Positions 1 to 64,000 of a stretch of DNA of 64,000 bases are shown here, in pieces (the first letter of the stretch is position 1; each line of letters opens with the position of its first letter). The stretch is from Escherichia phage Lw1. Where the stretch lies: sequence record KC801932; one strand, given 5' to 3'. The notes under the pieces were generated by a model. It had not been told where the DNA came from, did not search any database, and was given only the letters and a program-made list of their open reading frames with translations. Made by a program: the position numbers and the translations under genes.

Positions 1-909
1 TTAGTAATGACTGAACCCTGCGGTTACATCAGTCATCACCTGATAACGGCATACACGCATTTTGGCGTTGTCGTAGTCTACAGGGATTGCCACCACGTCG
101 CGAGGATTTACCTTAACCTGAATCACTCGCCCACGTCCACCACCATAGTGAGGGAGATACGATTTTGCGGCAACATGCAGACCGCATGAACAGGTTTTGT
201 GTTTGTCTTCGTCTACCTGGTTGCGAGGCATTTTGACGATAGCGCCAGGGCTGTTATCGAACTTGCCTGTTGCCATATCCTTATAGTCTTCGCTAACGCG
301 TTTCCATGCGTAGAAATCACCGTCATCAGCTAATTCGATATCGTTATGCACCAGGAAGCCATAAAGCTGATACACAGCATCACGGGACGGGTTTTGCATC
401 AACTTTTCGAAGAAGTTGACCAGATGTTCGTATGGGCGTTCGTTGTACATTTCACGAACAATACGCTGCGTGATCCCGCTGTCAAACACGACATCTTTAT
501 ACATGACTTGGTGACCGATGATCTTGATATTACCTTTGCTGAACACCTTCAACGCCTGTTTGGTATTCAACAGCGCGGCTACACCTTCAATATCACCTTT
601 AGTCAGAAGAACATGCGCCTTTTCAAAGTTCGGATGGTTTGAATCAGCGGTGATAATCTCACCGTTTCGCACCAGAGTAATGAATGATTCAGAACCAATC
701 ATCTTAGAACCCGTATCCGTTTTCGGTAGCGGTTTCTGTTCTTCGTGTGCATATTTCGCGTGTTGTTCGGTAATAACGCGCCCGATTGTTCGGACGCTTA
801 CACCAAATTGTTTAGCCAGTGCGGTTTTGTTTGCGCTGGTTAGAAAGCCCTCATAGACTGCTTTCTTTTGTACATCATCGAGGATCTTAACAGTTCTCAT
901 TATTTCCAC
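1..909 (-). CDS. rIIB: rIIB protein
   Basis: 302-aa ORF directly downstream of rIIA on the same strand; C-terminal motifs (FYAWK, KMPR, GLHV..KSY, PRDVV.IP.DY.DAKMR) match T4 rIIB as recalled; stop at 1-3. Confidence 0.85.
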   Translation of the reverse strand: MEIMRTVKILDDVQKKAVYEGFLTSANKTALAKQFGVSVRTIGRVITEQHAKYAHEEQKPLPKTDTGSKMIGSESFITLVRNGEIITADSNHPNFEKAHVLLTKGDIEGVAALLNTKQALKVFSKGNIKIIGHQVMYKDVVFDSGITQRIVREMYNERPYEHLVNFFEKLMQNPSRDAVYQLYGFLVHNDIELADDGDFYAWKRVSEDYKDMATGKFDNSPGAIVKMPRNQVDEDKHKTCSCGLHVAAKSYLPHYGGGRGRVIQVKVNPRDVVAIPVDYDNAKMRVCRYQVMTDVTAGFSHY

Positions 910-3149
910 CGTATTAATTTTACCATATCATCAGTCATCGCTTTATCTCCCAGAATATACCGGATTTGATAGCCATCACTGTTTCTCAGGATTCGAGCAA
1001 TTAACGGATTGCGTTTAGCGAAAATCTCATATTGTTCGTCAACGCGTTCAATCATTGCATGTTCCATTTCTTCATGTCGGGCCTGTGCCACACGAATAGA
1101 CGGGTTCTTTGCTTCTGTCGTTTCACCGTCTTCTGTAGTCTGCATCAACACGTTACCATCAAGCGTGTTCAGAATGTTATAACGACGCGAATCATAACGG
1201 TTTTTAACCATGCGATCAAGGCTAATACCCAAATTTTCGTATAGTTCTTTAACGGAACCACGATACTTTTTCGAAACAAAAGCCGGATACCAGTTAGGTT
1301 TCATTTCTTTTGCAGTCTTGCAGAACAATTCAGCAAGGAACGTATCAAGACAAATCATGCTGCTGTCTGGGATCTTATTCCATAACGAATTACGGAGTGT
1401 ATACACCACACGAACACCAGAGATTTCCATCACAGTAGCCAGGTTATTCATGATGCTTGACATCGAGAAGTTATTCGACTCACTCAACGAACTGTAATCA
1501 TCAACACCATACAGACGCAATGCGTATGCAGATTCGAGGTTTACAAACTCCGCTTTCGTGAGGAACAAATCTTCTTTGTTCAAATCGCCATTGATCCCGA
1601 CCGTGTAACGGTATGCTGTCGGCGTTTTCGGACGCGGTTCAGAATCTTTATCGATTGTTTCGCGTGTTGCTCTCCAGCGACGGCGGCCCTCAGTATACAC
1701 TTCCAGTTCTTCCGTCATTTCACTGGTTTTCAGATAAACGATTTCAGATTCATCATAGTAACCGTTTTTGATGAAGTTCTGTAAATTATCCTGGTTTCTG
1801 TTCGGATCGTATTCAACAAAGTTCATACGGTCAGTTTTGTGAAGCATACAGTACCCGATAGCATACGCACGTACAGACTTCGCGTTGTTATCGTTCTGTA
1901 ACAGATACAGGTTTCTCTGCTTCCACGGGTGCAGCATACGCGTAATATCCTGGCGGCGCATAGTTTCTGATTTAAACGTTTCCCAACGACGACCGGAACC
2001 TGTGCGCTCAAAGCTGCAATCTTTCCCGTCATACGTGTTCGCCCAGTATCCCCAGATTTGCATATTTGTGATTAGATCTTTACTGTTGAAGTGCATCACC
2101 AGATCCGAAAGCGTAATATTACCAACTCTGAATTTCTTATCGCGGGTAACGAATGATTGCAGCATAGTAGGAAGATTCTGATACCAGATCACCTTTTCAC
2201 GCGTCGTTTTCAGTTTCGCAAAGTCTTCCGTCAGTTCAGAATAGTAACATTCGTTAATACCTTTCAGACGATCCAGAATAGCTTGCTTGGTGATTTTATC
2301 CAGACTCAGTTCTTCACGGGACGGCATGAAGTCCAGAGTACCCAGGGGGAAATCCAGAATGTAAGCATAATCGCTGTTCTGATAGCAATAGAACAGTGAA
2401 TCCCTGAACATATCCAAATCGATCGGATAGCAGATATTACCCATACGAGCGAACAGGCCAGAATAATGTTTTGACTTATAACGGATGATCCCGCGATTAT
2501 TTGCTTCTGTCGGTTGCCAGTTGATATCCAGTTGAACACCAATAAAGCGAGGACGAATAGTTGTAAACGCTTCGTAAACACGAGCGGCTTCACGTTCCCA
2601 TTCTGGGATATCTTCGACGTTAACCGGAACTGTTACCTGAACGCCGTTAGGTTCATCAGTTTCTACAGCATACAGCGGGTCAATGTACGGTTCGCCGTCT
2701 TCATTGAGGTAAGCAGTATAACCGCGCTTCATGCCGTCCTGAATTGATTCTACGGTGAATGTTGAGGTGTAGCAGAACGGTGATTTGCTACCCAGCCCCA
2801 ACGCCCCGATCAGGTCGTCGGTGTCGGTTTTGGTTGATTCGAAATAAACGGTGAATACTTCGTTCACCATGTAATCACTCAGGCCAGTACCGTAATCACG
2901 AACGATGAAACGAGGATCGAGAACAGTCGGTAACTGAACGTCAAAGCGATCCATGTTACCCGCTACGATATGGCCATCAATCGCGTTACAAGAAATCTCA
3001 CGAATGATTGCGCGGATCTTGTATTTGTAGATTGTGGATGAAAGGATTTTGAACGCTTTCTTACCTGCTCTCATTCCAAAAGCTCTACGGCTTCCAGACT
3101 CGATACCTACACGATGAACTGTGCTTGCTTGGCTTTCGCGTAACTTCAT
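900..3149 (-). CDS. rIIA: rIIA protein (HATPase-like N-terminal region)
   Basis: 749 aa, T4 rIIA-sized; N-terminal NAIDGH-type ATPase motif; rIIA-rIIB adjacency. Confidence 0.85.
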   Translation of the reverse strand: MKLRESQASTVHRVGIESGSRRAFGMRAGKKAFKILSSTIYKYKIRAIIREISCNAIDGHIVAGNMDRFDVQLPTVLDPRFIVRDYGTGLSDYMVNEVFTVYFESTKTDTDDLIGALGLGSKSPFCYTSTFTVESIQDGMKRGYTAYLNEDGEPYIDPLYAVETDEPNGVQVTVPVNVEDIPEWEREAARVYEAFTTIRPRFIGVQLDINWQPTEANNRGIIRYKSKHYSGLFARMGNICYPIDLDMFRDSLFYCYQNSDYAYILDFPLGTLDFMPSREELSLDKITKQAILDRLKGINECYYSELTEDFAKLKTTREKVIWYQNLPTMLQSFVTRDKKFRVGNITLSDLVMHFNSKDLITNMQIWGYWANTYDGKDCSFERTGSGRRWETFKSETMRRQDITRMLHPWKQRNLYLLQNDNNAKSVRAYAIGYCMLHKTDRMNFVEYDPNRNQDNLQNFIKNGYYDESEIVYLKTSEMTEELEVYTEGRRRWRATRETIDKDSEPRPKTPTAYRYTVGINGDLNKEDLFLTKAEFVNLESAYALRLYGVDDYSSLSESNNFSMSSIMNNLATVMEISGVRVVYTLRNSLWNKIPDSSMICLDTFLAELFCKTAKEMKPNWYPAFVSKKYRGSVKELYENLGISLDRMVKNRYDSRRYNILNTLDGNVLMQTTEDGETTEAKNPSIRVAQARHEEMEHAMIERVDEQYEIFAKRNPLIARILRNSDGYQIRYILGDKAMTDDMVKLIRWK

Positions 3150-3159
3150 TGTTTATATC

Positions 3160-3393
3160 TCACTTGTTGAAAATAATGTTTTCGCATGAATACTTTGTCG
3201 GTTTCTTGTCGATACCGTATTCAAGCGGTGTACACATACGATCCATATAATCGTAAATTTCTTGTTTGCGTTTTTCGTCCTTTTTCATTTCAAGGATACC
3301 AAAAACGATAGCAGTCACAAAACACATAGCGATAGTTGAAAGAATAACGATAGCTACGTATTTTGATGTGTTTGGTGCGCTGCATGGTCTCAT
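3160..3393 (-). CDS. small membrane protein (rIIA.1 position)
   Basis: 77 aa with one hydrophobic helix; ATG overlaps upstream stop as ATGA. Confidence 0.5.
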   Translation of the reverse strand: MRPCSAPNTSKYVAIVILSTIAMCFVTAIVFGILEMKKDEKRKQEIYDYMDRMCTPLEYGIDKKPTKYSCENIIFNK

Positions 3394-3656
3394 TGTAACA
3401 CCTTCGCAAATTCCTGTGAAGTCAGTTTACGGGCAACTAAACGCCCTTTTGTTGATGCTTTATGGCCTACCATATACATCGTGGAAATGTTGCGTTTTCC
3501 TGATTGGATTTCATTATACATCTTTTCCGGCATGGTTGATTGATAAACTTCACCGTTTGATGTTTTCAGGAACATAGCATAAACATGGTCATCTTTCTTT
3601 TCGATGATTTCTTTTTCACGAACACGAACCTTAGACGATGTTGGTTTAGCACCCAA
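3390..3656 (-). CDS. hypothetical protein; in-frame continuation of the SprT-like ORF after a TGA
   Basis: 88 codons in the same frame as 3675..3932, separated by TGA plus 6 codons; track start is TTG. Confidence 0.35.
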   Translation of the reverse strand: MGAKPTSSKVRVREKEIIEKKDDHVYAMFLKTSNGEVYQSTMPEKMYNEIQSGKRNISTMYMVGHKASTKGRLVARKLTSQEFAKVLQ

Positions 3657-3674
3657 TTCAATAGCCTTTCTTTG

Positions 3675-3932
3675 TCATACAGGTCCGTGTCCAGCACCAT
3701 AACCAACAAGGGCATGTGCGATTTCGTGCATAAGAGTATCCAAAATGCAATCGTAGGTATCTTCTTCAACATGTTTCCGGCGTAACTGGATCTCTCTTTT
3801 GGAGTAACTGCAACAACCCAGAGTAGTTTTCAAACGTCCGTTAATTTTGAATGACCAATCAGACAAACCATGTTTAGCCATGATGCTTTTGGCCCAAAGA
3901 ATAATTTCCATGTCGCTACGAGTTTTGAACAT
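3675..3932 (-). CDS. SprT-like zinc metallopeptidase domain protein (N-terminal part)
   Basis: DTLMHEIAHALVGYGAGHG contains HExxH plus a downstream His; ends at TGA with the frame open beyond. Confidence 0.55.
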   Translation of the reverse strand: MFKTRSDMEIILWAKSIMAKHGLSDWSFKINGRLKTTLGCCSYSKREIQLRRKHVEEDTYDCILDTLMHEIAHALVGYGAGHGPV

Positions 3933-3959
3933 TTTACATCCTCCTGTGTTTACGGGAGT

Positions 3960-3993
3960 AATATAACAAAAAAGCCCCTGCTATGCAAGGGCT
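3960..3993 (-). promoter_or_regulatory. terminator hairpin with embedded promoter (-35 TTGCAT, 17 bp, -10 TATATT)
   Basis: minus-sense AAGCCCTTGCATAGCAGGGGCTTTTTTGTTATATT between gene 52 stop and the SprT-like ORF. Confidence 0.45.
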
Positions 3994-4002
3994 TGATGTA
4001 AA

Positions 4003-5292
4003 CTATTTCAATTTCTTCGAAAGTTCTTTCAAGTCATTGAGATATTCAATTTTCGGGGTTGTTGTTTCCCAGTATTTCAGTTGCTTACGCAGTTCGTTCG
4101 CTTCGTCTTCCAGCTTTTGACGTTCGTCCGTGGTTAGATGATAGATGTTCATCGCAACCAGAATTTCGGCGTGGTTCTCACAACCAGTCCACGTAGAGAC
4201 AAGTTTAACCGCTTCGCTGCGACTAAGCCCCTTCAACGCGTCAGGCTGTGCGATCATCTGGTCGATGAAGTCAACCTTCGCTAATGCCTTAGCCAGCGCT
4301 TCTTTAGCTTCCTGAATACGTTTTTCAATGCGCTGCTGGTAAACCGTCATACGGATATCAACGAAGTCTTTCAGCAACGTTTCAGGACGTTCATACGAAT
4401 GCAGTTTTCCGTTGAAGATAACGTTGATGTTCGGGTTTGAGTTCTCAATCAATCCGAAATCTTTCAGGATCTTCTCATGGGTAAGCCCGTTGGCATATTC
4501 GCGTTTAAGGGTTATCTCATAGCGGAAATCTTCTTTCGATAGATCCTTGTAGCTTACGATATAACCTTTCTCTTCCAGTTTATCCAGAATGGAGATATAT
4601 TTCACGCGGTCATACTTGACCGGAATCTCAGTAATCACCAGTTTGGTTTTGCCCTGGAGTTCGAATTTACCGTACATCGTACCGTCTTTAATATCGCCTT
4701 TAAAGTGCGGATATTTCAGATCTAACGCGAAATCTTTCCCATTCAGGTAACTAATACACCCATTCAGAACCGATACCGGATCATGTGGTGGAATGTTGGT
4801 AGCGTATGCTTTCGCGATCCCGCTGAACCCGTTAACCAATACCATCGGAATGATAGGCAGATAATAGGCAGGCGGTACGTGTTCAGGGTCTTCATGCGGA
4901 AGAGTTAAATCTTCGTCCATGTAGATAGCCTTGAACAGCGGAGACAGCTTACATTTGATGTAACGCGGTGCGCCTGGCTTCTTAACCAGACGGGAACCAA
5001 AGAACCCATCACGTTCGAAAAGCGGGATGTTGTTGCACCAGTGCGCCGCCATGAGAGACAACGCTTCTTCAACGGATGTTTCCCCGTGGTGATAACCATA
5101 CATAGCAACACCGCCAGCGATAGAGGCTACTTTCTGGAAGCCTGTACCGCCTTTTGCAGCGGAATGTATGAAGAAACGGTGAACGGGTTTGAACCCGTCT
5201 ACCAGGTGCGGGATCGCACGAGAATAAATTGTGTAAAGGGCAAACGTAAGCCCTTCAACCTGCACAACGTCTTTAATACTTCGTTCCATCAA
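4003..5292 (-). CDS. 52: DNA topoisomerase II medium subunit (GyrA-like)
   Basis: 429 aa; FKPVHRF, SIAGG, GYHHGE, FGSR, HVPPAYYLPIIP motifs as in T4 gp52. Confidence 0.9.
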   Translation of the reverse strand: MMERSIKDVVQVEGLTFALYTIYSRAIPHLVDGFKPVHRFFIHSAAKGGTGFQKVASIAGGVAMYGYHHGETSVEEALSLMAAHWCNNIPLFERDGFFGSRLVKKPGAPRYIKCKLSPLFKAIYMDEDLTLPHEDPEHVPPAYYLPIIPMVLVNGFSGIAKAYATNIPPHDPVSVLNGCISYLNGKDFALDLKYPHFKGDIKDGTMYGKFELQGKTKLVITEIPVKYDRVKYISILDKLEEKGYIVSYKDLSKEDFRYEITLKREYANGLTHEKILKDFGLIENSNPNINVIFNGKLHSYERPETLLKDFVDIRMTVYQQRIEKRIQEAKEALAKALAKVDFIDQMIAQPDALKGLSRSEAVKLVSTWTGCENHAEILVAMNIYHLTTDERQKLEDEANELRKQLKYWETTTPKIEYLNDLKELSKKLK

Positions 5293-7190
5293 TCAACCCT
5301 TGAAAATTTATGTTTTCCGTTTACCCAGTCTTTACGCGGATCGGAATCATCACCGAAACACAGTTCCAGAACGTCTTTGTATTCGTCGCCCAGTACGATT
5401 GTATCGTATTTCAACTGGTCGCCCAACACCCGATCGTAATCTTCTTTACGCAAAGAACCCAGCCCTTTGATGTATCGTACCTCTTTCGCTTTATCACGGA
5501 AAGGCGTGAAATCGTCCAGAGAGTAGAACCATTTTTCTTCACGTCCGACTTTCGCAATGATAATCGGTGTGCGAATATACCGGATCTTTTTCTTCGCGAA
5601 CAACTCAGGCCAACGGCTAAAGAATGCAATTAACAGGGTGAGAATATCGCCCCCGTCAACGTCAGCATCCACCATGATCCCGATGTTGTCGTAAGTCATT
5701 TCGGACGAGTCGCCTGGATGGAGATTCAGGATCGCCATTAACTCGAATAATTCTTTGTTTTTGAGAATGTCGGAAATGCTCATTCCCCAGGTGTTCAACG
5801 GTTTGCCACGTAGCGGAAACGCGCCTTGTGTCTCTTCGTTTCTGCACTCGATAAACTGCCCCACAGCGGAATCACCTTCCGTCAGAAACAAAGTGGTTTC
5901 GACTCCATCGGTATCAATTCCTGATGCTGGAACATGTTTTGCAACCTTCGCCTTTTTCGCTTTCTTTTTCGCTTTCGTAATGGCTGCTGCTTCTGCTGCC
6001 TGTTTGCGAATCAAAGCGGACTCGATGATCGGAGTGATTATTTCAGAAGTATCCATAATCTGTTTCGCGATCTTCTTGTAGTTCAGTCCGGCGTGGTTGT
6101 TGAACTCCCCAGCAGTGTTTGTCAGTTTTTCTTTCGTCTGACTATCAAAAGCTGGTGCATTGAAGTTATGCAAAAACACGACCAAAGTCAAACATTCTTT
6201 TACACGGGCTTTCGGGATCTCGATAGCGTGTTTCTTCTTGATCATCGGTTCCAGTTCGGCATAGATACCATCGATCATGCAATCGACGTGTACACCACCG
6301 TTTTTTGTGTCAAGACCGTTGACAAATGATTTCTGTTTGAACCCGTCTTCTGTGCTTGCCAGGATGAAACTGATTTTGTTGTTTGTCTGAACAATCGTTT
6401 TCTCTCCGTACATCGCACCATACATCGCGAATTTATTCGGGAGAACTTCATTGTTGTACGTAAATTTAACCGAAGGGAATGCCACTGCAAGCGCCATAAG
6501 GCGATCTTTGATGACTTCCTTTGTTTCTTCATCGATACCATCCACACCGAAGATAGAGAAATCAGGGGTAAACTTAACAGTGGTTCCCTGTTCTTTCGTC
6601 GGGCTGGTTCGGTAATCCATGTTCTGTGCGCCGTCAGTACAGTTGATAGTTACTTTGCGCTTACCGTTGGATGTCTCACCGATAAAGATTGAACTGTAAC
6701 AGTTCGTCAGGAAAGAACCTACACCGTTCATCCCCATTGTTACGCGGTTTTCATCATCGAAGTTCGAACCTGATTTTGCCATAGTCCATGCTGCAACAGG
6801 TTTAGGGACGATTTTACCTTCCGGCGTTCTTACGTCATCTTGGGGGATGCCTCGCCCGTTGTCGGAGATTGTCACCAAATTATGATCAATCTTCACTTCG
6901 ATTTTGTTCGCGAATTTAAAATCTGTGCGGATCGCTTCGTCAATAGAGTTATCGAGGATTTCGTTGATGATTTTCACCAGACCTTCGACATATTCCACTT
7001 TGCGGAACTTACCCTGAATGAAGCGTTCGTGTGCTTCTCGGTTCACTGAACCCACATACATGTTAGGACGTTTGCGAATGTGATCGCGATCACTTAGGCA
7101 GAATGATTCATCGACTTCCACGCCTTTTGGCGTTTCCGGTACTTTCTGCGGTTCTTCTTCGTCCATTAAGAAATCTAAACTCATATTCAC
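5289..7190 (-). CDS. 39: DNA topoisomerase II large subunit (GyrB-like, gene 39 fused with gene-60 portion)
   Basis: 633 aa; N-terminus parallels T4 gp39 (MY.GS, HERF, NS.DE.IRT.FKFANKI, DNGRGIPQ); longer than T4 gp39 alone, so uninterrupted 39/60. Confidence 0.9.
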   Translation of the reverse strand: MNMSLDFLMDEEEPQKVPETPKGVEVDESFCLSDRDHIRKRPNMYVGSVNREAHERFIQGKFRKVEYVEGLVKIINEILDNSIDEAIRTDFKFANKIEVKIDHNLVTISDNGRGIPQDDVRTPEGKIVPKPVAAWTMAKSGSNFDDENRVTMGMNGVGSFLTNCYSSIFIGETSNGKRKVTINCTDGAQNMDYRTSPTKEQGTTVKFTPDFSIFGVDGIDEETKEVIKDRLMALAVAFPSVKFTYNNEVLPNKFAMYGAMYGEKTIVQTNNKISFILASTEDGFKQKSFVNGLDTKNGGVHVDCMIDGIYAELEPMIKKKHAIEIPKARVKECLTLVVFLHNFNAPAFDSQTKEKLTNTAGEFNNHAGLNYKKIAKQIMDTSEIITPIIESALIRKQAAEAAAITKAKKKAKKAKVAKHVPASGIDTDGVETTLFLTEGDSAVGQFIECRNEETQGAFPLRGKPLNTWGMSISDILKNKELFELMAILNLHPGDSSEMTYDNIGIMVDADVDGGDILTLLIAFFSRWPELFAKKKIRYIRTPIIIAKVGREEKWFYSLDDFTPFRDKAKEVRYIKGLGSLRKEDYDRVLGDQLKYDTIVLGDEYKDVLELCFGDDSDPRKDWVNGKHKFSRVD

Positions 7191-7249
7191 CTCTTTGTTA
7201 GTTCAGTCATTATATAGGGTTCTATGAAAAAGAAAACCCCTTTCGGGGT

Positions 7250-7459
7250 TTAAGCATCTTTGATTTTTTGAAGAATGGGTATCAGTTCTTCAACTTGCAT
7301 TCGTGTTAACGCGATCTCAAAACCGTATTGGTTAATTCGCGTGATTTGCGACACCGATTCTGAATCAAATTCAACAATCAGTTTGTCGCAATATTCTTGC
7401 GGTTGAAACCCATCAGCATACCCGTAATCGTCGGGTATGGTTTCGTTTATTTTAGACAT
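7250..7459 (-). CDS. hypothetical protein
   Basis: ATG start 4 codons inside the track ORF (MSKINETIP...); intercistronic hairpin at its 3' end. Confidence 0.5.
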   Translation of the reverse strand: MSKINETIPDDYGYADGFQPQEYCDKLIVEFDSESVSQITRINQYGFEIALTRMQVEELIPILQKIKDA

Positions 7460-7613
7460 AGGGAAAGCCACCTTTTACCATTTGGGGCTTATCAACTGTT
7501 CGATGTGCTTCGCCCCCGCATTCACAGTCCTTTGGTGCATCGCGGGTCGCAATGCTGGACATTTTCGGGAACTCTTTTTCACACTTTTTGCATTTATAGG
7601 TATAAGTCGGCAT
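7452..7613 (-). CDS. small zinc-ribbon protein (FmdB-like)
   Basis: 53-aa ORF absent from track: MPTYTYKCKKCEKEF...CECGG; TAATG overlap with upstream gene. Confidence 0.45.
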   Translation of the reverse strand: MPTYTYKCKKCEKEFPKMSSIATRDAPKDCECGGEAHRTVDKPQMVKGGFPYV

Positions 7614-8050
7614 TAATAGATCTCTTTTAAACTCAACATATCAATAAGATTAGCTCTACGCATATCAAACACACATTGTGATTTACCTGCATACAACCGA
7701 TCAACTTCATATACCATACAAACGAAACCACAATTGTGTAAGCGTTCGCGTTCGTATTTGTTAAACCATTTTGACAGTTTAGGCAATGAAGCAAATCCGA
7801 AATGAAATCCATCGAAACCGTCACCATTAAGACTACGAGAAAGTCGCAGATCTTCCCAAGGGGCCGGATGTCGGTCGTCGTCAATGGATACACAAGGACG
7901 AGGATTAATATAAAATTGTTCTAACCATTTTAACGTTTTGTTGTTTATTACTTGCGTTACGTATGGCCCGATATTGCGAGTCCATTGCGTTTTTCCACAA
8001 TTCTGATCACGAATAACAGAAACGTTCAATTCAACACGGTAGACTAACAT
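7613..8050 (-). CDS. hypothetical protein
   Basis: 145 aa; ATG preceded by GAGGA. Confidence 0.55.
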   Translation of the reverse strand: MLVYRVELNVSVIRDQNCGKTQWTRNIGPYVTQVINNKTLKWLEQFYINPRPCVSIDDDRHPAPWEDLRLSRSLNGDGFDGFHFGFASLPKLSKWFNKYERERLHNCGFVCMVYEVDRLYAGKSQCVFDMRRANLIDMLSLKEIY

Positions 8051-8070
8051 TATATAATCCTCACAATTGA

Positions 8071-8718
8071 TTAACTACAGGTATCGTACCACTTCTGTAG
8101 TTTCTTCGCAACAAGTTTATTCACTACTTGCGCGATTTCGTGCGTTCCGTGGGTTGCGTTCAGTTCCAGGTAGATGACATCCAGAGCGCACAGGATCACA
8201 TCAACGCTTTCCTCTACGATGTTACCGCCTCGCTGGGGCTGAATGATACATTCAGACACTTCCCCAACTTCTGCCGCCATGTGATGCACTACGTCGCTTT
8301 TGTGGCGTTTCTTAACCCGGTGCGCAACCTTAAAGAAGTCATCCAGCACAACAGAAGTTGATTCACGCGGGGCGACCTCGCCTCCTGCTGTTGCTTCTTC
8401 CAGAATTTTTCTGAACAGTTCTGGAACAACAATATCGTTTCTTGGCGCTTCTGCTTCTTCTGCTTCTTCGCGTGTTGCGATGTATACCGGATTAAACAGG
8501 GTTTTCAGCGTGTCAAACGTAACCGGACAGGGGATGCCCTCAAGATAAACTGAGTTCAGCATTACAATGCTGATTTTACGCGGCGCGTTGAAGTCCATCG
8601 GATTCTTGCGCAATGCTTCATAGATACGACGAACCGGATCGGTCGGTTTGCACGTTTGCACAACCGCTAAGAAAATCGATTTCGGGGCGTACATGTCGCC
8701 TACTTTATACTTGCTCAT
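8071..8718 (-). CDS. hypothetical protein
   Basis: 215 aa from internal ATG (MSKYKVGD); TAATG junction with upstream gene; acidic-helical C-terminal half. Confidence 0.55.
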   Translation of the reverse strand: MSKYKVGDMYAPKSIFLAVVQTCKPTDPVRRIYEALRKNPMDFNAPRKISIVMLNSVYLEGIPCPVTFDTLKTLFNPVYIATREEAEEAEAPRNDIVVPELFRKILEEATAGGEVAPRESTSVVLDDFFKVAHRVKKRHKSDVVHHMAAEVGEVSECIIQPQRGGNIVEESVDVILCALDVIYLELNATHGTHEIAQVVNKLVAKKLQKWYDTCS

Positions 8719-8989
8719 TAACAATACCTTTATAGTAACCAAAAATAAAACAGTTCACGGTCGGACGTTCGCCAGGGAAATGAACACACTGCATGATGCG
8801 TTCAGCCATTAAAACATCGTCAAGATACACGCACGTTGTTTCTTCGTGATAATGGCTGTCATATGATGTACGCTTAACCATGCCAGGCAAACCAGCAATG
8901 TGCATGAATTTGGCGTTGCTGCACGGCTTTCCTGGCTTATCGTCGTAACATAACACTACATTCGTTTTGCTGTTCTTTGGTCTGCTCAT
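8705..8989 (-). CDS. hypothetical protein
   Basis: 94 aa; ATGA overlap with upstream gene. Confidence 0.5.
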   Translation of the reverse strand: MSRPKNSKTNVVLCYDDKPGKPCSNAKFMHIAGLPGMVKRTSYDSHYHEETTCVYLDDVLMAERIMQCVHFPGERPTVNCFIFGYYKGIVNEQV

Positions 8990-9576
8990 TTGTTCACAAC
9001 CTCATTATATGTTTTCAAATTCCATTCATGCACTTCCGGCACTTTGGAGTAATGATCCAGAAAAATTAACTGGACTTGCATAACACTAGCACGGCTCATA
9101 TTGAAAAGGAAGCGCTGAGGCGATGAAATACACAGATAATCTTCTGTGATCCCTCTGCTCGCGGTAAATTCCTTTGTTTCTCCACCGTCGAATTTTGCAT
9201 AAACGCTAGTGGAGAAGTACGGGGCGAAAAGATTACGCTTTTCGTCGTCAGTAATCGCGCTAAAACATGCGCTGACGAGTTTTCCAGTCCCTTCCCTTGT
9301 GACGGTGAAGGTTGTTCCCTTCGTGCGTCCTAAGACGTTCACAACGCGTTCTGTGACATCACCGAAAGCGTTCGTATAATTAACAGTTTCGACAAATCCG
9401 TGATCGCGCCTTTCCTGCAACATCTTTTCATGTTGGGCTATTGAATCTTGTTCAGCGGCTTGTTCTGCTGCTTGATAAACTGCTTTATTCGGATCTCTTG
9501 ATTGCCATGCGAAGAAAAACACTCCAGCGGCTATCAGTCCAAAAATTGCAAATCGTGCGGTTCCTGATAGTTTCAT
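8986..9576 (-). CDS. membrane-anchored or secreted protein
   Basis: 196 aa from internal ATG (MKLSGTARFAIFGLIAAGVFFFA = signal/anchor); track N-terminal extension overlaps the next gene in another frame. Confidence 0.5.
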   Translation of the reverse strand: MKLSGTARFAIFGLIAAGVFFFAWQSRDPNKAVYQAAEQAAEQDSIAQHEKMLQERRDHGFVETVNYTNAFGDVTERVVNVLGRTKGTTFTVTREGTGKLVSACFSAITDDEKRNLFAPYFSTSVYAKFDGGETKEFTASRGITEDYLCISSPQRFLFNMSRASVMQVQLIFLDHYSKVPEVHEWNLKTYNEVVNK

Positions 9577-9610
9577 TTTCTTTTCCAGAAAGGGGCCGAA
9601 GCCCCTTAGT

Positions 9611-9940
9611 TTAGCGTAAGTATTTGACATACCCAGATGAATCGATGCTGTTTTCTGGGTTGTTGAAGATGTTACCACGAATACCCTTAGCAGGTGCTTT
9701 CCAGCCAGCGGCTTTGTAGATATTCCCGTCATTATCCAGGAATCCGGCAACTGAACGCTGGTTGAACATTCCACCAGTTTCTTTGTTGCGAGTATCCTGC
9801 ACGATGCGATGATACTTACGACCTTTCTCCAGAGTAAAAACAGTTTCAAACGGAGAATCTTGGAAACGTGCGTTACGAGCAACGAACATCGCGTTCAGGT
9901 AAGGTGCTGCGGCGTTAGCGAGAGTTTCAAAAGTATTCAT
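9611..9940 (-). CDS. hypothetical protein
   Basis: 109 aa; AAGGAG before ATG; shares upstream element CTTTGATATAGTTACCCCATCGAAAC with the 10226 gene. Confidence 0.5.
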   Translation of the reverse strand: MNTFETLANAAAPYLNAMFVARNARFQDSPFETVFTLEKGRKYHRIVQDTRNKETGGMFNQRSVAGFLDNDGNIYKAAGWKAPAKGIRGNIFNNPENSIDSSGYVKYLR

Positions 9941-10007
9941 GGTAAATCTCCTTAGTTCGTTTCGATGGGGTAACTATATCAAAGTCGGTATTGCGATACA
10001 AGCAATT

Positions 10008-10226
10008 TTATTGATTTTCGAGCAAATAATTCAAATGGGCTTTCAGGGCCGGAAGTTCTGCAATGTGGTTTTTCTTAACTTTATCATACTCTTTGCGTTC
10101 CCACGGTTCCAGGTTACTCGCCAGCGCTTCATCACAATAAGCGATCCCGCGTTCTGCGTCCTGAACCATTTGAGTCCACTGTTTTACTGCTTGCTGATGA
10201 AGAGAACCGTTAACCATCATAATCAT
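10008..10226 (-). CDS. hypothetical protein
   Basis: 72 aa; GGGAGG before ATG. Confidence 0.45.
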   Translation of the reverse strand: MIMMVNGSLHQQAVKQWTQMVQDAERGIAYCDEALASNLEPWERKEYDKVKKNHIAELPALKAHLNYLLENQ

Positions 10227-10451
10227 TTCCTCCCTTGTTTCGATGGGGTAACTATATCAAAGCTACCCCGTGAAGTCTTTAGCAAAAAGTGCTATGAGTG
10301 AAGCCAATTACCGATCGCAACAATAAAACTAGTGATGAATGGGGCATTACAGAAAAACAGTACCCCGTAATCACATTCCTTTATCTTAAAGTTGTTGTAT
10401 ACAAGATAAAGAAAATTAGCAAAGGCCCATAGTGAGAACACAGCGAAAAAT

Positions 10452-10670
10452 TCAACCATGATTCTCTACCAGTTTTCCCTGATACCACTTAGGAAACGTA
10501 ACGCGTTCAATCAGGGTTCTTGCCAGGTTATGACTATCACCGAAAAGGAGAACACCAAACAAAGGATCTCTCTTGATGTCGTTTTTCCCTACGGTTCTCA
10601 TATTGCCTTGATAAATCACGGTGTCGCCCACCGTGATATCTTTGATACTGACTTTTGTTACATTATACAT
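10452..10670 (-). CDS. hypothetical protein
   Basis: 72 aa. Confidence 0.45.
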   Translation of the reverse strand: MYNVTKVSIKDITVGDTVIYQGNMRTVGKNDIKRDPLFGVLLFGDSHNLARTLIERVTFPKWYQGKLVENHG

Positions 10671-10819
10671 ACAATCACCTCAGCAAGTTTCGCGGGTTTC
10701 GCTTCCGGTCTGATTTTGAGCGCATCATCTAAATTCTTTTCAACCATAACAACTGCGTTTTCTTCGTTGAACCCGTTCTTAACCAGGGCTTTAACTACTT
10801 TGGCTTTTAAGTTTTCCAT
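10658..10819 (-). CDS. hypothetical small protein
   Basis: 53 aa from ATG (MENLKAKVVK); track N-terminus is translated leader sequence. Confidence 0.4.
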   Translation of the reverse strand: MENLKAKVVKALVKNGFNEENAVVMVEKNLDDALKIRPEAKPAKLAEVIVCIM

Positions 10820-10856
10820 GATGCGTTCCTTTTGTCTGTTTCGTTTCGATGTGTGT

Positions 10857-10900
10857 AATATACAAAAAAGCCCCCTGCATTGCAAGAGGCTTCTTTAGCA
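10857..10900 (-). promoter_or_regulatory. terminator hairpin with embedded promoter (-35 TTGCAA, 17 bp, -10 TATATT) plus conserved leader
   Basis: minus-sense hairpin followed by T-run after the 10911..11207 gene; leader 10825..10862 identical to 56214..56251. Confidence 0.5.
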
Positions 10901-10910
10901 AAAAGTGCTA

Positions 10911-11207
10911 TTATCTCAATAGTCGTTTACGAATGCCGCCATCACGGGTTTGGTCGTAAATCGCTTTGGCTTCTACTATTGTCTTTTTCAGTGTATGGCT
11001 TTCCCCGTATCCGGTAAAATAGAACTCAACGAACCCTTCGTAAAGGTTTACATGGGTCGTCACACCTTCACCACGGAAGTGTTTCACAAACTGGCGCGTA
11101 TTATACTTAAACCAATCATGGGCTTCCCCGTGTCTGTATAAGGAGTGGATCACAAATGCACCACCAACACTAATCAGAATAAGGCCAATTAATATAATAG
11201 TATTCAT
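10911..11207 (-). CDS. membrane protein
   Basis: 98 aa with N-terminal TM helix (MNTIILIGLILISVGGAFVI). Confidence 0.5.
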   Translation of the reverse strand: MNTIILIGLILISVGGAFVIHSLYRHGEAHDWFKYNTRQFVKHFRGEGVTTHVNLYEGFVEFYFTGYGESHTLKKTIVEAKAIYDQTRDGGIRKRLLR

Positions 11208-11413
11208 TATTTTCCCCTGTTTACAGACTGACGATGCAGCGCACGGTTGATGCGCGGTGCTTTATACGGTTTTACTTTGTATGGAGTCGGTTCATCGTAT
11301 GGAATTCGACTACACAGATCAACACAAGGTGTACGAACCCAACGAATAGAATCAATCAAGCAACTTACCAGAGTGCGGCTAATCATAGTACCGCCTAATA
11401 CCGCTATACGCAT
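11207..11413 (-). CDS. hypothetical protein
   Basis: 68 aa from internal ATG (MRIAVLGG). Confidence 0.4.
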   Translation of the reverse strand: MRIAVLGGTMISRTLVSCLIDSIRWVRTPCVDLCSRIPYDEPTPYKVKPYKAPRINRALHRQSVNRGK

Positions 11414-11421
11414 AAAACCCC

Positions 11422-11565
11422 CTATCGAGTAGCAAGAATGCGAAGCCATTCGCCCAACCAAACGATCGCCTCGTAGGACAACCATAATCCGATCGATACA
11501 ACTGAAATCATACCAATAATCGCAAATGCGAATACAACCTTAAATCCTTCTTTCAAATCAAACAT
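11422..11565 (-). CDS. small membrane protein
   Basis: 47-aa ORF absent from track (MFDLKEGFKVVFAFAIIGMISVVSIGLWL...); AAGAGGA before ATG. Confidence 0.4.
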   Translation of the reverse strand: MFDLKEGFKVVFAFAIIGMISVVSIGLWLSYEAIVWLGEWLRILATR

Positions 11566-11592
11566 AAATTGTCCTCTTTTGTGTCAGTCCCT

Positions 11593-11626
11593 AAAATAAC
11601 AAAACCCTTGCACGAATGCAAGGGTT
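11593..11626 (-). promoter_or_regulatory. terminator hairpin with embedded promoter (-35 TTGCAT, 17 bp, -10 TATTTT)
   Basis: minus-sense AACCCTTGCA-TTCG-TGCAAGGGTT after dexA, upstream of the 47-aa membrane ORF. Confidence 0.45.
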
Positions 11627-11630
11627 TTTA

Positions 11631-12302
11631 TTATCTTTTTCTCGGTAAACTCAGTTCGTCGGTTTCTTCTTCGGTCGGCGGTTCTTCCAACCCCATTGCA
11701 TAACGCATGGCATAGATCAGCATCAGCGCATCTTTTGCACAATCGTGAATTGAGTTGTGCATCACAAAACCATTTAGAATGCCTTTACGCAGAGGACAGG
11801 TTGAAGCCCCACGGGTCAACAGTCGGTTTTCAATGGCTGTACGCACATCACGACTATTCCAGAACACGGTCGGCATGTCGTCAAAGATGTCAATCTTTCC
11901 TATCATCTTACGTACCACATCAACCAGGATACCTCGATCGAATTCAGGGCCACGAACATAATCGAGGGATTGCCAACGGCTTACACCGTCTGCTTTCAAG
12001 TCCTCGAAAAACTGTTTATGTCCTTCGTACAGGTCGATATCATCAGGCGAAGGTTTCAGAATAGCACGGGCTTCTTCGCTTTGCTGTTTCCACCAATCAA
12101 TCGTTGATTTGTCAGCAATGCGATCCGGTTGCTTTTTCAAATCGAACTTATATTTTCTCCCCCGCGAAACCAGTTCCGCGAATGTTGGCGGGTTGTGGGG
12201 GTCGTCGATAAACGGAACGTAAGACAGTTCAACGAGTTTACCGTTTGGTGACGGGCCTACAGTTTCATAGTCCCATACGTAATCAACTGGAAGATGTGAC
12301 AT
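11631..12302 (-). CDS. dexA: exonuclease A (DEDDh 3'-5' exonuclease)
   Basis: 223 aa from ATG (MSHLPVDY); DYETVG and H-x4-D (HNSIHDCAKDA) motifs; near dda as in T4. Confidence 0.7.
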   Translation of the reverse strand: MSHLPVDYVWDYETVGPSPNGKLVELSYVPFIDDPHNPPTFAELVSRGRKYKFDLKKQPDRIADKSTIDWWKQQSEEARAILKPSPDDIDLYEGHKQFFEDLKADGVSRWQSLDYVRGPEFDRGILVDVVRKMIGKIDIFDDMPTVFWNSRDVRTAIENRLLTRGASTCPLRKGILNGFVMHNSIHDCAKDALMLIYAMRYAMGLEEPPTEEETDELSLPRKR

Positions 12303-12594
12303 TACGAATCCTCTTATATTCTTCCATGAAACCAGCCAGCGCAAGGGCTACTCTGGGAGTGATATCAAACTCACTGATTTCTTCGTTACTCAGCATCTGC
12401 ATACCGAATTGACGCAAACCACAGTTATATATCGACTGTTCGAGTCGCTTTGTATTTTCAACAGCTTCCACGAATTCACACAGATAGTCATAATCAACGT
12501 GTAACGGGATTTGCTCGCGGGGTGTCTTTAAAATCAGATCAGCAATCAGATCCGCATGAAGACGAGGGAATTTCATAGAGATATCTGTTTTCAT
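12283..12594 (-). CDS. hypothetical protein
   Basis: 103 aa from internal ATG; ATGA overlap with upstream gene. Confidence 0.5.
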   Translation of the reverse strand: MKTDISMKFPRLHADLIADLILKTPREQIPLHVDYDYLCEFVEAVENTKRLEQSIYNCGLRQFGMQMLSNEEISEFDITPRVALALAGFMEEYKRIRNVTSSS

Positions 12595-12902
12595 GGTAAG
12601 TACCACAGGTCTTTGTTTTCGCGTAAGTTACGCATGACACGAAGAATCATAGTAACAACACCATATTCTTCATATGTAAGTTCAACTGTAAGGGCGACGT
12701 TACCCCATGAATAACTTGGCCCATTAGGGCAATACAGATTTTTATTGTAGCTGTCAATGTATTTCAGCTTACGGATCACATCAGCAGGATCGATAGTGCT
12801 GTACATTGCAAACATGGAATTTGCATGAGGGTCTTTTTCGCGAATCTTTTCGACTGCGTTCAGAATCTGCTGGATGTCGGTAACTTTGATACTCAATTTC
12901 AT
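12591..12902 (-). CDS. hypothetical protein
   Basis: 103 aa. Confidence 0.5.
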   Translation of the reverse strand: MKLSIKVTDIQQILNAVEKIREKDPHANSMFAMYSTIDPADVIRKLKYIDSYNKNLYCPNGPSYSWGNVALTVELTYEEYGVVTMILRVMRNLRENKDLWYLP

Positions 12903-12928
12903 AATAACCTCATAGGGGCCGTAGCCCC

Positions 12929-14260
12929 TTATACATAGTCAACGGTGAAACGTGCGCGGGTAATACCCACATAGATTAACTGTTTGCACAGGTCATAGTC
13001 AGCGAAAGCGTAAGCATCGCGGGTATACATGTATGAATGGTCATACGTGCTTCCCTGGCCTTTGTGGTACGTGCAAACCGGAAGAGGCTTAACGTCCTGG
13101 AACTTGTTTTTAATGGCCCAGAATGAATGCCACGGGGCTTTATAACCTGTTTGCTGCTTGATGCGCTTATAGTTGCTTGCGACATAAGCCAGATAGTTCC
13201 CCAGACGTTCTTTCATCACCGGATCAACAACAACCTGAATCTGTGCGTTTGTCCCTTCTTCCAAAGATACCGTTTTCAGAAGGTAGTAGTCAATAGAAAT
13301 TTTCTCGTCACACTTATCAGCCTTAATGACCTCAGTTCGCGGAACAATTTCAAGCACCCTGATTTGTTCGTTATTGTTGTAAATGATTTCGGTGAATATC
13401 TGCCCGTTAAGACGCATTTCCTGAACTAACGGTTCCTGCATCACGATCACTTCGTCAACAATAAACGGTTGTGTTGTTTTATACAGGTGTTTTCGGATCG
13501 TTGCGTTCAGTTTGTCTACGTTGTCGTTGGTGTAGGCAAACATACGGTTTTCGATCAGATCATCAGGAGTCTTCACACGACGAAAATACTGTTTCAGGAA
13601 GTCTACAGCGTTCGCATGTTGGAATACACCAATATCCCCGACCGACATCGGTTTAAGCATCTTACCATCGCGTACAGCGCGTGAAACCTGAATAATCGGG
13701 TTCCCTTCGGCTTGACGCATGATTTTATCCAGACGAATAACATCAAAGATTTCTTCATCAAAGAATGGTGATAACTCAGTTTTCCCGTCAGAGTTTACCG
13801 GACGGATCTGGTCTTTGTCGCCCAGTCCCAGAATAACCGCATGACTGGGAATCGTTCGCTTAATGATGCGAAACAGTTCTGTATCAATCATCGATACTTC
13901 TTCGACAACAAACACACGACATTCTGATAAGTCTGCCGCTTTTTTACCGCGCTGCTGTTCGAATACGCGGATCTCTTCGTTCGTCACAGGGCTAATTTTC
14001 AAAGCAGAATGAACCGTTGTTGCATCCATACCCGTAGCCTGTGCAAGCACGTTTTTAGCCTGGTGCGTCGGTGCGGTTAACCACAACCCGCTAATACCCA
14101 TAGCTTTCAGGGTTTCGAAGATAAACTTCACCAGTGTTGTTTTACCAACGCCAGGGCCACCCGTGATTGTGGTATGTACCTTGTTTTGAATGTTTTTGAT
14201 AACACGATCGTGACCTGCTTTCTGGTCATCACTCAGATCGTCAAATGTTAATTCGTTCAT
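12929..14260 (-). CDS. dda: Dda DNA helicase (SF1B)
   Basis: 443 aa; Walker A GGPGVGKTT; EVSM, KQIRPV, VMQEPL, GQGSTYDHSYMY, LIYVGITRARFTVDYV closely parallel T4 Dda. Confidence 0.9.
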   Translation of the reverse strand: MNELTFDDLSDDQKAGHDRVIKNIQNKVHTTITGGPGVGKTTLVKFIFETLKAMGISGLWLTAPTHQAKNVLAQATGMDATTVHSALKISPVTNEEIRVFEQQRGKKAADLSECRVFVVEEVSMIDTELFRIIKRTIPSHAVILGLGDKDQIRPVNSDGKTELSPFFDEEIFDVIRLDKIMRQAEGNPIIQVSRAVRDGKMLKPMSVGDIGVFQHANAVDFLKQYFRRVKTPDDLIENRMFAYTNDNVDKLNATIRKHLYKTTQPFIVDEVIVMQEPLVQEMRLNGQIFTEIIYNNNEQIRVLEIVPRTEVIKADKCDEKISIDYYLLKTVSLEEGTNAQIQVVVDPVMKERLGNYLAYVASNYKRIKQQTGYKAPWHSFWAIKNKFQDVKPLPVCTYHKGQGSTYDHSYMYTRDAYAFADYDLCKQLIYVGITRARFTVDYV

Positions 14261-14544
14261 ACTTTGAGTATTACCCCTTGAATTTTCGAGTTCTCAATAA
14301 ACCAACGCATTTCTTTCTTCTGTTCTTCGGTTGCTGGCAACTGTTCGGTCTTGCGGAAGAAACTAAAACGCGGTTCTTCTGGAACATAGTTGATTTTTTG
14401 TTCAAAGCAACCCTGGATAAAACGCAACTTCGAAGCCGCTGCGTCTTGAGTCAGAAACAGTTCTGGCGGTTTTCCCTTTTCGGTGTAAGGAACAGTGAAC
14501 CCGTCTTTGTCTTTCGTAACAATGATGTAATATTTGGCAATCAT
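14257..14544 (-). CDS. hypothetical protein
   Basis: 95 aa. Confidence 0.5.
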   Translation of the reverse strand: MIAKYYIIVTKDKDGFTVPYTEKGKPPELFLTQDAAASKLRFIQGCFEQKINYVPEEPRFSFFRKTEQLPATEEQKKEMRWFIENSKIQGVILKV

Positions 14545-14726
14545 TTTTCTCGCCCCTCATATATGACGTAGAATAAACCTATAAACCATAATATTGATAC
14601 TACAGCCAACAGGGGTTTGTTGTCAACACCGTTTACATGGAAAACGCACCATCCAAAGAGATACGTTATCACCGCGCACACGATGTATGACATTGCTAAT
14701 ATTGCGTATAGCGCGGTGATGTCCAT
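14541..14726 (-). CDS. small membrane protein
   Basis: 61 aa, two hydrophobic segments. Confidence 0.45.
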   Translation of the reverse strand: MDITALYAILAMSYIVCAVITYLFGWCVFHVNGVDNKPLLAVVSILWFIGLFYVIYEGREK

Positions 14727-15262
14727 TAGTAGTTGTTAGCCCAACGACGCAGGTTTTCAGCCTGTTTCAGAGCATACAGCTTGTAGATGGTTTCCGCATC
14801 CAGCCCCAGCGCGAGGAACTTACACATGAAGAAATGCCACTGGTCGATCAGTTCAAACAGGATTTCCAGTTTATCTTCTTCTTTCATTTCTGCGAATACC
14901 TGGTTACGCAGTGCCTGATGATTTGATTTCCACGGTTTCCAGACACCGGAAGCCGCTTTTGCACCGCGAGACATACCACCCAGAGCGGTGTAAAGTTCGC
15001 GGGTTTCATCTGCGATCGCGTCATCTTGTAGTTTCAGCCAGTCTAGGATCTCACCGCACGTTTTCAGTTCGTTCGGACGTGGAACCCAATGCAGCGTATC
15101 AGACAGGCTTTGTTGTGCATGGTTTTGTAAATCCAGCATGGATTGTAAAGGATCGCCATTACGGGCCAGAACCTTTTGATATTCGGAATCTACAAATTCC
15201 AGATCTTCCGGGTTAACCAGGTGCGCACATGAATTAAATACAGGAGTTTTATCAGTAGTCAT
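14726..15262 (-). CDS. 56: dCTP pyrophosphatase (dCTPase)
   Basis: 178 aa; NSCAHLV, LQSMLDLQ, LGGMSRGAKAASGVWKPWK, LEILFELIDQWHF, KLYALKQAEN parallel T4 gp56. Confidence 0.8.
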   Translation of the reverse strand: MTTDKTPVFNSCAHLVNPEDLEFVDSEYQKVLARNGDPLQSMLDLQNHAQQSLSDTLHWVPRPNELKTCGEILDWLKLQDDAIADETRELYTALGGMSRGAKAASGVWKPWKSNHQALRNQVFAEMKEEDKLEILFELIDQWHFFMCKFLALGLDAETIYKLYALKQAENLRRWANNY

Positions 15263-15273
15263 ATCAATCTCAA

Positions 15274-15591
15274 TTAAATTAGGTTGTTGTTCCAGTTTTT
15301 ATACATGCTGCGATTATTGATCGCATCTTCGATATTTTCTTTGAATACAGCTACAAATTGTGCCTTTGTGATATCAAGAGGTAAATAATCGGCGGTTGTA
15401 TCGCAGTACGGCCCATATGCATAACAATCACTGGATCGCTCAACAAAGAAATATTCATTCATAAATTCGCTGATCTTTGGATTATCCTTAACGAATGCGC
15501 CGAACCCACACCATGCGCCCTCACCCTCATTAAGTCCTTTCAGGTAGTTGAATAATCCAACACTATCAATTTTATATTTTGCTTTAGCCAT
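15274..15591 (-). CDS. hypothetical protein
   Basis: 105 aa. Confidence 0.5.
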   Translation of the reverse strand: MAKAKYKIDSVGLFNYLKGLNEGEGAWCGFGAFVKDNPKISEFMNEYFFVERSSDCYAYGPYCDTTADYLPLDITKAQFVAVFKENIEDAINNRSMYKNWNNNLI

Positions 15592-15598
15592 AATTATC

Positions 15599-16624
15599 TC
15601 ATTTTTTCGGTGATTTGTTCCACGACTTAAATCGAAGTTTTGCCATGAGTCCAGAAACAGTATTATCTTTCAAATACTGCATAATTTCGGCTTTGGTTGC
15701 ACCGTCAGTTTTTATCATTTCGTTGATATCTTTTGACGACCACGGGCTATTATCCCACATCACAACCTTTTCGCCGGACTCAATTAATTTTAAAAGGCGT
15801 GAACAAGTATCAGGGTGACGGGCTTCGTTGTCAAGTACCCAAACACGCATATTTTTATACGGAACCTCAGACAACGCCAACTGTCCACCAGTGATCGCCC
15901 CTGCATTATCAACAAACAGGCTATCTAATGGCCCTTCAAGGAAGTAAACCGTTTTCAACGGGTCTATGGTGTCTTGTCCATAGATTTTCGTTGACTGCTC
16001 ACATGCTTTGATAGTCATGTATTTTGCTGCTGCATTGTCACGCAGAGCACGTCCCTGGAACGATTCAATCTTACCTTTGTTGTCAAAGATAGGGATCACT
16101 AAACGCGGTTCATCCTTCGGCAATGGGTACGCATCAGGAGTGATCGAGTTTACCAGGTGTTGCCATTGACGCGTAAACCAGAGGCGATCATATTTGTCTT
16201 TAGGTATGTGGCGACCTGCAACATACTTAATGATAGGGTGACTTTCTGGTAAAGTGTCCAGGCGTTCGCAGAACTGCAATTCAGGAATATACTTCTTCTC
16301 TTCCTTCGGGGGTTCTACATGGGTTTGTTTCGTTTGTTTGCGATCCTTGAACGATTCCATAAGATAATCCCTGTAATCGTCAGGGTAATAATCTTTAAGG
16401 AACACGGTAAACGGTCGGTTATACCCACAGTTAAAACAACCACAGTTCATGTGGTCGCCTTTCTTCGACGGATAGATCCAGAAACGTTTTTTGTGTTTGT
16501 CTTTCATGGAGTCGCCACAAATCGGACAACGGGAATGGATGCTTAACGATCCACCCCGTCGAACGATTTCACTTTGTGGTAATGATCCCATGATACGAGT
16601 TGCAAACTCTATATCAAGATACAT
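15599..16624 (-). CDS. 61: DNA primase
   Basis: 341 aa; N-terminal zinc ribbon (CPICGDS...CGCFNCGY) and C-terminal TOPRIM-like region; T4 gp61 size. Confidence 0.85.
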   Translation of the reverse strand: MYLDIEFATRIMGSLPQSEIVRRGGSLSIHSRCPICGDSMKDKHKKRFWIYPSKKGDHMNCGCFNCGYNRPFTVFLKDYYPDDYRDYLMESFKDRKQTKQTHVEPPKEEKKYIPELQFCERLDTLPESHPIIKYVAGRHIPKDKYDRLWFTRQWQHLVNSITPDAYPLPKDEPRLVIPIFDNKGKIESFQGRALRDNAAAKYMTIKACEQSTKIYGQDTIDPLKTVYFLEGPLDSLFVDNAGAITGGQLALSEVPYKNMRVWVLDNEARHPDTCSRLLKLIESGEKVVMWDNSPWSSKDINEMIKTDGATKAEIMQYLKDNTVSGLMAKLRFKSWNKSPKK

Positions 16625-16632
16625 TATTACCT

Positions 16633-16854
16633 CTATTCGTAAACTTCGTTTTCAGTACCGTCTAACGTGATTTTCCAGTCACAGAATACATCATTAAACG
16701 AACGGGATCTAGGAATATCAACACCAGATGTTCCCTTTCTTACATTCGTATACACAACAACGGTATCGCTCATGTATCGGATTCGGATCGGGAACCATGT
16801 GTAATTATTCGCAGTCACCCATATTCTATAATTCAACGGAGGGAATGGTTTCAT
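16633..16854 (-). CDS. hypothetical protein
   Basis: 73 aa. Confidence 0.4.
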   Translation of the reverse strand: MKPFPPLNYRIWVTANNYTWFPIRIRYMSDTVVVYTNVRKGTSGVDIPRSRSFNDVFCDWKITLDGTENEVYE

Positions 16855-17342
16855 TCTTCACTCTTCATAATTTTACGTTTGCGTTTATGAGGACGCGTAG
16901 AACCCAGGACTTTTGGCCCTTTGTTCGTGATCGCGCCAGTGGTAACACCAGAAGCAATATTTTCAACACTACCGCCTGAATCACCAGCGACCATTTCTTC
17001 ATTCATGATTTGACGCATTTCTGGCATGTTCATCATGATCATTTCGTGGTCTTCTTCCGTCAGGTTATAACGGTTGCGTAGCGAGTCGTACATGCTCGTA
17101 AGGTTCATGAACCCAGACATATAGGGAACCGCATTTAAACGGCGCTTGATGTGTCTAACAGAGCGATGGAACGGGGAATATGCTTCCTGTTCTTCCTTCG
17201 TCTTAGGGTTCTTGATTACTTCCCCTTGACCGTCGATGATTCCCAGCTTGTACGCCGTCCATTCGGTAAAGGGTTTTTTCAGTAGGCGAATCATTCGCAC
17301 ACTGTAAGTTAAATCCATGTTTTTTACTAATTGATCGCTCAT
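16851..17342 (-). CDS. hypothetical protein
   Basis: 163 aa; basic C-terminal tail. Confidence 0.5.
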   Translation of the reverse strand: MSDQLVKNMDLTYSVRMIRLLKKPFTEWTAYKLGIIDGQGEVIKNPKTKEEQEAYSPFHRSVRHIKRRLNAVPYMSGFMNLTSMYDSLRNRYNLTEEDHEMIMMNMPEMRQIMNEEMVAGDSGGSVENIASGVTTGAITNKGPKVLGSTRPHKRKRKIMKSEE

Positions 17343-17347
17343 AGTCT

Positions 17348-18133
17348 TTACTCTATTGTGAAAGTGAAAAGGTTTTGCGCGGGTTTGGTTTCCGGTTCGG
17401 GGAATTCCATGCAGACAATTTCACACAACGGCTTCACGCCTTTCCAGTCCTCCAGATAGTATCCGGTATCAATGCCGCAACCAGGTTGCATTTCAAGGCC
17501 AGTTTCATCGAGAAACTTTTTACATTTTGATGACGTTGTTGATTCATCTTTCCTAAAATAACGTTCACCGGAGTATCGGAAGTTAGCGGACATTTGCGGG
17601 AGGATGAACGTACCCATACGGGCAATCTGTGAAGCACGTTCGATCACCTTATATTCAAATTCCGCGCCTGTATACTTACCCTTAAAATCGGATGTCTTTA
17701 TCTTCCCGAAAGGTGGATTACTGATCGCCATATCAAACAGAGTATCAAACTCAGTCGTTAATGCGTCTGCATTAATCCAGGTCGCTTCCGGTACGATACG
17801 CTTACCCAACTTATAGTATGTATGGTTTAACTCAACACAGACGATTTCACGCGGTTTTGCGTACATCATCATATGAATCATCGCAAAGGATAAACCACCA
17901 ATACCAGCGCAAAGGTCAACAACACTTCCGCTTGTGCAAGCATCGATCGTGAAATCGCGAGCAAGCCCAATCGGGGTAAAGAATGCCCCTAACTCAGAAT
18001 TATTCGTAAAAGCACCTTCATGGAAGTTCTCAATAATGAATAACTTCTCTTCATAGGTTAGTGCTTTGTCAGACTCCACCAGATCCATTATCTGATTGTG
18101 TTTCTTCGTTTCCGCTTTTGTTAACTTCGCCAT
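17348..18133 (-). CDS. putative N6-adenine-type DNA methyltransferase
   Basis: 261 aa; GAFFTP, SAM-binding VDLCAGIGG, catalytic NPPF; motif order suits a gamma-class amino-methyltransferase. Confidence 0.65.
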   Translation of the reverse strand: MAKLTKAETKKHNQIMDLVESDKALTYEEKLFIIENFHEGAFTNNSELGAFFTPIGLARDFTIDACTSGSVVDLCAGIGGLSFAMIHMMMYAKPREIVCVELNHTYYKLGKRIVPEATWINADALTTEFDTLFDMAISNPPFGKIKTSDFKGKYTGAEFEYKVIERASQIARMGTFILPQMSANFRYSGERYFRKDESTTSSKCKKFLDETGLEMQPGCGIDTGYYLEDWKGVKPLCEIVCMEFPEPETKPAQNLFTFTIE

Positions 18134-18473
18134 TGTCCCAACTATACAATAATGTTGATTCGTTTGGATAGAATTCCCACCCGTCTACATATCCGGTTTC
18201 CCAGTCAGTAGTTTGGTCAAAACCACAGATCCATTCATACACACCTGGCGGCATTTCAACGGAATCAGGTAGCCCGATATCTTCCGCACTGCGTCCACAT
18301 TCAAAGAATGAATCATGTATGTTTGGTCGAGATAATACAGTAACATAACCTTCGTCGTCAATAGCCACAATCCATTTCGAACTGTGAGGACTATCGAAAA
18401 CTGGTCCTTCATCAGGAATTGCTTGCATTTCCACGTTTCCCAAGTCAAAATTTCCCCAGTCAATATTATTCAT
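18069..18473 (-). CDS. hypothetical protein
   Basis: 134 aa; 3' end overlaps the methyltransferase start by about 65 nt. Confidence 0.5.
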   Translation of the reverse strand: MNNIDWGNFDLGNVEMQAIPDEGPVFDSPHSSKWIVAIDDEGYVTVLSRPNIHDSFFECGRSAEDIGLPDSVEMPPGVYEWICGFDQTTDWETGYVDGWEFYPNESTLLYSWDNGEVNKSGNEETQSDNGSGGV

Positions 18474-18700
18474 TTCACTAAACCCTCTTTCAAACCTTCT
18501 TTGATTGCTTTAAGAACACCAATGAACGCATCTTTACCGCCCATAGCACCGATGATAATCATAAGCCCCATTACAAACCCTGCTGCTGCGATCCTGAAAA
18601 GGTTCCATGCAAACGGGATAGCCATTAAAACCAGCCACGGGAACGGGAATCCCATCAGCGCGTTCAGAACAAGTAAGATAAAAGCGATTGCAAGTTTCAT
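18470..18700 (-). CDS. membrane protein
   Basis: about 76 aa from internal ATG (MKLAIAFILLV); three hydrophobic segments. Confidence 0.5.
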   Translation of the reverse strand: MKLAIAFILLVLNALMGFPFPWLVLMAIPFAWNLFRIAAAGFVMGLMIIIGAMGGKDAFIGVLKAIKEGLKEGLVK

Positions 18701-18764
18701 GATGTCCTCCTTTTGTTTAATATAAGGTATCACTTTTCACAGGTGATTGCAATACCTACAAATA

Positions 18765-18790
18765 CAAAAAAGCCCCGAAAGGGGCTTTTA
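18765..18790. terminator. bidirectional intrinsic terminator (A-run, AGCCCC-GAAA-GGGGCT, T-run)
   Basis: read directly between the 18470 and 18793 genes. Confidence 0.65.
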
Positions 18791-18792
18791 TT

Positions 18793-19047
18793 TTATGCTT
18801 TGTTGATTAGATACCGGAGAACGTTTTTCGCTTGTTCCTCATTACAACCAACTTTGAAATCAGGGTCGATCGGAAGGAAGTTCCAGAGGAATTCAACACT
18901 ACCTTCAACGTCAGCTTTAGCGCCTTTCAGCATTTCAACAAGTAAACCTCTGTTTACTACGCTGTTGACTACTGCATCGAAATAACCACTGCTGAAATTC
19001 AGTTCTGGGTTCAGAACTTCGTCGTATGGGTTGTTCAGTAAGTTCAT
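18793..19047 (-). CDS. hypothetical protein
   Basis: 84 aa; AAGGAG before ATG; bidirectional terminator at 3' end. Confidence 0.5.
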   Translation of the reverse strand: MNLLNNPYDEVLNPELNFSSGYFDAVVNSVVNRGLLVEMLKGAKADVEGSVEFLWNFLPIDPDFKVGCNEEQAKNVLRYLINKA

Positions 19048-19120
19048 TTGGTATCTCCTTTTAATCTTTTGTTGTCTACGGGAGTCATATTATCATACTG
19101 ACTACCTGTGTCAACAACTT

Positions 19121-19270
19121 TTTAGATTATCGGGTACTTTTTACAACCCATCGAGAGAATGCAGGAAATACACCTGCAACAGCAACGGTAATCACCACCC
19201 ATACAGCGATTTTACCCACAGTCAATAGAATCAGCGGAGAGAATACCCACCACCAGGAAGCAGTAGCCAT
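19121..19270 (-). CDS. possible small transmembrane peptide
   Basis: 49-codon ORF absent from track (MATASWWWVFSPLILLTVGKIAVWVVITVAVAGVF...); in frame with gp41 beyond its stop; no clear SD. Confidence 0.3.
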
Positions 19271-19360
19271 AAGGCCAACTTGTGCGAGTTTTAAACCCAA
19301 CAGGATCAGAAATACAACGGATAAATTTTCACAGTTTACCTTTAGGGGGCCGTAGCCCCG

Positions 19361-20797
19361 TTAAAATTCAATGTTCATAGATTTTGCGGCTTCGGCTAAC
19401 TTACTTCTGTTACCCTCTGCCTGTTTTACCATAGCGCCTTGTGCTTCTTCAACAGTTTTCGGCATCTGACGACCTTTATAATCAGATTTAAACCCGATAT
19501 CGCTGTTGTCGGTATCCATCCAGCGCTGGTTTCCCTTACGTACTTCAAGTTTGAAATGGTTGAAATGATTCTTGTCACCATAACGAGACTTGATTTGCTT
19601 AAACACCTGCAAGCCCTGATCGGCTAGTTCATCCGTTTCAATCACCGCTAACATAAAGTCGGCAGTAGCTGGCAAACCAGCAGATTCGGCAACATCACCC
19701 ATGCTAATATCAGAAGCGTCCCATGCGTTACGAGTTGTTTGCGCACCAGTCCACATTACTGTATTAGTTTCGACAGCTAAACCGCGAAGTTCTTCGGCAA
19801 TCGCTTTAACCAGAATGTATGTGTTTTCAGCACCACGCACACGGGTAGAAGCACAGATCCCCAGGTAATCGATAATGATTACATCAGGAACAAAGTTCTT
19901 CTTCAATTTAAGCTCTTTAATCAGCGCTTTGAAGTGGTTTGCGTTTGCCCCTGCTGTTGGGTACTGCTTAACGATTAAACGCCCGACCTTAGTCTGTTTG
20001 AGGCGTTCCATGCGGTTTTTATAGTCCGCATAGGTGATATTACCATTGTCGATATCATCAAGCGATACATCAAGTAAATTCGCATCAATACGTTTAGAAC
20101 AAACATGTTCAGCCATTTCCATGCTGATGTAGAGAACGTTTTTACCTGATTGCAGATAATCAGCGGCAAGAGAACACAGCCCTAATGATTTACCAACGTT
20201 AACACCAGCCATAAGGATGTTCAATGTTCCTCGTTCCGCACCGCCTTTTGTAATGGCGTTCAGGATCGGGATATTGAAAGGGATCTTCATCGCTTTGGAC
20301 TGGTAAAGCATCCAGCGTTTTTCGTAGTCTTCGAAGTAATCATGACCGACCGAACTATCGAAGCTAATCGCCAACGCCTCAGCCATAATATCAGGGATAG
20401 CCCCAACATCAGGGATTTTGTTGTTGCGTTCGCCAGCAGGTTTTTCCGCGTTTGCCTGGATCTCGATTGCGCGTGACAGGGCGCGATACATCGCCTTGTC
20501 TTTGCAATACGTTTCCGTTTCCTTCATCAACCAATCTAAATCTTCCGGTGCATTTTTCATGCTGCGGATCATCTTCTTGGTGTCTTCGTAAACTACATCG
20601 CTAAGACTCCGTTTTTCAAGCGCAACCTCTAACGCTGTCTGTGAAGGAATGCTGTTGAATTCCTGTACGTGCTTGTCCATCAGATCATAAAGGACTTGCG
20701 CGTTACCTTCGAAATAGTCGCGTTTTAAATGGGGCCATGCCTGAACAAAATACGTGCCATTAAAAACCAGATTTGAAAATATTGTTTCGACGATCAT
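19361..20797 (-). CDS. 41: replicative DNA helicase (DnaB-like)
   Basis: 478 aa; Walker A (GVNVGKS) and RecA-like core; T4 gp41 size and position beside uvsX. Confidence 0.9.
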   Translation of the reverse strand: MIVETIFSNLVFNGTYFVQAWPHLKRDYFEGNAQVLYDLMDKHVQEFNSIPSQTALEVALEKRSLSDVVYEDTKKMIRSMKNAPEDLDWLMKETETYCKDKAMYRALSRAIEIQANAEKPAGERNNKIPDVGAIPDIMAEALAISFDSSVGHDYFEDYEKRWMLYQSKAMKIPFNIPILNAITKGGAERGTLNILMAGVNVGKSLGLCSLAADYLQSGKNVLYISMEMAEHVCSKRIDANLLDVSLDDIDNGNITYADYKNRMERLKQTKVGRLIVKQYPTAGANANHFKALIKELKLKKNFVPDVIIIDYLGICASTRVRGAENTYILVKAIAEELRGLAVETNTVMWTGAQTTRNAWDASDISMGDVAESAGLPATADFMLAVIETDELADQGLQVFKQIKSRYGDKNHFNHFKLEVRKGNQRWMDTDNSDIGFKSDYKGRQMPKTVEEAQGAMVKQAEGNRSKLAEAAKSMNIEF

Positions 20798-20806
20798 TAT
20801 TACCTC

Positions 20807-21112
20807 TTAAACCAGATTGGCGAACATTTGAAAGAAATTGTACAGCTTTACTTTCAATGCCGCCCATAAGGTCTTTTCAGGCTTTGGGAGATTTGGCGCT
20901 ATCTGTGCGTAAATTGCATCATGCACCAATGGGATCAGTGCTTCTTTGTTTTCATCCGGCGTACTGAATTCAACTTTTAAACCGTTGTCCCAGTAAACCT
21001 TATGAATGTATACTAAATGCGCAACATCATTTTCATCGTTGATCAGCAGTTCTTGAATAACGTCCTGCATTGCTTCATCGAGAATGTTTTGTGTTTTTTG
21101 TTCAATGTCCAT
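20807..21112 (-). CDS. hypothetical protein (gene 40 position)
   Basis: 101 aa between uvsX and gene 41; assignment positional only. Confidence 0.45.
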   Translation of the reverse strand: MDIEQKTQNILDEAMQDVIQELLINDENDVAHLVYIHKVYWDNGLKVEFSTPDENKEALIPLVHDAIYAQIAPNLPKPEKTLWAALKVKLYNFFQMFANLV

Positions 21113-21150
21113 GATTCACCTGTTAAGGGGGCAAAAGCCCCCAGTTATTA

Positions 21151-22296
21151 TTACTCTTCCATCAGATCTACATCATCGGGAATATCATCATCGAAATCAA
21201 CTTTATTTGATTCGACAACATCATCAGAATAAAGATCTTCGAGTGCTGCACCATCAGTGATTTCTTTATCAGGAATCCGGTATTTGTCCTGAATAGCGTC
21301 GATGAACGGCTGATGTTTAAACAGAGGTTTCCAGAACTCGATGCAGTTGGTTTCTGCTTCGCGCCATTTCTTTTCTTCCAGTTCCAGTTCACCCGTTTCC
21401 GTGTTCAGGAACGCACGACCACGCCAGCCTTTAGTTGGAGTCTGAACGAAGTTCATTTCCATAGCCAGATCCAGAAGACCAGAGAACATACTGATACCAC
21501 CCTCATACGTAACATGAAGAGGGAATTTCGATTTTTCTTTCACGAAACGAGATTTCTCAACGTTCATAATGAAGTCATAACCGACAACCTCAGTACCTTC
21601 TTTCACCTGCTGTTTGCCCAGGATAATAGCAGTATCAGCGGAGTACATCAAACCCGTACCGCCTGAAATGACCTTCTTGCTGTACATTTCTTGCGTATCG
21701 TAAGTGTGACAGATACACACCATAGGGATATCAATGTCAGCCAGGTAAGGCGTTACCATACGGAACATACCTTTCAGGGCTTTAGCTCGCGTCATATCCT
21801 GCTTGTCGTTGTCTTCCAGAGCATCTTTAAGCTCTTTCTTACTTGCCGTGTTGCCTACAGAGTCCACGAAAATGATCACTTTGTCGCCGCGTTCAAGCGC
21901 GTCAAGCTGGCTTACAACATCGTTACGAAGTTGTTCAACTGTCGTGATACGAGTATACACAACACGATCCGGGTCAACGCCCATTGATTTCAGATAGGAC
22001 TTAGTAACGCCTTTCTCTGAATCATAGAACAGACATACAGCGTCCTCATTCGCTTTGAGATACGCCGCAACTGCAACCAGTCCCAGATTCGATTTGAAGT
22101 GTTTCGACGGGCCAGCGATCAGCGTTAAGCCGGAGGTAAGGCCACCATCAAAAGCACCAGATAGAACGAGGTTCAAGATTGGTACACGGGTTCGGGTTTT
22201 GGTGATGTTATTAAAAACATCGCTTTCAGACAGAATTGACGCAGATTGACTATTCGAATTTTTGATCAGTTTTTTCAGGAGTGCTTTATTAGACAT
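21151..22296 (-). CDS. uvsX: UvsX recombinase (RecA-like)
   Basis: 381 aa; RecA-fold Walker A region (GPSKHFKS); T4 UvsX size; acidic C-terminus. Confidence 0.9.
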   Translation of the reverse strand: MSNKALLKKLIKNSNSQSASILSESDVFNNITKTRTRVPILNLVLSGAFDGGLTSGLTLIAGPSKHFKSNLGLVAVAAYLKANEDAVCLFYDSEKGVTKSYLKSMGVDPDRVVYTRITTVEQLRNDVVSQLDALERGDKVIIFVDSVGNTASKKELKDALEDNDKQDMTRAKALKGMFRMVTPYLADIDIPMVCICHTYDTQEMYSKKVISGGTGLMYSADTAIILGKQQVKEGTEVVGYDFIMNVEKSRFVKEKSKFPLHVTYEGGISMFSGLLDLAMEMNFVQTPTKGWRGRAFLNTETGELELEEKKWREAETNCIEFWKPLFKHQPFIDAIQDKYRIPDKEITDGAALEDLYSDDVVESNKVDFDDDIPDDVDLMEE

Positions 22297-22346
22297 TTAT
22301 TTTTCCGGTTTATATACACGCATAATATTTTCCTCACAAGTTTATA

Positions 22347-22367
22347 TAAAAGGGGCATTTCTGCCCC
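22347..22367 (-). terminator. intrinsic terminator after gene 43 (GGGGCA-GAAA-TGCCCC + T-run, minus sense)
   Basis: hairpin followed by TTTT in the minus sense, between gene 43 stop and uvsX. Confidence 0.6.
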
Positions 22368-22375
22368 ATCAGGTC

Positions 22376-25081
22376 TTACCAGTCATCACCGAACAAAGTA
22401 TTCAGGGATGCGCGTTTTTCGTAATCAATTTTACATGCTTCCGTGATGTTTTGCAATGGACTGATTACATGTTTTTCAAATAATCCGTTGTAGTCAACCC
22501 ATTTGAGAATATCACTTTCAATCTCAACAGGTAAACGGCTACCGGATTGCCATGCGATACAATCAGCTTGCCACGGGTTTTTATCACGCAACGGCAGAAC
22601 CATAACCTTTTCACCTTCCATAATCTGAGTGACTCCAGGAATCCCCTTCGTATGGCGGTTAAAGAACAGTACGCCTTTAATGTGGTTTGGTGTGCCTTTA
22701 ATCGGGTATCCCATACCATCATTATATTTCGTGATGTTGTTTGCCGATGATACACCAGCAATCTCGCGATAGTCAAGCGCCTTATACTCTTCCTCAAAAA
22801 CTTTGAAGGATTCGTGTAATGACTCTTCACCTTCTTGCAGGATGCGACGGATCGCCTCTTTCAAGAATTTTTTAACCGCTGTTGGTGTACTGCTTCGCTG
22901 GGTTTCCATTCCCATGATTTTTAATTTAGGCTTCTCGTAGCGGGTTCCTTCGGAGTCCCACACGTTAGCCGCATAACGTTTCTTCGCAGTCCAGAAACTA
23001 CCCAACCCTTTCGAACCCAACGGAGGGCCGGAAATGATTTCGCGATCCATGAACATCAAGTGTTCGACGTTGTTCATGTATTCGCATAGTTCGCGATAGC
23101 CCTTATCAATGATAGGTTCCATGCGCTCACGACTGAATTTATCCAGGAAATCAACCCAGTGATTGTTGTCTCTGAACTTGCTTTCGCCGCCCACTTTCTC
23201 GATCACGTTATCCATACATACATAGATTGAATCCGTGTCGCAGTAGCGAACGTAAGCGTAATCCGTGGTGTTGCACAACTGGTTCAGATATTCGTTAACC
23301 TTGCGCTCAATCCACTGGATAGCCAATTGACCGAACATGGTGATCGCGCTGGCGTTTCGAATATCAAAGTACCGGAAGTGTTCGTTACCCAACGCACCAT
23401 AAAGGGAGTTGATACTGATCTTACGGTTAAGCTGTGCGGTGTTCGCCTGTGCGATTTTCTTCTCACAAACTTTCTTCACGGCTTTAAGCATTTGCTTAGT
23501 CAGCGTTTTAAGAACCGCTTTCGATTCATCACTGAAATCAGTATAGAAATCGAAATCAGGATCAATCATCTGGTTATGCGCATCCGTCAGGTGTTCGAGT
23601 TCATGCTTGATTAATTCAAGATTTCTCTCACCCGCCATCATTCGTTTTTTCCACATCTTACGCTGATCGAATACTTTCTTGATCTCGACTGGGATCACGC
23701 CTTTAACGTCACGCCGGAACATCCACCCGTTAGGAGAGCAGCTAAATTCATCGCTAGGACGTGGAGCGGTCTTATTGATGTATTCGTGCATAGGACGCAC
23801 CGCAAAGCTGTTAGCGATTGTCTCAGGGCTTATATTCACCTGTCTGATGATAGACGGGTACAGACTGGTTAAGTCGAACGATACAATGTATTTGTATGGA
23901 GCAACAACCGGATCTTTAACATACGCACCATCATAAGGCGTTTTAGTGTGGCGTTTGTTTTCTGGGATTACAATCTTATCTTCTCGCAAAGAGTTATATA
24001 TGATTGCGTCCCACGTTTTCAACGGCGACATTACACCAGGGAAGTTGATCTTCGCATAGTACGCCACAGACAGAACCAGTTCGATGAAGTTACGCTTACC
24101 ATCAATATCAAGTACGCGGATTACGTCAACGATGTTGTACGTGATGTATTTCTGGTGATCCGCTTGACGCAGTTCAGACAGAGAACCTTCGTAATCAACT
24201 TTGCTCTTACCTGTTTCATATTCAGCGATCGCGCCCAGTCCGTAAGACGGTTGCGGGGTGAAACTGAACTTCTTATACAGATCCATGCCGTCCATCTGAG
24301 AAACGCCATAAATCTCATATCCCAGTTGTTCGTTCCCGTACTGGTCGGTCGTTGTCTTCGCTGTCACCTTACCGAACGGGCTAAAATGACGAACCACGTT
24401 TTGCCCGAAAATATTCAGGTAACGTGTGATGATGTATGCGATATCGAATTTGTTTGAGTTCCAGCCCGTAACAATAACAGGTGTGCGCTCTTTCCAGTCT
24501 TTGATGTACGCAGACAGCAACGATTTTTCAGTTGAGAATGAACGATATACAACCTTTTTCAAATCCTCTTCACTGATTTCATTTTCAGTGTCAACCTTTG
24601 AGGCTACCCACTCGTCTAAACCACCCTCGACCAGATCATACACAAAGAACTTATCTTCAACGCTGTCATAGTGGGTGATTGCGTCGATAGCATATTTTGC
24701 TTCGCGTGGATCAGGGAATTCAGGCGCGGTAACTTCGATATCGAGTGAAGCGATACGGATTCTTTCGCGGTTATAGTCGATCTCGGTTCGATAGGTGTCG
24801 GAAATGTAAGCAAGGCGATAGTCATCCATCCCCAGAGCTTCCATCCCGACATCCTTCATTCGCTGCATCCAGCTTTTAGCATCCTTGATGCTGTCAAACT
24901 TTTTCTTGATGCACGTCTTACCGTAGATGTCTTTGTATGGCGAGTCTACACCCGCCATAGCGTGTTGATACATCGTTGGTTCATATTTTGTTTTGCGAAC
25001 TTGTTCGCGTCCCTCAGAGTCAATGAAGCGCTCATAGATATGATCGCCCATTTGCTCAACCGATAGATAAAATTCAGTCAT
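22376..25081 (-). CDS. 43: DNA polymerase (family B)
   Basis: 901 aa (T4 gp43 898); exonuclease and polymerase motifs (YCDTDS, SLYPSI, KIDYEK-type). Confidence 0.95.
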   Translation of the reverse strand: MTEFYLSVEQMGDHIYERFIDSEGREQVRKTKYEPTMYQHAMAGVDSPYKDIYGKTCIKKKFDSIKDAKSWMQRMKDVGMEALGMDDYRLAYISDTYRTEIDYNRERIRIASLDIEVTAPEFPDPREAKYAIDAITHYDSVEDKFFVYDLVEGGLDEWVASKVDTENEISEEDLKKVVYRSFSTEKSLLSAYIKDWKERTPVIVTGWNSNKFDIAYIITRYLNIFGQNVVRHFSPFGKVTAKTTTDQYGNEQLGYEIYGVSQMDGMDLYKKFSFTPQPSYGLGAIAEYETGKSKVDYEGSLSELRQADHQKYITYNIVDVIRVLDIDGKRNFIELVLSVAYYAKINFPGVMSPLKTWDAIIYNSLREDKIVIPENKRHTKTPYDGAYVKDPVVAPYKYIVSFDLTSLYPSIIRQVNISPETIANSFAVRPMHEYINKTAPRPSDEFSCSPNGWMFRRDVKGVIPVEIKKVFDQRKMWKKRMMAGERNLELIKHELEHLTDAHNQMIDPDFDFYTDFSDESKAVLKTLTKQMLKAVKKVCEKKIAQANTAQLNRKISINSLYGALGNEHFRYFDIRNASAITMFGQLAIQWIERKVNEYLNQLCNTTDYAYVRYCDTDSIYVCMDNVIEKVGGESKFRDNNHWVDFLDKFSRERMEPIIDKGYRELCEYMNNVEHLMFMDREIISGPPLGSKGLGSFWTAKKRYAANVWDSEGTRYEKPKLKIMGMETQRSSTPTAVKKFLKEAIRRILQEGEESLHESFKVFEEEYKALDYREIAGVSSANNITKYNDGMGYPIKGTPNHIKGVLFFNRHTKGIPGVTQIMEGEKVMVLPLRDKNPWQADCIAWQSGSRLPVEIESDILKWVDYNGLFEKHVISPLQNITEACKIDYEKRASLNTLFGDDW

Positions 25082-25394
25082 TACGTTTTTCTTTCTCCGC
25101 GTTTAATCGTATCAGAAATGATACACCAGCCAGCTTGATCAGATCAAGTGAACGCTGTGCAGAATCACGAAGGGTTTTATGTCCTTCAATCGAATTCAAC
25201 TGATTTACCAGCAGTGTATATTCATTCATGATACGTGTATAGAAATTGGGGAAGTAGTTCTGTGCGTAATTATAGGTACGCAGATCAGAGAGATTGCAAG
25301 TCAGAGACAGATCGATTTCGTCGCGGTGCAGACGGATAATCAAATGGTCGTCTGTTTTGAGAGATTTAAGAATTTCTTCAATACTAATTTTCAT
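25074..25394 (-). CDS. hypothetical protein
   Basis: 106 aa between regA and gene 43; overlaps gene 43 start. Confidence 0.5.
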   Translation of the reverse strand: MKISIEEILKSLKTDDHLIIRLHRDEIDLSLTCNLSDLRTYNYAQNYFPNFYTRIMNEYTLLVNQLNSIEGHKTLRDSAQRSLDLIKLAGVSFLIRLNAEKEKRND

Positions 25395-25431
25395 AATTTA
25401 GTCCTCACAATTGGTGTACAACCAATATAAC

Positions 25432-25465
25432 AAAGCCCTTGCATTTCTGCAAGGGCTTTTTGATT
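25432..25465 (-). promoter_or_regulatory. terminator hairpin with embedded promoter (-35 TTGCAG, 17 bp, -10 TATATT)
   Basis: minus-sense AAGCCCTTGCA-GAAA-TGCAAGGGCTT then TGTTATATT between regA and the ORF preceding gene 43. Confidence 0.45.
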
Positions 25466-25832
25466 AATGTCCGATCCGGTACTTGTATTTCAAAGTCCAT
25501 TCGGCTTTTTGTGCGTGGGTCAGTACGCGGAAGTTATTCTCTTCTGAGAATTTCAGATCCGGCGTAAGGATTTCGATCATTCCCCACTCTTCCAGAAGTC
25601 GCGCAATGTTGTTGCGGCGTAATTCGTCGTCTTCGGTCATGTCAACCTGGCGACCGTCCAGCCTCAAAAGTTCTTTGAAGTGTACGATAAAATAGCGCCC
25701 TTGCTTCTGTAAGATGTGGCAAGACTGCCACAGCATTTTCTTTTTATTGTTTGCGATCCCGATACGGGTTAGCGTTTCGCGAATTTTTAAAAAACTGTCG
25801 TCGCTGGACAGTTTGATTTCGAGCATGTTCAT
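25464..25832 (-). CDS. regA: RegA translational repressor
   Basis: 122 aa, same length as T4 RegA; ETLTRIGIANNKKKMLWQSCHILQK...HFKELLRLDGRQV parallels T4 RegA. Confidence 0.9.
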   Translation of the reverse strand: MNMLEIKLSSDDSFLKIRETLTRIGIANNKKKMLWQSCHILQKQGRYFIVHFKELLRLDGRQVDMTEDDELRRNNIARLLEEWGMIEILTPDLKFSEENNFRVLTHAQKAEWTLKYKYRIGH

Positions 25833-25835
25833 ATA

Positions 25836-26408
25836 TCACCATTTCTTTATTAATTGTTCAACCTTTTTCTGGTCGGTTTTATTTTTCACAACATCAGCCA
25901 ACACAGATATAGCAACTTTCATATTTTTCCGCTTCCACTCGTCCAGTTTTTCAAGCTGTTTGAGTTCTTCGTAATATTCCATTGCGATACGTGTATTTAC
26001 GCCATACCGTTTTTGGAGAACATGAAGGATAACTTTCATTTCGTTATCTTCGGTGAGTTTAGCCCACGCCCCGAACCGCTTACCTTTGCGCACCGTATGC
26101 AGGTAATAATCAAAGTGCGCCTGGTCAGGTAAACCGGAACCGATCATATTCATTGTGTATGCAGGGATCAGCGTTTCGATATGCTGGCTCATTGCATTGT
26201 CAATGAAATACTTGTCGTATGAATCAAGGCCAGAAATACGCAATGGTTTCTTTCCTGTATTCAATTCTTCGAGAACCATAAACAAGGTGTTTTCCTTGTC
26301 TTTGGTGTACTCTTTCACAAGCCCTTCGATCTTATCCCAGTCTTTAGAACGCCAGGCCGCTTCATGTTCGTTCAGTTCTTCTTCATCGAGAAAAGCAGCC
26401 AATGACAT
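25836..26408 (-). CDS. 62: clamp loader small subunit
   Basis: 190 aa (T4 gp62 187) between gene 44 and regA. Confidence 0.75.
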   Translation of the reverse strand: MSLAAFLDEEELNEHEAAWRSKDWDKIEGLVKEYTKDKENTLFMVLEELNTGKKPLRISGLDSYDKYFIDNAMSQHIETLIPAYTMNMIGSGLPDQAHFDYYLHTVRKGKRFGAWAKLTEDNEMKVILHVLQKRYGVNTRIAMEYYEELKQLEKLDEWKRKNMKVAISVLADVVKNKTDQKKVEQLIKKW

Positions 26409-26409
26409 T

Positions 26410-27408
26410 TTAAGCCTCCCACGCGAGGGTAAGCATTAACCCCATGAACAGATATTGCAGGTGAATTTCTTTGTTCACTGCCAGCCCGTATTGTGCGTTG
26501 TTTTCGCCAATTGCCTGAATCAATGCAACTTTAGATTCGTTGGTGACGATCGGGTATACAGCATCAAGCAGTTTAGCCAGGAACGTTTCATACTCAGGCG
26601 CGTACTTGATTGCTTCGGCTCGCAGTGCTTTGAAGTTCTTCGCTTTAAGCCCCTCAATCACTGGTGTGATGTCCGAACCAACAATCTCACTCAAGATACC
26701 CGCATCAATTTTACCGCGCTTAGAATAGAACCCAAGAGCTTTTACGATGGATCGTGCATCAGGGTAGTGCTTCTTAACGAACGCCGCGATCACCTGCTGG
26801 TCATATTCGATTCCTTCGATTTCGAGGATACCGAAACAACGCTTGATCATCTGCTTCATAAGTTCAATTCGTTCTTCCTTCGACGGGGAACCGAACTTAA
26901 CCGGAGGGCAACGAGACAACAGCGCCGGATGAATACCATTGATATTGTTTGCGGTGACGATAACGGTTACGTTCTTGCTGTATGCTTCGATAAAGCTACG
27001 CATGTGTTTCTGTGCTTCTGCCATGCCAGGGCGATCGAATTCGTCAATCAGGATAATTTTGCCGCCTTTCTTCTGAGTCATCGAAGAGGCGAAACGATCC
27101 ATTTCGTTACGGATGAAGTTCACACCACAATCTGAACCGTTGACAAACATCACTTCTGCGTCAACTTCATTACCCAGAACCAGCGCCAGTGTTGTTTTAC
27201 CCGTACCAGGGGAATCAGAAACCAGAGTCATGTTATCAATGCGACCGGACTTGATAAACCCGCGCATCGTTTCTTTATCCGCAGCAGGGAGAATACATTC
27301 ATCAATCGTTGTCGGGCGATAGCGTTGATCCCATGCGAATTCATCGGGAGATTGGGAGATTTTGCCGTATTTGGTGTCAATCAGTTGTACGTTTTCACTA
27401 AGTTCCAT
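26410..27408 (-). CDS. 44: clamp loader large subunit (AAA+)
   Basis: 332 aa; Walker A SPGTGKTT, DEFD Walker B, SRC arginine finger. Confidence 0.9.
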   Translation of the reverse strand: MELSENVQLIDTKYGKISQSPDEFAWDQRYRPTTIDECILPAADKETMRGFIKSGRIDNMTLVSDSPGTGKTTLALVLGNEVDAEVMFVNGSDCGVNFIRNEMDRFASSMTQKKGGKIILIDEFDRPGMAEAQKHMRSFIEAYSKNVTVIVTANNINGIHPALLSRCPPVKFGSPSKEERIELMKQMIKRCFGILEIEGIEYDQQVIAAFVKKHYPDARSIVKALGFYSKRGKIDAGILSEIVGSDITPVIEGLKAKNFKALRAEAIKYAPEYETFLAKLLDAVYPIVTNESKVALIQAIGENNAQYGLAVNKEIHLQYLFMGLMLTLAWEA

Positions 27409-27429
27409 AATATACCTTCATTAATTTAT

Positions 27430-27451
27430 CAAAAAGGGGCATTACGCCCCT
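27430..27451 (-). terminator. intrinsic terminator/attenuator between genes 45 and 44 (minus sense)
   Basis: AGGGGC-GTAAT-GCCCCT followed by TTTTTG in the minus sense. Confidence 0.6.
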
Positions 27452-27470
27452 AACATTACTGCTTTTTATC

Positions 27471-28142
27471 TTACTTGAACTGGCTGGTTGCTTCAAGCAC
27501 AACCACGTAAGCAACACCATTTTCGGAAGAGAATTTAGCCGCACCCTGTGCAGAGATTTCGACTTTGTAATCACTGTTGATGAACTGCATGTTGTCAATC
27601 TTCATATCGAAGTTAAACACGTTATCACCTTCGTAGTCGCCTACTTCAACAGAGAAAGTAGATTGACTTTCTTTGCTTTTCGCGGTGATTACCAGTTTGC
27701 CGTTGATTGGTTCAACAGACAGGTCGGTCAGTTTCATCATGCGTGATGCTTTGATCAGTTTTTCGAAATCGTTAGCGCTAATCTGGAAAATCAGATCGGC
27801 AACAGGCATTTGCAAACGTTTTTTCGGCTTGACGATGGTAGTCGGGTCGCATGAACGCTCAACGATTTTCATTTTCTCACCGCGAATAACGATTTCGCCA
27901 GTAGACAGATCGTGCGTTACATCAGCATCCGAACCTACAACGTTAAGCATGTTCAGGAAGGAGTTCAGATCGTAGATACCTACGTCTTCGTCGATTACGT
28001 CAGGAATTTCTGCTTCCGCGTAAACTACGCTGTTAATGGTTTTCGTCATGATGAACGAACCTTTAGTCAGCATGATAGACGGGTTGATCTGAGAGAAGTT
28101 TTTCAGGATATCAATTGTTTGTTTTGAGAATTTCATATTCAA
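27471..28142 (-). CDS. 45: sliding clamp
   Basis: 223 aa; close parallel to T4 gp45 along its length (TINS..YAEAEIPDVID.DVGIYDLN, GDYEGDNVFNF, GAAKF). Confidence 0.9.
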   Translation of the reverse strand: MNMKFSKQTIDILKNFSQINPSIMLTKGSFIMTKTINSVVYAEAEIPDVIDEDVGIYDLNSFLNMLNVVGSDADVTHDLSTGEIVIRGEKMKIVERSCDPTTIVKPKKRLQMPVADLIFQISANDFEKLIKASRMMKLTDLSVEPINGKLVITAKSKESQSTFSVEVGDYEGDNVFNFDMKIDNMQFINSDYKVEISAQGAAKFSSENGVAYVVVLEATSQFK

Positions 28143-28156
28143 CCTATAATTTTCAA

Positions 28157-28441
28157 TTAGGCAAAAGTGCCGTTAATCAGAGTTTCTACCACGGAAGCCG
28201 CAGCGTTTTCGAGCAATTCTTTATTCTTTGATTCAGTGACTTTAATTCCCGCTTCGCGAGCGTCCAGAATCAATCCGCTATGTACAGCGCTTACTGCTTC
28301 ATCGATTCGTTTATAATGATCGAATCGTTCAGATTGAGGCATCGCACGAAACATCAATTTAATATTGTCGGGGGTTTTATTTACCCATGATTTGCGGACA
28401 GTATTCAGGTGCGCAACATATACATTTTGTTCTAAATTCAT
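28157..28441 (-). CDS. hypothetical protein (rpbA position)
   Basis: 94 aa immediately upstream of gene 45; positional only. Confidence 0.45.
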   Translation of the reverse strand: MNLEQNVYVAHLNTVRKSWVNKTPDNIKLMFRAMPQSERFDHYKRIDEAVSAVHSGLILDAREAGIKVTESKNKELLENAAASVVETLINGTFA

Positions 28442-28487
28442 ATCTACCTCAAACTTTCAAAGTTGGGGGCTTTCGCCCCCGTAAGCA

Positions 28488-29468
28488 TTACAGATCCAGC
28501 AGTTTATCCAGGTCGTCATCACCGGAACCATTACCCAGATCAAACGGAACATCGTCATCAGGTACAGAACTTCCTACATTCAGTTGGCTAACGCCACCGG
28601 ATTCAACAGAACCTTTTGACTGGTTGCTATTGTCGAAGTTTTTCAGATCATTGTCAAATGAACTTAATTCGCTATCCAGATCAGCACCAGCGCTTGCGCC
28701 AGCACCCAGAGCAGCACCGCCACCGAATACTTTAGTGAAACGCGCGGTCAGTTCAGCAGCAGGTTTAAACTGGTCTGGTGCAGTAATCGGACGGAGATCA
28801 CTCATACCTTCGAAAATCGCTTTCTGAACGGCTTCTTCGTCGATACCTTTAATCGGGCCAGGTACGCCGAATGTGCTGTCGTCATAGTTAGGCCATTCGC
28901 CTACTTTCTTCGCTTTCAGAGTGAAGTTAGCACCACCGAACGGACACGTTACAGCAATACCAGGTTCATCCAGATCAGGGTTGCCAGCGATGGTTGCGGT
29001 GATTTTGTCCATGATCTTCTTACCGAAGCGGAACTTAAACACTTTACCTTCATTTTCCGGTGCGCCAGGATCTTTGATTACCAGGATGTTAGCCCAGAAC
29101 GATTGTTTACGTCCGATTTGTCCCAGCAGTTTATCGGCTTCACCGCCTTTATTTGCTTTCGCTTTTTCGAACAGGTCGTTGTCAGAAATATACTGACATA
29201 CCGGACAACCATCATAATCGCCGTGAGTAGACGGGCAGTTTTCGATATACCACTGATTTTGTTTTTTGAATGAATGGCTAACGATACGCACGAACGCCAG
29301 TTCATCATCGGAGCGGTTAGGCAGGAAACGAATCACAGCGGAACCGTTTTTCTGTGCATCCAGAGTGAGTTTCCACTCTTTTTCATCTTTCTGGAAGCCG
29401 GAAGAACCTTTCAGGGCTGCAACTTGTTCTTGTAATTTGGTCGGGTCTTGACGTTTAAAAAATGACAT
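28488..29468 (-). CDS. 32: single-stranded DNA-binding protein
   Basis: 326 aa; WKLTLDAQKNGSAVIRFLP, WYIENCPSTHGDYDGCPVCQYIS, ANILVIKDPGAPENEGKVFKFRFGKKI, acidic tail, as in T4 gp32. Confidence 0.95.
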   Translation of the reverse strand: MSFFKRQDPTKLQEQVAALKGSSGFQKDEKEWKLTLDAQKNGSAVIRFLPNRSDDELAFVRIVSHSFKKQNQWYIENCPSTHGDYDGCPVCQYISDNDLFEKAKANKGGEADKLLGQIGRKQSFWANILVIKDPGAPENEGKVFKFRFGKKIMDKITATIAGNPDLDEPGIAVTCPFGGANFTLKAKKVGEWPNYDDSTFGVPGPIKGIDEEAVQKAIFEGMSDLRPITAPDQFKPAAELTARFTKVFGGGAALGAGASAGADLDSELSSFDNDLKNFDNSNQSKGSVESGGVSQLNVGSSVPDDDVPFDLGNGSGDDDLDKLLDL

Positions 29469-29471
29469 GGA

Positions 29472-30137
29472 TTATTTCTCGTTTAGTTTAGTTAAGGTTT
29501 GTTTCATTAAATTTCGGTATTTTACGATTTCTTCGTCACTGATTTCTACTAATTTTCTGTATGCGTTTAGTTTTTTGCTAAATTCATTCCAGACAAAATC
29601 CGTTGCGATTTCATCGTGTTTATTTATGATGTCTAAAAATGAGTCGAGAATCAAGAATGATTCGTAAGAAATCACTCCAGACTGAACGAGTTTACTGATA
29701 TAAGAAGTGGATGATTTTACGCTATACTGAAACACCGTTGAGAGGGGAATACCTTTCATGCGGGAAAATTCATACAGGTTTTTTACATCGTCCACGAAAA
29801 TATTATCAATTCGTCGCAACTTACCAATGTATTGACGATAAAACACGATCGTATCTTCGTCTATATCCCCAACCCAAAAGTCGGGGTTAGCCACCATGTT
29901 GCAGAGTAGTATAAGGTAAATTTCCTTGAAAGTAAACCTTTCGGCTAACTTCGTGAAGAAATACTTATCCTTTCTCTTCTGGAACGCGTGTTCAGTGATC
30001 TTTATTTCCCATTTGTACTTGATCGCGTCATATCTTCCCGCGAAATGGTTTTTCATCACCAGATACAGCTTGTACACCGCGATCGGTTTCAAACGGGAAT
30101 TTGCCTCTGAACCGACAAACGGGGTTTTAAATTTCAC
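29472..30137 (-). CDS. 59: helicase loader
   Basis: 221 aa directly upstream of gene 32; T4 gp59 size. Confidence 0.8.
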   Translation of the reverse strand: MKFKTPFVGSEANSRLKPIAVYKLYLVMKNHFAGRYDAIKYKWEIKITEHAFQKRKDKYFFTKLAERFTFKEIYLILLCNMVANPDFWVGDIDEDTIVFYRQYIGKLRRIDNIFVDDVKNLYEFSRMKGIPLSTVFQYSVKSSTSYISKLVQSGVISYESFLILDSFLDIINKHDEIATDFVWNEFSKKLNAYRKLVEISDEEIVKYRNLMKQTLTKLNEK

Positions 30138-30385
30138 ATGAAATCATCCAGGGTTTGCGTTGTTGCGTGGTCTTTAGCCACAGAAGGACGCAGCAAATTG
30201 TTTTTGATTGCTTCATCGCTAATCTTGTCAATGATAGCTTTCGGAACAGTTTTGTTCAACATCGAATAATCGATGCTATTTTCATCCATCCATTGTAACG
30301 TTGCTTCCATGTAAGTTGCCCCTTCCGAGGCAACCAGATTTTCGATGTATAAGCCAACTTCGGTTTTATTTCCAATTTCGCTCAT
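30134..30385 (-). CDS. 33: late transcription co-activator (gp33-like)
   Basis: 83 aa between dsbA and 59; positional. Confidence 0.5.
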   Translation of the reverse strand: MSEIGNKTEVGLYIENLVASEGATYMEATLQWMDENSIDYSMLNKTVPKAIIDKISDEAIKNNLLRPSVAKDHATTQTLDDFM

Positions 30386-30386
30386 A

Positions 30387-30650
30387 TTACGCCTTATCGA
30401 TCACATCGTAAAGCTGAACCAGTTCGTTGTTTTGTTCTTCGAACTCGTTACGCGCCTGGTTGTGATACAGGTTGAACAGTTTGGTAAAGGTTTTACCATC
30501 GATACCGTAATCAGTTTTAGCTTTGGATTTGATATCCTTCAACGTACCCTGATGGATCTCGATCTGGGTTTTCACGTTGGACGCTTCTTTGATCATGTCT
30601 TTGATTGCTTTTGCAATTTCAGGGTTTTCTTGCAGTAATTCAATGCTCAT
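30387..30650 (-). CDS. dsbA: double-stranded DNA-binding protein DsbA
   Basis: 87 aa (T4 DsbA 89); position between rnh and 33. Confidence 0.7.
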   Translation of the reverse strand: MSIELLQENPEIAKAIKDMIKEASNVKTQIEIHQGTLKDIKSKAKTDYGIDGKTFTKLFNLYHNQARNEFEEQNNELVQLYDVIDKA

Positions 30651-30658
30651 TTGTTACC

Positions 30659-31594
30659 TCAAAAGTCACTTAATTTTTCAAACATACGGACAAGTTTGTT
30701 TTCCATGAAGTATTTCTCCATTTTAGCCTTGTTGCCCGATTTCGGATTATTGTACGCCTTTTCGATTTCATCTGCAACATCTTTTGGAATAAAATCGAAA
30801 TCACGTAGTTCTTCGTTTTCCCTGTACCTTGCGGCCCACTCAGGGGTCATATGGACAGTAGGGTCGTCCGCATCCAGCCACAATTCCAGTTCATTAGCGC
30901 GGATTTGCGGGGCGCGTTCACCTTCAACTTTCGTAACAATATAGTCGTTTCTCATTTTAATACAAGCGATACTATCTTTTTTATCGCCCTTAATGATCTT
31001 CATACGTAAATCATTACGAGGTGTACCGTATTTCGGCGTAACCCATTTCTTTTGGGTAGGCGACCATTGTCGAACACCCTGATATTTTTGCAGCGCGGTA
31101 AAGTCACTATCCGCTGATACAATCAGGACTCGCTTACCTTGCGCTACTGCGTTTTTCGTAACGACACCGATAATATCATCGGCTTCTGCGAAGTCAACCC
31201 TCAAACCTTTGTACGGAAGATTCTCGCGGATCTCGTCGTAGGTCGGATGAAGGAAACCGTTCAGAAAATCCCAGTCCCATTCGGATTCCGCGTGTTCCAT
31301 TTGTCGTTTCTTTTTGTAGTACCAGGCTTTACTTCTTCGCCAATACTTGTTATCATCAAAGGCTAAGACAATTTCTGGGTACTCACCTTTGAATTTAACC
31401 ACGTTGTACCGGATTGTGTCAAGAACAATGTGACGAATAATTTGTTGATTGATGTCTTTCTGGTCTTTCGGCTTGAAGTTGTTCATCAACGTTGCTACCG
31501 AAAGGTTTGAAATATCTATACACATCACATCAACAGGATCATCTTCATTGCTCATTAAACTGTTCAGATTGAACATTGAAGCAAATGAACTCAT
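30659..31594 (-). CDS. rnh: RNase H (5'-3' flap endonuclease)
   Basis: 311 aa from ATG (MSSFASMF) with GAGGT SD; CIDISN, YWRR, WDWDF, SADSDFTALQKY, VRQWSP, KGDKKDSIA, TKVEGERAP parallel T4 RNase H. Confidence 0.85.
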   Translation of the reverse strand: MSSFASMFNLNSLMSNEDDPVDVMCIDISNLSVATLMNNFKPKDQKDINQQIIRHIVLDTIRYNVVKFKGEYPEIVLAFDDNKYWRRSKAWYYKKKRQMEHAESEWDWDFLNGFLHPTYDEIRENLPYKGLRVDFAEADDIIGVVTKNAVAQGKRVLIVSADSDFTALQKYQGVRQWSPTQKKWVTPKYGTPRNDLRMKIIKGDKKDSIACIKMRNDYIVTKVEGERAPQIRANELELWLDADDPTVHMTPEWAARYRENEELRDFDFIPKDVADEIEKAYNNPKSGNKAKMEKYFMENKLVRMFEKLSDF

Positions 31595-31671
31595 TTCAAT
31601 ACCTCGTTGTTGTTGAATGAAGCTGATTATAGTGATCACTTTTTCAAAGTCAATAGATCATTTCAAGATTC

Positions 31672-31812
31672 TGAGCGAAGCGAAGGACACGAACGAAGTG
31701 AGTGTCTAACTACATAACTACACTTTTAAATTTTTATATTTTATATATAGAGAAAAATGTAGTTTTTGGTATGTTTTTTAACCAATCTTACCTATCCGTT
31801 TCGCTTCGCTCA
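31672..31812. repeat. 13-bp perfect inverted repeat (TGAGCGAAGCGAA / TTCGCTTCGCTCA) flanking an AT-rich 115-bp core
   Basis: read directly in the rnh/55 divergent intergenic region; GCGAAG-type sub-repeats on both arms. Confidence 0.7.
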
Positions 31813-31916
31813 CGGAAACGCTTCGCGTTGATTTTATTAAATAATATAGATTGGAAGTAGGTTTGAAACCTGTAATTCCATCAGCTATAATGAATGTATT
31901 CAATTTGGAGAATATA

Positions 31917-32432
31917 ATGACTACTAAGATTTATGCAGATAATGATAAGCTGTATCCGGTTATGTGTAAGTGGAAACAGCAGATCCGTGAAACTGGAGAT
32001 CGCAAAATGCCTGATGACCTGGGTATTGCAATCATGAACATCGCTCACGGTTTGGCCCGTCGATACAACTTCAACCGTTATTCCGAAGATTGGAAAATGG
32101 ATATGATCGATGATGGTATTTCCGCTACGATTTCCGGTTTACACAACTTTGATGAAACCAAATATACAAACGTTTATGGGTATATCAATAAGGCTTGTTG
32201 GCAAGCGTTTGTAACCCGCATTCTCTACGAAAAGAAAGAGAACGCGAAGAAATACAAATACTTCCTGGAACACGTTTACGATAGTGACGATGCTGATATG
32301 ACTTCGATAGCTGATGAAACTTTCATTCAGGATATTCATGATAAATTAAATCAGTATGAAGAGTCCGCGAAAAAACCGAAGGATAAAATCGAGGTTGTGG
32401 ACGAATCGCCAACTTTGGAAATGTTTCTATGA
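31917..32432 (+). CDS. 55: late-promoter sigma factor
   Basis: 171 aa from ATG after GGAG; DDLGIAIMNIAHGLARRYNFNRYS parallels T4 gp55. Confidence 0.85.
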   Translation: MTTKIYADNDKLYPVMCKWKQQIRETGDRKMPDDLGIAIMNIAHGLARRYNFNRYSEDWKMDMIDDGISATISGLHNFDETKYTNVYGYINKACWQAFVTRILYEKKENAKKYKYFLEHVYDSDDADMTSIADETFIQDIHDKLNQYEESAKKPKDKIEVVDESPTLEMFL

Positions 32433-32656
32433 AAATTAAAATTGACCTGAACAAAATTTTAGCAGACGCTGAAAACGAAATTGATCTGCTTCCGTACCTC
32501 GTGAAATTAGAGTTGCAGAACGTAGGGGTTCCGGTTATTATCGACCCTACTGATGTACGAGATCCAGACTTTGCTATAGAAAGCGGACGACTGGACTATG
32601 TAATAAATGCCGAAACAATGATCATGGAGATCACTTACTATGACCGAGCAGCATGA
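32429..32656 (+). CDS. hypothetical protein
   Basis: 75 aa; overlapping start/stop with gene 55. Confidence 0.45.
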   Translation: MKIKIDLNKILADAENEIDLLPYLVKLELQNVGVPVIIDPTDVRDPDFAIESGRLDYVINAETMIMEITYYDRAA

Positions 32657-32987
32657 AGTAATCGACGAAGTAGTACACGACAAAACAGCCACAGAACTTC
32701 GTGAAGAAGAACTGGAATCCCTGAAAGGTACGCGTGTTGAACAGGAAGCGCTAAGCAAAGCACAGAAGTATATGCGAAAGAACCGCGCTGAATGGAAACG
32801 ACTTCACAAACACGCAGAAAATGCCCTGTTCGATGGTAACAAAGCACAGTATGTGTACGCTATCAAAAAGATGCGTGATATGCTTAAACAGCCATACAAC
32901 GATGAACTGATTGAAACGATGTGGATCACTTCAAATCAACAGCTTAAAGATCTATTCGTAATGGCTTCCGAAAAATACGGCAAATAA
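32640..32987 (+). CDS. hypothetical protein
   Basis: 115 aa; followed by terminator hairpin. Confidence 0.5.
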   Translation: MTEQHEVIDEVVHDKTATELREEELESLKGTRVEQEALSKAQKYMRKNRAEWKRLHKHAENALFDGNKAQYVYAIKKMRDMLKQPYNDELIETMWITSNQQLKDLFVMASEKYGK

Positions 32988-33004
32988 ACCCCTTCGGGGG
33001 TTTT
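32987..33004 (+). terminator. intrinsic terminator (AACCCC-TTCG-GGGGTT + T-run)
   Basis: GC stem with UUCG tetraloop followed by TTTT, immediately after the 32640..32987 stop. Confidence 0.6.
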
Positions 33005-33013
33005 GAGGTATAT

Positions 33014-34033
33014 ATGAATTATGTGTTAATTGGCGATACACATGCAGGACTTCGCCAGGATAACCCCTGGAACGAAGATAACCTGTATGAAGTATTCAAA
33101 CAGATAGTAGCGTATTGCAAAGAACATGGGATCACTCGCGGTTTCCATGCGGGTGATTTCTTTGATGTTCGAAAAGCAACCACACAGACAACGATGAATT
33201 TCGTTCGTGAAAAGCTGGTTCCTCTTCTGACTGAGGCTGGGATCGTTATCGATACTTTGGTTGGCAACCACGATTGCCAATTTAAAGACAAAATCCGGCC
33301 CAACGCGCCGCGCGAGATACTCAGTCAGTATGAATGCTTTAATGTCATCGACGAACCGACCACAGTCGATTTAGGCGGTGGAAAATCGATTGACCTGATC
33401 CCGTGGATTTGTCAGGAAAACAGTCATAGGATTTTCGAGTTTATCAAACAGTCAAAATCAAATTTCTGTCTGGGACACTTCGAACTTTCTGGTTACTATT
33501 TCTACAAAAACAGTAAAGCGGATCACGGGCTTGAACCGGACTTCTTGAAAAAGTATGAACGCGTTTACTCTGGACACTATCACCATGCAAACGAAGGTGA
33601 TAACGTGTTTTACATCGGTACACCGCTTACTATGAGCGCCAACGATGAAGACGAAACACGCGGGTTTTATGTGTTCACTGGTAAACCTGAACTCACTTTC
33701 ATTGCAAACCCAGTGTGCCACCATCGCCGGATTATGTACCCGTCACAGAAAGATGTTGATCTGGAAGAGTACCGCAATTGTTCTGTGCGTCTGATCGTGA
33801 GTGAAGTTGACAACGGCCTTGCGAAGTTCCAGACGAAGATCGAAGAAATCGCATACGAAATCAGCATCATAGATAAAATTCAGACTGATGCAACCGTAGA
33901 TACTGACTTTGAGATCAAAACCGTCCGTGGGCTAATCAGCGAATATGTTGCTAATATGCAAATAAGCGACGACGAAAAAGAAGATGTTAACAAGCTGATA
34001 AGTGAACTTTACGCGGAGGTGTCAAGTGCATAA
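33014..34033 (+). CDS. 47: recombination endonuclease subunit (Mre11-like)
   Basis: 339 aa (same as T4 gp47); phosphoesterase motifs GDTHAG, GDFFD, GNHD, GHxH. Confidence 0.9.
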   Translation: MNYVLIGDTHAGLRQDNPWNEDNLYEVFKQIVAYCKEHGITRGFHAGDFFDVRKATTQTTMNFVREKLVPLLTEAGIVIDTLVGNHDCQFKDKIRPNAPREILSQYECFNVIDEPTTVDLGGGKSIDLIPWICQENSHRIFEFIKQSKSNFCLGHFELSGYYFYKNSKADHGLEPDFLKKYERVYSGHYHHANEGDNVFYIGTPLTMSANDEDETRGFYVFTGKPELTFIANPVCHHRRIMYPSQKDVDLEEYRNCSVRLIVSEVDNGLAKFQTKIEEIAYEISIIDKIQTDATVDTDFEIKTVRGLISEYVANMQISDDEKEDVNKLISELYAEVSSA

Positions 34034-34085
34034 ACGATATGAAAAATATTTTGGGGAAACCCCATTGTATTTGCCACTGCTTACG

Positions 34086-34301
34086 ATGTTCGGTATTGAC
34101 CATATTGTAAGCGAAAGCGATGATAGTGTATGTTTGACGTTCGTTAAAGGGAACTGGCATTCTTCAAGAACGTTTTCTATCCTGATGCTTGATGCGTTAG
34201 ACGATGATACATTGTCATATGCTCTTGAGGTCGAACTCGTTAATATGGTTGCAGAACTTAGTGAAGGTATTTTAAGTGAAACTAAACTTCAAAAAAATTA
34301 A
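34086..34301 (+). CDS. hypothetical small protein
   Basis: 72 aa from first ATG of track ORF 34002..34301; overlaps gene 46 start; weak. Confidence 0.25.
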   Translation: MFGIDHIVSESDDSVCLTFVKGNWHSSRTFSILMLDALDDDTLSYALEVELVNMVAELSEGILSETKLQKN

Positions 34302-35967
34302 GTATCAGAATATTCTGTCGGTAGGGAATACCCCGATCGAACTTGAATTCGATACTGCAAAGAAAACCCTGATCACGGGTAAAAATGGTGGTGGTAAATC
34401 CACACTGATCGAAGCGTTGACGTATGCTCTTTTTGGTAAGTCATTTCGTGATTTAAAAGTCGGGCAACTGGTAAACAGTGTCAACAAAAAGAAATGTCTG
34501 GTTGAACTGGATATTGAATACGGGAAAGATTCGTACAAAGTCGTTCGCGGACAAAAGCCGAAAGTATTCGAGATCTGGAAAAACGGTGATAAGTTAGCAG
34601 AAGATTCAGCAGCGGGTGATTATCAATCTCAGCTTGAATCCATGCTCAATATTAACCTGGTTGGATTCAAACAGGTAATCGTTTTGGGTACTGCTGGCTA
34701 TACTCCATTCATGGAACTGAAAACACCGGATCGCCGTAAACTGGTTGAAGACCTGTTGTCGCTATCGGTTATCAGTGAAATGGATAAGCTGAACAAATCA
34801 TATGTCCGTGGTGTTAATCAGCAGTTGGATACCCTGTCAATGCAGGTTAACCACATCCAGCAGCAGATCGCTACACACCAGCGCTTCATTGATGAACAGC
34901 GAGCTAAAGCGAACCAGAACAACGCACGATACAAAGAGATCTACGATAGCCACGTTGAAACCGCTAAGAATATCAAAGCACAGCTTATGCAGTTGCAAGC
35001 GGAGATCGCAGAAACGGTGATCACTGGCGCAGACCGAACGGAAGATATAAACAAACTCCGTGATGGATATACGCGCCTCTCTATGACTGTAGAACAGTTT
35101 AAAAAGCTGGAAGTGATGTATCAGAAAGGTGGTGAGTGTCCGGCCTGTAAACAGGCGATTACGCCCACTCCTGAACGCATGGAAGAGATCGCAAACAACA
35201 TCAAAGCGGGTACGCAACGATTAACGCTGATCAAAACCAAACAGGACGAGTTGCAAGGCATTATGAACGAGTTGCTTCAACAGCAACGCGCACTGAATGC
35301 TATGAAAACGAAATACGAAGCCCTGAAAGGTACGCTGCAAAATGAAGTTGCCAACGCTAAACGCGCACAAGCGATCATGGAACAGGCAAGCGCGGAAGTT
35401 GTTATTGATGAAGAACCTGTTAAGCAGTTGCAACAACAGGAAGCAGATCTGAACGATAAACGTCAAGGATATGTGAAAGAAAAATATATCCGTGGTATCG
35501 TTACAGATATGTTAAAAGATTCGGGTGTAAAAGCCAGCATCGTAAAACGTTATATCCCGTACTTCAACAAGCAGATCGCATACTATCTGGATCTGTTGGG
35601 CGCTGACTACCAGTTCACGTTAGATGATGAATTCAACGAATCAATCAAATCACTGGGGCGCGATGATTTTAGTTACGCATCATTTAGCCAGGGTGAACGC
35701 GCACGAATCAACTTATCGATTCTGTTTACATGGCGCGACGTAACAAGCAAAGTTTCCGGCGTGGACCTGTCTCTTCTGATTATGGACGAAGTTTTCGATA
35801 ACGCTCTTGATAAAGAAGGTGCGTTTGCTGTAGGGGCTGTTCTGAATGGTATTGATGGTAATATCATGGTGATTAGCCACAACGATTTAGACCCTGGTGA
35901 TTTCGATCGTCATATCGTCATGGCTAAATTGGGGCGCTTCTCGAAGATGGAAATCAAGAAGTCTTAA
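34276..35967 (+). CDS. 46: recombination endonuclease subunit (Rad50/SbcC-like ATPase)
   Basis: 563 aa; GTG start; Walker A GKNGGGKS, central coiled coil with CPAC zinc hook, C-terminal signature/Walker B. Confidence 0.9.
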   Translation: MKLNFKKIKYQNILSVGNTPIELEFDTAKKTLITGKNGGGKSTLIEALTYALFGKSFRDLKVGQLVNSVNKKKCLVELDIEYGKDSYKVVRGQKPKVFEIWKNGDKLAEDSAAGDYQSQLESMLNINLVGFKQVIVLGTAGYTPFMELKTPDRRKLVEDLLSLSVISEMDKLNKSYVRGVNQQLDTLSMQVNHIQQQIATHQRFIDEQRAKANQNNARYKEIYDSHVETAKNIKAQLMQLQAEIAETVITGADRTEDINKLRDGYTRLSMTVEQFKKLEVMYQKGGECPACKQAITPTPERMEEIANNIKAGTQRLTLIKTKQDELQGIMNELLQQQRALNAMKTKYEALKGTLQNEVANAKRAQAIMEQASAEVVIDEEPVKQLQQQEADLNDKRQGYVKEKYIRGIVTDMLKDSGVKASIVKRYIPYFNKQIAYYLDLLGADYQFTLDDEFNESIKSLGRDDFSYASFSQGERARINLSILFTWRDVTSKVSGVDLSLLIMDEVFDNALDKEGAFAVGAVLNGIDGNIMVISHNDLDPGDFDRHIVMAKLGRFSKMEIKKS

Positions 35968-36664
35968 ACTTACAGTTGTCAAAATGCCATCGTTTCATAT
36001 TGGTGGCATCACCAACTTTAGCGCAATGGGGGCAAGTTAATTGCTCCCTTTTCTTTTGTATTTTTCTGTCTGGGTTCTTGGTACAATATGGAATATGACT
36101 GTTCAAGTAATGCACTGTCGATTCTGTACCACAATGAGGACAAGAACCGCGCTCCGATACTACGTTTCTGTTTTTATGTGCTCGCATGACTCCTGCAAAT
36201 GCATTCACTTTCCCTTCATTGCCTGGCTTGTTCTTGCAGTTGTCGAAGTGCCAGCGGTTCATATTACCTACTAAGCCGGACGTATTGCAATGAGGACACG
36301 TAACCCTGTTCTGTTGAAGTTTGGCCTGTCTCATGCGTAAGCGTGTCTCTTCGCTGAACTCTTTTTGTTTCTGGGCTTCAAGTGCTTTTTCTTTTAACCA
36401 TCCATAGCGGCGGTTTGCTGTACGCGCAGACGATCGAGAAGTGCCGACTGTAAGCATGTTAGCAGCATAAATTAGTTTATGGTTGCCTGGATACATCTTA
36501 ACCAATAGCAGATGTGCTATGAAATGTTGACGTGCTGACAGTTCAACCAGATTTTCGGGATCGTCCGATCCTCCCATACATTTTGGAACGATGTGGTGTT
36601 TCTCTTTGTACTCTGCATCCGTTCCGGCAGTCATGAGTTGTTCGTAAATCTTATGATAATTCAT
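35954..36664 (-). CDS. HNH homing-endonuclease-like protein with three C-terminal zinc-finger repeats
   Basis: 236 aa; HNH core HHIVPKCMGGSDDPENLVELSARQHFIAH; three copies of CPHC-x12-14-(R/K)WHFDNCK; opposite strand to flanking genes. Confidence 0.8.
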   Translation of the reverse strand: MNYHKIYEQLMTAGTDAEYKEKHHIVPKCMGGSDDPENLVELSARQHFIAHLLLVKMYPGNHKLIYAANMLTVGTSRSSARTANRRYGWLKEKALEAQKQKEFSEETRLRMRQAKLQQNRVTCPHCNTSGLVGNMNRWHFDNCKNKPGNEGKVNAFAGVMRAHKNRNVVSERGSCPHCGTESTVHYLNSHIPYCTKNPDRKIQKKREQLTCPHCAKVGDATNMKRWHFDNCKFKTS

Positions 36665-36712
36665 GATGATAAACCCTGTTTGATAGTCCGTTAGATACCC
36701 CTATTTAGGAAC

Positions 36713-36910
36713 ATGATTATGTTAGAACGAGAATTTGAATTGATGACCTCTCCAGAAGCGGAGAGGTTTTATCTTCATAACGAACTGTTGGAAGAAAAAC
36801 ACGTTGTCACTATGGAAGATGTCAAAGAAGCCTTTAAAGACAATCAGTTAGAGCTAACGCGAATACTGAATAATAAATCGTCTATGTGGTTTCTCGAAAA
36901 AATCTATTGA
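36713..36910 (+). CDS. hypothetical protein
   Basis: 65 aa; followed by terminator. Confidence 0.45.
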   Translation: MIMLEREFELMTSPEAERFYLHNELLEEKHVVTMEDVKEAFKDNQLELTRILNNKSSMWFLEKIY

Positions 36911-36936
36911 CATCAGAACATAAATACCTTAAAGTT

Positions 36937-36969
36937 GCCCGTGTACTGAGTTGCACGGGCTTTTATTTT
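36937..36969 (+). terminator. intrinsic terminator (GCCCGTG...CACGGGC + TTTTATTTT)
   Basis: 7-bp GC stem plus T-run between the 65-aa ORF and the J-domain gene. Confidence 0.7.
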
Positions 36970-36981
36970 GAGGAACGGAAA

Positions 36982-38679
36982 ATGATTAACGAAAAAATGA
37001 CACACCGCGAAGCGTTGGAAATCTTAGGGGCCACGGGTACTGAATCCAAAGCTGAAATGTCCAAACTCTTCAAACGTGCTTCTCTGCGTAATCACCCCGA
37101 TCGTGGTGGTAGCACAGAACTCATGCAAAAAATTAACCAGGCATATGACGTAGTAACGAGAACAAACAGTTCTGGTGAAACTATGATGGATATGCGAGCG
37201 CGTCACGCAGCGAATAAAAAAGCGTGGGAAGAAAAACTGGATGCGTATTTTGTTGTTGCTAAGAACTATTTCAGCACGAAATTTAACGCACAGGAATTCG
37301 CTGAATACTTCACCAAATACACCGGACAGCCGACGACCTTCACACAGGAAGTCAAGAAAGATACAATTTCCGTATCTGCTGTGTTCCGTTTCACTTCTGG
37401 TGATGCTCACTTTGATTTCGCTTTCTACTGCAAGCCAGAAGAAGGTAAAGGTTTGATGTCTCCTGATGCAAGCGCATTGGGTAGTGTTTCTGTCAATACT
37501 CTGGTACTGGTTGGAACCAAAAAACATAAAATGGCAAGCCGTGAATATCAATGGGGCAAAAACCCAGATAAGATCACACCGGAAAGCCTGTTCCCGTCCA
37601 AGAAACTTGCATCAATTTTCAGCCCGACACAAAAGAACCTCAAGTTCAAACGTGCTGACTATATGACTTCTTTCCGCAAGCACTTAGACGCAGAAATCAG
37701 CGGCAATGATATCTATGTTCCTGTAGGCGACCTGAAAGTTCGTTTCTATCGTCATGTAATGATGCGTAAAGGTGCGTATGTGTTTAGTGCGGTATACGAC
37801 CCAGCGGTAAGTAAATTCCGTTCTGCTGCAAACCTTCGCGGAACTATGTTCGAAGACGAAGACGGCGCATGTTTGGATATGATTATCGACACTTTCAAAG
37901 AAATGCAGAAAGCAAAACCGAACGTTAACGGTATTGTCAGTATCATTGACAAGATGAACGCAGAATTCGCAGCGGGACACCGTTCAGCATCTTTCGTCAA
38001 ACGTATGGCACAGCAAGCAGCAGCACCGAAGCCGGAAGAAAAGCCGAAACGCACTGTTAACCGTATCAGCAAAGATGATTATTTCAACGCATTGAAACAA
38101 GCGGGTGCAACATTCCGTAGCAACTACGGTGAGTTTGATAACGGCGCTGGATTGACTTTCCACTTCAAGCGCGAGATCAGCAACCGTAAAGGCTTCTGGA
38201 GTTTCAGCAGTTTTAATTTCATGCACTCCGGTCAACGTCATGTTGAATGGTTGAAAGATATCGACATTGACGAAGACAGCAAAGGTGCAAGTATCGGTCT
38301 GATGGTTGATACTCTGAAACAGTTGCGTGGTGTTGCTGATTGGTATACTGCAAGAAAGATCCTGGAAGCGATGCGCGATAACTTCAAAGCTGGTAAGTTC
38401 TCCGCACCACACGTTAAGAAAGAAGCCGAACAGAAACGCACTGAGGCGCAAGCTAAGGACGAGTTAGGCGCACAGCCTACCAAACCCCATGAAGCGAAGA
38501 AAGAAGCCCCAGCAGTTGATAAGGCTCACGAGGCGCAAATGGCGAAAGAGAAAGCACAGATGAATGCAACTATTCGTTCTATGCTCTCCGCTCTGGTTAA
38601 AGCTGGACGCAAAGACACGCCGGAAGAAATTAAAAAAGCAGTTGATGAAGCAATCGCTCTTTGGCGCTTGAAACACTAA
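36982..38679 (+). CDS. J-domain (DnaJ-like) protein, large, C-terminal region of unknown function
   Basis: 565 aa from ATG after GAGGA; N-terminal J-domain with HPD (EALEILGATGTESKAEMSKLFKRASLRNHPDRGGSTELMQKINQAYDVV); Lys/Ala/Glu-rich tail. Confidence 0.75.
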   Translation: MINEKMTHREALEILGATGTESKAEMSKLFKRASLRNHPDRGGSTELMQKINQAYDVVTRTNSSGETMMDMRARHAANKKAWEEKLDAYFVVAKNYFSTKFNAQEFAEYFTKYTGQPTTFTQEVKKDTISVSAVFRFTSGDAHFDFAFYCKPEEGKGLMSPDASALGSVSVNTLVLVGTKKHKMASREYQWGKNPDKITPESLFPSKKLASIFSPTQKNLKFKRADYMTSFRKHLDAEISGNDIYVPVGDLKVRFYRHVMMRKGAYVFSAVYDPAVSKFRSAANLRGTMFEDEDGACLDMIIDTFKEMQKAKPNVNGIVSIIDKMNAEFAAGHRSASFVKRMAQQAAAPKPEEKPKRTVNRISKDDYFNALKQAGATFRSNYGEFDNGAGLTFHFKREISNRKGFWSFSSFNFMHSGQRHVEWLKDIDIDEDSKGASIGLMVDTLKQLRGVADWYTARKILEAMRDNFKAGKFSAPHVKKEAEQKRTEAQAKDELGAQPTKPHEAKKEAPAVDKAHEAQMAKEKAQMNATIRSMLSALVKAGRKDTPEEIKKAVDEAIALWRLKH

Positions 38680-38695
38680 CTGATTGTGTTATACT

Positions 38696-38725
38696 GGGAA
38701 CTGTTGAAAAGCAGTTCCCTTTTTT
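38696..38725 (+). terminator. intrinsic terminator (GGGAACTG...CAGTTCCC + TTTTTT)
   Basis: 8-bp stem plus T6 immediately after the J-domain gene. Confidence 0.75.
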
Positions 38726-38739
38726 ATGAGGAAAATACT

Positions 38740-39066
38740 ATGAGTTGTCCAACATGGGCGCATTTTGAAAATTTGAAAGAAGGTACGCAGAAACGCGTGT
38801 ATATCAATTTGGGTTGGATTCCACCAACTGATTTTGAATTAGCCGTAATAATGGTTAATGCCAGCAAAGAGATCAGCGAAACTTTCGAATGGGAAAGACT
38901 TACTTTGCCTGTTCATCCAGGGTTCTTTATGGCCCGTGAAAAGTTCGAAGAAATGAAACGAGCGGTAGAATGTATCAATGGGTTGACTACGCCATCTTTA
39001 CGTATGCACTACCGGAACCTATTCACCCTGAAAAAAGCATGGGAAATCGCGGAGGTTGAATTATGA
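38740..39066 (+). CDS. hypothetical protein
   Basis: 108 aa from ATG (MSCPTWAHF) after GAGGAAAA. Confidence 0.5.
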   Translation: MSCPTWAHFENLKEGTQKRVYINLGWIPPTDFELAVIMVNASKEISETFEWERLTLPVHPGFFMAREKFEEMKRAVECINGLTTPSLRMHYRNLFTLKKAWEIAEVEL

Positions 39067-39344
39067 TTATTCAGGTATCCGTACAGGGTAATACTCTGAC
39101 CGTAACCTATTCAATTATGACCGCTATGGCTGCATGTCGTGATCATGTGTTGACAAAGCCGCCTGTGACTGAAATTCTGGAAATTGATATATGGAACGGT
39201 GGTGTAATTTGTGGATCTTATGGATTTACACCACTGGAAGAAAATTTAAACACAATGGAAGAATGGTTATATGGGAAATTGTACACCAATGAAACTACCA
39301 AAGCATACGACGCTGTTAACTCGCGAAAAACTACATTCTGTTGA
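39063..39344 (+). CDS. hypothetical protein
   Basis: 93 aa. Confidence 0.45.
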   Translation: MIIQVSVQGNTLTVTYSIMTAMAACRDHVLTKPPVTEILEIDIWNGGVICGSYGFTPLEENLNTMEEWLYGKLYTNETTKAYDAVNSRKTTFC

Positions 39345-39546
39345 ATGGAGTCCGTTAGACGTGATGATCTTTGATATCGAATCACGGATCATTAATGCTC
39401 GTATGAACGGATTAGGAATCTTTTCTGTTGAATTCGAAAAGATTCGCGGTTATAATGCTGACTGTAAAAACAAGTTGCGCGTCATGGTGGAAGCAATGGG
39501 CTACATCGTGGATATTGAAGACAATAAAATGTGGATCGGATTATGA
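39289..39546 (+). CDS. hypothetical protein
   Basis: about 85 aa; start uncertain; overlaps neighbours. Confidence 0.4.
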   Translation: MKLPKHTTLLTREKLHSVEWSPLDVMIFDIESRIINARMNGLGIFSVEFEKIRGYNADCKNKLRVMVEAMGYIVDIEDNKMWIGL

Positions 39547-40124
39547 GCAAAGTAAAAGCAGTTTTCGCAGTCGGTAATGACGCATACGAAGAAGATTTTG
39601 CGTTTGGCTACCAGCAGGGTTTACCGTGGGGGCATTGCAAAGAAGATTTGCAGAAATTCAAAGCAGAAACTGCAAATAGCGTCCTGATCATGGGTGCGAA
39701 CACTTTTACTTCTCTGCCTGGTAAATTGTCAGGGCGAGTACATTGCGTTATGTCTGCATCCGGTCAACGTCTGGTAACGAAGAACGGAAATACCGCTGAT
39801 TACATCATCCACTGTGGCGGGTTGTCTGCTGCAATCGACGTGATGAAAGCAACGCATCCAGATAGTGATGTGTGTATCATTGGTGGTAAGGGGTTGCTTC
39901 TGGAAGCAATCAATAATACACTGGTTGATGAATTAGTCATAACTCACGTTTATGGACATCGTGTGTATAATGCACCAGCGTTTAAACGTGATGTCTCGTT
40001 TAGCGTCAAAGAATTCTATGATGCAGTCTTGAAGTATGGATATTGTGATTTTGAAACTATCCATATTCACGACAACGAACGCGTTGCAAAACTTGTGATC
40101 GACCGACATACGAAAAAGGCATGA
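39543..40124 (+). CDS. frd: dihydrofolate reductase
   Basis: 193 aa from ATG (MSKVKAVFAVG); LPW motif and Gly-rich NADPH region; upstream of td as in T4. Confidence 0.85.
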   Translation: MSKVKAVFAVGNDAYEEDFAFGYQQGLPWGHCKEDLQKFKAETANSVLIMGANTFTSLPGKLSGRVHCVMSASGQRLVTKNGNTADYIIHCGGLSAAIDVMKATHPDSDVCIIGGKGLLLEAINNTLVDELVITHVYGHRVYNAPAFKRDVSFSVKEFYDAVLKYGYCDFETIHIHDNERVAKLVIDRHTKKA

Positions 40125-40125
40125 A

Positions 40126-40992
40126 ATGAAACAGTATCTTGATATTATAAACACAGTTCTAACACACGGTGTAGAATCAACGGATCGTACTGGTGTTGGT
40201 ACACTTCGCATCTTCGGAATGCAAACCCGTTGGAACCTCGCAGAAGGTTTCCCAGCAACAACCAGCAAACAACTATTCTTCAAACCGTGTAAGCATGAAT
40301 TGCAATGGTTCCTGTCCGGTTCTACTAACGTTGATGAACTACGTGAAATGACCTGGGGAATAGGAAGCGATAAACGCACTATTTGGGACGATAACTACGA
40401 AAATCAGGCTAAAGCACTGGGATACTCTCATGGTTATCTGGGGCCAATCTACGGCTACCAGTGGCGTTCGTTTGGTGGCAATGGTGAATTCGATGGTAAT
40501 TTCCCTGGTGTTGACCAGATCGCTCGAATCATCAAAGAACTGAAAGAGAAACCAGACGATCGCGGGATCATCGTTTCCGCATGGAATCCGGTTGATCTTG
40601 ATGCAATGGCTTTGCGTCCGTGTCACTGTTTCTTCCAGTTCGTCGTAATCAACGGTAAACTGTCTCTACAGTGGTATCAGCGTTCGGTTGATGTCTTCTT
40701 AGGGTTGCCGTTCAATATAGCCTCATACGCTCTCCTGACGCATATTATCGCTGATATTTGCGGGTATGAAGTAGGCGATCTGGTTTGGACTGGTGGTGAT
40801 GTTCATATCTACAAAAATGCAATTGAACAAGCGAAAGAACTATTGAAGCCGGAACGCACACCGTTACCGCTTCCGACTCTGGTAATGCCGAAGGTAAATA
40901 GCTTACTTGATTTGGATCAAGAATTCTTTGACTCCATCCATTTGAAAGACTATAATCACCACGGCTCGCTAAAAGCAGCTATGGCAGTATAA
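40126..40992 (+). CDS. td: thymidylate synthase
   Basis: 288 aa, uninterrupted; ThyA motifs (R.FG, catalytic PCH, DRR-type); no intron evident. Confidence 0.95.
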   Translation: MKQYLDIINTVLTHGVESTDRTGVGTLRIFGMQTRWNLAEGFPATTSKQLFFKPCKHELQWFLSGSTNVDELREMTWGIGSDKRTIWDDNYENQAKALGYSHGYLGPIYGYQWRSFGGNGEFDGNFPGVDQIARIIKELKEKPDDRGIIVSAWNPVDLDAMALRPCHCFFQFVVINGKLSLQWYQRSVDVFLGLPFNIASYALLTHIIADICGYEVGDLVWTGGDVHIYKNAIEQAKELLKPERTPLPLPTLVMPKVNSLLDLDQEFFDSIHLKDYNHHGSLKAAMAV

Positions 40993-40996
40993 ACAA

Positions 40997-41017
40997 AAGG
41001 GGCTACGGCCCCTTTCT
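40997..41017 (+). terminator. stem-loop (AGGGGC-TACG-GCCCCT) after td
   Basis: 6-bp GC stem plus tetraloop then TTCTT. Confidence 0.55.
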
Positions 41018-41032
41018 TAACAAGGTAAGATA

Positions 41033-43282
41033 ATGAGTGATATTAAAACAGTAGTAAAATCCTCTGGTGTAAGTCAACCATTCGACAAAGAAAAACTGTT
41101 TAAAGTCCTGAACTGGGCCAGTGTTGGAAAGAATATTGATGTTAACGCATTCCTTGAAAGTGTCGTTGACCTGCTTCGTGACGGTATGACTACCAAACAG
41201 ATCCAGGGCGTAGCTATCAAGTATGCAGCGGATCGCATTTCAGTAAAAGAACCTGACTGGCAGTATGTAGCGGCTAACCTCGAAATGTTCGCCCTTCGTA
41301 AAACCGTTTACGGGCAATTTGACCCGATCCCATTCTACGAACACATCACTAAGCTGGTTGAGGCTGGAAAATACGACAAAGAGATCCTAACCAAATGGAC
41401 TAAATCTGATATCGAATATTTCGAAGAGAACATTAAGCACGATAAAGATTTCGAGTTCTCTTACGCTGGTGTTCAGCAGTTGATCGGGAAATATCTGTTG
41501 CAGGATCGCACAAACGGTGACATCTACGAAACCCCGCAATACGCTTTCATGCTGATTGCTATGTGTCTGCATCAGGACGAACCGCGAACCCTGAGCGCAT
41601 TTAATCATGTGGTTGATTTCTACAACGCAATTTCGGATCGTAAGCTGTCGTTACCTACGCCTATTATGGCTGGTGTGCGTACTCCTACGCGTCAGTTTTC
41701 CAGTTGCGTAGTGATTGAATCAGGTGATTCACTGGGTTCTCTGAATGCTGTAACCTCTGCGATCGTGAAGTATATTTCACAACGTGCTGGTATCGGTGTA
41801 AACGCCGGACATATTCGCGCGATGGGTTCTAAAATCCGTGGTGGTGAAGCAGTTCATACAGGCGTGATCCCGTTCTGGAAACATATTCAGACAGCGGTTA
41901 AATCCTGTTCACAAGGTGGTGTTCGTGGTGGTGCTGCAACGTTGTATTATCCGATCTGGCATTTGGAAGTTGAAAACCTGCTGGTTCTGAAAAACAACAA
42001 AGGTGTTGAAAACAACCGTATCCGTCACCTGGATTATGGCGTACAGCTTAACGATTTGATGTATAAACGTTTGATGAATAACGATTACATCACTCTGTTC
42101 AGCCCTGATGTTGCTAACGATCGTCTGTATGATGCGTTCTATCAAGCGGATCAGACTGAATTCGAAGAACTGTATACCAGCCTTGAAAAAGACCCGACTG
42201 TACGCAAGAAACGTATTAAAGCGGTAGATCTGTTCCAGTTGCTTGCACAGGAACGCGCACAGACTGGACGCAAATATATTTTCAACAGTCATCACGTCAA
42301 TCAGCAGGGTAGTTTCTCTGTTCCGGTTCGTATGTCGAACCTTTGCTGTGAAATTGCGATCCCTACAAGTCCTCTGGATGACGATGATAAACTGGCTGGC
42401 GAAATTGGACTGTGTACGCTTATGGCTATCGTTCTCGATAATGCCGATATAAGCGAATTTCCGGCCCTTACGCGCATTGCAGTACGCGCACTGGATAACT
42501 TGCTGGATTACCAGAATTATCCTGTTGCAGCGGCACTGAAAGCTAAACAGCGTCGTTCTCTGGGTGTTGGTATCACCAACTATGCTTCGTGGCTGGCAAG
42601 TAACTATTGCGACTACTCAGAAGCATACGCCGGAAACGTTCATGAACTGATGGAAGCGTTTCAATATAACTTGTTGGTTGCCTCTATGGAACTGGCAAAA
42701 GAACGCGGCGCGTGTGGACTGTTCCACGAAACAAAATATTCACAGGGACTGTTACCGATCGATTGGTACTGCAAGAACGTTGATGAACTCGCATCACCTG
42801 TGTATAACTGCGACTGGGAATGGTTGCGTGGTGAAATCAAAAAATACGGCTTGCGTAACTCAACGCTTTCTGCTTTAATGCCATGTGAGAGTAGTTCTCA
42901 AGTAAGTAACTCCACAAACGGTATTGAACCGCCTCGCGGCCCTGTGAGTGTGAAATCTTCGAAGGAAGGTTCATTTAACCAGGTAGTTCCGAACCATAAT
43001 GACCAGATTGATTTCTATGATTATCTCTGGACAATGGCTAAACGCGGTAACAAAGGTTATCTGTCTCATGTTGCTGTTATGCAGAAGTTTGTTGACCAGG
43101 CTATCTCTGCAAACACCGACTATGATCCGGCTAACTATGCTGATGGTAAAGTTCCGACTGAGGAAATCTTAGATGACCTCCTGTACGCGAACTATTTCGG
43201 TGTTAAAACACTGTATTACCACAACACCCGCGATGGTGCTGGTGAAGATGAAGCGGAAGATTGCGAAGGTTGCAAGATTTGA
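41033..43282 (+). CDS. nrdA: ribonucleotide reductase alpha subunit (class Ia)
   Basis: 749 aa; N-terminal ATP-cone, catalytic NLCCEI-type cysteines, C-terminal CEGCK pair. Confidence 0.95.
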   Translation: MSDIKTVVKSSGVSQPFDKEKLFKVLNWASVGKNIDVNAFLESVVDLLRDGMTTKQIQGVAIKYAADRISVKEPDWQYVAANLEMFALRKTVYGQFDPIPFYEHITKLVEAGKYDKEILTKWTKSDIEYFEENIKHDKDFEFSYAGVQQLIGKYLLQDRTNGDIYETPQYAFMLIAMCLHQDEPRTLSAFNHVVDFYNAISDRKLSLPTPIMAGVRTPTRQFSSCVVIESGDSLGSLNAVTSAIVKYISQRAGIGVNAGHIRAMGSKIRGGEAVHTGVIPFWKHIQTAVKSCSQGGVRGGAATLYYPIWHLEVENLLVLKNNKGVENNRIRHLDYGVQLNDLMYKRLMNNDYITLFSPDVANDRLYDAFYQADQTEFEELYTSLEKDPTVRKKRIKAVDLFQLLAQERAQTGRKYIFNSHHVNQQGSFSVPVRMSNLCCEIAIPTSPLDDDDKLAGEIGLCTLMAIVLDNADISEFPALTRIAVRALDNLLDYQNYPVAAALKAKQRRSLGVGITNYASWLASNYCDYSEAYAGNVHELMEAFQYNLLVASMELAKERGACGLFHETKYSQGLLPIDWYCKNVDELASPVYNCDWEWLRGEIKKYGLRNSTLSALMPCESSSQVSNSTNGIEPPRGPVSVKSSKEGSFNQVVPNHNDQIDFYDYLWTMAKRGNKGYLSHVAVMQKFVDQAISANTDYDPANYADGKVPTEEILDDLLYANYFGVKTLYYHNTRDGAGEDEAEDCEGCKI

Positions 43283-43287
43283 TTAAT

Positions 43288-43307
43288 GCCCCTTCGGGGG
43301 CTTTTAT
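43288..43307 (+). terminator. intrinsic terminator (GCCCC-TTCG-GGGGC + T-run)
   Basis: after nrdA stop. Confidence 0.65.
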
Positions 43308-43318
43308 AAGGTAAACTC

Positions 43319-44494
43319 ATGTTAACAGTAATGAACACAAACCCCGAACACAAACACTTAGAACAGCCGATGTTCTTCGGTGAGGATACGGGGGTTGCCC
43401 GATATGAAGAACAAAAACACAGTGTATTTGAAAAGCTGACTGAAAAACAACTGTCATTCTTCTGGCGACCGGAAGAAGTGGATCTGTCGATTGACCGTAT
43501 GCAGTATGCGAAAATGCCGGAACATGAAAAAATCATTTTCGATTCTAACCTGCAATATCAAACCCTACTGGATACCATTCAGGGACGCGGCCCTAACCTT
43601 GCATTTCTCCCGATTGCCTCTGATGTATCAATGGAAACGTGGATCGAAACATGGGCGTTCAGTGAAACAATTCACAGTCGCAGTTATACGCACATTCAGC
43701 GCAACCTGCATATCGATCCGGCTAAAGAGTTCGACAAAATCCTTCGTAACGAAGCGATCATGAAACGTTCTGCATCAATGACCAGTTATTACGATAACTT
43801 GATCAGCGAATGTCATGAACTGAAAAACATCGTTCTCAAGATCGAAATGATGACATCCCACGGATACCCAGACGAATCGATCGCTGAATACGAACAGAAA
43901 CGCAAAGAGCAAATGCGCAAATGTAAGGTTGCTCTTTATCTGTGTATGCACGCTGTCAACGCTCTGGAAGCGATTCGTTTCTATGTCTCGTTTACCTTTA
44001 CGTTCAACTTTGCCGAACAGGGCAAGATGGAAGGTAACGCAAAGATCATGCGTCTGATTGCCCGTGATGAAGCACTTCATCAGAAAGGTACTCAAAGCAA
44101 GATCCGACTCTGGCAGATGGGTAAAGATGACCCAGAAATGGCAGAAATCGCGTATCAGTACGAAGAAGAAGCAACACAGATTTTCCTCGAAGTTTACGAG
44201 CAGGAAAAAGAATGGGCTGAACACTTATTCAGTATTGGTGATGTTGACGGCGTGACACTGAAAAGTACAATCGCCTATATCGAACACTTAACCGACCAAC
44301 GTATGCGAGCGGTTGGGTTACAGTCTCCGTTTAAACCGAGTCCTAACCCGTATCCGTGGATGAACAAATGGTTGAAGTCTGACAACGTTCAGGTAGCCCC
44401 GCAAGAGGTTGAAGTAAGTTCTTACCTGGTTGGCAACCTCAACACTGAGATCAGCGACGAAGCCTATGCAAAATGGCGACAAAAATACGCTTGA
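43319..44494 (+). CDS. nrdB: ribonucleotide reductase beta subunit
   Basis: 391 aa, uninterrupted; di-iron/tyrosyl radical region (ETWAFSETIHSRSYTHI). Confidence 0.95.
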   Translation: MLTVMNTNPEHKHLEQPMFFGEDTGVARYEEQKHSVFEKLTEKQLSFFWRPEEVDLSIDRMQYAKMPEHEKIIFDSNLQYQTLLDTIQGRGPNLAFLPIASDVSMETWIETWAFSETIHSRSYTHIQRNLHIDPAKEFDKILRNEAIMKRSASMTSYYDNLISECHELKNIVLKIEMMTSHGYPDESIAEYEQKRKEQMRKCKVALYLCMHAVNALEAIRFYVSFTFTFNFAEQGKMEGNAKIMRLIARDEALHQKGTQSKIRLWQMGKDDPEMAEIAYQYEEEATQIFLEVYEQEKEWAEHLFSIGDVDGVTLKSTIAYIEHLTDQRMRAVGLQSPFKPSPNPYPWMNKWLKSDNVQVAPQEVEVSSYLVGNLNTEISDEAYAKWRQKYA

Positions 44495-44777
44495 TTGTCG
44501 CGTCGTAAACAAGTATAAAGGTAACTGGGATGTCGATATTCAAAGAGGTACGAAGTTCGGCAATCCCTTTTACAAGGGAACACGGGGTGAAAACATTCTT
44601 AACTTCATCCCGTATTTCCAAAACTTGATTCGAACTGGCGTGATCACAATCGACGAACTGAAAGAACTGGACGGGAAGCGGTTAGGCTGTAGTTGCAAAC
44701 CCTTACCGTGTCACGGTGATTATATTGCTCACTGCGTCAATGTGTTGACCGGAAAGGTGAATAAGTTGGATATATAA
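44466..44777 (+). CDS. DUF4326-like small protein (GNPF and CSCKPLPCHGD motifs)
   Basis: about 103 aa from first in-frame ATG of track ORF; start overlaps nrdB 3' end; family assignment from memory. Confidence 0.5.
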   Translation: MQNGDKNTLDCRVVNKYKGNWDVDIQRGTKFGNPFYKGTRGENILNFIPYFQNLIRTGVITIDELKELDGKRLGCSCKPLPCHGDYIAHCVNVLTGKVNKLDI

Positions 44778-45175
44778 TGGACGATGTAACGTTTGGTGTA
44801 ATATTTCCTTTGCGTCTGGGTTCAGACAAAAGGATAGATCGGAGTTTTGTTAAATGTGGTGAATTCCGGCATTGTGTATATTTTATTGAAATCGACGGTC
44901 GGATAGTGTATGTTGGCAAGTGTCGTGATTTGTGGAAGCGGTTAGACACATACCGCAATTCGAAATACTGGCGGGAAGCAAACCCCAGTAACATTTTGAA
45001 AACCGCACGTCTGGAAATGGCAATCAAAAAAGGTAAACGTGTAAATCTTATCGTGACAACACACGACGAAAGCACGTATCACGATTTTGAAATCAACATG
45101 ATCCGAAAAATTAATCCTGAATGGAACAAACAGCACTATGACAAATCTAACCAAAAATCAGAAAACCCTCTTTGA
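44777..45175 (+). CDS. denA: endonuclease II (GIY-YIG)
   Basis: 132 aa (T4 DenA 136); GIY-YIG-like VYFIEIDGRIVYVGK; follows nrdB as in T4. Confidence 0.6.
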   Translation: MDDVTFGVIFPLRLGSDKRIDRSFVKCGEFRHCVYFIEIDGRIVYVGKCRDLWKRLDTYRNSKYWREANPSNILKTARLEMAIKKGKRVNLIVTTHDESTYHDFEINMIRKINPEWNKQHYDKSNQKSENPL

Positions 45176-46295
45176 CCAGTTGATGAAACTGTGTAACGAA
45201 AGCGAATGCTTCTATTTCATTGATCAAAAAACCGTGATGCAAACCCATGTTCGCATCTTTAACTATCGCATGGCGAGCTATTCCGACTGGTTAAAACCTG
45301 GTGCGCTGGAATGTCGCGGTATCATGTTTGTGATGGATGGGGATACCCCCGTAAAACTCGTCAGTCGCCCGATGGAGAAGTTTTTCAACTATGCCGAAGT
45401 AAAGGCATGGGAAGCACTTAAAGCCGCTCCTGTAACGATTGGTGAAACCGTAGTTGATGTGATGATTAAGGAAGATGGTTCCCTTATTTCCACCTTCTGT
45501 GATTCCGGCTATCTGGGCGTTAAGTCTAAAGCATCAGTTCAATCTGAACAGGCTATGGACGCTATGAGCGTGATTCAGAGAAACCGCGCACTGTTCGATC
45601 GTCTGACCGAACTGGTTAATGATGGTTTCACAGTCAATATGGAATACGTCGCACCAACAAACCGTATCGTAATTGGTTATCAGGAACCAGCAGTGGTGAT
45701 CCTGAACATCCGTAATAACGACACGGGCGAATACGTCGATTATCAGGACATCTTCGCAGATAGTGTATTACGTCCGTTCCTGGTTGAGCGTGAGAAAATC
45801 GAAGTCACCGATCTGGATGCATTCATTACCGAAGCCTACACGAAAGAAGGTTTTGAGGGTTACGTAATCAAAACTGATAAAGGGTTCGTGAAAGCGAAAA
45901 CTAACTGGTACGTAAACCTACACCGCACGAAAGATAGCATCAACAATAATAAGGATCTGTTCTTAAATATTGTTGAAAATACCGTAGATGACCTGAAACA
46001 AATGTTCCTCGATGATATGTACGCACTCAAGAAAATTGACGCATTCGAAACGTTATTCCTTGATAGTCTGAATCGTCTGACTGCAAAAGCATTCCAGGCA
46101 ATCGAAGACACGAAAGGCAAATCACACAAAGATTACGCGATCGCCCTGAGTTCTGACTTAACCCCTGACGGTCGTATCATCTTCGGGCCTATGATGCGTT
46201 ATTTTGATGATACCGATAAGCAAAAGCTGGTCGATAACATCGTTGCATTAATGGCGAAGAACTACGAACAGTTTATACCGGAAGAATATAAATGA
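45138..46295 (+). CDS. rnlA: RNA ligase 1
   Basis: 385 aa; adenylation lysine motif KEDGSL; T4 gene 63 size and position. Confidence 0.7.
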   Translation: MTNLTKNQKTLFDQLMKLCNESECFYFIDQKTVMQTHVRIFNYRMASYSDWLKPGALECRGIMFVMDGDTPVKLVSRPMEKFFNYAEVKAWEALKAAPVTIGETVVDVMIKEDGSLISTFCDSGYLGVKSKASVQSEQAMDAMSVIQRNRALFDRLTELVNDGFTVNMEYVAPTNRIVIGYQEPAVVILNIRNNDTGEYVDYQDIFADSVLRPFLVEREKIEVTDLDAFITEAYTKEGFEGYVIKTDKGFVKAKTNWYVNLHRTKDSINNNKDLFLNIVENTVDDLKQMFLDDMYALKKIDAFETLFLDSLNRLTAKAFQAIEDTKGKSHKDYAIALSSDLTPDGRIIFGPMMRYFDDTDKQKLVDNIVALMAKNYEQFIPEEYK

Positions 46296-46618
46296 CATTA
46301 CCCGCCTTTCCAAAGTTAACTTCTTTGGTGTGGCCTGTACTTGTTGCCCTGTCTCTGGCAGGGCTTTTGTACATGACAATCACGCTGAAAAGTGAAAACG
46401 ATCAATTGGCTAAAGATATCAAAGAGTTACGCGATGATGTCAAAAAAGTCAAAGAGACAAACAACACCAATACGGTGATCTACGTCGAACAAAAAGCGAA
46501 GGATCAGCAGTTGGTCAAGGATGCCGGACGTAAAGACCTGTTGTTCAAGAAACCAGGACTGATCGAAATCAAGATCAATAAATCCTTCGAAGAGTATATG
46601 AGAGATTTCGAAAAATGA
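46292..46618 (+). CDS. i-spanin-like protein (type II membrane, coiled coil)
   Basis: 108 aa; N-terminal TM then coiled-coil region; directly upstream of a lipoprotein ORF and pseT. Confidence 0.55.
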   Translation: MTLPAFPKLTSLVWPVLVALSLAGLLYMTITLKSENDQLAKDIKELRDDVKKVKETNNTNTVIYVEQKAKDQQLVKDAGRKDLLFKKPGLIEIKINKSFEEYMRDFEK

Positions 46619-46941
46619 AAATAACGACATTAGCCCTTGTTCTGGGCGTTCTGTTGGTCGGGTGTGCTGAGAAGCCCCCTGAAAAGATTTTGCCGACTTT
46701 ACCCGCTAAGGTAAACCCTGTTGATGTGAAATGGAAAGTAATGGCGGAAGTAAGGGAAATCGACGGGAAGAAATATCTCGTTATGCCGTTTGACGGCAAC
46801 CCATACGTTGCGCTATCATATCCAGACTCATTGATTTTTCGTAGCTGGATGAATGACGTTAAGCGACAGAAAGATCAAACCGATAATATCCTATGTACCG
46901 TGGGATATTCCGAAAAATGCAAATTGAGAGATTCTAAATGA
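46615..46941 (+). CDS. o-spanin-like outer-membrane lipoprotein
   Basis: 108 aa; signal peptide with lipobox LLVGC. Confidence 0.6.
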   Translation: MKITTLALVLGVLLVGCAEKPPEKILPTLPAKVNPVDVKWKVMAEVREIDGKKYLVMPFDGNPYVALSYPDSLIFRSWMNDVKRQKDQTDNILCTVGYSEKCKLRDSK

Positions 46942-47825
46942 ACCTGTTTATTACTGTAGGCGTACCAGGTAGCGGGAAAACTACATGGGCGAAAGAAAAA
47001 GCGCGTCAACTGGGGAACACTCTGACTGTTTCCCGTGACGATATCCGTCGAACCCTTTATTGTGCTGGCGGTGATCTAACTGGCTACCGCTTCACCGAAG
47101 AGAAAGAAAAACTGGTAACTCAGATGCAAACCAATATTGTTCTTAGTGCTCTGGGGCATGGAAAGAACGTTATTGTACACAATACGCATCTTAAACCAGG
47201 CGACCATATCTTCTGGAAAGAACTCGCGAAAGGAACAGGCGCGGAGTTGCATTTCGAATACTTTGATGTTGATATCGTCGAACTGCTGAAGCGCAACCAT
47301 AAACGCGGTGTAAATGCTTTGCCTGTCTCCCGTGTATGGGAAATGTTTACACAGTATCGTAAATTGCGTGGTTGGGTTCCGGCTATGCAGTACGCAGATC
47401 CAAACAAACCAAAATGCGTTATCTTCGACGTTGACGGAACGTTAACCAAAGTTGGACAGCGTAGCCCGTATGACTTTACGAAGGTAATCAACGATCCGGC
47501 TAACCCTCCGGTTCAGGAACTGTTCAGAATGTATAAAGCCTCTGGCTATGCCTGTGTTGTTGTATCGGGGCGTGAGGGTACTGTACAGTGCGCACATGAT
47601 ACCGCTGCAAGCCTGATCGGGTATGGTGTTGACCTGAGCGATGGTATTTTCATGCGCGAAGAAGGGGATCATCGTCACGATTTTCACGTAAAAGAGCAAA
47701 TACTTGTTGAAAAGATTCTCGATAAGTATTATCCTGTTCTTGCAGTGGACGACCGAGATACCCCTACCGGAATGTGGCGAATGAACGGTATCCCATGTTT
47801 CCAGGTTGATTACGGCGACTTCTAA
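46938..47825 (+). CDS. pseT: polynucleotide 5'-kinase/3'-phosphatase
   Basis: 295 aa; P-loop GVPGSGKTT; phosphatase DVDGTL; parallels T4 Pnk throughout. Confidence 0.9.
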   Translation: MNLFITVGVPGSGKTTWAKEKARQLGNTLTVSRDDIRRTLYCAGGDLTGYRFTEEKEKLVTQMQTNIVLSALGHGKNVIVHNTHLKPGDHIFWKELAKGTGAELHFEYFDVDIVELLKRNHKRGVNALPVSRVWEMFTQYRKLRGWVPAMQYADPNKPKCVIFDVDGTLTKVGQRSPYDFTKVINDPANPPVQELFRMYKASGYACVVVSGREGTVQCAHDTAASLIGYGVDLSDGIFMREEGDHRHDFHVKEQILVEKILDKYYPVLAVDDRDTPTGMWRMNGIPCFQVDYGDF

Positions 47826-47884
47826 AAACAGTTGACAGTGATTGCGGGTATGATAAGATACCCGCACACAAAAGGAGATATATT

Positions 47885-48151
47885 ATGATCGAACGTGAAA
47901 ATGTAAATGTAATAGTTGAACTGGGTGATCGTGTTAATGTTGATAATCCGGTTGATTTACAACTGAAACTGAACCAGTTAGGCCAGCGTCTTGTTGATCG
48001 GCTTCCTGCTGGTTACAACGTGAAACTTGTCCGTGACGGTCAGTTCTCCTTCCTGCTGGGGATTATTAGTCAACGTGGTATCGTTGAACAACAGTTCGGA
48101 ATCCAATGGAATCCGGTTTCTAAATTCGTAACGTGGGCTGGTGTATTATGA
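47885..48151 (+). CDS. hypothetical protein
   Basis: 88 aa; GGAG before ATG. Confidence 0.5.
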   Translation: MIERENVNVIVELGDRVNVDNPVDLQLKLNQLGQRLVDRLPAGYNVKLVRDGQFSFLLGIISQRGIVEQQFGIQWNPVSKFVTWAGVL

Positions 48152-48399
48152 ACGAAGCTAAAAAGATCCATCAAGCATGGTTGTTGATGGATACCCGAAT
48201 GGTTCGATATGGTTGTGTTTTTGGTTTGGTTGACAACGATCCGACATTGGATATTGTAACAAGTCCGGTTGTTGAATACGAAATTCCTAGCGATAATTCG
48301 TATGTGATCGTGAAAACTCGTTCTGGTAGTACATATCATATTGTCGAACCAGACAACAATTTTCTGAAAGACCTTCTGAAATACATGGGCGACCGATGA
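48148..48399 (+). CDS. hypothetical protein
   Basis: 83 aa from ATG (MNEAKKI). Confidence 0.45.
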   Translation: MNEAKKIHQAWLLMDTRMVRYGCVFGLVDNDPTLDIVTSPVVEYEIPSDNSYVIVKTRSGSTYHIVEPDNNFLKDLLKYMGDR

Positions 48400-48920
48400 A
48401 ATTACTTCATATGATCCGCGCCATAAAACACAGTCAGGGTTCTCGATGTGTATCGACCCGTGTAGGTGCGGTTATTGTAATGAATGGGCGCGTGGTGTCC
48501 CAGGGTTCGAATAATACGGTTGATTCCGATTGTCGTTGTGCTGATCATAACGAGCACATGCTGAATGATGAAGGTAAGCTGAAAGCTGTTCACCGTCCAG
48601 AACATTCAGCATGGTCGAACGACAACGAGATCCACGCCGAAATGAAAGCGTTGCTAAGTGCTCATACTAATGGTATCATGCTTAACAACGCAGAGTTGTA
48701 CACAACCACTTCACCGTGTCCGAACTGTGCAAAACACATCGAATGGTATGTTGCGATTGGTGCAATAACTGCTGTATACTACCTCGATAAATACGATCGT
48801 GGTAATGACGAATGGATTTCACGTTTGCAAAAATATGGTTGCAGAGTGGAACAAATTAAACGGGAAGAGTTGGAACCTCATATCAACTTTTCTAATTTAG
48901 TGTTTAACAACAATGAGTAA
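48396..48920 (+). CDS. cd: dCMP deaminase
   Basis: 174 aa; zinc-binding HAEMKAL and SPCPNCAK. Confidence 0.85.
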   Translation: MKLLHMIRAIKHSQGSRCVSTRVGAVIVMNGRVVSQGSNNTVDSDCRCADHNEHMLNDEGKLKAVHRPEHSAWSNDNEIHAEMKALLSAHTNGIMLNNAELYTTTSPCPNCAKHIEWYVAIGAITAVYYLDKYDRGNDEWISRLQKYGCRVEQIKREELEPHINFSNLVFNNNE

Positions 48921-49269
48921 CAAAATGTCTGAATTGAAAGTAAAAGCATCTTTTGAATACGTGATTATCGAAGCAACTGCTCGACCGCAGGGTTCCGAAA
49001 TCGTATCATCAACTGGCATTGTAGTAGGTGTGCGTCAACAAGGGGAACAACCGTATTTTGGTAAAGTTGTTTCTGTAGGGCCGGAAGTACCGGAAGAAAA
49101 CGCAAAAGCCCTGTTGGGTAAAATGGTTCCGCTTCCACATGCTCAAATGGCGAATGTTCCAGATCCAGACCTGGTTGCTGGCTACATTTCCGAAAAAGAA
49201 GCAAAAGAGAAAGAAACGAAATACGTTTCTGCACATTACAAAGCTGTTCAGGCAATTTACGAGATCTAA
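48913..49269 (+). CDS. 31: co-chaperonin (GroES-like)
   Basis: 118 aa; between cd and rIII as in T4; GroES-like size. Confidence 0.65.
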   Translation: MSNKMSELKVKASFEYVIIEATARPQGSEIVSSTGIVVGVRQQGEQPYFGKVVSVGPEVPEENAKALLGKMVPLPHAQMANVPDPDLVAGYISEKEAKEKETKYVSAHYKAVQAIYEI

Positions 49270-49271
49270 TC

Positions 49272-49523
49272 ATGGCTAAATCAATTCAAAGCATTATCGC
49301 TGATACCGTCAGCAAGTCCAAAAAACTGTTCGACAAAGGCGATATCCTGGAAGCTCCGGCACGTATCGACGTGATGGCAGCAATGATCATCGATGCGCAT
49401 CAGGGTAAACTGAAATCTCGTGCCGATGAAGTCATGGCATATGTTGTCCAGTTTGAAGACGTATGCAAATACGCGAAGGGTGTAGACCCGCTGGTACAAG
49501 AGATCTACCGTAAGCAATTCTAA
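49272..49523 (+). CDS. rIII: rIII-like protein
   Basis: 83 aa (T4 rIII 82) directly after gene 31; positional. Confidence 0.5.
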   Translation: MAKSIQSIIADTVSKSKKLFDKGDILEAPARIDVMAAMIIDAHQGKLKSRADEVMAYVVQFEDVCKYAKGVDPLVQEIYRKQF

Positions 49524-49529
49524 AAATTT

Positions 49530-49607
49530 GGCCCCTTAGCTCAATTGGTTAGAGCGAACCCCTCATAAGGGTGTGGTTTCCGGTTCAAGTCACGGAAGGG
49601 GCCACCA
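49530..49607 (+). tRNA. tRNA with CAU anticodon (Met or lysidine-dependent Ile)
   Basis: hand-folded: 7-bp acceptor stem GGCCCCT/AGGGGCC, D-arm GCTC..GAGC, anticodon loop CUCAUAA, T-loop TTCAAGT, encoded CCA; one A-G mismatch in anticodon stem and one G-A in T-stem. Confidence 0.6.
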
Positions 49608-49760
49608 AATCAGGGTGCTGGCGCAATGCCGTTAAATGGTTCCGAATATGCAACCTTATCCATTGGATAGGCTCTGTTGGTATCGGGTAATAGGTTCCCC
49701 GGAATGCGGGGTGAAGTAAAGAAACTTCCAGCCCATCAAATTAACTTAAAGAGAAATGAA

Positions 49761-50192
49761 ATGAATACATCTGGTCTGATTACCCTGTTTAAACTGGCTC
49801 CGAAAATCCGTGCTGTTATTGCCTCGCGTTCAGAAGATCATCTCAACGCAGGGATCATGCAAGTATTTCAAGAAGAAATTCCTGATTTTGAACGTGTGTT
49901 CGGTGATGCGCTTACCGCATATTCTACACAGGGTTATCTCGCTGCACCGTTAGTGAACGACCCCAACGCATATCGACGGACATATTTCAACTGGCAGATC
50001 ATTACGCTGGTTAAGCGTAGCGGTATTACTCCGACAAACTACCAGCTTTTAACAGTTGACGCGTCGAAGTTTTTAATCCAATATCTGATGACAGGTGGAT
50101 TCAAAAACGAACTCGTACCTGTGGATAACGATGCGTTAATCAGAGAATTCGACGACGCAAAAAATCTAATCGAATCATTGAAATCTATGTGA
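49761..50192 (+). CDS. hypothetical protein
   Basis: 143 aa from ATG (MNTSGLI); track N-terminal extension covers the tRNA region. Confidence 0.5.
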   Translation: MNTSGLITLFKLAPKIRAVIASRSEDHLNAGIMQVFQEEIPDFERVFGDALTAYSTQGYLAAPLVNDPNAYRRTYFNWQIITLVKRSGITPTNYQLLTVDASKFLIQYLMTGGFKNELVPVDNDALIREFDDAKNLIESLKSM

Positions 50193-50199
50193 GGTTTAT

Positions 50200-50481
50200 A
50201 TGAAGTTCCGTAAATATGATAGTCGCAATCATAACAGGTATGACGAAAGCTGTTTTATACCAATGAGCGCAAAAACATTTAAAGAGCGGTATGGGTATAG
50301 CTTTACTGAATGGAAATCTGAGTTAGATAAAGACGATTATCGTCGTAACTTTAAATTCAGTGAATGTTATTGTGACGATGATCCATATGATCAAGATATA
50401 TACGGGACAACAACACCTATCATTGAACGAACGATTGACGAACTTTATGATTCTGTTTGTTTGTCAGCAGACGAAATTTAA
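50200..50481 (+). CDS. hypothetical protein
   Basis: 93 aa; followed by terminator. Confidence 0.5.
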   Translation: MKFRKYDSRNHNRYDESCFIPMSAKTFKERYGYSFTEWKSELDKDDYRRNFKFSECYCDDDPYDQDIYGTTTPIIERTIDELYDSVCLSADEI

Positions 50482-50486
50482 TCAAC

Positions 50487-50512
50487 AGGCTATCTTCGGA
50501 TAGCCTTTTTTC
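50487..50512 (+). terminator. intrinsic terminator (AGGCTATC-TTCG-GATAGCCT + T6)
   Basis: 8-bp stem, UUCG loop, T-run. Confidence 0.7.
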
Positions 50513-50522
50513 TGGAGAAACT

Positions 50523-51092
50523 ATGCGCTATTTAAAATACGCAAGCTGGATCTTACTGGTTCCGGTAGACATTATCACAGGTATCCTGGCTATCTTGCTG
50601 GCCCCCTTCGTGGTTCCGTTCTATGACGAAAAAGTAGGACATTTGCCTAAAGGGTTCCGATGGATGGAAACCTACGACAACCCGATCGATGGTGACGGTG
50701 GACACATCGAACGCTGGAAAGATATTCGAAAATGGGGCGCTGTCGGTGTCTATGCTCAACGTGTAGCATGGCTATGGCGTAACAAGGCGTATAACTTCGC
50801 GTATCACGTGCTGGGACGTGAGTCTATATCACACACCTACTGGAAAGGAAACAAACTGGTAGACAGCAGTTCAAGCGATCCTAAACATCACGGCTTCCTG
50901 GTGATGTGGAACGAATCTGCATGGGGTGTGTTCGGCTTCGTGCCGTGGCTACGGGTGCATAACATTCAATTCTGTCTGCGTGTCTATTGCGGGTGGAAAC
51001 TGAAATCAGAAGTAAACAACCCAGACAACAAAGACCGTGTGATGCTGGCATTCCACATCAACCCGTTCCGGTTCTATAAGGTAAACACATGA
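50523..51092 (+). CDS. membrane-anchored hypothetical protein
   Basis: 189 aa from ATG (MRYLKYASWILLVPVDIITGILAILLAPFVV). Confidence 0.5.
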   Translation: MRYLKYASWILLVPVDIITGILAILLAPFVVPFYDEKVGHLPKGFRWMETYDNPIDGDGGHIERWKDIRKWGAVGVYAQRVAWLWRNKAYNFAYHVLGRESISHTYWKGNKLVDSSSSDPKHHGFLVMWNESAWGVFGFVPWLRVHNIQFCLRVYCGWKLKSEVNNPDNKDRVMLAFHINPFRFYKVNT

Positions 51093-51367
51093 TCGAAGAT
51101 ATCAAGGGGTATAAACCCCATACCGAAGAAAAGATTACGATTGTAAATCGTATCAAAGCAGTTGAAAATGAAATGGGTGCAATCCTCGATGATCTGGATA
51201 AACGATATTCAGGAGACTATGCGTGTTCAGATCTGGAATCACACACAGAAAAAGAACTTGATGAAATGCTCGAACGCACACATCAAATTCAACTGGCAAA
51301 AGACCGACTGAAAGAAGCCTCTATGTGGGCGTGTCGTGCGGTATTCCAGCCAGAAGAAAAGTATTAA
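51089..51367 (+). CDS. hypothetical protein
   Basis: 92 aa. Confidence 0.5.
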   Translation: MIEDIKGYKPHTEEKITIVNRIKAVENEMGAILDDLDKRYSGDYACSDLESHTEKELDEMLERTHQIQLAKDRLKEASMWACRAVFQPEEKY

Positions 51368-51371
51368 AACC

Positions 51372-51402
51372 AAGCCGTTGCCGAAAGGTAGCGGCTTTTT
51401 TC
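51372..51402 (+). terminator. intrinsic terminator (11-bp stem, GAAA loop, T-run)
   Basis: AAGCCGTTGCC-GAAA-GGTAGCGGCTT followed by TTTTTTCGTTTTT. Confidence 0.7.
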
Positions 51403-51422
51403 GTTTTTATGAAAAATAATGC

Positions 51423-51451
51423 TTGCATCAAATACGGCTTTCTTGTATCTT
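51423..51451 (+). promoter_or_regulatory. sigma70-like promoter (-35 TTGCAT, 17-bp spacer, -10 TATCTT)
   Basis: read directly; upstream TGCTTG resembles a MotA box; about 40 nt before the GAGGA/ATG of the 51493 gene. Confidence 0.45.
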
Positions 51452-51492
51452 TAACCACGTAGGCAAGACAACTTAACTTTGAGGATGACATT

Positions 51493-51783
51493 ATGAAAAC
51501 TTACAACATGAAAGACCTGGTTTGCTTCAAAACTCGCCGTGAAGCCCGTGCGTATGTTTTGGCGGCTGGTAAGAATACCTCTGCTGTAATCGACCTGGGT
51601 ACTGATAAAGAGGTTGGTGCTCGTTGGGCCGCTGTTGTGGTTATCGCTGTCCCTGTTACCCCTGCTAAAACTCTGGTTCTGGGTGCTCGCAACAGCGAAA
51701 CTCTGAACACCAGCACTTGCAATAACAGAGGCGTTCATAGTGTCAAAGTGTTCAAACGTCGCAGCATTGGCGCGAGGGTTTAA
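51493..51783 (+). CDS. small basic protein with strongly optimized codon usage (internal-protein-like candidate)
   Basis: 96 aa beginning MKTY; codons almost all CTG/CGT/GGT/GCT/GTT/AAA/GAA, like gp32; GAGGA SD. Confidence 0.55.
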   Translation: MKTYNMKDLVCFKTRREARAYVLAAGKNTSAVIDLGTDKEVGARWAAVVVIAVPVTPAKTLVLGARNSETLNTSTCNNRGVHSVKVFKRRSIGARV

Positions 51784-51786
51784 ACA

Positions 51787-52014
51787 ATGAGTTCTATTAA
51801 CACAGAAAAAGATTTTGTGATGTTTGTCGGGGTACAGACTGTAAAGAAAGATATCTTCGGTAAACTGTACCTGTCAAACGACGATCGCAACCCTGCATCA
51901 TTCGAAACCGATGAAGATGCATATATCGCGAAGAACATCAGCGATAATGAAGACATTCGCCAATATGCGCGGATCTATAACCGTGAAGTAACAACCCGTC
52001 TGGAGAGAGCGTGA
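51787..52014 (+). CDS. hypothetical protein
   Basis: 75 aa. Confidence 0.45.
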   Translation: MSSINTEKDFVMFVGVQTVKKDIFGKLYLSNDDRNPASFETDEDAYIAKNISDNEDIRQYARIYNREVTTRLERA

Positions 52015-52244
52015 TGAAATACATTCTCGAATATCATGAGCATCAAATAACAGAACCAATGATCGATAAGATGCGGTGTTATAACCAAAACATCATCAGC
52101 ATCAAACCGCTGTCAGTATATCGTGAATTTGTGGGATACTCCTTCGCGATGTACACAAATTCCGAAGATGACGCAACCGCTTATCTGAAAAGTATCGGTG
52201 CAATCTTCGACAAATTCGACAAAGTATGGAAGGTAGGTTTCTAA
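52011..52244 (+). CDS. hypothetical protein
   Basis: 77 aa. Confidence 0.45.
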   Translation: MMKYILEYHEHQITEPMIDKMRCYNQNIISIKPLSVYREFVGYSFAMYTNSEDDATAYLKSIGAIFDKFDKVWKVGF

Positions 52245-52405
52245 TGAAACAATATTTTATTGAAGCGGCAGATCGTATCGTTCTGGCTATGCTGAACTGG
52301 AACCGTCGTCAGGATGTTTCTATCATGGCATCAACCAACGGGACAACATACGACCGTTATGATCCGGCGCGTGGACTCCATGAACCCTATGAGGTGAAAG
52401 AGTGA
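52244..52405 (+). CDS. hypothetical small protein
   Basis: 53-aa ORF absent from track (MKQYFIEAADRIVLAML...); ATGA-type overlap with upstream gene. Confidence 0.3.
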   Translation: MKQYFIEAADRIVLAMLNWNRRQDVSIMASTNGTTYDRYDPARGLHEPYEVKE

Positions 52406-52706
52406 ATGTCGAAACGATGGATGTAATGTTGGTCATTGTATCTTTTATTTTGGGTTATTGGGCGGCATCATGAAATACTATGGATTCAAAACGAGTCATT
52501 TCGGTAAAGCATACCGCACTGACAACATCGATCGCAAACGTCCGTACTATGATTCCCTTGTACGTGCAGGGCGCAAACGTGCTCGCCAGGAAGGGAAGAA
52601 GCAAGGAGAATCCGAGCTATGAACTGGAAACAAATAGTCGGAATTATTGCAGGTGTTATCATCGGACGCGGTTTGTATGATCTAATCTTTTCGGCGGGGG
52701 TTCATT

Positions 52707-53147
52707 GTGGACATTGGTTCGGGTAGTCAATATCCATCATGTGCATTGAGCAACTTCGCCCCGCATCCGTTCACTTTTGACGGGGTAGAATGTGCATCAA
52801 TGGAGGGTTTTTTACAAAGCCTGAAATACAGCAACCCAGATATGCAAGCGCATGTGTGTACTCTGGTAGGTAAAGCCGCCAAGTTCAAAGGCAAGAAAAA
52901 GAAATGGTATCGCGATCAGACCCTATACTGGAAAGGTACACCGATTCACCGTGAGTCCGAAGCGTATCAGATTCTTATCGAAAACGCGTACAATGCTCTT
53001 TTCCTGAATGACGGGTTTCGCCGTGCGTTGAAAGCAACCGGAAAAAGCACCTTGACTCATTCAATGGGAAAGAATAAGATGAATGAAACAGTGCTCACCG
53101 AACGTGAGTTTGTTCGAAATTTAACCCGACTAAGGGATCTGCTATGA
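52707..53147 (+). CDS. NADAR-domain protein (YbiA-like, DUF1768)
   Basis: 146 aa; N-terminal YPSCALSNFAPHPFTFDGVECASMEGFLQSLKY fits the NADAR signature; GTG start. Confidence 0.7.
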   Translation: MDIGSGSQYPSCALSNFAPHPFTFDGVECASMEGFLQSLKYSNPDMQAHVCTLVGKAAKFKGKKKKWYRDQTLYWKGTPIHRESEAYQILIENAYNALFLNDGFRRALKATGKSTLTHSMGKNKMNETVLTEREFVRNLTRLRDLL

Positions 53148-53353
53148 TTGATTATTCAGTCATTCAAATGTATACCGGGAACTGGCGACTGTTTTATTAT
53201 TTTCGTTGGTTTCCGTGGTATAAATGGACCCCGACCTTCGGTGACGGTTGCGGAAATGATACTGGTATTCCGGTTGAATACAACCAAAAGAATGATGTTA
53301 TTGATTGGCATCGTAAGAACGAACAACTAAAAGAAAGGTTGAAATTATTATGA
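53144..53353 (+). CDS. hypothetical protein
   Basis: 69 aa, Trp/Tyr-rich. Confidence 0.45.
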   Translation: MIDYSVIQMYTGNWRLFYYFRWFPWYKWTPTFGDGCGNDTGIPVEYNQKNDVIDWHRKNEQLKERLKLL

Positions 53354-53556
53354 TCTATTTCGCAATCGTGGTTGGTGTCTTGATATACCTTGCTATTGGT
53401 GTATACTGTGCAGCACGGTTTACCTGGTGTTTTGGTGTAAGTCATAACGGCTACCATACATTCTGGGGTACTGTGTTACAATATACCATTTTCCCGTTGA
53501 TTGTGCTGTTTTGGCCTTTCTTCGCGTTGTGGTTCATTTTTGCATTATTTGTTTGA
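53350..53556 (+). CDS. small membrane protein
   Basis: 68 aa, two TM helices. Confidence 0.5.
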   Translation: MIYFAIVVGVLIYLAIGVYCAARFTWCFGVSHNGYHTFWGTVLQYTIFPLIVLFWPFFALWFIFALFV

Positions 53557-53563
53557 GGTTATT

Positions 53564-53827
53564 ATGAGTGATGAAAGAGTAACATGTGCGTTCTTGTTCA
53601 AAGGCGCGATTAACCCGCTGGCATTACTCCATGCACAGGGTGCTTTGAGTTCTACCCTGATTATGGGTGTTGTCTATAAAGCGGGTGTGTATTACGTCAC
53701 AATTGGCGCAAACAACATGAACGTAATCAACAGCTATGTTGAAAAGTGTAATGTTAAAGGCATTGTGTTTAACAAAGTTGAAATGGATGTTCCTGGTTTC
53801 GACGCTGTTTATATGTACAGGGGTTGA
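53564..53827 (+). CDS. hypothetical protein
   Basis: 87 aa from ATG (MSDERV). Confidence 0.45.
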   Translation: MSDERVTCAFLFKGAINPLALLHAQGALSSTLIMGVVYKAGVYYVTIGANNMNVINSYVEKCNVKGIVFNKVEMDVPGFDAVYMYRG

Positions 53828-53828
53828 T

Positions 53829-54050
53829 ATGAGTTATGTAGTGTATTTTGACTGTTCGGATCTCGACCCGTTTGTTCTGCAACAGGCGAAGAAATACCAT
53901 CAGGATATCGTTGGCATCAGTGTAACAAATGATGATATGCTGTGCATTGAATTTGATTATTATCGTACATTCGAACGTGATTATTTCATGGGTGAACTGA
54001 ACGCGTTCAAAAGTACCCTTTTCTTTGATCGTTATGAGGTTAAATCTTGA
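53829..54050 (+). CDS. hypothetical protein
   Basis: 73 aa from ATG (MSYVVYFD). Confidence 0.4.
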   Translation: MSYVVYFDCSDLDPFVLQQAKKYHQDIVGISVTNDDMLCIEFDYYRTFERDYFMGELNAFKSTLFFDRYEVKS

Positions 54051-54664
54051 AACCAGTTATTCTTACCGATATTGACGGGATCGCCGTAAAATGGCAAAGC
54101 GGCCTCCCGTTCTTTTTGTCTAAACACAATATGCCTACTGATATTGCTCTGGACATGGTCACCGATGAAAGATTTCGTGATATGACCGAAATATTCGGGT
54201 GTGATCACCAACTGGCTAAAATCCTGATGGAAGAATATAACAACAGTTCGTTTATTCGCTATCTAAGCGCGTATGACGATGCGTTAGTTGTGATCAACCG
54301 TCTGAAAGCCAAATATGATTTCGTCGCTGTCACGGCGCTGGGAACCACTCCTACGGCAAGTCTGAACCGTATTGCAAACCTGAACACATTGTTCCCGTCT
54401 GCATTCAAAGAAGTGATGGTCGTCGGACATGGTGAAACAAAAACACATCGTTACCTGGAAGCAAAAGCCAAATACGGATCGCGGTTGGTTTGCTTTGTTG
54501 ATGACCTTGCGGTAAACTTAAACGAGTGTCATAACGTCATCAGTCAGTTGCCGTTATTTCACATGTTGCGTGGTGAACGTGAACAACCAAATGTTCCGCA
54601 CAGTATCGTAAAATCATGGTTTGAAATTGAAGAGAAATTAGATGATCTTATCAATATTGAATGA
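54047..54664 (+). CDS. HAD-superfamily hydrolase-like protein (possible 5'(3')-deoxyribonucleotidase)
   Basis: 205 aa; N-terminal ILTDIDGI resembles HAD motif I; C-terminal VDD. Confidence 0.5.
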   Translation: MKPVILTDIDGIAVKWQSGLPFFLSKHNMPTDIALDMVTDERFRDMTEIFGCDHQLAKILMEEYNNSSFIRYLSAYDDALVVINRLKAKYDFVAVTALGTTPTASLNRIANLNTLFPSAFKEVMVVGHGETKTHRYLEAKAKYGSRLVCFVDDLAVNLNECHNVISQLPLFHMLRGEREQPNVPHSIVKSWFEIEEKLDDLINIE

Positions 54665-56165
54665 ACTTGCATCGACTCTGAAAACCTCAGAGAAGGAAGC
54701 AATTTTAAAACGTAATGCAAACAACCTATTGTTGAAAGAGATTTTCCGAATTACGTACACAAAACAGATTATGTTCTATGTGCGTAAGTTTCCCCAGGTG
54801 GACGGCAAACCAGGAACAACCCCGCTATCAAATGCAATCGCGGACCTGATGTCCGATTTAGCATCGCGGAAGTATACAGGTAATGCAGCCCGCGATCGCC
54901 TGATGGATATTGTGTCATCAGTAAACGAGAACGATCGCGAAGTGTTGCGCCGTATCATTAACCGCGATCTTGAATGTGGTGCGGGTACAACTCTGCCAAA
55001 CCGCGTATGGAAGAAACTTATTCCAGAACAGCCTCAATGCCTCGCTACGCCGTTTAGTGAAAAAGCCTTAAAACGTATTCGCTTCCCTGCTTACTCTCAG
55101 CTTAAAGCCGATGGTGCGCGTTGTATGTCGGATCTGTTAGAAGACCAGATTCGCAAAGCAACCCGCGCGGGAAATGAGTATACAGGTTTGGTTGATCTGG
55201 ATAAGGATTTGAAAAAGATCCGCGAATATCTGGGTTATGATGTTGTGCTGGATGGAGAATTGATTTATGTCCCTGGTGGAAAATCCGTTGAAGTTCCTGT
55301 GTCTCCTGTTACGTTTAGCCTTGCTGGGTTTATGGGCGATGACGATGATTCTGTTACTGACTTTGTGGCTGATGTTAGGCGGGAAGCCACCGAGGGAGAA
55401 AAACAGGAAGAGGCGAAACGCGAAGAAGGAAACGGAATCGTAAACAAATCCCTGAAAGGCACTATCAGCGACGAAGAACAACAGAACATCGTTTATGTTG
55501 TCTGGGACATCATACCGTATGAAGTTTATTATGGTGATGCTCCGAGTGTTCAGCCTTACAAAGATCGCTTGTCTATCCTTGATGGTGTTATCGCTGGCAC
55601 TGGTGTAACATCGGTTCAGTTGATTCCTTCTATCCTGGTGCAAACCATCGCGGAAGCAAAACAGGATTACAACAATTACCGCAATGACGGTAAAGAGGGT
55701 TCAATCCTGAAAAACGTTGATTTCGTCTGGAAGGATTCACGCGTTGCGGATCAGGTTAAGTTGAAGAACAAAACCCCGATCGAACTACGAATCATCGACG
55801 TATACGCGCACACCAAAGAACCTCATAAGGTCGGCGGGTTTGTTGTTGAGGACTTATCAGGAGAAGCCAGGACGAACACAGGTTCCGGTTTAACTGATAC
55901 AGACTACCGTTACGATGAAGACGGTGTTACCCGCGTGTATATCCCGTTAGACGAACGTGGAGAACTGGATCGCGAGTATATCATGACGAACAAAGATGAC
56001 TATATTGGCGCTATCGTCGAAATGGAAGTTGACGGACTCCAGAAGTCTAAAACGCGTAAGAAGGGCGAACCTGAATACAGTTTCTTCTTGCCAATCATCA
56101 AGAAGATTCGACGCGATAAGACGGAACCTGATGATATTCATGTGGTTTTTGCCGATCTGTTTTAA
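54642..56165 (+). CDS. 30: ATP-dependent DNA ligase
   Basis: 507 aa; N-terminus MILSILNELAS parallels T4 gp30; adenylation motif LKADGARC. Confidence 0.9.
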   Translation: MILSILNELASTLKTSEKEAILKRNANNLLLKEIFRITYTKQIMFYVRKFPQVDGKPGTTPLSNAIADLMSDLASRKYTGNAARDRLMDIVSSVNENDREVLRRIINRDLECGAGTTLPNRVWKKLIPEQPQCLATPFSEKALKRIRFPAYSQLKADGARCMSDLLEDQIRKATRAGNEYTGLVDLDKDLKKIREYLGYDVVLDGELIYVPGGKSVEVPVSPVTFSLAGFMGDDDDSVTDFVADVRREATEGEKQEEAKREEGNGIVNKSLKGTISDEEQQNIVYVVWDIIPYEVYYGDAPSVQPYKDRLSILDGVIAGTGVTSVQLIPSILVQTIAEAKQDYNNYRNDGKEGSILKNVDFVWKDSRVADQVKLKNKTPIELRIIDVYAHTKEPHKVGGFVVEDLSGEARTNTGSGLTDTDYRYDEDGVTRVYIPLDERGELDREYIMTNKDDYIGAIVEMEVDGLQKSKTRKKGEPEYSFFLPIIKKIRRDKTEPDDIHVVFADLF

Positions 56166-56184
56166 ATAGCACTTTTTGTTTAAA

Positions 56185-56219
56185 AAGCCCTTGCATACGT
56201 GCGAGGGCTTTGTTATATT
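56185..56219 (+). promoter_or_regulatory. terminator hairpin with embedded promoter (-35 TTGCAT in stem, 17-bp spacer, -10 TATATT)
   Basis: AAAGCCCTTGCA-TACG-TGCGAGGGCTTT hairpin after ligase; -10 begins the 38-nt leader that recurs identically at 10825..10862. Confidence 0.5.
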
Positions 56220-56256
56220 ACACACATCGAAACGAAACAGACAAAAGGAACATCCC

Positions 56257-56529
56257 ATGCAAATCACTAAAGAACTCGAAGGCAAAGTAATCAACCTGAC
56301 ATACCGTGCGCGTTTTGAAAAACTGGCTAATGGTGGCGAATCTTTGGGTGAAGCGGTAGCGTTATTCGAAAGACTTCGGGTTAAACGTGTTGTTGATGGT
56401 TGGGTTATTGCTCTCCCTGTTGCAGATGAAGATAAAGCAGTATATGACCCAGTTGCCGATTCATGGGATATTGAAATCTGTTTAGTTAACGTTGAAGTAG
56501 AACTTTGCTTCGAAGAAGAAAATAATTGA
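56257..56529 (+). CDS. hypothetical protein
   Basis: 90 aa from ATG (MQITKELEG) after AAGGAA; track N-terminus is translated leader. Confidence 0.5.
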   Translation: MQITKELEGKVINLTYRARFEKLANGGESLGEAVALFERLRVKRVVDGWVIALPVADEDKAVYDPVADSWDIEICLVNVEVELCFEEENN

Positions 56530-56596
56530 AATAGTTCTTGTATTGTGTGTAGGGTAGTGTGGTATCTTACACACATCGGAACAAAGGAGAGACACC

Positions 56597-56887
56597 ATGA
56601 AAAATAAAGAATACGACCCAGCAGAAATTAAAGAACGGTTATCAGTAGCAAGGAGATTCCTTGAATCTATCGATCCAGATAAACTTGGAAAACTCCCAGA
56701 CACGATTTGTTTAAATTGTGGTCGCTGTGTGTTGGTTGGTAAATGTTGCGACAACCCAAACATTGTCGTCATGGAACGGAAAGAAGTTTCGCCGGAAGTG
56801 TGGGATAAGATTCAGGAAATCATCAAAAACCCTCCAGAACCAACGAAACGTTTACGAGAACTTATGAGCAAGGAATACACGTTATGA
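56597..56887 (+). CDS. hypothetical Cys-rich protein
   Basis: 96 aa; CLNCGRCVLVGKCC cluster; AAGGAG before ATG. Confidence 0.5.
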   Translation: MKNKEYDPAEIKERLSVARRFLESIDPDKLGKLPDTICLNCGRCVLVGKCCDNPNIVVMERKEVSPEVWDKIQEIIKNPPEPTKRLRELMSKEYTL

Positions 56888-57264
56888 AAAATGAACCAAG
56901 CAAGACTGTACGCCTTATCCGTTGGGAAGGCAACGAACTCCGTTATGAAGACGGCGACCGCGAATTCGTTCATGAAATGCTGGCGCATAATCTGGGATTG
57001 AAAAACGCTAACCTGGTGCAGATGCAGCAGACAGCAGATCCTGACACATGGCAATGTGTTATTGTTGAACTGAATCCTAACAAGGAATACACGGAAGATG
57101 AACTCTTTGTGCTTGTCCAGGACGTTCCAGCGCGTCAGAAATGTTTTATGATAGACATGCCACGGGAAAACTACGAGAACATCAAAAAAGCCCGTCAGAA
57201 GCCCAAAAACAACGTATTCGATCTGTTTATGGGCTATCATGAAGAACCACAAACAACGGCCTAA
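56884..57264 (+). CDS. hypothetical protein
   Basis: 126 aa. Confidence 0.5.
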   Translation: MKNEPSKTVRLIRWEGNELRYEDGDREFVHEMLAHNLGLKNANLVQMQQTADPDTWQCVIVELNPNKEYTEDELFVLVQDVPARQKCFMIDMPRENYENIKKARQKPKNNVFDLFMGYHEEPQTTA

Positions 57265-58364
57265 GCCTCGCTTGTTTTGCTGTTATCGTTAGTCGCAGCA
57301 GCCACCTGTACACATTCCAATGTTTGCAGGTGGAAATCTTTTGATACGTCACGGATACATTCAACGATCAAATACTTACCCGCGTATTCATCCCCCAACA
57401 CTTCAATCATCCCCCCTACTTTAACATCCATTCGACCCTGATTAATATCAAACTTAATCCGTTTTTCATAACCGGACAGTAACTGACATTTAACCGCCTG
57501 GAATGGCTGGCCTTGTTTGTCGGGGTTCTGGAAGTTGGTATTGTATACCGCGTTCCGGTTCATTGTGATCCACGCGTTTTCAACGTCTGTACTTGCGAGT
57601 ATATCGCTGTATAACTTCTTGTCAGTCATCGAGAAACTAAAGAAACTTGCATCCCCTAACAGGGTAGTGTTATCCTTATACGTAATGTATTCAGCTTTCG
57701 TGAATACCAAAGAATCACCTAAAAACGGATTGCTTACGTTATACTTGTAAGCCTTTAACGGGGTTTGTGCTAGGATCTCCGTATTGCTTCGCATAAAGAT
57801 ACCGGAACCATCTTCCCACAAATAACAGAAGTCTGACGAATCAACGCTCTGACCGTTATCCCTTATGTAATCAAACACGGTTTCATACGTCCCGCTTAAA
57901 CATGCCGGAGGTATACGCACGTTTGAAGCATCAATGGTCGGGGTAATCAGCTTCATATCGTTGTATAGTGCCGTCATACACTCTGTAATCGTCTGTACGG
58001 CGTTATTACTGAATGAACGGGAGAACTTACGACGAAATACCGTATGCACCGGAGAAAGGTTTAGGCGCAATATAGAACGGTTCATATCATCGGTTTCGAC
58101 GTTCGAATACAGAACACCATAGTAATGCTGTTCCAACGTCTGATTATACTTGAAAGATACCTGAATAATTGGTTTCTCTGTCAACTGATAGATTAACTGG
58201 TTATCGTAGATCTGCATCAATGTTTCAGAAGTACCGTTGATAATAGTTTTCTCACTCATTGAGACAAGGGCAGGTAGCAATTCAAGATAGACGTTATCCG
58301 CAAACTTTTCATATGTTGGATATAATTTAACCGATACAATACGGTTTATAACTTTATTGGACAT
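57261..58364 (-). CDS. 27: baseplate hub subunit (gp27-like)
   Basis: 367 aa; N-terminal SVKLYPTYEKFADNVYLELLPAL and C-terminal region resemble T4 gp27 as recalled; divergent to gp28-gp54. Confidence 0.55.
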   Translation of the reverse strand: MSNKVINRIVSVKLYPTYEKFADNVYLELLPALVSMSEKTIINGTSETLMQIYDNQLIYQLTEKPIIQVSFKYNQTLEQHYYGVLYSNVETDDMNRSILRLNLSPVHTVFRRKFSRSFSNNAVQTITECMTALYNDMKLITPTIDASNVRIPPACLSGTYETVFDYIRDNGQSVDSSDFCYLWEDGSGIFMRSNTEILAQTPLKAYKYNVSNPFLGDSLVFTKAEYITYKDNTTLLGDASFFSFSMTDKKLYSDILASTDVENAWITMNRNAVYNTNFQNPDKQGQPFQAVKCQLLSGYEKRIKFDINQGRMDVKVGGMIEVLGDEYAGKYLIVECIRDVSKDFHLQTLECVQVAAATNDNSKTSEA

Positions 58365-58424
58365 TAGACATCCTCCCTTTATTCTATTTACTAAATAGTA
58401 AATATCGGGATACTTGAGGCGATT

Positions 58425-59000
58425 ATGAACAAAAAGAACACACTTGATAAATTTATGGTTACTCGTTTAAACATCAAGAACAGCAAAAGCAAAATAGTTA
58501 CCTTGCCTACTGGTGAGAAAGTCACGATCCCGCGTCTGGGTTATCGTCATTTCACCCAGATTAAAGCAATGAAAGACCCTATGCAGTTGCTTGAATATAT
58601 CATCAACGAGATCAAACCGCGTGAGTTAACCGCAGCAGAAACTGAATTCCTTCTGATCCATTTGCATTACCATAATGATGATAAAGCAATGGAAGCATTA
58701 AAAGAGATCGGAATCAATCTGGATGATATGAAAATCAGCGAGGCTAAGTATGAATACACTTTCGATAACATTCGATTGGTATTCAATAAACCGACCTTGA
58801 TGCTGGATGATTTGGCTTTACTGATTAAAGAAGCATACGACAACGGGGAACCGATCGAACTTACGGACGATAACCGAATTCAATTAATTAACAGCCTGTA
58901 TCGTTATGAATATGACGATGTAAAACGTGGTGTACTCCAGGAAGTTTATATTGTGCATGAGGGGAAAACCATCAAAGGGCTTAACATCATCGGTGAATGA
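58425..59000 (+). CDS. baseplate distal hub subunit (gp28-like, positional)
   Basis: 191 aa immediately upstream of the tape-measure-like gene. Confidence 0.45.
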   Translation: MNKKNTLDKFMVTRLNIKNSKSKIVTLPTGEKVTIPRLGYRHFTQIKAMKDPMQLLEYIINEIKPRELTAAETEFLLIHLHYHNDDKAMEALKEIGINLDDMKISEAKYEYTFDNIRLVFNKPTLMLDDLALLIKEAYDNGEPIELTDDNRIQLINSLYRYEYDDVKRGVLQEVYIVHEGKTIKGLNIIGE

Positions 59001-60748
59001 TAATGGCTAACAATCCATATTACAGCGACGAACAACGCCGCAGGATGCAAAATCCAAAACCACAGCCACAACCCACCGTTCGTAAGATTAACGCAACGTT
59101 GGATAAGGCTTCGATGCAGGAATTGAAGGACATCAACGACAACACTCTCGAAACCGCGTTGAATACGCTGGATATCAAAGACAGTGTGAAGTCCTTCGAA
59201 GACCGTTTTAAAGAGAAATTTGCAGGGTTCCAGGAACAGTACGAACAGGATCAACAACCGTTAGCCGACCAGTTACCGGATTTTGTTGGTCCTTCTCGTC
59301 CTTCTGTTCTGACTGATAACAGCACGAATAGTGTTGATAATTCTGTTAGCGTATCAAATCAGAACAATCCGTTTAGTAAGCTGGAAGCACACACCAGCAC
59401 TATCGCAGACGCTATCACGAAGTTTATTGAACTGGCAAGCAAAAAGCCCGAACCAGCGCCGGAACCTGAACCCGTACCGGAAGAAGAACCAGAAGTTGAT
59501 AAGAAGAAAAAGAAAATACGCGATAAAGACAAAGACGAAAAGAAATTCAGTAAGAAAGTTCTGTTTCTTCTGGATGCGATCAAAAGCAATACGTCAGCTC
59601 TGTTGTCTCGTTTCATTGGTTATTCTCTGGAAACGATAGCGAAGTTTGCGAAGTGGACGTTGATTATCGGCAGTATCGTATTCGCGATCGAGGTGTTGGG
59701 TAAAGTTATTGCCTCGTGGTTTAATGATTTACTTAATGATGGGGAAGCATCCAAACAACTTTTTGGATCATATTTCAACAATATAAAGGCGTTGGCAAAA
59801 AGTATAGATGAAGGATTAGATAAATTAGGTGATAAAGATGCAACATTAGCAGAAAAATTAAAAGCTCTGTTAGTAGAACCATTTAAGATTCTGGGTAATA
59901 CCATTAAAACCGCAATCACGGAAGGTATCGGTAATCTGATTTACGCTCTGGGTGAATATACCGGATCTGAAACGATTACCAACGCCGGACGCGGAATGAA
60001 AGTATCAGCACTGCGCGACAAACAAAAATACGGTCTTGAAATTGATCCCGATGACCTGATTATGCTGAAAGAGCAAGAGATTCAGGATCAGAAAGATAAA
60101 ATCACACAGGCCCGTGAAAAGGTTGTTGAGCAAGTCAAAGCAACACAAGGCATGTTTAGCTATGGTTTCGGGCAACAGACAGAAGCACAACAGGTTCAGT
60201 CTAAGCACCTTGAAGAACTCCGTAACCAGGTTGATCTTGAAGAACAGATCACGAAGGAGAAAGAGAAAGAACTCCAGATGCTGAAAGATAACCCTAACCT
60301 GCTTAAAAAGCAAGTGTTGAAGGAAAACACCGCGAACGCTAAACGTGTTGATGATGCTAAACAGGTGGAAGCAGCGCAAAAGGCTACCAAACCAAAAGCA
60401 GAAAGTGAATTCGATCGGGGTGATGCTATTCTGGATAAAGACGAGATCACTGGCAAAGACAAAGAGTTAATGGAAAAGATCCTTGAATCTCTGGAAGAGA
60501 AGAACAATTCCAAAAAGCTCGATGAAGATGACAGCGAACGATATCGTTCTATGCTCGACCAATGGCAGAACAAAATTGCTGTTGTACCGGAAAGCAGCGC
60601 ATCAATCGACAAACAACCGGAACCTGTACGCGCACCTGTTGAAGCAACCGCATCAAACAATGTTCAGGTAAACAACAAAACAGTAAATAACACGGTTCAA
60701 CATTCTGTTCAACGAACCGAACGTAAACCGTTGATTGCATTAGCATAA
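58997..60748 (+). CDS. 29: baseplate hub / tail length determinator (gp29-like)
   Basis: 583 aa (T4 gp29 590); long coiled-coil, Lys/Glu-rich; precedes gp48/gp54-like genes. Confidence 0.6.
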   Translation: MIMANNPYYSDEQRRRMQNPKPQPQPTVRKINATLDKASMQELKDINDNTLETALNTLDIKDSVKSFEDRFKEKFAGFQEQYEQDQQPLADQLPDFVGPSRPSVLTDNSTNSVDNSVSVSNQNNPFSKLEAHTSTIADAITKFIELASKKPEPAPEPEPVPEEEPEVDKKKKKIRDKDKDEKKFSKKVLFLLDAIKSNTSALLSRFIGYSLETIAKFAKWTLIIGSIVFAIEVLGKVIASWFNDLLNDGEASKQLFGSYFNNIKALAKSIDEGLDKLGDKDATLAEKLKALLVEPFKILGNTIKTAITEGIGNLIYALGEYTGSETITNAGRGMKVSALRDKQKYGLEIDPDDLIMLKEQEIQDQKDKITQAREKVVEQVKATQGMFSYGFGQQTEAQQVQSKHLEELRNQVDLEEQITKEKEKELQMLKDNPNLLKKQVLKENTANAKRVDDAKQVEAAQKATKPKAESEFDRGDAILDKDEITGKDKELMEKILESLEEKNNSKKLDEDDSERYRSMLDQWQNKIAVVPESSASIDKQPEPVRAPVEATASNNVQVNNKTVNNTVQHSVQRTERKPLIALA

Positions 60749-60759
60749 GGGAAATTTAC

Positions 60760-61854
60760 ATGAAAATCAAAGTTTTACAAGATACTGTGCAATCATTTGC
60801 AAAAATCAAAAATGCTGGCATCCCCTCTGGGGGTGCTACAACAACTAAAAACGCGTTGACACAACCAATCGTAACAGCGGAATTTCCTTCCCAACGTGCA
60901 GCAGGTATTGATAACGCTTATAACGCATCAAGCCTGTATAATAACGGCTTGCTGTTCACTGCATATGAATTCACTGGTGGATTTGCACCAGGCAGTAAAG
61001 ATAACTACCGTTCACTACGTCAAGCAGCACAGAACGCACAACAGATCCTGAGCGCGAATACAGGCAACGTTCGATATAAACAAGTTTTGAATACCCGTAC
61101 TATGGGTACGCTCAACCCCATTTGTCAAATACTTTTACCGCGAAGCCTGAACGATAACGAGGTTAACAGCCACCGTTACCAGGATGCAACCGATAGTATC
61201 GTTGCTAAAGGACCGTCAAGAGTTGTGTCTAACGTTATCTGGGGCGTTATTGAGTCTGCTAGTGGTGGTATTTTGGCAGACCGTAGAGAAGCAGTTGATG
61301 TTGGTACGAAAGCAGCGTTTCAAGGTTCTGATAAGCGCACAAAGATGTATTACAATACATTCGTTATCGAAAGTCGTTATGACCTGCTGGAACTTATTAA
61401 AATCTATTATCTGTTCACGGTGCTGGGATATGGTACGACATCAGGAGGAACTGCCGCTGAAATAGCAGAATTAGCTAAACAAACAATTAATAAAGCATCA
61501 ACAACAGGGGCAAAACTTATTAATAATGCAGCCGCTGGAAATGGCCCTACACCTACTGTATCTAATGGTTCGATTATAAGCGATCAGATGGTTGATTTTG
61601 TAACTAACATTGAAGTTATTAAATCACCTCCTGTATGGTTTATACGTGATTTCCAGACGGGCGACAGTTTACGGTTCCCTCATTCTACATTTGGGCCAGC
61701 AGGGATCACCAGCGTTCGTTTCGGGCGCACGATGGACAATATCGTAAATACGTTAAGAGAATCACCCAACACGCCAATATCCGTTGAAATCGAAATACAG
61801 TTCATGGAACTAATCGATATGCGTCAAGATTCGATTTTCGATGTTCAATACTAG
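60760..61854 (+). CDS. 48: baseplate tail-tube junction protein (gp48-like)
   Basis: 364 aa, same length as T4 gp48; position after gp29. Confidence 0.65.
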   Translation: MKIKVLQDTVQSFAKIKNAGIPSGGATTTKNALTQPIVTAEFPSQRAAGIDNAYNASSLYNNGLLFTAYEFTGGFAPGSKDNYRSLRQAAQNAQQILSANTGNVRYKQVLNTRTMGTLNPICQILLPRSLNDNEVNSHRYQDATDSIVAKGPSRVVSNVIWGVIESASGGILADRREAVDVGTKAAFQGSDKRTKMYYNTFVIESRYDLLELIKIYYLFTVLGYGTTSGGTAAEIAELAKQTINKASTTGAKLINNAAAGNGPTPTVSNGSIISDQMVDFVTNIEVIKSPPVWFIRDFQTGDSLRFPHSTFGPAGITSVRFGRTMDNIVNTLRESPNTPISVEIEIQFMELIDMRQDSIFDVQY

Positions 61855-61862
61855 GGGGAATA

Positions 61863-62726
61863 ATGTTCTATAGCGTAGATGAATTTTTGTCAGGAATGGC
61901 AAACCGTGACTTTCAGCGAAGCAACCTGTTTAGTGTTGTGTTTGCAACCAGTCCAGCATCACGCATTCTGGATAGTACGATCGGGAGTATCCGCGACACG
62001 TTAATTGATGGCACAATGAGTTCCATTAACGCGAACAACCCGAACGAGTTCATGAACGCTATCACAGGGGGTGTAAGAAAGCTATTCAGCTACACAGTTG
62101 ATAAGGCTATTATGTCCCTGAACAAAACCGGGTTTAGTAAGATTATGGGGGCGTTAAGCCCTCGTCTGATTACTTCCCTGTTTGGTGACAGCGTTTACGG
62201 GCAACTCTTAACAGAATTCCGTGATAAAATGATGTACAATATGGGTTTGAGTATCGTCGGTGTTCAGTTGCCTGGTAAAACATTAGGCTATGAATACGTG
62301 TACAACGGCGGTGTTCCTCAGATCCGATTTACCCGACCGGAGAACGGCGAATTGTCGTTAACGTTCCGTGTTGACTCAGAAGCACGTAACCTGAAAGTAT
62401 TCAATGAGTGGATGTCTGCTATTCGTGATGATATCACCGGACAGTTTGCATTCATTGATGAAGTATCAAGCGCGATCCAGGTTAACTTACATAACCGTGA
62501 CGGTGTTCCGCACAGCACATATGTATTCCAGAAATGTCTACCTGTCAAGGTAAGCAGTCCTGAATTAAGCTATGAGAACAACAACGAAATCTGGACATTC
62601 ACCGTTGACTTTGCGTATAAAACAGGTTGGCTTGTTGAAGCAGATAAAGAAGGTTGGGACGGGTTCAAACAATCCATCATCGAAGGTGCAGCAATTGCCG
62701 TTCGTGGTGTGGTATCAGGACAATAA
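61863..62726 (+). CDS. 54: baseplate tail-tube initiator (gp54-like)
   Basis: 287 aa; position after gp48. Confidence 0.65.
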   Translation: MFYSVDEFLSGMANRDFQRSNLFSVVFATSPASRILDSTIGSIRDTLIDGTMSSINANNPNEFMNAITGGVRKLFSYTVDKAIMSLNKTGFSKIMGALSPRLITSLFGDSVYGQLLTEFRDKMMYNMGLSIVGVQLPGKTLGYEYVYNGGVPQIRFTRPENGELSLTFRVDSEARNLKVFNEWMSAIRDDITGQFAFIDEVSSAIQVNLHNRDGVPHSTYVFQKCLPVKVSSPELSYENNNEIWTFTVDFAYKTGWLVEADKEGWDGFKQSIIEGAAIAVRGVVSGQ

Positions 62727-62753
62727 GGGGCTTTATGCCCCTTTGAGGTTAGC

Positions 62754-63497
62754 ATGATTGATATAATTCGCGTCAAACTACCCACAGGGGTAAAGCGTTT
62801 CCCTATGTTCACTGTTCGTGACCAGTTGAGTTTCTTGCTCACCAGTGCAGATATGGAAGGGAAAACGCTAACAGAACAACAACAGATGCTGGATGAAATT
62901 CTGGATATTCTTTATCCGGGTTACTCCCGTACAGAGCAAGAGAATATATTCACGCGGGTATATTGTGTATCATTCGGTAAGAGTGTAATCAAAATCCGTA
63001 TGAAAAATAAAGACAGTTACACAGAAGCATTCATGCAGGTTCATGATTATGTTTTGAATAATGAATATGCGCTTGATGATTCTATTACCCTGGGATTCAC
63101 ATTTCCTAAGAATCGAGACAACAGCGAACATCTATTCATTGAGTGTATCCAGTATGTGAAACAGGACGGTGAACGCTACGAATGGAAAGCGTTAGACGAT
63201 GACACGAAGAATGCTATTTTGGATCTGGTGTCTATCGAGGACATGGAGAACATCATTAAGCTGTTGCGCAAGTCGTGCCATGTTACTGTTCGTGATATCG
63301 AGTTTAGTGATTTGCTCACGTTGTACAAGATCCTGTTTAATAAAGCAGAATTGAATGAGTTCTTCAAAACCAACTATTTGTTAAATAAGAATGCAGTACA
63401 CATTGAACCTATAATGAATGCAAGCCCGATGGAACGTTCAATATACGTTGCATTACTGGCAGAAGATTTGAAACGAAAAGAGAATCCAAATGCGTAA
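62754..63497 (+). CDS. hypothetical protein (possibly baseplate hub-associated)
   Basis: 247 aa after gp54-like gene; no motif recognised. Confidence 0.4.
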   Translation: MIDIIRVKLPTGVKRFPMFTVRDQLSFLLTSADMEGKTLTEQQQMLDEILDILYPGYSRTEQENIFTRVYCVSFGKSVIKIRMKNKDSYTEAFMQVHDYVLNNEYALDDSITLGFTFPKNRDNSEHLFIECIQYVKQDGERYEWKALDDDTKNAILDLVSIEDMENIIKLLRKSCHVTVRDIEFSDLLTLYKILFNKAELNEFFKTNYLLNKNAVHIEPIMNASPMERSIYVALLAEDLKRKENPNA

Positions 63498-64000
63498 ACA
63501 TACTCCCAGACATATCCAAAAATATAATGTAACATATCGCCCTTTGACTGTTGGTGATGTCGGTGACACGGATAACTTCATTTTAGAAGGGAAGGTGTTC
63601 AAGCATCAACGCGATTATGTTTATCTTATGGCCCTGTTTGATACAATCAATAAGGATACTGTAGATCTGCAAATCAAATGTCCTGAATGTGGGGAACTGA
63701 TTAAGTTCACTCTGAATCGTCATCATATCCTGGTGGATGAATTCGAAGAAAAACTGTTTGGTAATGAAATTAAGATTTCGGTCGAACCACATACAACCGG
63801 AAAAGAAGAGTTACCCGAACTGATTAAGTTTGTTGTGATCGACGGGGAACAAATCTTATGGGACGATTGTAAGGAGTCCGAGAAAGAGGCTGTACTTGAT
63901 AGCATTGACTATCAGGTGTTTAAATCGATAAATACCGCTCTGGATAAGCCAGCAATGGTCGCAAACATTCCGGTTGGGTGTTCGTGTGGCTACAAACACA
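63490..64000 (+). CDS. hypothetical protein with CxxC...CxC motif (3' end truncated by window)
   Basis: ATG overlaps upstream stop; open to window end; CPECGE and CSCGYK pairs. Confidence 0.4.
   Translation, partial: MRKHTPRHIQKYNVTYRPLTVGDVGDTDNFILEGKVFKHQRDYVYLMALFDTINKDTVDLQIKCPECGELIKFTLNRHHILVDEFEEKLFGNEIKISVEPHTTGKEELPELIKFVVIDGEQILWDDCKESEKEAVLDSIDYQVFKSINTALDKPAMVANIPVGCSCGYKH

What the first reader, a model, noticed from the sequence alone, without database searches (positions are those of the whole stretch)
31640..31916. Divergent rnh/gene-55 intergenic region with a 13-bp inverted repeat enclosing an AT-rich core
TGAGCGAAGCGAA (31672..31684) and its exact reverse complement TTCGCTTCGCTCA (31800..31812) flank about 115 bp of very AT-rich DNA, with additional GCGAAG-type sub-repeats on both arms. 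This is the only strand-switch point in the first 57 kb and is 277 bp without an ORF. Candidates are a replication origin or DNA-unwinding element, a divergent promoter with a regulator binding site, or the remnant of a small inserted element.
Basis: seen in the sequence. Interest (0 to 1): 0.5.

Follow-up and report, generated by a model that had tools for sequence, protein, structure and literature searches.

The report
Three-copy hairpin-flanked DNA-unwinding element
The 13-bp inverted repeat is one edge of a conserved ~160-bp element, present three times in this T4-like phage genome, whose AT-rich centres are the three most easily melted stretches of the whole genome and which most likely serve as replication origins.

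Summary
TGAGCGAAGCGAA (31672-31684) and its exact reverse complement (31800-31812) are the only perfect 13-bp inverted repeat in the window.

The arms are probably not partners of one long stem. They are inverted copies of a self-folding 11-nt motif, GA-N-C-GNA-G-N'-GA. This motif contains the d(GCGAAGC) "mini-hairpin". Two copies lie on the + strand to the left and two on the - strand to the right of an AT-rich core.

The window is phage RB16. The ~160-bp element occurs three times per genome: rnh|55, gene 3|p185 and gene 24|uvsY. It sits at the same three loci in about 62 Pseudotevenvirus genomes and in a deeper lineage. All ten strict matches to the 11-mer in RB16 lie in these elements.

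The three cores rank 1, 2 and 3 as the least stable duplex DNA in 176.8 kb. Outward-facing sigma-70-like promoters flank most sides. Slopekvirus has unrelated sequence at the same three loci, and there too it is the least stable DNA sampled. The loci lie near the orthologues of T4 oriG, oriE and oriF.

Best reading: origin-type unwinding elements (confidence about 0.45). Rivals are a special promoter or regulatory cassette, a structured RNA, or a mobile relic. The element is not described in the literature I could search.

The parts
31595..31916 (.). rnh|55 intergenic region (322 bp). It sits between the annotated rnh start (31594, - strand) and the gene 55 start (31917, + strand).
   Evidence: RB16 annotation mapped onto the window.
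31626..31653 (-). Sigma-70-like promoter TTGACT-16-TATAAT reading leftward into rnh. It lies outside the element.
   Evidence: Consensus scan, 11 of 12 matches. A promoter is annotated at the same place in phage CfP1. Activity not tested.
31669..31829 (.). The repeated element, copy 1 of 3 in the genome. Its order is two left hairpin motifs, inner repeat with AT core, then two right hairpin motifs.
   Evidence: 82-84% identical paralogues lie at gene 3|p185 and gene 24|uvsY in RB16. It is conserved at all three loci in about 62 genomes and in a deeper lineage.
31672..31684 (+). It contains 11-mer motif A, GAGCGAAGCGA (31673-31683), which includes the mini-hairpin GCGAAGC.
   Evidence: The base pair closing the motif (alignment columns 12 and 24) is T-A in 12 sequences and C-G in 7, and never unpaired.
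31686..31706 (+). Hairpin B, GACAC-GAACGAAGTGA-GTGTC. Motif B (31691-31701) sits on a 5-bp Watson-Crick stem.
   Evidence: The stem is 83% paired across 19 sequences, with compensatory A-T to T-A changes. The same design recurs in 280 unrelated instances.
31708..31723 (+). Two tandem copies of the left arm of the inner inverted repeat (AACTACAT, AACTACAC). They look like iterons.
   Evidence: Direct repeat D9 and inverted repeat I2. The number of left-arm copies varies from 1 to 3 between phages and copies.
31724..31756 (.). AT-rich core between the inner arms. It includes the near-invariant TTATATTTTATATATAGAGAAAA (31734-31756). Candidate DNA-unwinding element.
   Evidence: It ranks 3rd least stable in the genome; the other two copies rank 1st and 2nd, at window sizes of 40, 60, 80 and 100 bp. 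It is invariant or nearly so across 19 sequences.
31757..31764 (+). Right arm of the inner inverted repeat (ATGTAGTT).
   Evidence: The 8-bp inner helix is 96.7% paired, and 6 of its 8 pairs change on both sides between phages.
31748..31775 (+). Candidate internal rightward promoter, made of TAGAGA (31748-53), a 16-nt spacer, TG (31767-68) and TATGTT (31770-75).
   Evidence: The copy-2 version (TAGAGA-16-TG-TATAGT) passes the consensus scan. The arrangement ATAGAGA-N16-TAnnnT occurs only in the three elements, always on the + strand. The spacing has no indels in the alignment. Activity is inferred, not shown.
31796..31815 (-). Right hairpin 1. On the - strand it reads CCGT-GAGCGAAGCGA-A-ACGG.
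   Evidence: The internal mini-stem covaries (G-C in 14 sequences, A-T in 5, none unpaired).
31817..31839 (.). Right hairpin 2. It reads AACGC-TTC-GCGTT on the + strand and AACGC-GAA-GCGTT on the - strand. It is followed by GATTTTATTA, so it looks like a terminator on the + strand in this copy only.
   Evidence: Terminator-like hit. There is a compensatory change from AACGC/GCGTT to AGCGC/GCGCT in GAP161 and EC-W2. Copies 2 and 3 lack the T-run.
31863..31891 (+). Sigma-70-like promoter TTGAAA-17-TATAAT reading rightward into gene 55. It lies outside the element.
   Evidence: Consensus scan, 11 of 12 matches. Activity not tested.

Best explanation
The element is one of three copies of an origin-type DNA-unwinding module of RB16/RB43-type T4-like phages.

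Shown:
- A ~35-60-bp AT-rich core is the easiest DNA to melt in the genome.
- On each strand the core is bordered, on its 5' side, by two hairpins. Each hairpin is a short Watson-Crick stem, tandem G·A pairs, two base pairs and a GNA triloop. This is the d(GCGNAGC) mini-hairpin.
- An 8-bp inner inverted repeat brackets the core.
- Outward-facing sigma-70-like promoters flank five of the six sides (both sides of copies 1 and 3, and the right side of copy 2).

Inferred mechanism:
- Early divergent transcription and general negative supercoiling melt the core.
- The flanking mini-hairpins and the inner repeat then extrude and hold the bubble open.
- They present ssDNA/duplex junctions on both strands.
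- The phage helicase loader and helicase-primase (gp59, gp41/gp61) can assemble on these junctions in both directions.
- Alternatively, or in addition, a weak internal rightward promoter supplies a primer transcript, as at T4 oriF.

No dedicated initiator protein is implied.
For: 1. Three paralogous copies lie in RB16 at rnh|55, gene 3|p185 and gene 24|uvsY. The same three loci carry it in about 62 Pseudotevenvirus records. So do JC221 and Phynn and a deeper lineage with 48-84% protein identity.

2. All 10 strict matches to the 11-mer in the genome fall inside the three elements. My rough estimate of the chance expectation is about 0.7.

3. The cores rank 1, 2 and 3 as least stable duplex at every window size tried. 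At 60 bp they score -58.3, -59.5 and -60.7 kcal/mol, against a genome mean of -80.8 (sd 4.5). The next segment scores -64.3.

4. Slopekvirus has unrelated, GATC-rich sequence at the same three intergenic regions. These hold the 8 least stable 60-mers of the 101 kb sampled.

5. The T4 RefSeq record annotates three origins near the same genes. oriF is at the uvsY 5' end. oriG is 2.2 kb from rnh. oriE is in gene 5, 3.4 kb from gene 3. The T4 review places oriE, oriF and oriG at strand-switch regions (PMC3016281).

6. Covariation supports the local hairpins and the inner repeat. Across the helices tested, 83.8% of cells are paired and 14 pairs change on both sides. No shuffle out of 500 reached the observed score. 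In 280 unrelated instances of the motif, N and N' are Watson-Crick in 273.

7. The middle loop base is free (A>T>G>C). This matches the GNA rule for DNA mini-hairpins, which a review links to replication and transcription initiation sites: G4 oric, RSF1010 ssiA and N4 promoters (PMC13037366).

8. The same 13-mer lies in the terminal inverted repeats of the archaeal virus MetSV (PMC10342651).

9. Outward promoters flank the copies.
Against: - There is no experimental replication signal of any kind.
- T4's own origins share no sequence with this element, lack the hairpin motif and are not extreme in stability. The positional match is therefore analogy. It is close only for uvsY and within 2-5 kb for the other two. 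My rough estimate of the chance of three such matches is 0.01-0.03.
- The cumulative GC-skew minima at copies 1 and 2 are confounded with gene orientation. Copy 3 is not at an extreme.
- AT-rich promoter regions are also unstable. The Slopekvirus similarity may partly reflect shared early promoters, and only 58% of that genome was sampled.
- The flanking promoters point away from the core, so they cannot supply a T4-style R-loop primer.
- The hairpin motif is common between ordinary genes of many bacteria and archaea, so it does not by itself mark origins.
- The core is strongly conserved in sequence, beyond what mere ease of melting requires.
Confidence: 0.45

Rival explanations
1. A specialised promoter or regulatory cassette. 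The invariant core would be an UP-like, activator-dependent promoter (TAGAGA-N16-TAnnnT) firing rightward toward gene 55, p185 and uvsY. The hairpin motifs would act as architectural or insulating sites between divergent transcription units, or as sites for an unknown factor. The function would be timing the expression of late-transcription and recombination genes, not replication.
For: - The internal candidate promoter keeps a fixed spacing and is conserved.
- All three copies point the same way, toward the downstream gene.
- Sigma-70-like promoters abut the element.
- In very distant T4-like contigs, a motif pair alone sits upstream of gene 55 (L010, L328, L290).
- RB16 shows no MotA or AsiA, so a different middle-type promoter class is conceivable (PMC2988021).
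- The core's sequence conservation exceeds what a melting element needs.
Against: - The -35-like hexamer is weak. The copy-1 version is below the scan threshold.
- The arrangement occurs nowhere else in the genome, so it is not a promoter class.
- Genes 55 and uvsY already have near-consensus promoters just downstream, and p185 has a good match.
- The motif pairs upstream of gene 55 in distant phages occur in either orientation.
- This reading does not explain why these are the three least stable sites of the genome.
Confidence: 0.22
2. A structured non-coding RNA gene present in three paralogous copies. The hairpins and the inner repeat would be RNA helices.
For: - The + and - strand RNAs fold far better than shuffles (z = -5.2 and -4.9).
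- There is clear covariation in local helices.
- G·T wobble pairs on the + strand occur in the inner helix of JC221 copy 3 and in L344.
- Copy 1 ends with a terminator-like hairpin plus a T-run.
Against: - There is no Rfam match.
- No usable promoter lies upstream of the left hairpins in copy 1. Everything to the left is transcribed leftward.
- Copies 2 and 3 have no terminator.
- The motifs have two-fold symmetry, with the purine version on the 5' side of each strand. That is a DNA-level property.
- The free middle base of the triloop fits DNA mini-hairpins better than stable RNA loops.
- The long-range stem that closes the RNA fold shows no covariation and breaks in 5 of 19 sequences.
Confidence: 0.12
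3. A relic of a small mobile element (MITE-like, or the ends of a hairpin-recognising ssDNA transposon), or a recombination hot-spot cassette. It would have been copied to three sites and kept homogeneous by gene conversion.
For: - It has inverted terminal motifs and several copies.
- The central ~75 bp is uniform within a genome but differs between genomes, while the flanks are specific to each copy.
- EC-W2 carries a GAP161-type copy 2 among otherwise EcRAM-type copies, which indicates recombination at the element.
- The motif occurs in arrays and as long inverted repeats around ~700-bp inserts in metagenomes (L093, L086). It is interspersed in many bacterial and archaeal genomes.
Against: - It is fixed at the same three loci across deep divergence. 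No empty site was seen.
- I saw no flanking direct repeats in the sequences I read, though I did not test this systematically.
- No transposase is linked to it.
- Slopekvirus has an unrelated AT-rich sequence of similar size, not an empty site, at the same loci.
- Mobility does not explain the extreme and conserved instability of the core.
Confidence: 0.1

Closest known systems
T4 oriF (ori uvsY) and oriG (ori 34): R-loop origins made of a middle-mode promoter plus a downstream unwinding element
   Same: - Same phage family.
- Multiple origins per genome.
- An A+T-rich unwinding element of about 50-100 bp.
- Location next to uvsY and next to rnh, at or near strand-switch regions.
- The candidate internal promoter in copy 3 reads in the uvsY direction, as the oriF primer transcript does.
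   Different: - There is no sequence similarity and no MotA box. No MotA or AsiA gene was detected.
- T4 origins share no common motif, whereas these three are paralogues.
- T4 origins lack flanking hairpin motifs and are not the extreme stability minima of their regions.
- Here the strong promoters point away from the core.
Single-strand initiation signals built on mini-hairpins: G4 oric, and RSF1010 oriV ssiA/ssiB
   Same: Both use d(GCGNAGC)-type mini-hairpins at a site of replication initiation (PMC13037366). From my own knowledge, RSF1010 oriV has its two signals on opposite strands next to an A+T-rich segment and iterons.
   Different: - Those signals are recognised by specific primases (DnaG, RepB'). 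T4-type primase gp61 is not known to need a hairpin.
- The 11-mer here adds tandem G·A pairs and comes in pairs.
- No priming has been shown.
PeSLs, the promoter-early stem-loop cassettes of T4-type phages (Arbiol 2010; Comeau 2014)
   Same: Both are repeated intergenic motifs in T4-like genomes that combine stem-loops with sigma-70-type promoters and are implicated in recombination (PMC4122927).
   Different: - PeSLs are short promoter-terminator composites, preferentially located in hyperplastic regions, with the promoter as part of the motif.
- This element is ~160 bp, has exactly three copies at conserved core-genome loci, has an AT core with no consensus promoter, and has its promoters outside it.
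Iteron-type origins (lambda ori, plasmid oriV)
   Same: There are short repeats: 1-3 direct copies of an 8-mer plus one inverted copy, next to an A+T-rich region. The repeat sequence differs between related genomes.
   Different: - No initiator gene was identified.
- EC-W2 tolerates two different repeat types in one genome. That argues against a single co-evolving binding protein.
- Each copy preserves complementarity between its own arms, which fits a stem as well as it fits a binding site.
Terminal inverted repeats of Methanosarcina spherical virus MetSV
   Same: They contain the identical TGAGCGAAGCGAA within a flanking stem (GGGGTGAGCGAAGCGAATCCCC) at the genome ends. From general knowledge, a protein-primed polymerase starts replication at such ends (PMC10342651).
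   Different: It is an archaeal virus with a linear genome and a different replication mode. It has a single motif per end and no AT core. The link may be coincidental re-use of a stable hairpin.

Membership tests
T4-type R-loop origin (oriF/oriG) | MotA-dependent middle promoter (MotA box near -30 plus a -10 element) | tested here: not met
   I saw no TGCTT box when reading the element. tblastn found no MotA or AsiA, though the queries were T4 sequences recalled from memory. RB43 and RB16 are absent from the list of phages with MotA/AsiA in PMC2988021.
T4-type R-loop origin (oriF/oriG) | A+T-rich DNA-unwinding element | tested here: met
   The cores are the three least stable duplex segments of the genome.
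T4-type R-loop origin (oriF/oriG) | Persistent R-loop, and autonomous replication of origin plasmids during infection | not testable with these tools
   This needs infection experiments.
Mini-hairpin single-strand initiation signal (G4 oric, RSF1010 ssi) | d(GCGNAGC)-type hairpin sequence | tested here: met
   GCGAAGC lies at 31675 (+), 31803 (-) and 31820 (-). N/N' and stem covariation support the hairpin. The loop rule is GNA.
Mini-hairpin single-strand initiation signal (G4 oric, RSF1010 ssi) | Recognition by a primase, and primer synthesis at the hairpin | not testable with these tools
   This needs biochemistry.
Iteron/initiator origin | Tandem iterons bound by a cognate initiator encoded by the replicon | tested here: inconclusive
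   One to three direct 8-mers plus one inverted copy are present. No initiator was found. The neighbouring gene p185 has no Pfam domain and belongs to a PHROG of unknown function. EC-W2 carries mixed repeat types.
PeSL promoter-terminator cassette | An early promoter forming part of a short stem-loop motif, located mainly in hyperplastic regions | tested here: not met
   There are three copies only, at core-gene loci, and the consensus promoters lie outside the element. The definition comes from PMC4122927.
MITE or other small mobile element | Terminal inverted repeats with target-site duplications, and presence/absence polymorphism | tested here: not met
   Inverted motifs are present. I saw no flanking duplications in the sequences I read. 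The element is fixed at syntenic loci in all genomes examined, and no empty site was found.
Described structured RNA family (Rfam) | Match to a curated covariance model | tested here: not met
   Nothing relevant at E up to 10 in the window region. In 20 motif-bearing metagenome loci the only gathering-threshold hit was a tRNA, unrelated to the motif.

The most novel reading that the evidence does not exclude
The 11-nt module (stem / tandem G·A / two base pairs / GNA triloop) is a previously uncatalogued single-stranded-DNA signal used across bacteria, archaea and their viruses. In RB43-type phages, three hairpin-flanked unwinding elements would be the phage's origins. They would fire without an initiator protein and without a MotA-type R-loop. 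Supercoil-driven melting would be followed by hairpin extrusion, creating fork-like junctions on both strands for structure-specific helicase loading.
Probability: 0.2. Interest if true: 0.85.

Novelty: new variant of a known kind. Interest (0 to 1): 0.66.

Why it matters
How T4-family phages start replication is still only partly understood. T4's five origins share no motif, and only two have a worked-out mechanism (PMC3016281).

Here a whole genus carries three paralogous, sharply defined ~160-bp candidate origins. That makes the question directly testable with a cloned fragment, point mutations and marker-frequency sequencing.

The phages concerned appear to lack the MotA system that T4 oriF and oriG depend on. 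If the elements are origins, they would therefore show a second, structure-based route to initiation in this family.

The hairpin motif also turns out to be widespread in bacteria, archaea and viruses, with very clean covariation, and it matches no Rfam family. That makes it a lead in its own right.

Tried and rejected
- **Other copies in the window.** I found none. The paralogues lie outside the 64-kb window, so I fetched the rest of RB16.
- **Transfer into unrelated phages.** Hits in KKP_3664, JC221 and Phynn first suggested this. All three turned out to be T4-like relatives with the element at syntenic loci.
- **The 13-bp repeat as a long-range stem (giant hairpin or cruciform).** Rejected as the conserved feature. 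No pair covaries, pairing breaks where the right motif switches type, and RB16 copy 3 has its right motifs in swapped order.
- **A third small hairpin (TGGT...ACCA).** It is not supported across relatives.
- **GC skew.** Minima coincide with copies 1 and 2 but are confounded with gene orientation.
- **A general promoter class.** The internal TAGAGA-N16-TAnnnT arrangement occurs only in the three elements.
- **T4 origins as a check.** They have no hairpin motif and no extreme instability.
- **p185 as a possible initiator.** It has no recognisable domain.
- **Literature searches.** Searches for RB43/RB16 origins, for the motif strings and for Pseudotevenvirus transcriptomes found nothing on this element. 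One search was wasted on prefix matches.
- **Slopekvirus paralogy.** It is real for rnh|55 against gene 3|p185 but weak for 24|uvsY, and may partly reflect shared promoters.

Full report
**Identity of the window.** The region is 99.8% identical to Escherichia phage RB16 (HM134276, genus Pseudotevenvirus) and about 95% identical to RB43, Miller and CfP1. The annotated rnh starts at window 31594 on the - strand. Gene 55, the late sigma factor, starts at 31917 on the + strand. The intergenic region is therefore 31595-31916.

**The observation.** TGAGCGAAGCGAA (31672-31684) and TTCGCTTCGCTCA (31800-31812) are exact reverse complements 115 nt apart. This is the only perfect inverted 13-mer pair with a gap of 200 nt or less in the window. 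Markov simulations give a mean of 0.21 such pairs per window. The repeat alone is thus only mildly improbable. What follows shows that it is real.

**Surroundings.** Two near-consensus sigma-70-like promoters lie outside the repeat and point away from it:
- TTGACT-16-TATAAT (31653..31626, - strand) toward rnh.
- TTGAAA-17-TATAAT (31863-31891, + strand) toward gene 55.

Rfam finds nothing relevant.

**It is a three-copy element.**
- A sensitive BLAST of the intergenic region reported three places per genome.
- After fetching the rest of RB16, I found the stretch 31672-31826 again at 82-84% identity. One copy lies between gene 3 and the unknown gene RB16p185 (record 100793-100950). The other lies between gene 24 and uvsY (record 137798-137942).
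- All three loci carry the element in about 62 Pseudotevenvirus records.
- The more distant phages JC221 (rnh|55 and 24|uvsY) and Phynn (rnh|55) carry it too.
- A deeper metagenomic lineage has a full element at each of the same three loci. Its proteins are 48-84% identical to RB16's (Rnh 73%, gp55 80%, gp24 48%, UvsY 75%).

**Anatomy.**
- *Left side.* There are two 11-mers of the form GA-N-C-GAA-G-N'-GA, 18 nt apart start to start: GAGCGAAGCGA and GAACGAAGTGA. Each sits on a short Watson-Crick stem, for example GACAC...GTGTC.
- *Right side.* There are two inverted copies of the same 11-mer, 17 nt apart start to start.
- *Centre.* A near-invariant AT core (TTATATTTTATATATAGAGAAAA) is bracketed by an 8-bp inner inverted repeat. 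The left arm of that repeat is often duplicated in tandem.
- *After the core.* A conserved TAnnnT follows at a fixed spacing.
- The pattern GA[GA]CG[AT]AG[CT]GA occurs 10 times in the genome, always inside the three elements. My rough estimate of the chance expectation is about 0.7.

**What pairs with what.** I counted pairs on a 19-sequence alignment.
- The local hairpins and the inner repeat are 83.8% paired. Fourteen pairs change on both sides. The covariation score is 0.327 against 0.148 for shuffles, and none of 500 shuffles reached it.
- The pair closing motif A is T-A in 12 sequences and C-G in 7, and is never unpaired.
- The mini-stem of the right motif is G-C in 14 sequences and A-T in 5.
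- The inner repeat is 96.7% paired, and six of its eight pairs covary. The variants are AACTACAT/ATGTAGTT, ATGTACTG/CAGTACAT, ATGTCTAC/GTAGACAT and ATGTCCAC/GTGGACAT.
It breaks in the five sequences where the right motif is of the other type. In RB16 copy 3 the two right motifs are even in swapped order compared with RB43.

So the 13-bp inverted repeat reflects inverted copies of a self-folding motif, and a conserved long stem is not supported.

**Within-genome uniformity.** The central ~75 bp is the same in the three copies of a genome but differs between genomes. The flanks are specific to each copy. EC-W2 is a mosaic: copy 2 is of the GAP161 type while copies 1 and 3 are of the EcRAM type. 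A single co-evolving binding protein is therefore unlikely. Each copy only needs its own arms to match.

**The hairpin motif is a widespread module.**
They also found 84 viral stretches.
- The hosts range from Halobacteria to Bacteroidota, Acidobacteriota and Pseudomonas.
- The motif lies mostly between ordinary genes, in either orientation, and sometimes in arrays of up to 16 copies.
- In 280 distinct instances, N and N' are Watson-Crick in 273. My calculation from the base frequencies gives about 60% expected by chance.
- The two pairs flanking the 11-mer are Watson-Crick in 86% and 73% of cases, against 52% and 26% for shuffled partners.
- The middle loop base is free (A>T>G>C). This is the GNA-triloop rule of the "extraordinarily stable" DNA mini-hairpin d(GCGNAGC). 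A review links that hairpin to replication and transcription initiation sites: G4 oric, RSF1010 ssiA and N4 promoters (PMC13037366).
- The identical 13-mer lies in the terminal inverted repeats of the archaeal virus MetSV (PMC10342651).
- Twenty motif-bearing loci gave no Rfam match to the motif; the one hit was a tRNA.

The purine-rich, stable version of the hairpin is on the + strand at the left of the element and on the - strand at the right. In other words, it lies on the 5' side of the core on each strand. This two-fold symmetry is a property of the DNA.

**Physical property of the core.** I used nearest-neighbour duplex energies. The three cores are the first, second and third least stable segments of the ~176.8-kb genome at window sizes of 40, 60, 80 and 100 bp. 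They lie about 4.5-5 sd from the mean, and there is a gap before the fourth segment.

**Cross-genus test.**
- Slopekvirus (KP15-like) has no such element in its rnh|55 region. It has instead a GATC-rich, 78% A+T sequence.
- That sequence has a paralogue in the gene 3|p185 region and a weak one in the 24|uvsY region.
- In the 101 kb I sampled, the eight least stable 60-mers all fall in those same three intergenic regions.
- Different sequence with the same physical extreme at the same three loci argues for a function tied to unwinding.
- Caveats: part of the similarity is promoter-like (TTGAYC-N17-TATAAT), and only 58% of the genome was sampled.

**Comparison with T4.**
- The T4 RefSeq record annotates oriF at the 5' end of uvsY, oriG inside gene 34 (2.2 kb from rnh), and oriE inside gene 5 (3.4 kb from gene 3).
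- The T4 review notes that oriE, oriF and oriG lie near strand-switch regions, that T4 origins share no motif, and that oriF and oriG consist of a MotA-dependent promoter plus an unwinding element (PMC3016281).
- The three RB16 loci thus fall in the neighbourhoods of three different T4 origins. The match is close for uvsY and within 2-5 kb for the others. My rough estimate of the chance of this is 0.01-0.03.
- The T4 origin sequences have no hairpin motif and are not extreme in stability.
- I found no MotA or AsiA in RB16, using T4 queries recalled from memory. RB43 and RB16 are not in the published list of phages that have them.
- The resemblance is therefore functional analogy, not membership.

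**Promoters.**
- Copy 3 is flanked by two 11-of-12 promoters pointing outward. The left one runs antisense into gene 24.
- Copy 2 has a rightward promoter toward p185 and an internal candidate, TAGAGA-16-TG-TATAGT.
- The internal arrangement ATAGAGA-N16-TAnnnT is found only in the three elements, always on the + strand, with indel-free spacing.
- It could supply a primer transcript, as at oriF. Equally, it could be the real function of the core, as in the promoter-cassette rival.
- Divergent outward transcription would, by the twin-domain model (established knowledge), load negative supercoils onto the core.

**Conclusion.** The best-supported reading is an origin-type unwinding element (confidence about 0.45).
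- Shown: the copies, their conservation, the hairpins and the extreme instability of the cores.
- Inferred: melting, hairpin extrusion, helicase loading or priming, and replication itself.
- Rivals: a specialised promoter or regulatory cassette (0.22), a structured RNA (0.12) and a mobile or recombination relic (0.10).

I found no description of this element in the papers I could search.

Noticed in passing
window about 33675-34333: Compared with HM134276, the window lacks about 540 bp between genes 47 and 46. This matches the 531-bp 'putative homing endonuclease RB16 1' (RB16p054). The flanks are locally divergent. The window is therefore an RB16-like genome without that homing endonuclease gene.
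   Followed up: partly
window 11601-11628 and 25432-25459: There are two perfect 12-bp hairpins with 4-nt loops and nearly the same sequence (AAAACCCTTGCA and AAAGCCCTTGCA with their complements). They look like a repeated intrinsic terminator.
   Followed up: no
L004 25768-25796 (RB16 record about 137767-137795): A near-consensus sigma-70-like promoter (TTGACC-17-TATAAT) lies immediately left of copy 3. It points leftward into the 3' end of the late gene 24, so it would make an antisense transcript. No ORF is annotated there.
   Followed up: no
L003 38029-38814 (RB16p185): This is a 261-aa protein of unknown function (phrog_7322, no Pfam domain). It is transcribed against the surrounding late genes 3, 2 and 4, right next to copy 2. 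It is 82% identical in Slopekvirus and 60-64% identical in the deeper lineage.
   Followed up: partly
L009 5783-6086; L154 30357-30737; L155 24822-25131 (Slopekvirus): The three syntenic intergenic regions of KP15-like phages are 75-82% A+T. They are rich in GATC: 9 sites in 304 bp, against 6.9 per kb in the rest of the sampled genome. One contains the palindrome CTACAATGATCATTGTAG. This suggests Dam-methylation-sensitive sites.
   Followed up: partly
L023, L027, L031 (Enterobacter phage EC-W2): EC-W2 is mosaic at the element. Copy 2 and its flanks are of the GAP161 type, while copies 1 and 3 are of the EcRAM-01 type. This points to recombination at or near the element.
   Followed up: no
L086 711-1168; L035; L093 7845-8738; L331 950-1170: Metagenomic and viral contigs carry the hairpin motif in other layouts. 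One has a tandem array of 16 copies with a ~21-nt period. One has inverted arrays around a ~700-bp insert in a 68% G+C contig. One 94-kb viral contig has a perfect inverted repeat of about 45 bp (my count by eye) that includes the same TGAGCGAAGCGAAGG.
   Followed up: partly
L281, L285, L291, L293, L298, L348 (IMG/VR contigs of about 90-110 kb): A group of related ~100-kb phage contigs carries the motif pair at the tip of a long hairpin (CCCCTTTATCTCTT...AAGAGATAAAGGGG), directly upstream of a conserved gene.
   Followed up: no
L010 4743-4772; L328 and L290 near 3000; L324 2484-2511: In very distant T4-like contigs, a motif pair alone (no AT core, no opposite half) sits upstream of the gene 55-47 cluster, in either orientation. 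In one contig it sits next to gene 3.
   Followed up: partly

What the first reader, a model, noticed from the sequence alone, without database searches (positions are those of the whole stretch)
44466..44777. DUF4326-like small protein wedged between nrdB and denA, overlapping the nrdB 3' end
The ORF has GNPF and CSCKPLPCHGD motifs that I associate with the DUF4326 family, whose function is unknown and which I recall as sometimes linked with NADAR domains. Here NADAR and the DUF4326-like protein are separate genes about 8 kb apart. Its start lies inside the last about 30 nt of nrdB in another frame.
Basis: partly seen in the sequence, partly recalled or inferred. Interest (0 to 1): 0.5.

Follow-up and report, generated by a model that had tools for sequence, protein, structure and literature searches.

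The report
T4 NrdA.1-type DUF4326 gene after nrdB
The small gene after nrdB is real and conserved: it is this phage's copy of T4 nrdA.1, a DUF4326 protein of untested function that is probably a small cysteine enzyme handling phosphate on ribose, so the finding is correct but ordinary.

Summary
ORF 44466..44777 (+, 103 aa, ATG) overlaps the nrdB 3' end by 29 nt in another frame. Its stop overlaps the start of the denA-like gene. It matches Pfam DUF4326 (63 bits against a cutoff of 25, E 4e-17) and evolves under strong purifying selection (dN/dS 0.04-0.13).

The window is a Pseudotevenvirus (T4-like). The gene is the homologue of T4 NrdA.1. About 2,000 phage records carry a homologue, annotated 'hypothetical' in the rows inspected.

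Across T4-like phages the gene stays in the td...denA-rnlA segment. The nrdAB genes lie upstream of it, downstream of it, or not next to it, so it is not an RNR part.

Longer relatives are fused mostly to SLOG domains, less often to Macro or NADAR. The NADAR gene 8 kb away is gp30.3 (52707..53147), confirmed at fold level.

My best guess is a cysteine-dependent enzyme acting on ribose-linked phosphate of nucleotide or ADP-ribose-derived substrates. That activity is inferred, not shown. The gene is already known, so interest is low to moderate.

The parts
44466..44777 (+). DUF4326 gene, the NrdA.1 homologue; 103 aa, single domain
   Evidence: Pfam PF14216 at 63 bits, E 4.3e-17. PHROG 464, E 7.7e-38. 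dN/dS 0.04-0.13. AF2 model pLDDT 90.3, pTM 0.83.
44466..44494 (+). 29-nt out-of-frame overlap between the DUF4326 start and the nrdB 3' end
   Evidence: Sequence read. The same ATG and upstream sequence are conserved in orthologues L001, L004 and L005.
44556..44570 (+). FGNPF motif (residues 31-35); G32, N33 and P34 are nearly invariant
   Evidence: N33 is kept in 271 and P34 in 267 of 275 domains. In a non-significant alignment it lines up with the L-P-N188-P189-H190 motif of RapZ-C, and H190 lines the RapZ anion pocket.
44679..44720 (+). RLGCSCKPLPCHGD (residues 72-85): end of a strand, a loop and the start of a helix; the predicted active or ligand site
   Evidence: C75 275/275, C77 274/275, P79 274/275, C82 275/275, H83 274/275 and D85 264/275. 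The model has a strand at 72-75 and a helix at 83-94. It aligns with RapZ AIGC247-TGGK-H252-R253-S.
43319..44494 (+). nrdB, the upstream gene in the same terminator-free gene run
   Evidence: Pfam Ribonuc_red_sm, E 6.5e-39.
43288..43301 (+). terminator-like hairpin between nrdA and nrdB; no strong (5 G-C pair) hairpin follows before 46346, only weak 3-4 G-C-pair pattern matches inside coding sequence
   Evidence: GCCCCTTCGGGGGC followed by TTTT. A terminator is annotated at the same place in Margaery.
44777..45175 (+). denA-like GIY-YIG endonuclease; its start overlaps the DUF4326 stop
   Evidence: PHROG 1111, E 1.8e-45. Weak Pfam GIY-YIG hit. 'T4 DenA-like' in Margaery.
45138..46295 (+). rnlA (RNA ligase 1), the next gene in the same run
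   Evidence: Pfam RNA_lig_T4_1 and T4_Rnl1_C.
46938..47825 (+). pnk (polynucleotide kinase/phosphatase), further down the same syntenic block
   Evidence: Pfam HAD_PNKP E 1.1e-42 and AAA_33.

Best explanation
This is a genuine gene in the terminator-free nrdB-denA-rnlA gene run of a T4-like phage (genus Pseudotevenvirus). It encodes a stand-alone DUF4326 domain and is the homologue of T4 NrdA.1. It is not part of ribonucleotide reductase. The link to nrd genes is positional: the gene keeps its place in the td...denA-rnlA segment while the nrdAB pair sits on either side of it or not beside it. The protein is a minimal alpha/beta domain of the RapZ-C / DUF488 / DUF4326 branch of the rhodanese-phosphatase superfamily. 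One pocket is built from the D22...R27...FGNPF segment and the strand-loop-helix RLGC75-x-C77-x-P-x-P-C82-H83-G-D85. That pocket corresponds to the anion and phosphosugar pocket of RapZ-C. Inferred mechanism: the pocket binds a phosphate attached to a ribose or other sugar. The substrate would be a nucleotide, an ADP-ribose breakdown product or a related phosphoribosyl compound. One of the invariant cysteines (most likely C75, at the end of the strand) attacks the phosphate, as in metal-independent Cys phosphatases and transferases, helped by H83/D85 and R27. In other phages and mobile elements the domain works next to, or fused with, SLOG, Macro or NADAR domains, which cut or bind ribose-linked groups. 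In T4-like phages it stands alone. The biological role is then clean-up, salvage or neutralisation of NAD/ADP-ribose or nucleotide-derived products early in infection, possibly as counter-defence. What is shown: gene reality, family membership, homology to T4 NrdA.1, synteny, the fusion partners and the weak fold match. What is inferred: the substrate class, catalysis by cysteine and the counter-defence role.
Confidence: 0.45

Rival explanations
1. The protein is not a catalyst. It is either a small Cys3-His metal-binding module or a tight binder (a sponge or sensor) of a phosphosugar or nucleotide ligand, acting by sequestration or by regulating a partner, as RapZ-C senses GlcN6P.
For: C75, C77, C82 and H83 are all invariant to about the same degree, as expected for metal ligands. 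The closest solved relative, RapZ-C, binds GlcN6P without turning it over (the pocket is described). The protein is only 103 aa.
Against: The homologous Cys in RapZ-C is not a metal ligand: the text read from the 1.17 A structure paper describes only malonate or sulfate in the pocket. C82 and H83 are adjacent residues, a poor geometry for jointly binding one metal ion (my inference; I could not obtain model coordinates). Invariant D22, R27, N33 and D85 go beyond what a structural metal site needs. Recurrent fusion to hydrolase-type SLOG, Macro and NADAR domains suggests one step in a pathway.
Confidence: 0.2
2. It is an RNA-end (or DNA-end) healing enzyme that works with the neighbouring RnlA and Pnk repair genes. 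It would remove or transfer an unusual terminal phosphate (for example a 2'-phosphate or 3'-phosphate) left by host anticodon nucleases or other nucleases.
For: In all 32 T4-like loci the gene lies in the block that also holds denA and rnlA, with pnk further downstream where the fetched flank reaches it. In two contigs that are not T4-like (L035, L041), rnlA and pnk lie 1.4-3 kb away on the opposite strand. As I recall it, the Burroughs and Aravind 2023 paper predicts activities on RNA termini and DNA ends for this clade (the paper is not held; the reference was seen).
Against: Synteny within T4-like phages is a single inherited arrangement. L035 and L041 resemble each other and count as about one independent case. 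Most loci outside the T4-like phages have no rnlA or pnk nearby. The commonest partners (SLOG, Macro, NADAR) act on small ribosyl compounds or ADP-ribose adducts.
Confidence: 0.15
3. It is an accessory factor of the phage ribonucleotide reductase, for example a redox or cofactor-maintenance protein. This would be analogous in position to E. coli YfaE downstream of nrdB, using the three cysteines.
For: It overlaps the nrdB stop codon here and overlaps the nrdA start in T4. It has three invariant cysteines. Some database entries call relatives 'ribonucleotide reductase NrdA-like'.
Against: Eight T4-like loci have td-DUF4326-denA with no nrdAB beside the gene. The N4-like phage SP5M has the gene but no RNR annotated in its complete 72.9-kb genome. 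Only 1-2 of about 50 loci outside the T4-like phages have an NrdA homologue within 6 kb. There are no Pfam hits to ferredoxin, flavodoxin or glutaredoxin. The 'NrdA-like' label looks like drift from the T4 gene name nrdA.1. The fusion partners are unrelated to RNR.
Confidence: 0.06
4. It is a chance ORF or an annotation artefact in the nrdB-denA junction.
For: There is only a weak Shine-Dalgarno-like sequence upstream (GACGAAG), and the start is buried in nrdB.
Against: HMM E 4e-17. dN/dS 0.04-0.13. The gene is conserved in thousands of genomes. The fold prediction is confident.
Confidence: 0.01

Closest known systems
Phage T4 NrdA.1 (NP_049846.1, 108 aa)
   Same: Same Pfam family (78.7 bits). 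55% identity over residues 11-94. Same size, same invariant Cys/His motif, same td...rnlA neighbourhood, and tightly overlapped with an nrd gene.
   Different: In T4 the gene lies directly upstream of nrdA, after nrdA.2. Here it lies directly downstream of nrdB. T4 has WGNYV where this protein has FGNPF. Neither protein has a known function.
[quoted passage not shown]
   Same: Full-length profile match. All family-invariant residues are present. The fusion partners reported in the literature (SLOG, Macro, NADAR) were reproduced here.
   Different: This is a stand-alone version with no SLOG, Macro or PF08719 partner in the window. The predicted activity has not been tested for any member.
RapZ C-terminal domain (PDB 5o5s, 5o5q), the GlcN6P-binding domain of the E. 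coli RNase adaptor
   Different: RapZ-C keeps the C-X5-R-S signature. DUF4326 has a loop two residues longer, with two extra invariant Cys and two Pro, and Gly in place of the Arg. RapZ-C is a sensor joined to a kinase-like domain and an RNA-binding tail. The sequence similarity is not statistically significant (E 0.2).
Cys-dependent protein-tyrosine and dual-specificity phosphatases, PTEN, rhodanese/Cdc25
E. coli YfaE, NrdH and NrdI (small RNR accessory proteins encoded next to nrd genes)
   Same: Only the position: a small Cys-containing gene beside nrdB or nrdA.
   Different: No homology. DUF4326 occurs in phages without RNR and away from nrd genes.

Membership tests
Pfam PF14216 (DUF4326) | Profile HMM score above the gathering threshold over the whole domain | tested here: met
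   63 bits against a cutoff of 25, E 4.3e-17, profile positions 1-81 of 82.
Pfam PF14216 (DUF4326) | Family-invariant residues: D, R, G-N-P, and G-C-x-C-x-P-x-P-C-H-G-D | tested here: met
   All are present: D22, R27, G32, N33, P34, C75, C77, P79, P81, C82, H83, G84, D85. Each is kept in 264-275 of 275 domains, except P81 (189 of 275).
T4 NrdA.1 homologue group (T4-like phages) | Sequence similarity to T4 NrdA.1 across the domain | tested here: met
   55% identity over residues 11-94, E 1e-18. Both proteins hit PF14216.
T4 NrdA.1 homologue group (T4-like phages) | Conserved position in the frd-td...denA-rnlA early gene block | tested here: met
   All 32 T4-like loci have the gene in this block. 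Its position relative to nrdAB differs: upstream, downstream or no nrdAB nearby.
Rhodanese-phosphatase superfamily (RapZ-C / DUF488 / DUF4326 clade) | Fold similarity to a solved member | tested here: inconclusive
Rhodanese-phosphatase superfamily (RapZ-C / DUF488 / DUF4326 clade) | Detectable sequence-profile relationship to RapZ-C or DUF488 | tested here: inconclusive
   hhalign against a 102-sequence RapZ-C alignment gives E 0.2, though the 80-column alignment is colinear over all three motifs. 6 of 60 members weakly hit Pfam DUF488-N3a, best E 0.024.
Rhodanese-phosphatase superfamily (RapZ-C / DUF488 / DUF4326 clade) | Active-site architecture: Cys at the C-terminal end of a strand, then a loop, then a helix N-terminus | tested here: met
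   The model has a strand at 72-75 ending in C75, a loop at 76-82 and a helix at 83-94.
Rhodanese-phosphatase superfamily (RapZ-C / DUF488 / DUF4326 clade) | C-X5-R phosphate-binding signature | tested here: not met
   The sequence is C75-S-C-K-P-L-P-C-H83-G84-D85, with Gly at the position that aligns with RapZ R253. RapZ-C has C247-TGGKH-R253-S.
Rhodanese-phosphatase superfamily (RapZ-C / DUF488 / DUF4326 clade) | Cys-dependent phosphate or sulfur transfer activity | not testable with these tools
   No experimental data were found for any DUF4326 or DUF488 protein.
NADAR (for the gene at 52707..53147) | Match to Pfam PF08719 | tested here: not met
   Only PF08010 (Phage_30_3) matches, even at E<=10. 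A profile search against PDB sequences finds no NADAR.
NADAR (for the gene at 52707..53147) | NADAR/YbiA fold | tested here: met
RNR accessory proteins (YfaE ferredoxin, NrdI flavodoxin, NrdH glutaredoxin) | Homology to one of these families | tested here: not met
   No such Pfam hit for the query or for 60 relatives, even at E<=10.
RNR accessory proteins (YfaE ferredoxin, NrdI flavodoxin, NrdH glutaredoxin) | Strict co-occurrence or adjacency with RNR genes | tested here: not met
   Eight T4-like loci lack adjacent nrdAB. SP5M has the gene but no annotated RNR.
Known defence or anti-defence catalogues (PADLOC) and NCBIfam | Profile match | tested here: not met
   No hits.

The most novel reading that the evidence does not exclude
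DUF4326/NrdA.1 is a new kind of cysteine enzyme that removes or transfers the phosphate on a ribose released from ADP-ribose adducts or nucleotide-derived immune signals. It would act downstream of an N-glycosidase-type partner: the NADAR-fold gp30.3 in T4-like phages, or SLOG/YAcAr proteins in N4-like phages and in conjugative elements, where it sits beside SSB and relaxase genes. Together these would form a widespread two-step anti-defence pathway present in about 4% of sequenced phages.
Probability: 0.15. Interest if true: 0.7.

Novelty: already known. Interest (0 to 1): 0.3.

Why it matters
The gene is ordinary in the sense that it has been catalogued for years. It is T4 nrdA.1, it belongs to Pfam DUF4326, and the relatives inspected annotate it as 'hypothetical'. 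It matters for two reasons. First, it belongs to one of the more widespread uncharacterised phage families with a clearly enzyme-like invariant site. I found it in 2,028 of 50,697 phage records and in more than 21,000 50%-identity clusters overall. It also occurs in model phages, where a clean deletion and a biochemical test are easy. Second, if the predicted ribose-phosphate chemistry and the link to SLOG, Macro and NADAR partners hold, the family would be a missing step in how phages and conjugative elements handle NAD/ADP-ribose-based host defences. The analysis also corrects a propagating mis-annotation ('ribonucleotide reductase NrdA-like').

Tried and rejected
1. RNR accessory role. I rejected it on distribution: eight T4-like loci have no adjacent nrdAB, the N4-like phage SP5M has no annotated RNR, and other phages show almost no nrd neighbours.

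2. Sequence searches against solved structures, with the DUF4326 profile and with the gp30.3 profile, found nothing.

3. Foldseek of the DUF4326 model against the PDB gave no hit below E 2. The afdb50 library was unavailable.

4. hhalign of the family against E. coli RapZ-C alone and against a 102-sequence RapZ-C alignment was not significant. Only the motif colinearity is usable.

5. A CDGSH-like or Fe-S reading of the C-x-C...C-H motif came from my own recall of the motif. The cysteine spacing differs and no Pfam hit supports it, so I did not pursue it.

6. Neighbour clustering in the high-GC bacterial MAG loci was confounded by long antisense shadow ORFs (cluster 1). I used only clusters that gave clear Pfam identities.

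7. The Burroughs and Aravind 2023 paper (NAR Genom Bioinform lqad029, PMC10034599) could not be read. Its content is cited from my memory only, and its existence.

8. A search for a SLOG, Macro or NADAR partner inside the window, using phmmer with 50 fusion proteins, hit only the DUF4326 ORF itself.

9. Co-occurrence of gp30.3 and DUF4326 is uninformative, because both are inherited across T4-like phages.

10. I could not obtain model coordinates, so the Cys-Cys and Cys-His distances that would separate a metal site from a catalytic site could not be measured.

Full report
**Observation.** The ORF runs 44466..44777 on the + strand, starts with ATG, ends with TAA and encodes 103 aa. It begins 29 nt before the TGA of nrdB (43319..44494; Pfam Ribonuc_red_sm), in a different frame. 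Its stop overlaps the ATG of the next gene in the sequence TAATG. That gene (44777..45175) is a DenA-like GIY-YIG endonuclease (PHROG 1111, E 1.8e-45; 'T4 DenA-like' in phage Margaery). It in turn overlaps rnlA (45138..46295; Pfam RNA_lig_T4_1 and T4_Rnl1_C). A hairpin followed by a T-run lies between nrdA and nrdB (43288..43301). No comparably strong hairpin follows before 46346; the scan lists only weak 3-4 G-C-pair matches inside coding sequence. So nrdB, the new ORF, denA and rnlA form one tightly packed unit.

**Is it more than chance?** Yes. The protein matches Pfam PF14216 (DUF4326) at 63 bits against a gathering score of 25, E 4.3e-17, over 81 of 82 profile positions. It also matches PHROG 464 ('unknown function') at E 7.7e-38. 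The window is 93-94% identical in DNA to Enterobacter, Citrobacter and Cronobacter phages of the genus Pseudotevenvirus (Straboviridae). Margaery annotates a 312-nt 'hypothetical protein' at exactly this position. Pairwise dN/dS against orthologues is 0.13, 0.04 and 0.09, with dS from 0.19 to 2.0, and the ATG with its upstream sequence is conserved. The gene is real and under strong purifying selection.

**What it is.** A tblastn search of 50,697 phage records finds a homologue in 2,028 of them. The T4 hit is gene nrdA.1 (55% identity over residues 11-94), and T4 NrdA.1 scores 78.7 bits to PF14216. In T4 the order is td - nrdA.2 - nrdA.1 - nrdA - mobE - nrdB.1 - nrdB, and nrdA.1 overlaps the nrdA start. 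I fetched 80 viral loci and searched their ORFs with this window's own proteins.

- All 32 T4-like loci keep the gene inside the frd-td...denA-rnlA block.
- In 7 loci (L001, L003-L008) it follows nrdA-nrdB, as in this window.
- In 16 loci it precedes nrdA, as in T4.
- In 8 loci (Aeromonas-phage types and others) the order is td - DUF4326 - denA - rnlA, with no nrdAB beside it.
- In one locus (L036) the order is denA - DUF4326 - rnlA.

So the gene is the positionally stable element and the nrdAB pair moves around it. 'Wedged between nrdB and denA' describes only the Pseudotevenvirus arrangement.

**Not an RNR component.** Apart from the eight T4-like loci above, only one or two of about 50 loci outside the T4-like phages have an NrdA homologue within 6 kb. 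The N4-like phage SP5M carries the gene (gp15, PF14216 at 79.8 bits) but has no RNR annotated anywhere in its complete 72.9-kb genome. SP5M gp15, some other records and PHROG 24867 are labelled 'ribonucleotide reductase NrdA-like'. Because these proteins are plain DUF4326 domains, I read this label as drift from the T4 gene name nrdA.1.

**Family anatomy.** In a 60-sequence alignment the invariant residues are D22, R27, G32, N33, C75, C77, P79, P81, C82, H83, G84 and D85. Over 275 domain instances the counts are C75 275, C77 274, P79 274, C82 275, H83 274, N33 271, R27 269, D22 265 and D85 264. An exhaustive HMM search of 1.84 billion cluster representatives finds 21,529 members at E<=1e-3, so the family is large. 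Most members are 90-110 aa and stand alone. Some carry two or three tandem domains.

**Pocket.** I took the RapZ sequence from E. coli K-12 and built a 102-sequence RapZ-C alignment. Profile-profile comparison is not significant (E 0.2). Even so, the 80-column local alignment is colinear over all three conserved segments.

- DUF4326 D22...R27...F-G-N33-P34-F aligns with RapZ D176/D178...R184-F-L-P-N188-P189-H190.
- DUF4326 R-L-G-C75-[SCKPLPC]-H83-G-D-x-I-A aligns with RapZ A-I-G-C247-[TGGK]-H252-R253-S-V-Y-I-A-E.

The RapZ residues are themselves almost invariant. They are the ones that hold malonate or sulfate in the crystal structures: H190, T248, G249, H252 and R253. [quoted passage not shown] The RapZ C-terminal domain binds the phosphosugar GlcN6P with nanomolar affinity (PMC7073468). 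RapZ-C retains a canonical C-X5-R-S signature. DUF4326 does not: its loop is two residues longer, carries two extra invariant cysteines and two prolines, and has Gly84 where RapZ has Arg253. I therefore infer that the FGNPF loop and the Cys loop form one anion or phosphosugar pocket.

**Partners.** Among the best 150 representatives, 47 are 150 aa or longer. Their extra domains are YAcAr SLOG (7), minimal SLOG (3), DprA-type SLOG (2), Macro (2), NADAR (1), Dam methylase (1), ASCH (1), HTH (2) and DUF4325 (1). SLOG fusions also appear among the viral contigs (L071, L076), as does an odd fusion to an RNA-polymerase fragment (L038). In SP5M a separate YAcAr SLOG gene (gp12) lies 0.6 kb upstream in the same early gene run. 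In bacterial genomes the closest relatives are often multi-copy; one Rhodospirillales MAG supplies at least nine of the 80 loci. In 17 of 79 loci the gene is followed directly by a 317-aa protein with a YAcAr domain. SSB (10 loci), TrwC relaxase/helicase (8) and integrase (6) lie nearby, a context typical of conjugative or integrative elements. A preprint notes that amoeba-virus homologues of the anti-Avs protein ORF83 (a LOG/SLOG-like predicted phosphoribohydrolase) carry a C-terminal DUF4326.

**How it most likely works.** Shown: gene reality, family, homology to T4 NrdA.1, synteny, a single invariant residue cluster, the fusion and neighbour partners, and a weak but top-ranked fold match to a phosphosugar-binding domain. 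Inferred: the pocket binds a sugar-linked phosphate; an invariant cysteine (C75 by position) acts as nucleophile, assisted by H83, D85 and R27; the substrates are phosphoribosyl compounds produced by or related to SLOG, Macro and NADAR chemistry, such as ADP-ribose breakdown products or nucleotide-derived signals. This matches the published prediction. I give it 0.45. The rivals are:

- a non-catalytic metal-binding or ligand-sponge/sensor protein (0.2), because the Cys3-His cluster is uniformly invariant and RapZ-C itself is a sensor;
- an RNA or DNA end-healing enzyme working with RnlA and Pnk (0.15), because the synteny is conserved and rnlA-pnk lie nearby in two contigs that are not T4-like (L035, L041);
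- an RNR accessory factor (0.06), largely refuted by distribution;
- a chance ORF (0.01), refuted.

**Known or novel?** The gene is already known. It is T4 nrdA.1, a Pfam family, a PHROG, and it appears as a 'hypothetical protein' in the related phage records I inspected, with a published in-silico functional prediction. I found no experimental characterisation of DUF4326, DUF488 or nrdA.1, and no match in NCBIfam or PADLOC. The finding is correct and its interpretation is supported. A specialist would not be surprised. Its value is as a tractable target in a model phage for an untested enzyme family. Interest is 0.3.

Noticed in passing
window 35821-36718 (ORF 35954..36664, minus strand): A 236-aa minus-strand ORF with a weak HNH hit and several zinc-ribbon hits lies in about 900 nt that has no counterpart at the same place in phage Margaery. 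It looks like a mobile HNH homing-endonuclease insertion between the gp46-like (SbcC-type) gene and the next gene.
   Followed up: partly
PHROG 24867; GenBank records such as NC_070869.1 gp15 (L164 4271-4651) and NC_041929.1: Plain DUF4326 proteins are annotated 'ribonucleotide reductase NrdA-like'. This appears to be drift from the T4 gene name nrdA.1. SP5M has no RNR annotated at all.
   Followed up: yes
L083 (NZ_JBHSCL010000010.1, 178,077-bp contig of a Flagellimonas marina assembly): A contig the size of a phage genome in a marine flavobacterium assembly encodes a DUF4326 protein 95% identical to the window's. It is probably a contaminating Pseudotevenvirus genome rather than Flagellimonas DNA.
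   Followed up: no
L084-L162, e.g. L145 5001-6287, L159 3905-7373, L123 8233-10231: In high-GC MAGs (Rhodospirillales, other Alphaproteobacteria, Ca. Rariloculaceae, Binatia) DUF4326 is multi-copy, with at least 9 loci from OZ243926.1. It is typically followed by a 317-aa YAcAr SLOG protein, with SSB, TrwC relaxase and integrase nearby. This suggests cargo of conjugative or integrative elements, possibly leading-region anti-defence genes.
   Followed up: partly
L038 6001-7494 and L043 (viral contigs): A 497-aa ORF joins an N-terminal DUF4326 domain to a fragment of a single-subunit DNA-dependent RNA polymerase (Pfam RNA_pol, E 2.9e-17). I do not know whether this is a true fusion or an assembly or stop-codon artefact.
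   Followed up: no
P0361 (352 aa), P0362, P0363, P0364 and others: Some family members contain two or three tandem DUF4326 domains in one polypeptide.
   Followed up: no
window 36886..38679: A 597-aa ORF has only a weak, sub-threshold DnaJ (J-domain) hit near its N-terminus. The Margaery counterpart is 'hypothetical'.
   Followed up: no
window 52707..53147: The gp30.3 family (1,506 phage records) has a NADAR/YbiA fold that Pfam PF08719 does not detect. T4-like phages therefore carry an unrecognised NADAR-type enzyme.
   Followed up: yes
L035 2044-6294 and L041 2399-6288: In two related viral contigs that are not T4-like, DUF4326 lies 1.4-3 kb from a divergently oriented rnlA-pnk pair. This echoes the T4-like neighbourhood.
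   Followed up: partly

What the first reader, a model, noticed from the sequence alone, without database searches (positions are those of the whole stretch)
51423..51783. Small basic protein with extreme codon optimisation behind a strong promoter: internal-protein-like candidate
The 96-aa ORF begins MKTY, as T4 internal proteins do. Its codon usage is almost entirely host high-expression codons, comparable to gp32 and unlike the surrounding small ORFs. It follows an intrinsic terminator and a TTGCAT-17-TATCTT promoter with GAGGA SD. Both antisense frames are also open, which fits codon bias rather than real antisense genes. It may be an abundant injected or nucleoid-associated protein with anti-restriction function.
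Basis: partly seen in the sequence, partly recalled or inferred. Interest (0 to 1): 0.5.

Follow-up and report, generated by a model that had tools for sequence, protein, structure and literature searches.

The report
Abundant small basic early phage protein
This is a real, conserved 96-residue basic protein gene of an RB43-like phage that is built for very high early expression. It has none of the testable hallmarks of a packaged internal head protein, and its function is unknown apart from a weak hint that its tail imitates the NusA-binding segment of host initiation factor IF2.

Summary
The ORF at 51493-51783 is a genuine protein gene. dN/dS is 0.13-0.45, and about 40 homologue clusters were found, nearly all in RB43-like and KP15-like T4-type phages.

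- A strong terminator lies upstream.
- The promoter sits where relatives carry near-consensus sigma-70 promoters.
- The ribosome-binding region is unstructured.
- Codon adaptation equals that of gp32 and gp45 and exceeds that of all neighbouring genes.

Three descriptions are overstated: "strong promoter", "almost entirely optimal codons" and "both antisense frames open".

The internal-protein reading fails every testable criterion:
- Only MKTY is shared with the T4 capsid-targeting sequence.
- There is no protease site.
- The N-terminus varies among close homologues and is missing in distant ones.
- There is no late promoter.

The protein has pI 10.5 and three parts: a small beta-alpha-beta-beta domain weakly related to DUF2483, a Pro/Val/Thr linker of variable length, and a beta-hairpin with a basic tail. 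That tail gives repeated sub-threshold matches to the IF2-associated region. In E. coli IF2, this is the segment reported to contact NusA.

Best reading: an abundant early cytoplasmic protein that binds host gene-expression machinery or nucleic acid. The function is unproven.

The parts
51372..51407 (+). Intrinsic terminator ending the upstream Acb2 (Vs.4-like) transcription unit: stem-loop 51372-51397, then a T-run.
   Evidence: 11 pairs, 6 of them G-C.: -18.8 kcal/mol, z = -4.4; conserved in relatives, and replaced by a different hairpin at the same place in L009.
51423..51428 (+). -35 hexamer TTGCAT, preceded by an A/T-rich stretch at 51403-51419.
   Evidence: it aligns with TTGACT in the KP15-like locus and TTGACC in L009. 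It matches the consensus at only 3 of 6 positions.
51446..51451 (+). -10 hexamer TATCTT, with a 17-nt spacer from the -35.
   Evidence: it aligns with TATAGT and GATAAT in relatives. One search did not report this pair (7 of 12 positions).
51458..51469 (+). Conserved block CGTAGGCAAGAC at the predicted 5' end of the mRNA. Its role is unknown.
   Evidence: CGTAG[G/A]CAAGA is invariant across Pseudotevenvirus, KP15-like and L009 loci while the flanks diverge. Searches give no support for a conserved structure.
51473..51485 (+). Translation-initiation region. TTAACTTTG matches 8 of 9 positions of the T7 gene 10 'epsilon' enhancer TTAACTTTA (from memory). It overlaps the Shine-Dalgarno GAGGA at 51481-51485.
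   Evidence: the region folds less well than shuffles (z = +1.36), so it is open. The motif is not enriched in the window (3 found against 1.7 expected), so only its position is suggestive.
51493..51783 (+). Coding sequence: 96 aa, 10.4 kDa, pI 10.5; member of phrog_7596.
   Evidence: E = 5e-59; dN/dS 0.13-0.45.
51517..51636 (+). N-terminal beta-alpha-beta-beta domain, residues 9-48. Invariant residues: F12, T14, R15, A18, R19, D34, G42, R44, W45.
   Evidence: alignment. AF2 pLDDT 73-86; shared with phrog_8127 and phrog_6265; a distant member matches DUF2483 at E = 1e-3.
51637..51666 (+). Variable Pro/Val/Thr-rich linker, residues 49-58.
   Evidence: insertions and deletions, and PVTPV / PVNPV repeat expansions in homologues; pLDDT below 50 at residues 52-54.
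51667..51780 (+). C-terminal module, residues 59-96: KTLVLG...ETLNT...G.HSVKVFKRRS. Predicted beta-hairpin (69-73 and 82-86) plus a basic tail. Resembles the IF2-associated region.
   Evidence: hairpin at pLDDT about 55-60. Pfam IF2_assoc at E = 0.039 and 0.006 for two members; the profile's only hit on E. coli IF2 is residues 59-90; hhalign P = 0.0022; pI 11.8.

Best explanation
**Shown**
- This is a conserved protein-coding gene.
- It is the first gene of its own transcription unit in the early-gene region of an RB43-like (Pseudotevenvirus) phage.
- Its signals and codon usage are those of the phage's most heavily expressed genes.

**Inferred**
- The product is made early, in amounts comparable to gp32 or gp45, and acts in the infected cytoplasm as a stoichiometric binder of an abundant, negatively charged host target.
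- Its build suggests two binding modules on a flexible tether: a small Arg/Trp-studded beta-alpha-beta-beta domain, a linker of variable length, and a beta-hairpin with a KKR tail.

**Committed mechanism, speculative (about 0.2 on its own)**
- The C-terminal hairpin imitates residues 57-90 of host IF2-alpha. With the N1 domain, that segment contacts NusA KH2-AR1 (PMC12297416).
- The protein would therefore dock on NusA, or on the ribosome/RNA interface that IF2 domain I serves, and redirect the host gene-expression machinery to the phage.
- The broader claim, that it is an abundant early binder of host gene-expression machinery or RNA, is what the confidence figure refers to.
For: **Real gene**
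- dN/dS is 0.13-0.45 over dS up to 1.8.
- There are 41 homologue clusters, all small proteins (85-134 aa) with the same two-part plan.

**High early expression**
- A terminator lies upstream.
- The promoter position is conserved and reads as near-consensus in relatives and in a distant homologue.
- The translation-initiation region is open.
- CAI is 0.525 and the optimal-codon fraction is 0.68, equal to gp32 and gp45 and above all neighbours. The excess over a synonymous-resampling null is z = 3.46.
- The bias is conserved in homologues.
- The gene sits among early genes (pseT, cd, gene 31, 30.3, ligase), all on the same strand.

**Basic, modular build**
- pI is 10.5 overall and 11.8 for the C-terminal part.
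- The AF2 domain plan is, and linker length varies by insertions and deletions.

**IF2 lead**
- IF2_assoc is the only Pfam family hit by more than one member, at E = 0.006 and 0.039.
- The family's C-terminal profile places its single match on E. coli IF2 at residues 59-90 of 890.
- hhalign aligns 34 columns end to end with P = 0.0022.
- PMC12297416 reports that IF2 domain I binds NusA. The AlphaFold 3 model there puts N1 and 'two beta-strands (57-90 aa)' against KH2-AR1, and crosslinks were obtained from positions 13, 50 and 88.
- The same paper calls both IF2 and NusA highly abundant, which would explain a need for very high expression.
Against: - **No direct data:** I found no expression, localisation or binding data for any family member.
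- **The IF2 similarity is below every formal threshold.**
  - The window protein itself has no Pfam hit.
  - The best member scores 14.6 bits against a 24-bit cut-off.
  - BLASTP against IF2 finds nothing.
  - hhalign probability is 13%, and 2.6% with full-length profiles.
  - The profile's score on IF2 is trivial in database terms: E = 0.024 for a single sequence.
  - The exhaustive profile search of 1.8 billion proteins returned no IF2.
- **The N-terminal domain shows no similarity to the IF2 N1 domain**.
- **The C-terminal hairpin is a low-confidence prediction,** with pLDDT about 55-60.
- **One clue points to DNA instead.** The weak DUF2483 link leads to Staphylococcus phage genes that sit beside recombination genes (PMC8093625).
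Confidence: 0.4

Rival explanations
1. An abundant DNA-binding protein. It would coat or compact host or phage DNA, as a nucleoid-associated, histone-like or DNA-end-binding factor, and has nothing to do with IF2 or NusA.
For: - The protein has pI 10.5 and invariant Arg and Trp residues in the N-terminal domain.
- Very high expression suits a DNA-coating role.
- The N-terminal domain of a distant member matches DUF2483 at E = 1e-3. In Staphylococcus phages that family sits upstream of single-strand-annealing and SSB genes, in the position otherwise held by Mu Gam-like DNA-binding proteins (PMC8093625).
Against: - The DUF2483 match is below Pfam's cut-off (19.6 against 27 bits) and comes from one distant member only. 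The window protein has no hit.
- No known DNA-binding fold or motif was detected.
- The gene is not next to replication or recombination genes in these phages.
Confidence: 0.25
2. An anti-defence protein: a stoichiometric inhibitor or sponge directed at a host immune system. It would be placed next to the anti-CBASS sponge gene Acb2 as part of an anti-defence cluster.
For: - The upstream gene is an Acb2/Tad1-hairpin protein (PF24729, E = 2e-17).
- The order Vs.6, Vs.4 (Acb2), terminator, this gene is conserved in KP15.
- Stoichiometric inhibitors need high expression.
- The family is patchy among T4-like phages, as accessory genes usually are.
Against: - A terminator and a separate promoter divide the two genes.
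- Acb2 itself is not codon-optimised: CAI 0.34, optimal-codon fraction 0.44.
- In Morganella phage Mm5 and in metagenomic homologues, the Pfam record for the called neighbouring genes lists no Acb2/Tad1 family.
- There is no similarity to any known anti-defence family in Pfam or PHROGs.
- A pI of 10.5 is unlike Acb2-type sponges as I recall them.
Confidence: 0.13
3. One reading: an internal head protein. It would be targeted to the prohead by an MKTY... capsid-targeting sequence, cleaved by the prohead protease, injected with the DNA, and possibly act against restriction.
For: - The protein starts with MKTY, the only MKT start among 94 ORFs in the window.
- It is small, basic and codon-optimised, as T4 internal proteins are.
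- From memory, in T4 the Acb2 gene vs.4 lies a few genes upstream of ipII and ipIII.
Against: - Only 4 of the 10 targeting-sequence residues match.
- There is no L/I-x-E cleavage site; the window protein has M-K-D.
- The N-terminus is variable in close homologues and missing in distant ones.
- The promoter is of the early sigma-70 type and there is no TATAAATA.
- The canonical targeting sequence was not found in the RB43 or CfP1 contigs.
- The conserved part of the protein is a folded domain that begins at residue 9.
Confidence: 0.04
4. The codon bias does not reflect expression. It would be a leftover of recent capture from a highly expressed host gene, or a side effect of amino-acid composition.
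For: - The gene's G+C content is 49.5% against 43.3% for the window.
- The protein is rich in Ala, Val, Gly, Thr and Arg. For these amino acids the T-ending codons favoured in highly expressed host genes are also among the commoner codons in the phage.
Against: - After controlling for amino-acid sequence and phage codon usage, the excess remains at z = 3.46. It includes the C-ending two-fold codons and CTG (5 of 6 Leu), which run against the phage's general preference.
- GC3 is ordinary at 0.46.
- No bacterial homologue was found among 5.8 billion or 1.8 billion proteins.
- The bias persists across homologues separated by dS above 1.
Confidence: 0.03

Closest known systems
T4 internal proteins IPI, IPII and IPIII (capsid-targeted, protease-processed, injected)
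   Same: Small, basic, codon-optimised, and starts with MKTY.
   Different: - The rest of the targeting sequence and the L/I-x-E protease site are absent.
- The N-terminus is not conserved within the family.
- The promoter is of the early type.
- The conserved core is a folded domain plus a hairpin.
-.
IF2-associated region (Pfam PF08364), residues about 57-90 of E. coli IF2-alpha domain I, reported to contact NusA KH2-AR1 together with the N1 domain (PMC12297416)
   Same: - Same length and the same pattern: [KT]L.L, then TL, then a Gly-rich turn, then V.[VI].V, then +K+R[ST][FY].
- Predicted as two beta-strands.
- Follows a small alpha/beta domain and a flexible linker.
- It is the only Pfam family with repeated sub-threshold hits.
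-.
   Different: - All scores are below threshold, with 23-26% identity to the host segment.
- The N-terminal domains are unrelated.
- The protein is free-standing rather than part of IF2.
-.
DUF2483 (Pfam PF10656), small Staphylococcus phage proteins encoded upstream of single-strand-annealing and SSB genes
   Same: A small phage protein of similar size. The N-terminal domain of distant member P0039 matches it at E = 1e-3. Function unknown.
   Different: The match is below the cut-off and the window protein has no hit. The genomic context is different, and DUF2483 has no C-terminal hairpin module that I could see.
PhiKZ014 of Pseudomonas phage PhiKZ, an abundant early protein that binds the host ribosome (from memory, Gerovac et al. 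2024; not checked here)
   Same: A precedent for a small, very abundant, immediately expressed phage protein whose target is the translation apparatus.
   Different: I know of no sequence relation and did not test for one. This is an analogy in logic only.
T7 gene 10 leader (Shine-Dalgarno plus 'epsilon' enhancer TTAACTTTA; from memory, Olins & Rangwala 1989)
   Same: TTAACTTTG lies directly upstream of, and overlaps, the Shine-Dalgarno sequence in an unstructured leader.
   Different: It matches 8 of 9 positions. The motif is not enriched in the window and is only partly conserved in relatives. Function untested.

Membership tests
T4-type internal proteins (IPI/IPII/IPIII) | N-terminal 10-residue capsid-targeting sequence MKTYQEFIAE (from memory) | tested here: not met
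   The window protein reads MKTYNMKDLV, which shares 4 of 10 residues. Homologues read MKRSYNMNEL, MKAYNMKDL and MKTTYAAKDL. Distant homologues have no extension at all.
T4-type internal proteins (IPI/IPII/IPIII) | Prohead-protease (gp21) cleavage site L/I-x-E at the end of the targeting sequence | tested here: not met
   Residues 6-8 are M-K-D in the window protein. Some homologues have Glu there (M-K-E, M-N-E, M-S-E), but P3 is Met and the site is not conserved.
T4-type internal proteins (IPI/IPII/IPIII) | Expression at the time of prohead assembly (late promoter TATAAATA) | tested here: not met
   There is no TATAAATA upstream, and none in the whole window. The upstream site is a sigma-70-type promoter, conserved by position. 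A second, unrecognised late signal cannot be excluded.
T4-type internal proteins (IPI/IPII/IPIII) | Presence in the mature virion and injection with the DNA | not testable with these tools
   No virion proteome of a phage carrying this gene was found.
IF2_assoc (Pfam PF08364) | Score at or above Pfam's gathering threshold (24 bits) | tested here: not met
   The window protein has no hit even at E <= 10. The only bit score printed is 14.6 bits for full-length P0031 (E = 0.039). Scanning the C-terminal segments alone, two of 20 members hit, with best E = 0.006.
IF2_assoc (Pfam PF08364) | Profile-level similarity to the enterobacterial IF2 segment 55-92 | tested here: inconclusive
   hhalign on the C-terminal profiles: 34 columns, P = 0.0022, probability 13%. 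With full-length profiles: P = 0.018, probability 2.6%. The family's HMM places its only match on IF2 residues 59-90. The IF2 alignment had little diversity.
IF2_assoc (Pfam PF08364) | Two beta-strands following a small N-terminal domain and a flexible linker (IF2 domain I plan, PMC12297416) | tested here: inconclusive
   AF2 predicts strands 69-73 and 82-86 after a disordered linker, but at pLDDT about 55-60. The N-terminal domain is not similar to IF2 N1.
IF2_assoc (Pfam PF08364) | Binding to NusA KH2-AR1 | not testable with these tools
   No complex prediction or experiment was available.
DUF2483 (Pfam PF10656) | Score at or above the gathering threshold (27 bits) | tested here: not met
   The window protein has no hit. 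Distant member P0039 scores 19.6 bits, E = 1e-3.
phrog_7596 (uncharacterised phage protein family) | Full-length profile match | tested here: met
   E = 5.3e-59 over residues 1-95 of the 96-position profile.
Sigma-70-dependent early transcription unit | -35 and -10 hexamers with 16-18 nt spacing, downstream of a terminator | tested here: inconclusive
   The window hexamers match at 7 of 12 positions and the scan did not report them. The same position holds 10 of 12 matching hexamers in KP15-like and L009 loci, and 11 of 12 in L016. The terminator is confirmed. The transcription start is not mapped.

The most novel reading that the evidence does not exclude
The C-terminal hairpin is a viral imitation, or a captured and diverged copy, of the IF2-alpha domain I element (residues 57-90) that docks on NusA KH2-AR1. 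By flooding the cell with it immediately after infection, the phage would displace IF2-alpha from NusA on RNA polymerase. That would break the host's early coupling of transcription and translation, or would capture NusA for phage transcripts. The N-terminal domain would supply a second contact. NusA AR1 is already known as a phage target (lambda N; from memory).
Probability: 0.15. Interest if true: 0.8.

Novelty: new member of a known kind. Interest (0 to 1): 0.35.

Why it matters
Small early genes of T4-like phages are mostly unannotated. This one stands out because the phage invests in it as heavily as in gp32 and gp45, which implies a stoichiometric job against an abundant host target.

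It is present in about 175 sequenced Klebsiella, Enterobacter, Cronobacter and Citrobacter phages, many of them isolated on clinical multidrug-resistant strains. An abundant host-takeover factor in them is therefore of practical interest.

If the IF2/NusA imitation is real, it would be the first phage factor aimed at the newly described IF2-NusA bridge between transcription and translation. It would also give a natural tool for probing that bridge.

If the similarity is only chance, the result is still useful. The internal-protein label can be dropped, and the gene can be listed as a high-priority unknown with clear experiments.

Tried and rejected
**Similarity searches that found nothing**
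- BLASTP of the protein against E. coli IF2 residues 1-161 gave no alignment.
- PDB sequence searches with the full-length and C-terminal profiles gave nothing usable. The best hit was a eukaryotic S20 ribosomal protein at E = 0.3.
- NCBIfam and Rfam gave nothing.

**Structure**
- The first AF2 run, on a shallow alignment, was poor (pLDDT 43). Adding distant homologues raised it to 67.7.
- The afdb50 library was not available.

**Readings rejected**
- A structured RNA or operator in the leader: consensus energy -1.6 kcal/mol with no covariation, and the leader folds less well than shuffles.
- A MotA-box reading of TGCTTGCA at 51420: it lies about 19 nt from the -10 element, whereas T4 middle promoters use 11-13 nt (from memory).
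- Capture from the host as the cause of the codon bias: GC3 is ordinary and there is no bacterial homologue.
- The RB43 frameshift as a sign that the gene is dispensable: the second RB43 isolate has the gene intact.
- A second N-domain-like ORF at 56891-57001 (E = 3e-4): it lies out of frame inside a 126-aa ORF and lacks the invariant residues.

**Attempts that did not deliver**
- Widening the IF2 alignment failed. The protein search and the genome scan returned only enterobacterial copies, nearly identical across the IF2-associated segment (genome-scan hits at least 95% identical).
- Literature searches for virion proteomics or transcriptomics of carrier phages found none. The one T4-like Klebsiella virion proteome found is from Jiaodavirus phages, a genus in which my searches found no copy of the gene.
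- Literature searches for IF2_assoc / PF08364 found nothing.
Full report
**Where the window comes from.** The window is from a Pseudotevenvirus (RB43-like T4-type phage). The 24 kb around the finding is 88-90% identical to Citrobacter phages IME-CF2, CfP1 and Miller. The protein itself is identical in Buttiauxella phage GuL6 (GuL6_081) and identical over 95 of its 96 residues in Miller and CfP1. Every record annotates it as hypothetical.

**The observation: what holds.**
- The ORF is at 51493-51783 (+), 96 aa, and begins MKTYNMKDLV. It is 10.4 kDa with pI 10.5.
- The upstream gene (51089-51367) is an Acb2/Tad1-hairpin protein, the T4 Vs.4 homologue (the KP15 annotation is).
- That gene is followed by a strong intrinsic terminator at 51372-51397: 11 pairs, -18.8 kcal/mol, z = -4.4.
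GAGGA lies 7 nt before the ATG.

**The promoter.**
- The hexamers match the sigma-70 consensus at only 7 of 12 positions, and the scan did not list them.
- An alignment of the intergenic region across relatives shows the same two positions occupied by TTGACT-17-TATAGT in the KP15-like locus and TTGACC-17-GATAAT in L009. The terminator is kept, in L009 as a different hairpin.
- A distant metagenomic homologue has TTGACA-17-GATAAT in front of it.
- A private promoter is therefore a property of the family. "Strong" is not shown for this window.

**The leader.**
- It is less structured than shuffled sequence (z = +1.36).
- It carries TTAACTTTG against the Shine-Dalgarno sequence. This matches 8 of 9 positions of the T7 gene 10 epsilon enhancer as I remember it.
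- A 12-nt block, CGTAGGCAAGAC, at the predicted 5' end of the mRNA is invariant across relatives. I cannot explain it.

**Codon usage.**
That is 4th of 94 ORFs in the window (mean 0.32, sd 0.094).
- The ORFs ranked above it include gp45 (0.581) and gp32 (0.533), identified by Pfam. These serve as positive controls for the method.
- I resampled synonymous codons from the window's own usage while keeping the amino-acid sequence fixed. The expected CAI is 0.324, so the excess is z = 3.46.
- The observed-to-expected ratio is 1.62, matching gp45 (1.63) and above gp32 (1.54).
- The fraction of optimal codons is 0.68, against 0.63 for gp32, 0.67 for gp45 and 0.41-0.53 for the neighbours.
- The bias is concentrated in codons 2-72 (CAI 0.64). 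The last 24 codons are ordinary (0.30) and include AGA and AGG.
- The bias is kept in homologues (CAI 0.46-0.59).

**Antisense ORFs.** The long antisense ORFs (95 and 73 aa) are not unusual. Synonymous reshuffles leave antisense frames this open with P = 0.37-0.63.

**It is a real protein gene.**
- Pairwise dN/dS is 0.13-0.45 while dS reaches 1.8.
- A word-indexed search of 5.8 billion proteins found 29 clusters, then 41 with a profile.
- An exhaustive profile search of 1.8 billion representatives added only about seven real distant relatives. All are 85-134 aa with the same plan.
- In the phage collection the gene occurs in 176 records: Pseudotevenvirus, Slopekvirus (KP15_75), Pectobacterium phage POP12 and Morganella phage Mm5.
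- No match was found in T4 itself.
- The N-terminal domain alone reaches further. It is found in Cronobacter phages of about 145 kb (GAP31, Csp-D17), which I take to be rV5-like, in Erwinia and Escherichia jumbo phages, and in Vibrio phages.

**Anatomy.**
- Residues 9-48 form a beta-alpha-beta-beta domain (AF2 pLDDT 73-86). The invariant residues are F12, T14, R15, A18, R19, D34, G42, R44 and W45.
- Residues 49-58 are a Pro/Val/Thr linker that varies in length, including PVTPV and PVNPV repeat expansions.
- Residues 59-96 carry the pattern KTLVLG..R..ETL.T......G.H.V.V..KRS. AF2 predicts a hairpin (69-73 and 82-86, pLDDT about 55-60) followed by a basic tail. The pI of this part is 11.8.

**The internal-protein idea.** T4 internal proteins are defined by three things, all from memory: the targeting sequence MKTYQEFIAE, cleavage by the prohead protease after L/I-x-E, and presence in the virion.
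- Only MKTY is shared.
- Residues 6-8 are M-K-D.
- Close homologues begin MKRSY, MKAY or MKTTY.
- In distant homologues the domain starts at residue 2-5.
- There is no late promoter here. TATAAATA does not occur anywhere in the 64 kb.
- A degenerate pattern for MKTYQEFIAE matched only 168-175 kb T4-type contigs and one 14.4-kb fragment in the viral collection. It did not match the RB43 or CfP1 contigs that carry this gene.
- MK starts are common, 14 of 94 ORFs, so a single MKTY is weak evidence.
- I found no virion proteome for any carrier phage.
- I put this reading at about 4%.

**What it might do: the general argument.** A protein made at gp32/gp45 level from the first minutes, with pI 10.5 and two modules on a tether, is most simply a stoichiometric binder of something abundant and negatively charged.

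**What it might do: two weak sequence clues.**
- *First clue: the C-terminal module and IF2.*
  - IF2_assoc (PF08364) is the only Pfam family hit by more than one member: E = 0.039 for full-length P0031, and 0.006 when the C-terminal segments were scanned alone.
  - I checked the E. coli infB sequence directly. The family's C-terminal HMM places its only match on IF2 residues 59-90 of 890.
  - hhalign against enterobacterial IF2 segments aligns 34 columns with P = 0.0022, probability 13%.
  - With full-length profiles only this segment aligns (P = 0.018), and the N-terminal domains are unrelated.
  - These numbers do not establish homology. The window protein itself has no Pfam hit, BLASTP finds nothing, and the IF2 sequences I could fetch were nearly identical across this segment.
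- *Why the IF2 lead is still worth recording.*
  - A 2025 study reports that IF2-alpha domain I binds NusA.
  - Its AlphaFold 3 model places the N1 domain and "two beta-strands (57-90 aa)" against NusA KH2-AR1.
  - Crosslinks were obtained from positions 13, 50 and 88.
  - It describes both proteins as highly abundant (PMC12297416).
  - The plan of small domain, flexible linker and two strands is the plan seen here.
- *Second clue: the N-terminal domain and DUF2483.*
  - The N-terminal domain of distant member P0039 matches DUF2483 at E = 1e-3.
  - In Staphylococcus phages, DUF2483 genes sit upstream of annealing-protein and SSB genes, where Mu Gam-like genes otherwise sit (PMC8093625).
  - That points towards DNA instead.

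**Weighing the readings.**

| Reading | Probability |
|---|---|
| Abundant early binder of host gene-expression machinery or RNA | 0.40 |
| DNA-coating or DNA-end protein | 0.25 |
| Anti-defence factor by association with Acb2 | 0.13 |
| Internal head protein | 0.04 |
| Codon bias unrelated to expression | 0.03 |

- The remaining 0.15 is something not considered here.
- Within the first row, the specific IF2/NusA imitation is about 0.15-0.2.
- Against the anti-defence reading: the two genes are separated by a terminator and a promoter, Acb2 is not codon-optimised, and the Pfam record for the genes next to the distant homologues lists no Acb2/Tad1 family.

**Novelty and interest.** The family (phrog_7596) is catalogued but uncharacterised. 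As an abundant early accessory protein it belongs to a known kind, and its mechanism is open. Interest is moderate. The expression signals are unusually clear and the gene is widespread in Klebsiella and Enterobacter phages, but nothing here is established beyond "real, early, abundant, basic".

Noticed in passing
L003 about 2925-2985 (RB43, NC_007023) and L110 about 333-400 (RB43-GVA, HE981739); corresponds to window 51470-51497: Both RB43 records carry a 29-nt tandem duplication of this gene's ribosome-binding site and start codon (CAACTTAACTTTGAGGATGACATTATGAA, twice). It creates a 10-codon leader ORF whose TGA overlaps the real ATG. NC_007023 also lacks one T at codon 11, which is a frameshift. 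RB43-GVA does not, so the frameshift is a stock mutation or a sequencing error.
   Followed up: partly
window 49530-49607 (+): ARAGORN calls a tRNA with anticodon CAT as Met. G1-C72 is paired, so it is not an initiator tRNA. Its acceptor stem and 5' end look like E. coli ileX as I remember it, so it may be a tRNA-Ile2 that reads AUA. The Rfam gathering search gave no hit here, which is odd.
   Followed up: partly
window 49272-49523 (+): An 83-aa ORF directly after the gene 31 co-chaperonin has the second-highest CAI in the window (0.566, z = 2.95). It matches no Pfam or NCBIfam family. It is another small gene that looks highly expressed.
   Followed up: no
window 51458-51469 (+): The 12-nt block CGTAGGCAAGAC at the predicted 5' end of the mRNA is invariant across Pseudotevenvirus, KP15-like and L009 loci while its flanks diverge. 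No conserved structure was found. Its role is unknown.
   Followed up: partly
window 56891-57001 (+), inside ORF 56884-57264: A 36-aa out-of-frame ORF (MNQARLYALSVGKATNSVMK...) matches the N-domain profile at E = 3e-4 among the window's six-frame fragments. It lacks F12, T14, R15, D34, G42 and R44. It is probably chance, or possibly a decayed relic.
   Followed up: partly
whole window: The T4 late-promoter motif TATAAATA does not occur at all in 64 kb, on either strand. Shuffles give about 3.
   Followed up: no
window 51089-51367 (+) and 50457-51092 (+): The upstream neighbours are an Acb2/Tad1-hairpin protein (an anti-CBASS sponge family, E = 2e-17) and a DUF7338 protein (E = 1e-64). A gp30.3-like gene lies downstream at 52707-53147.
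   Followed up: no
window 14726-15262 (-) and 36886-38679 (+): A 178-aa ORF with CAI 0.513 and no Pfam family. Also a 597-aa ORF with CAI 0.449 and a sub-threshold DnaJ J-domain match (24.9 bits against a 27.8-bit cut-off).
   Followed up: no
homologues P0019 and P0026 (alignment A1): The linker between the two modules grows by short tandem peptide repeats: PVTPVTPV and PVNPVNPV. The two modules therefore tolerate, or exploit, a variable spacing.
   Followed up: no
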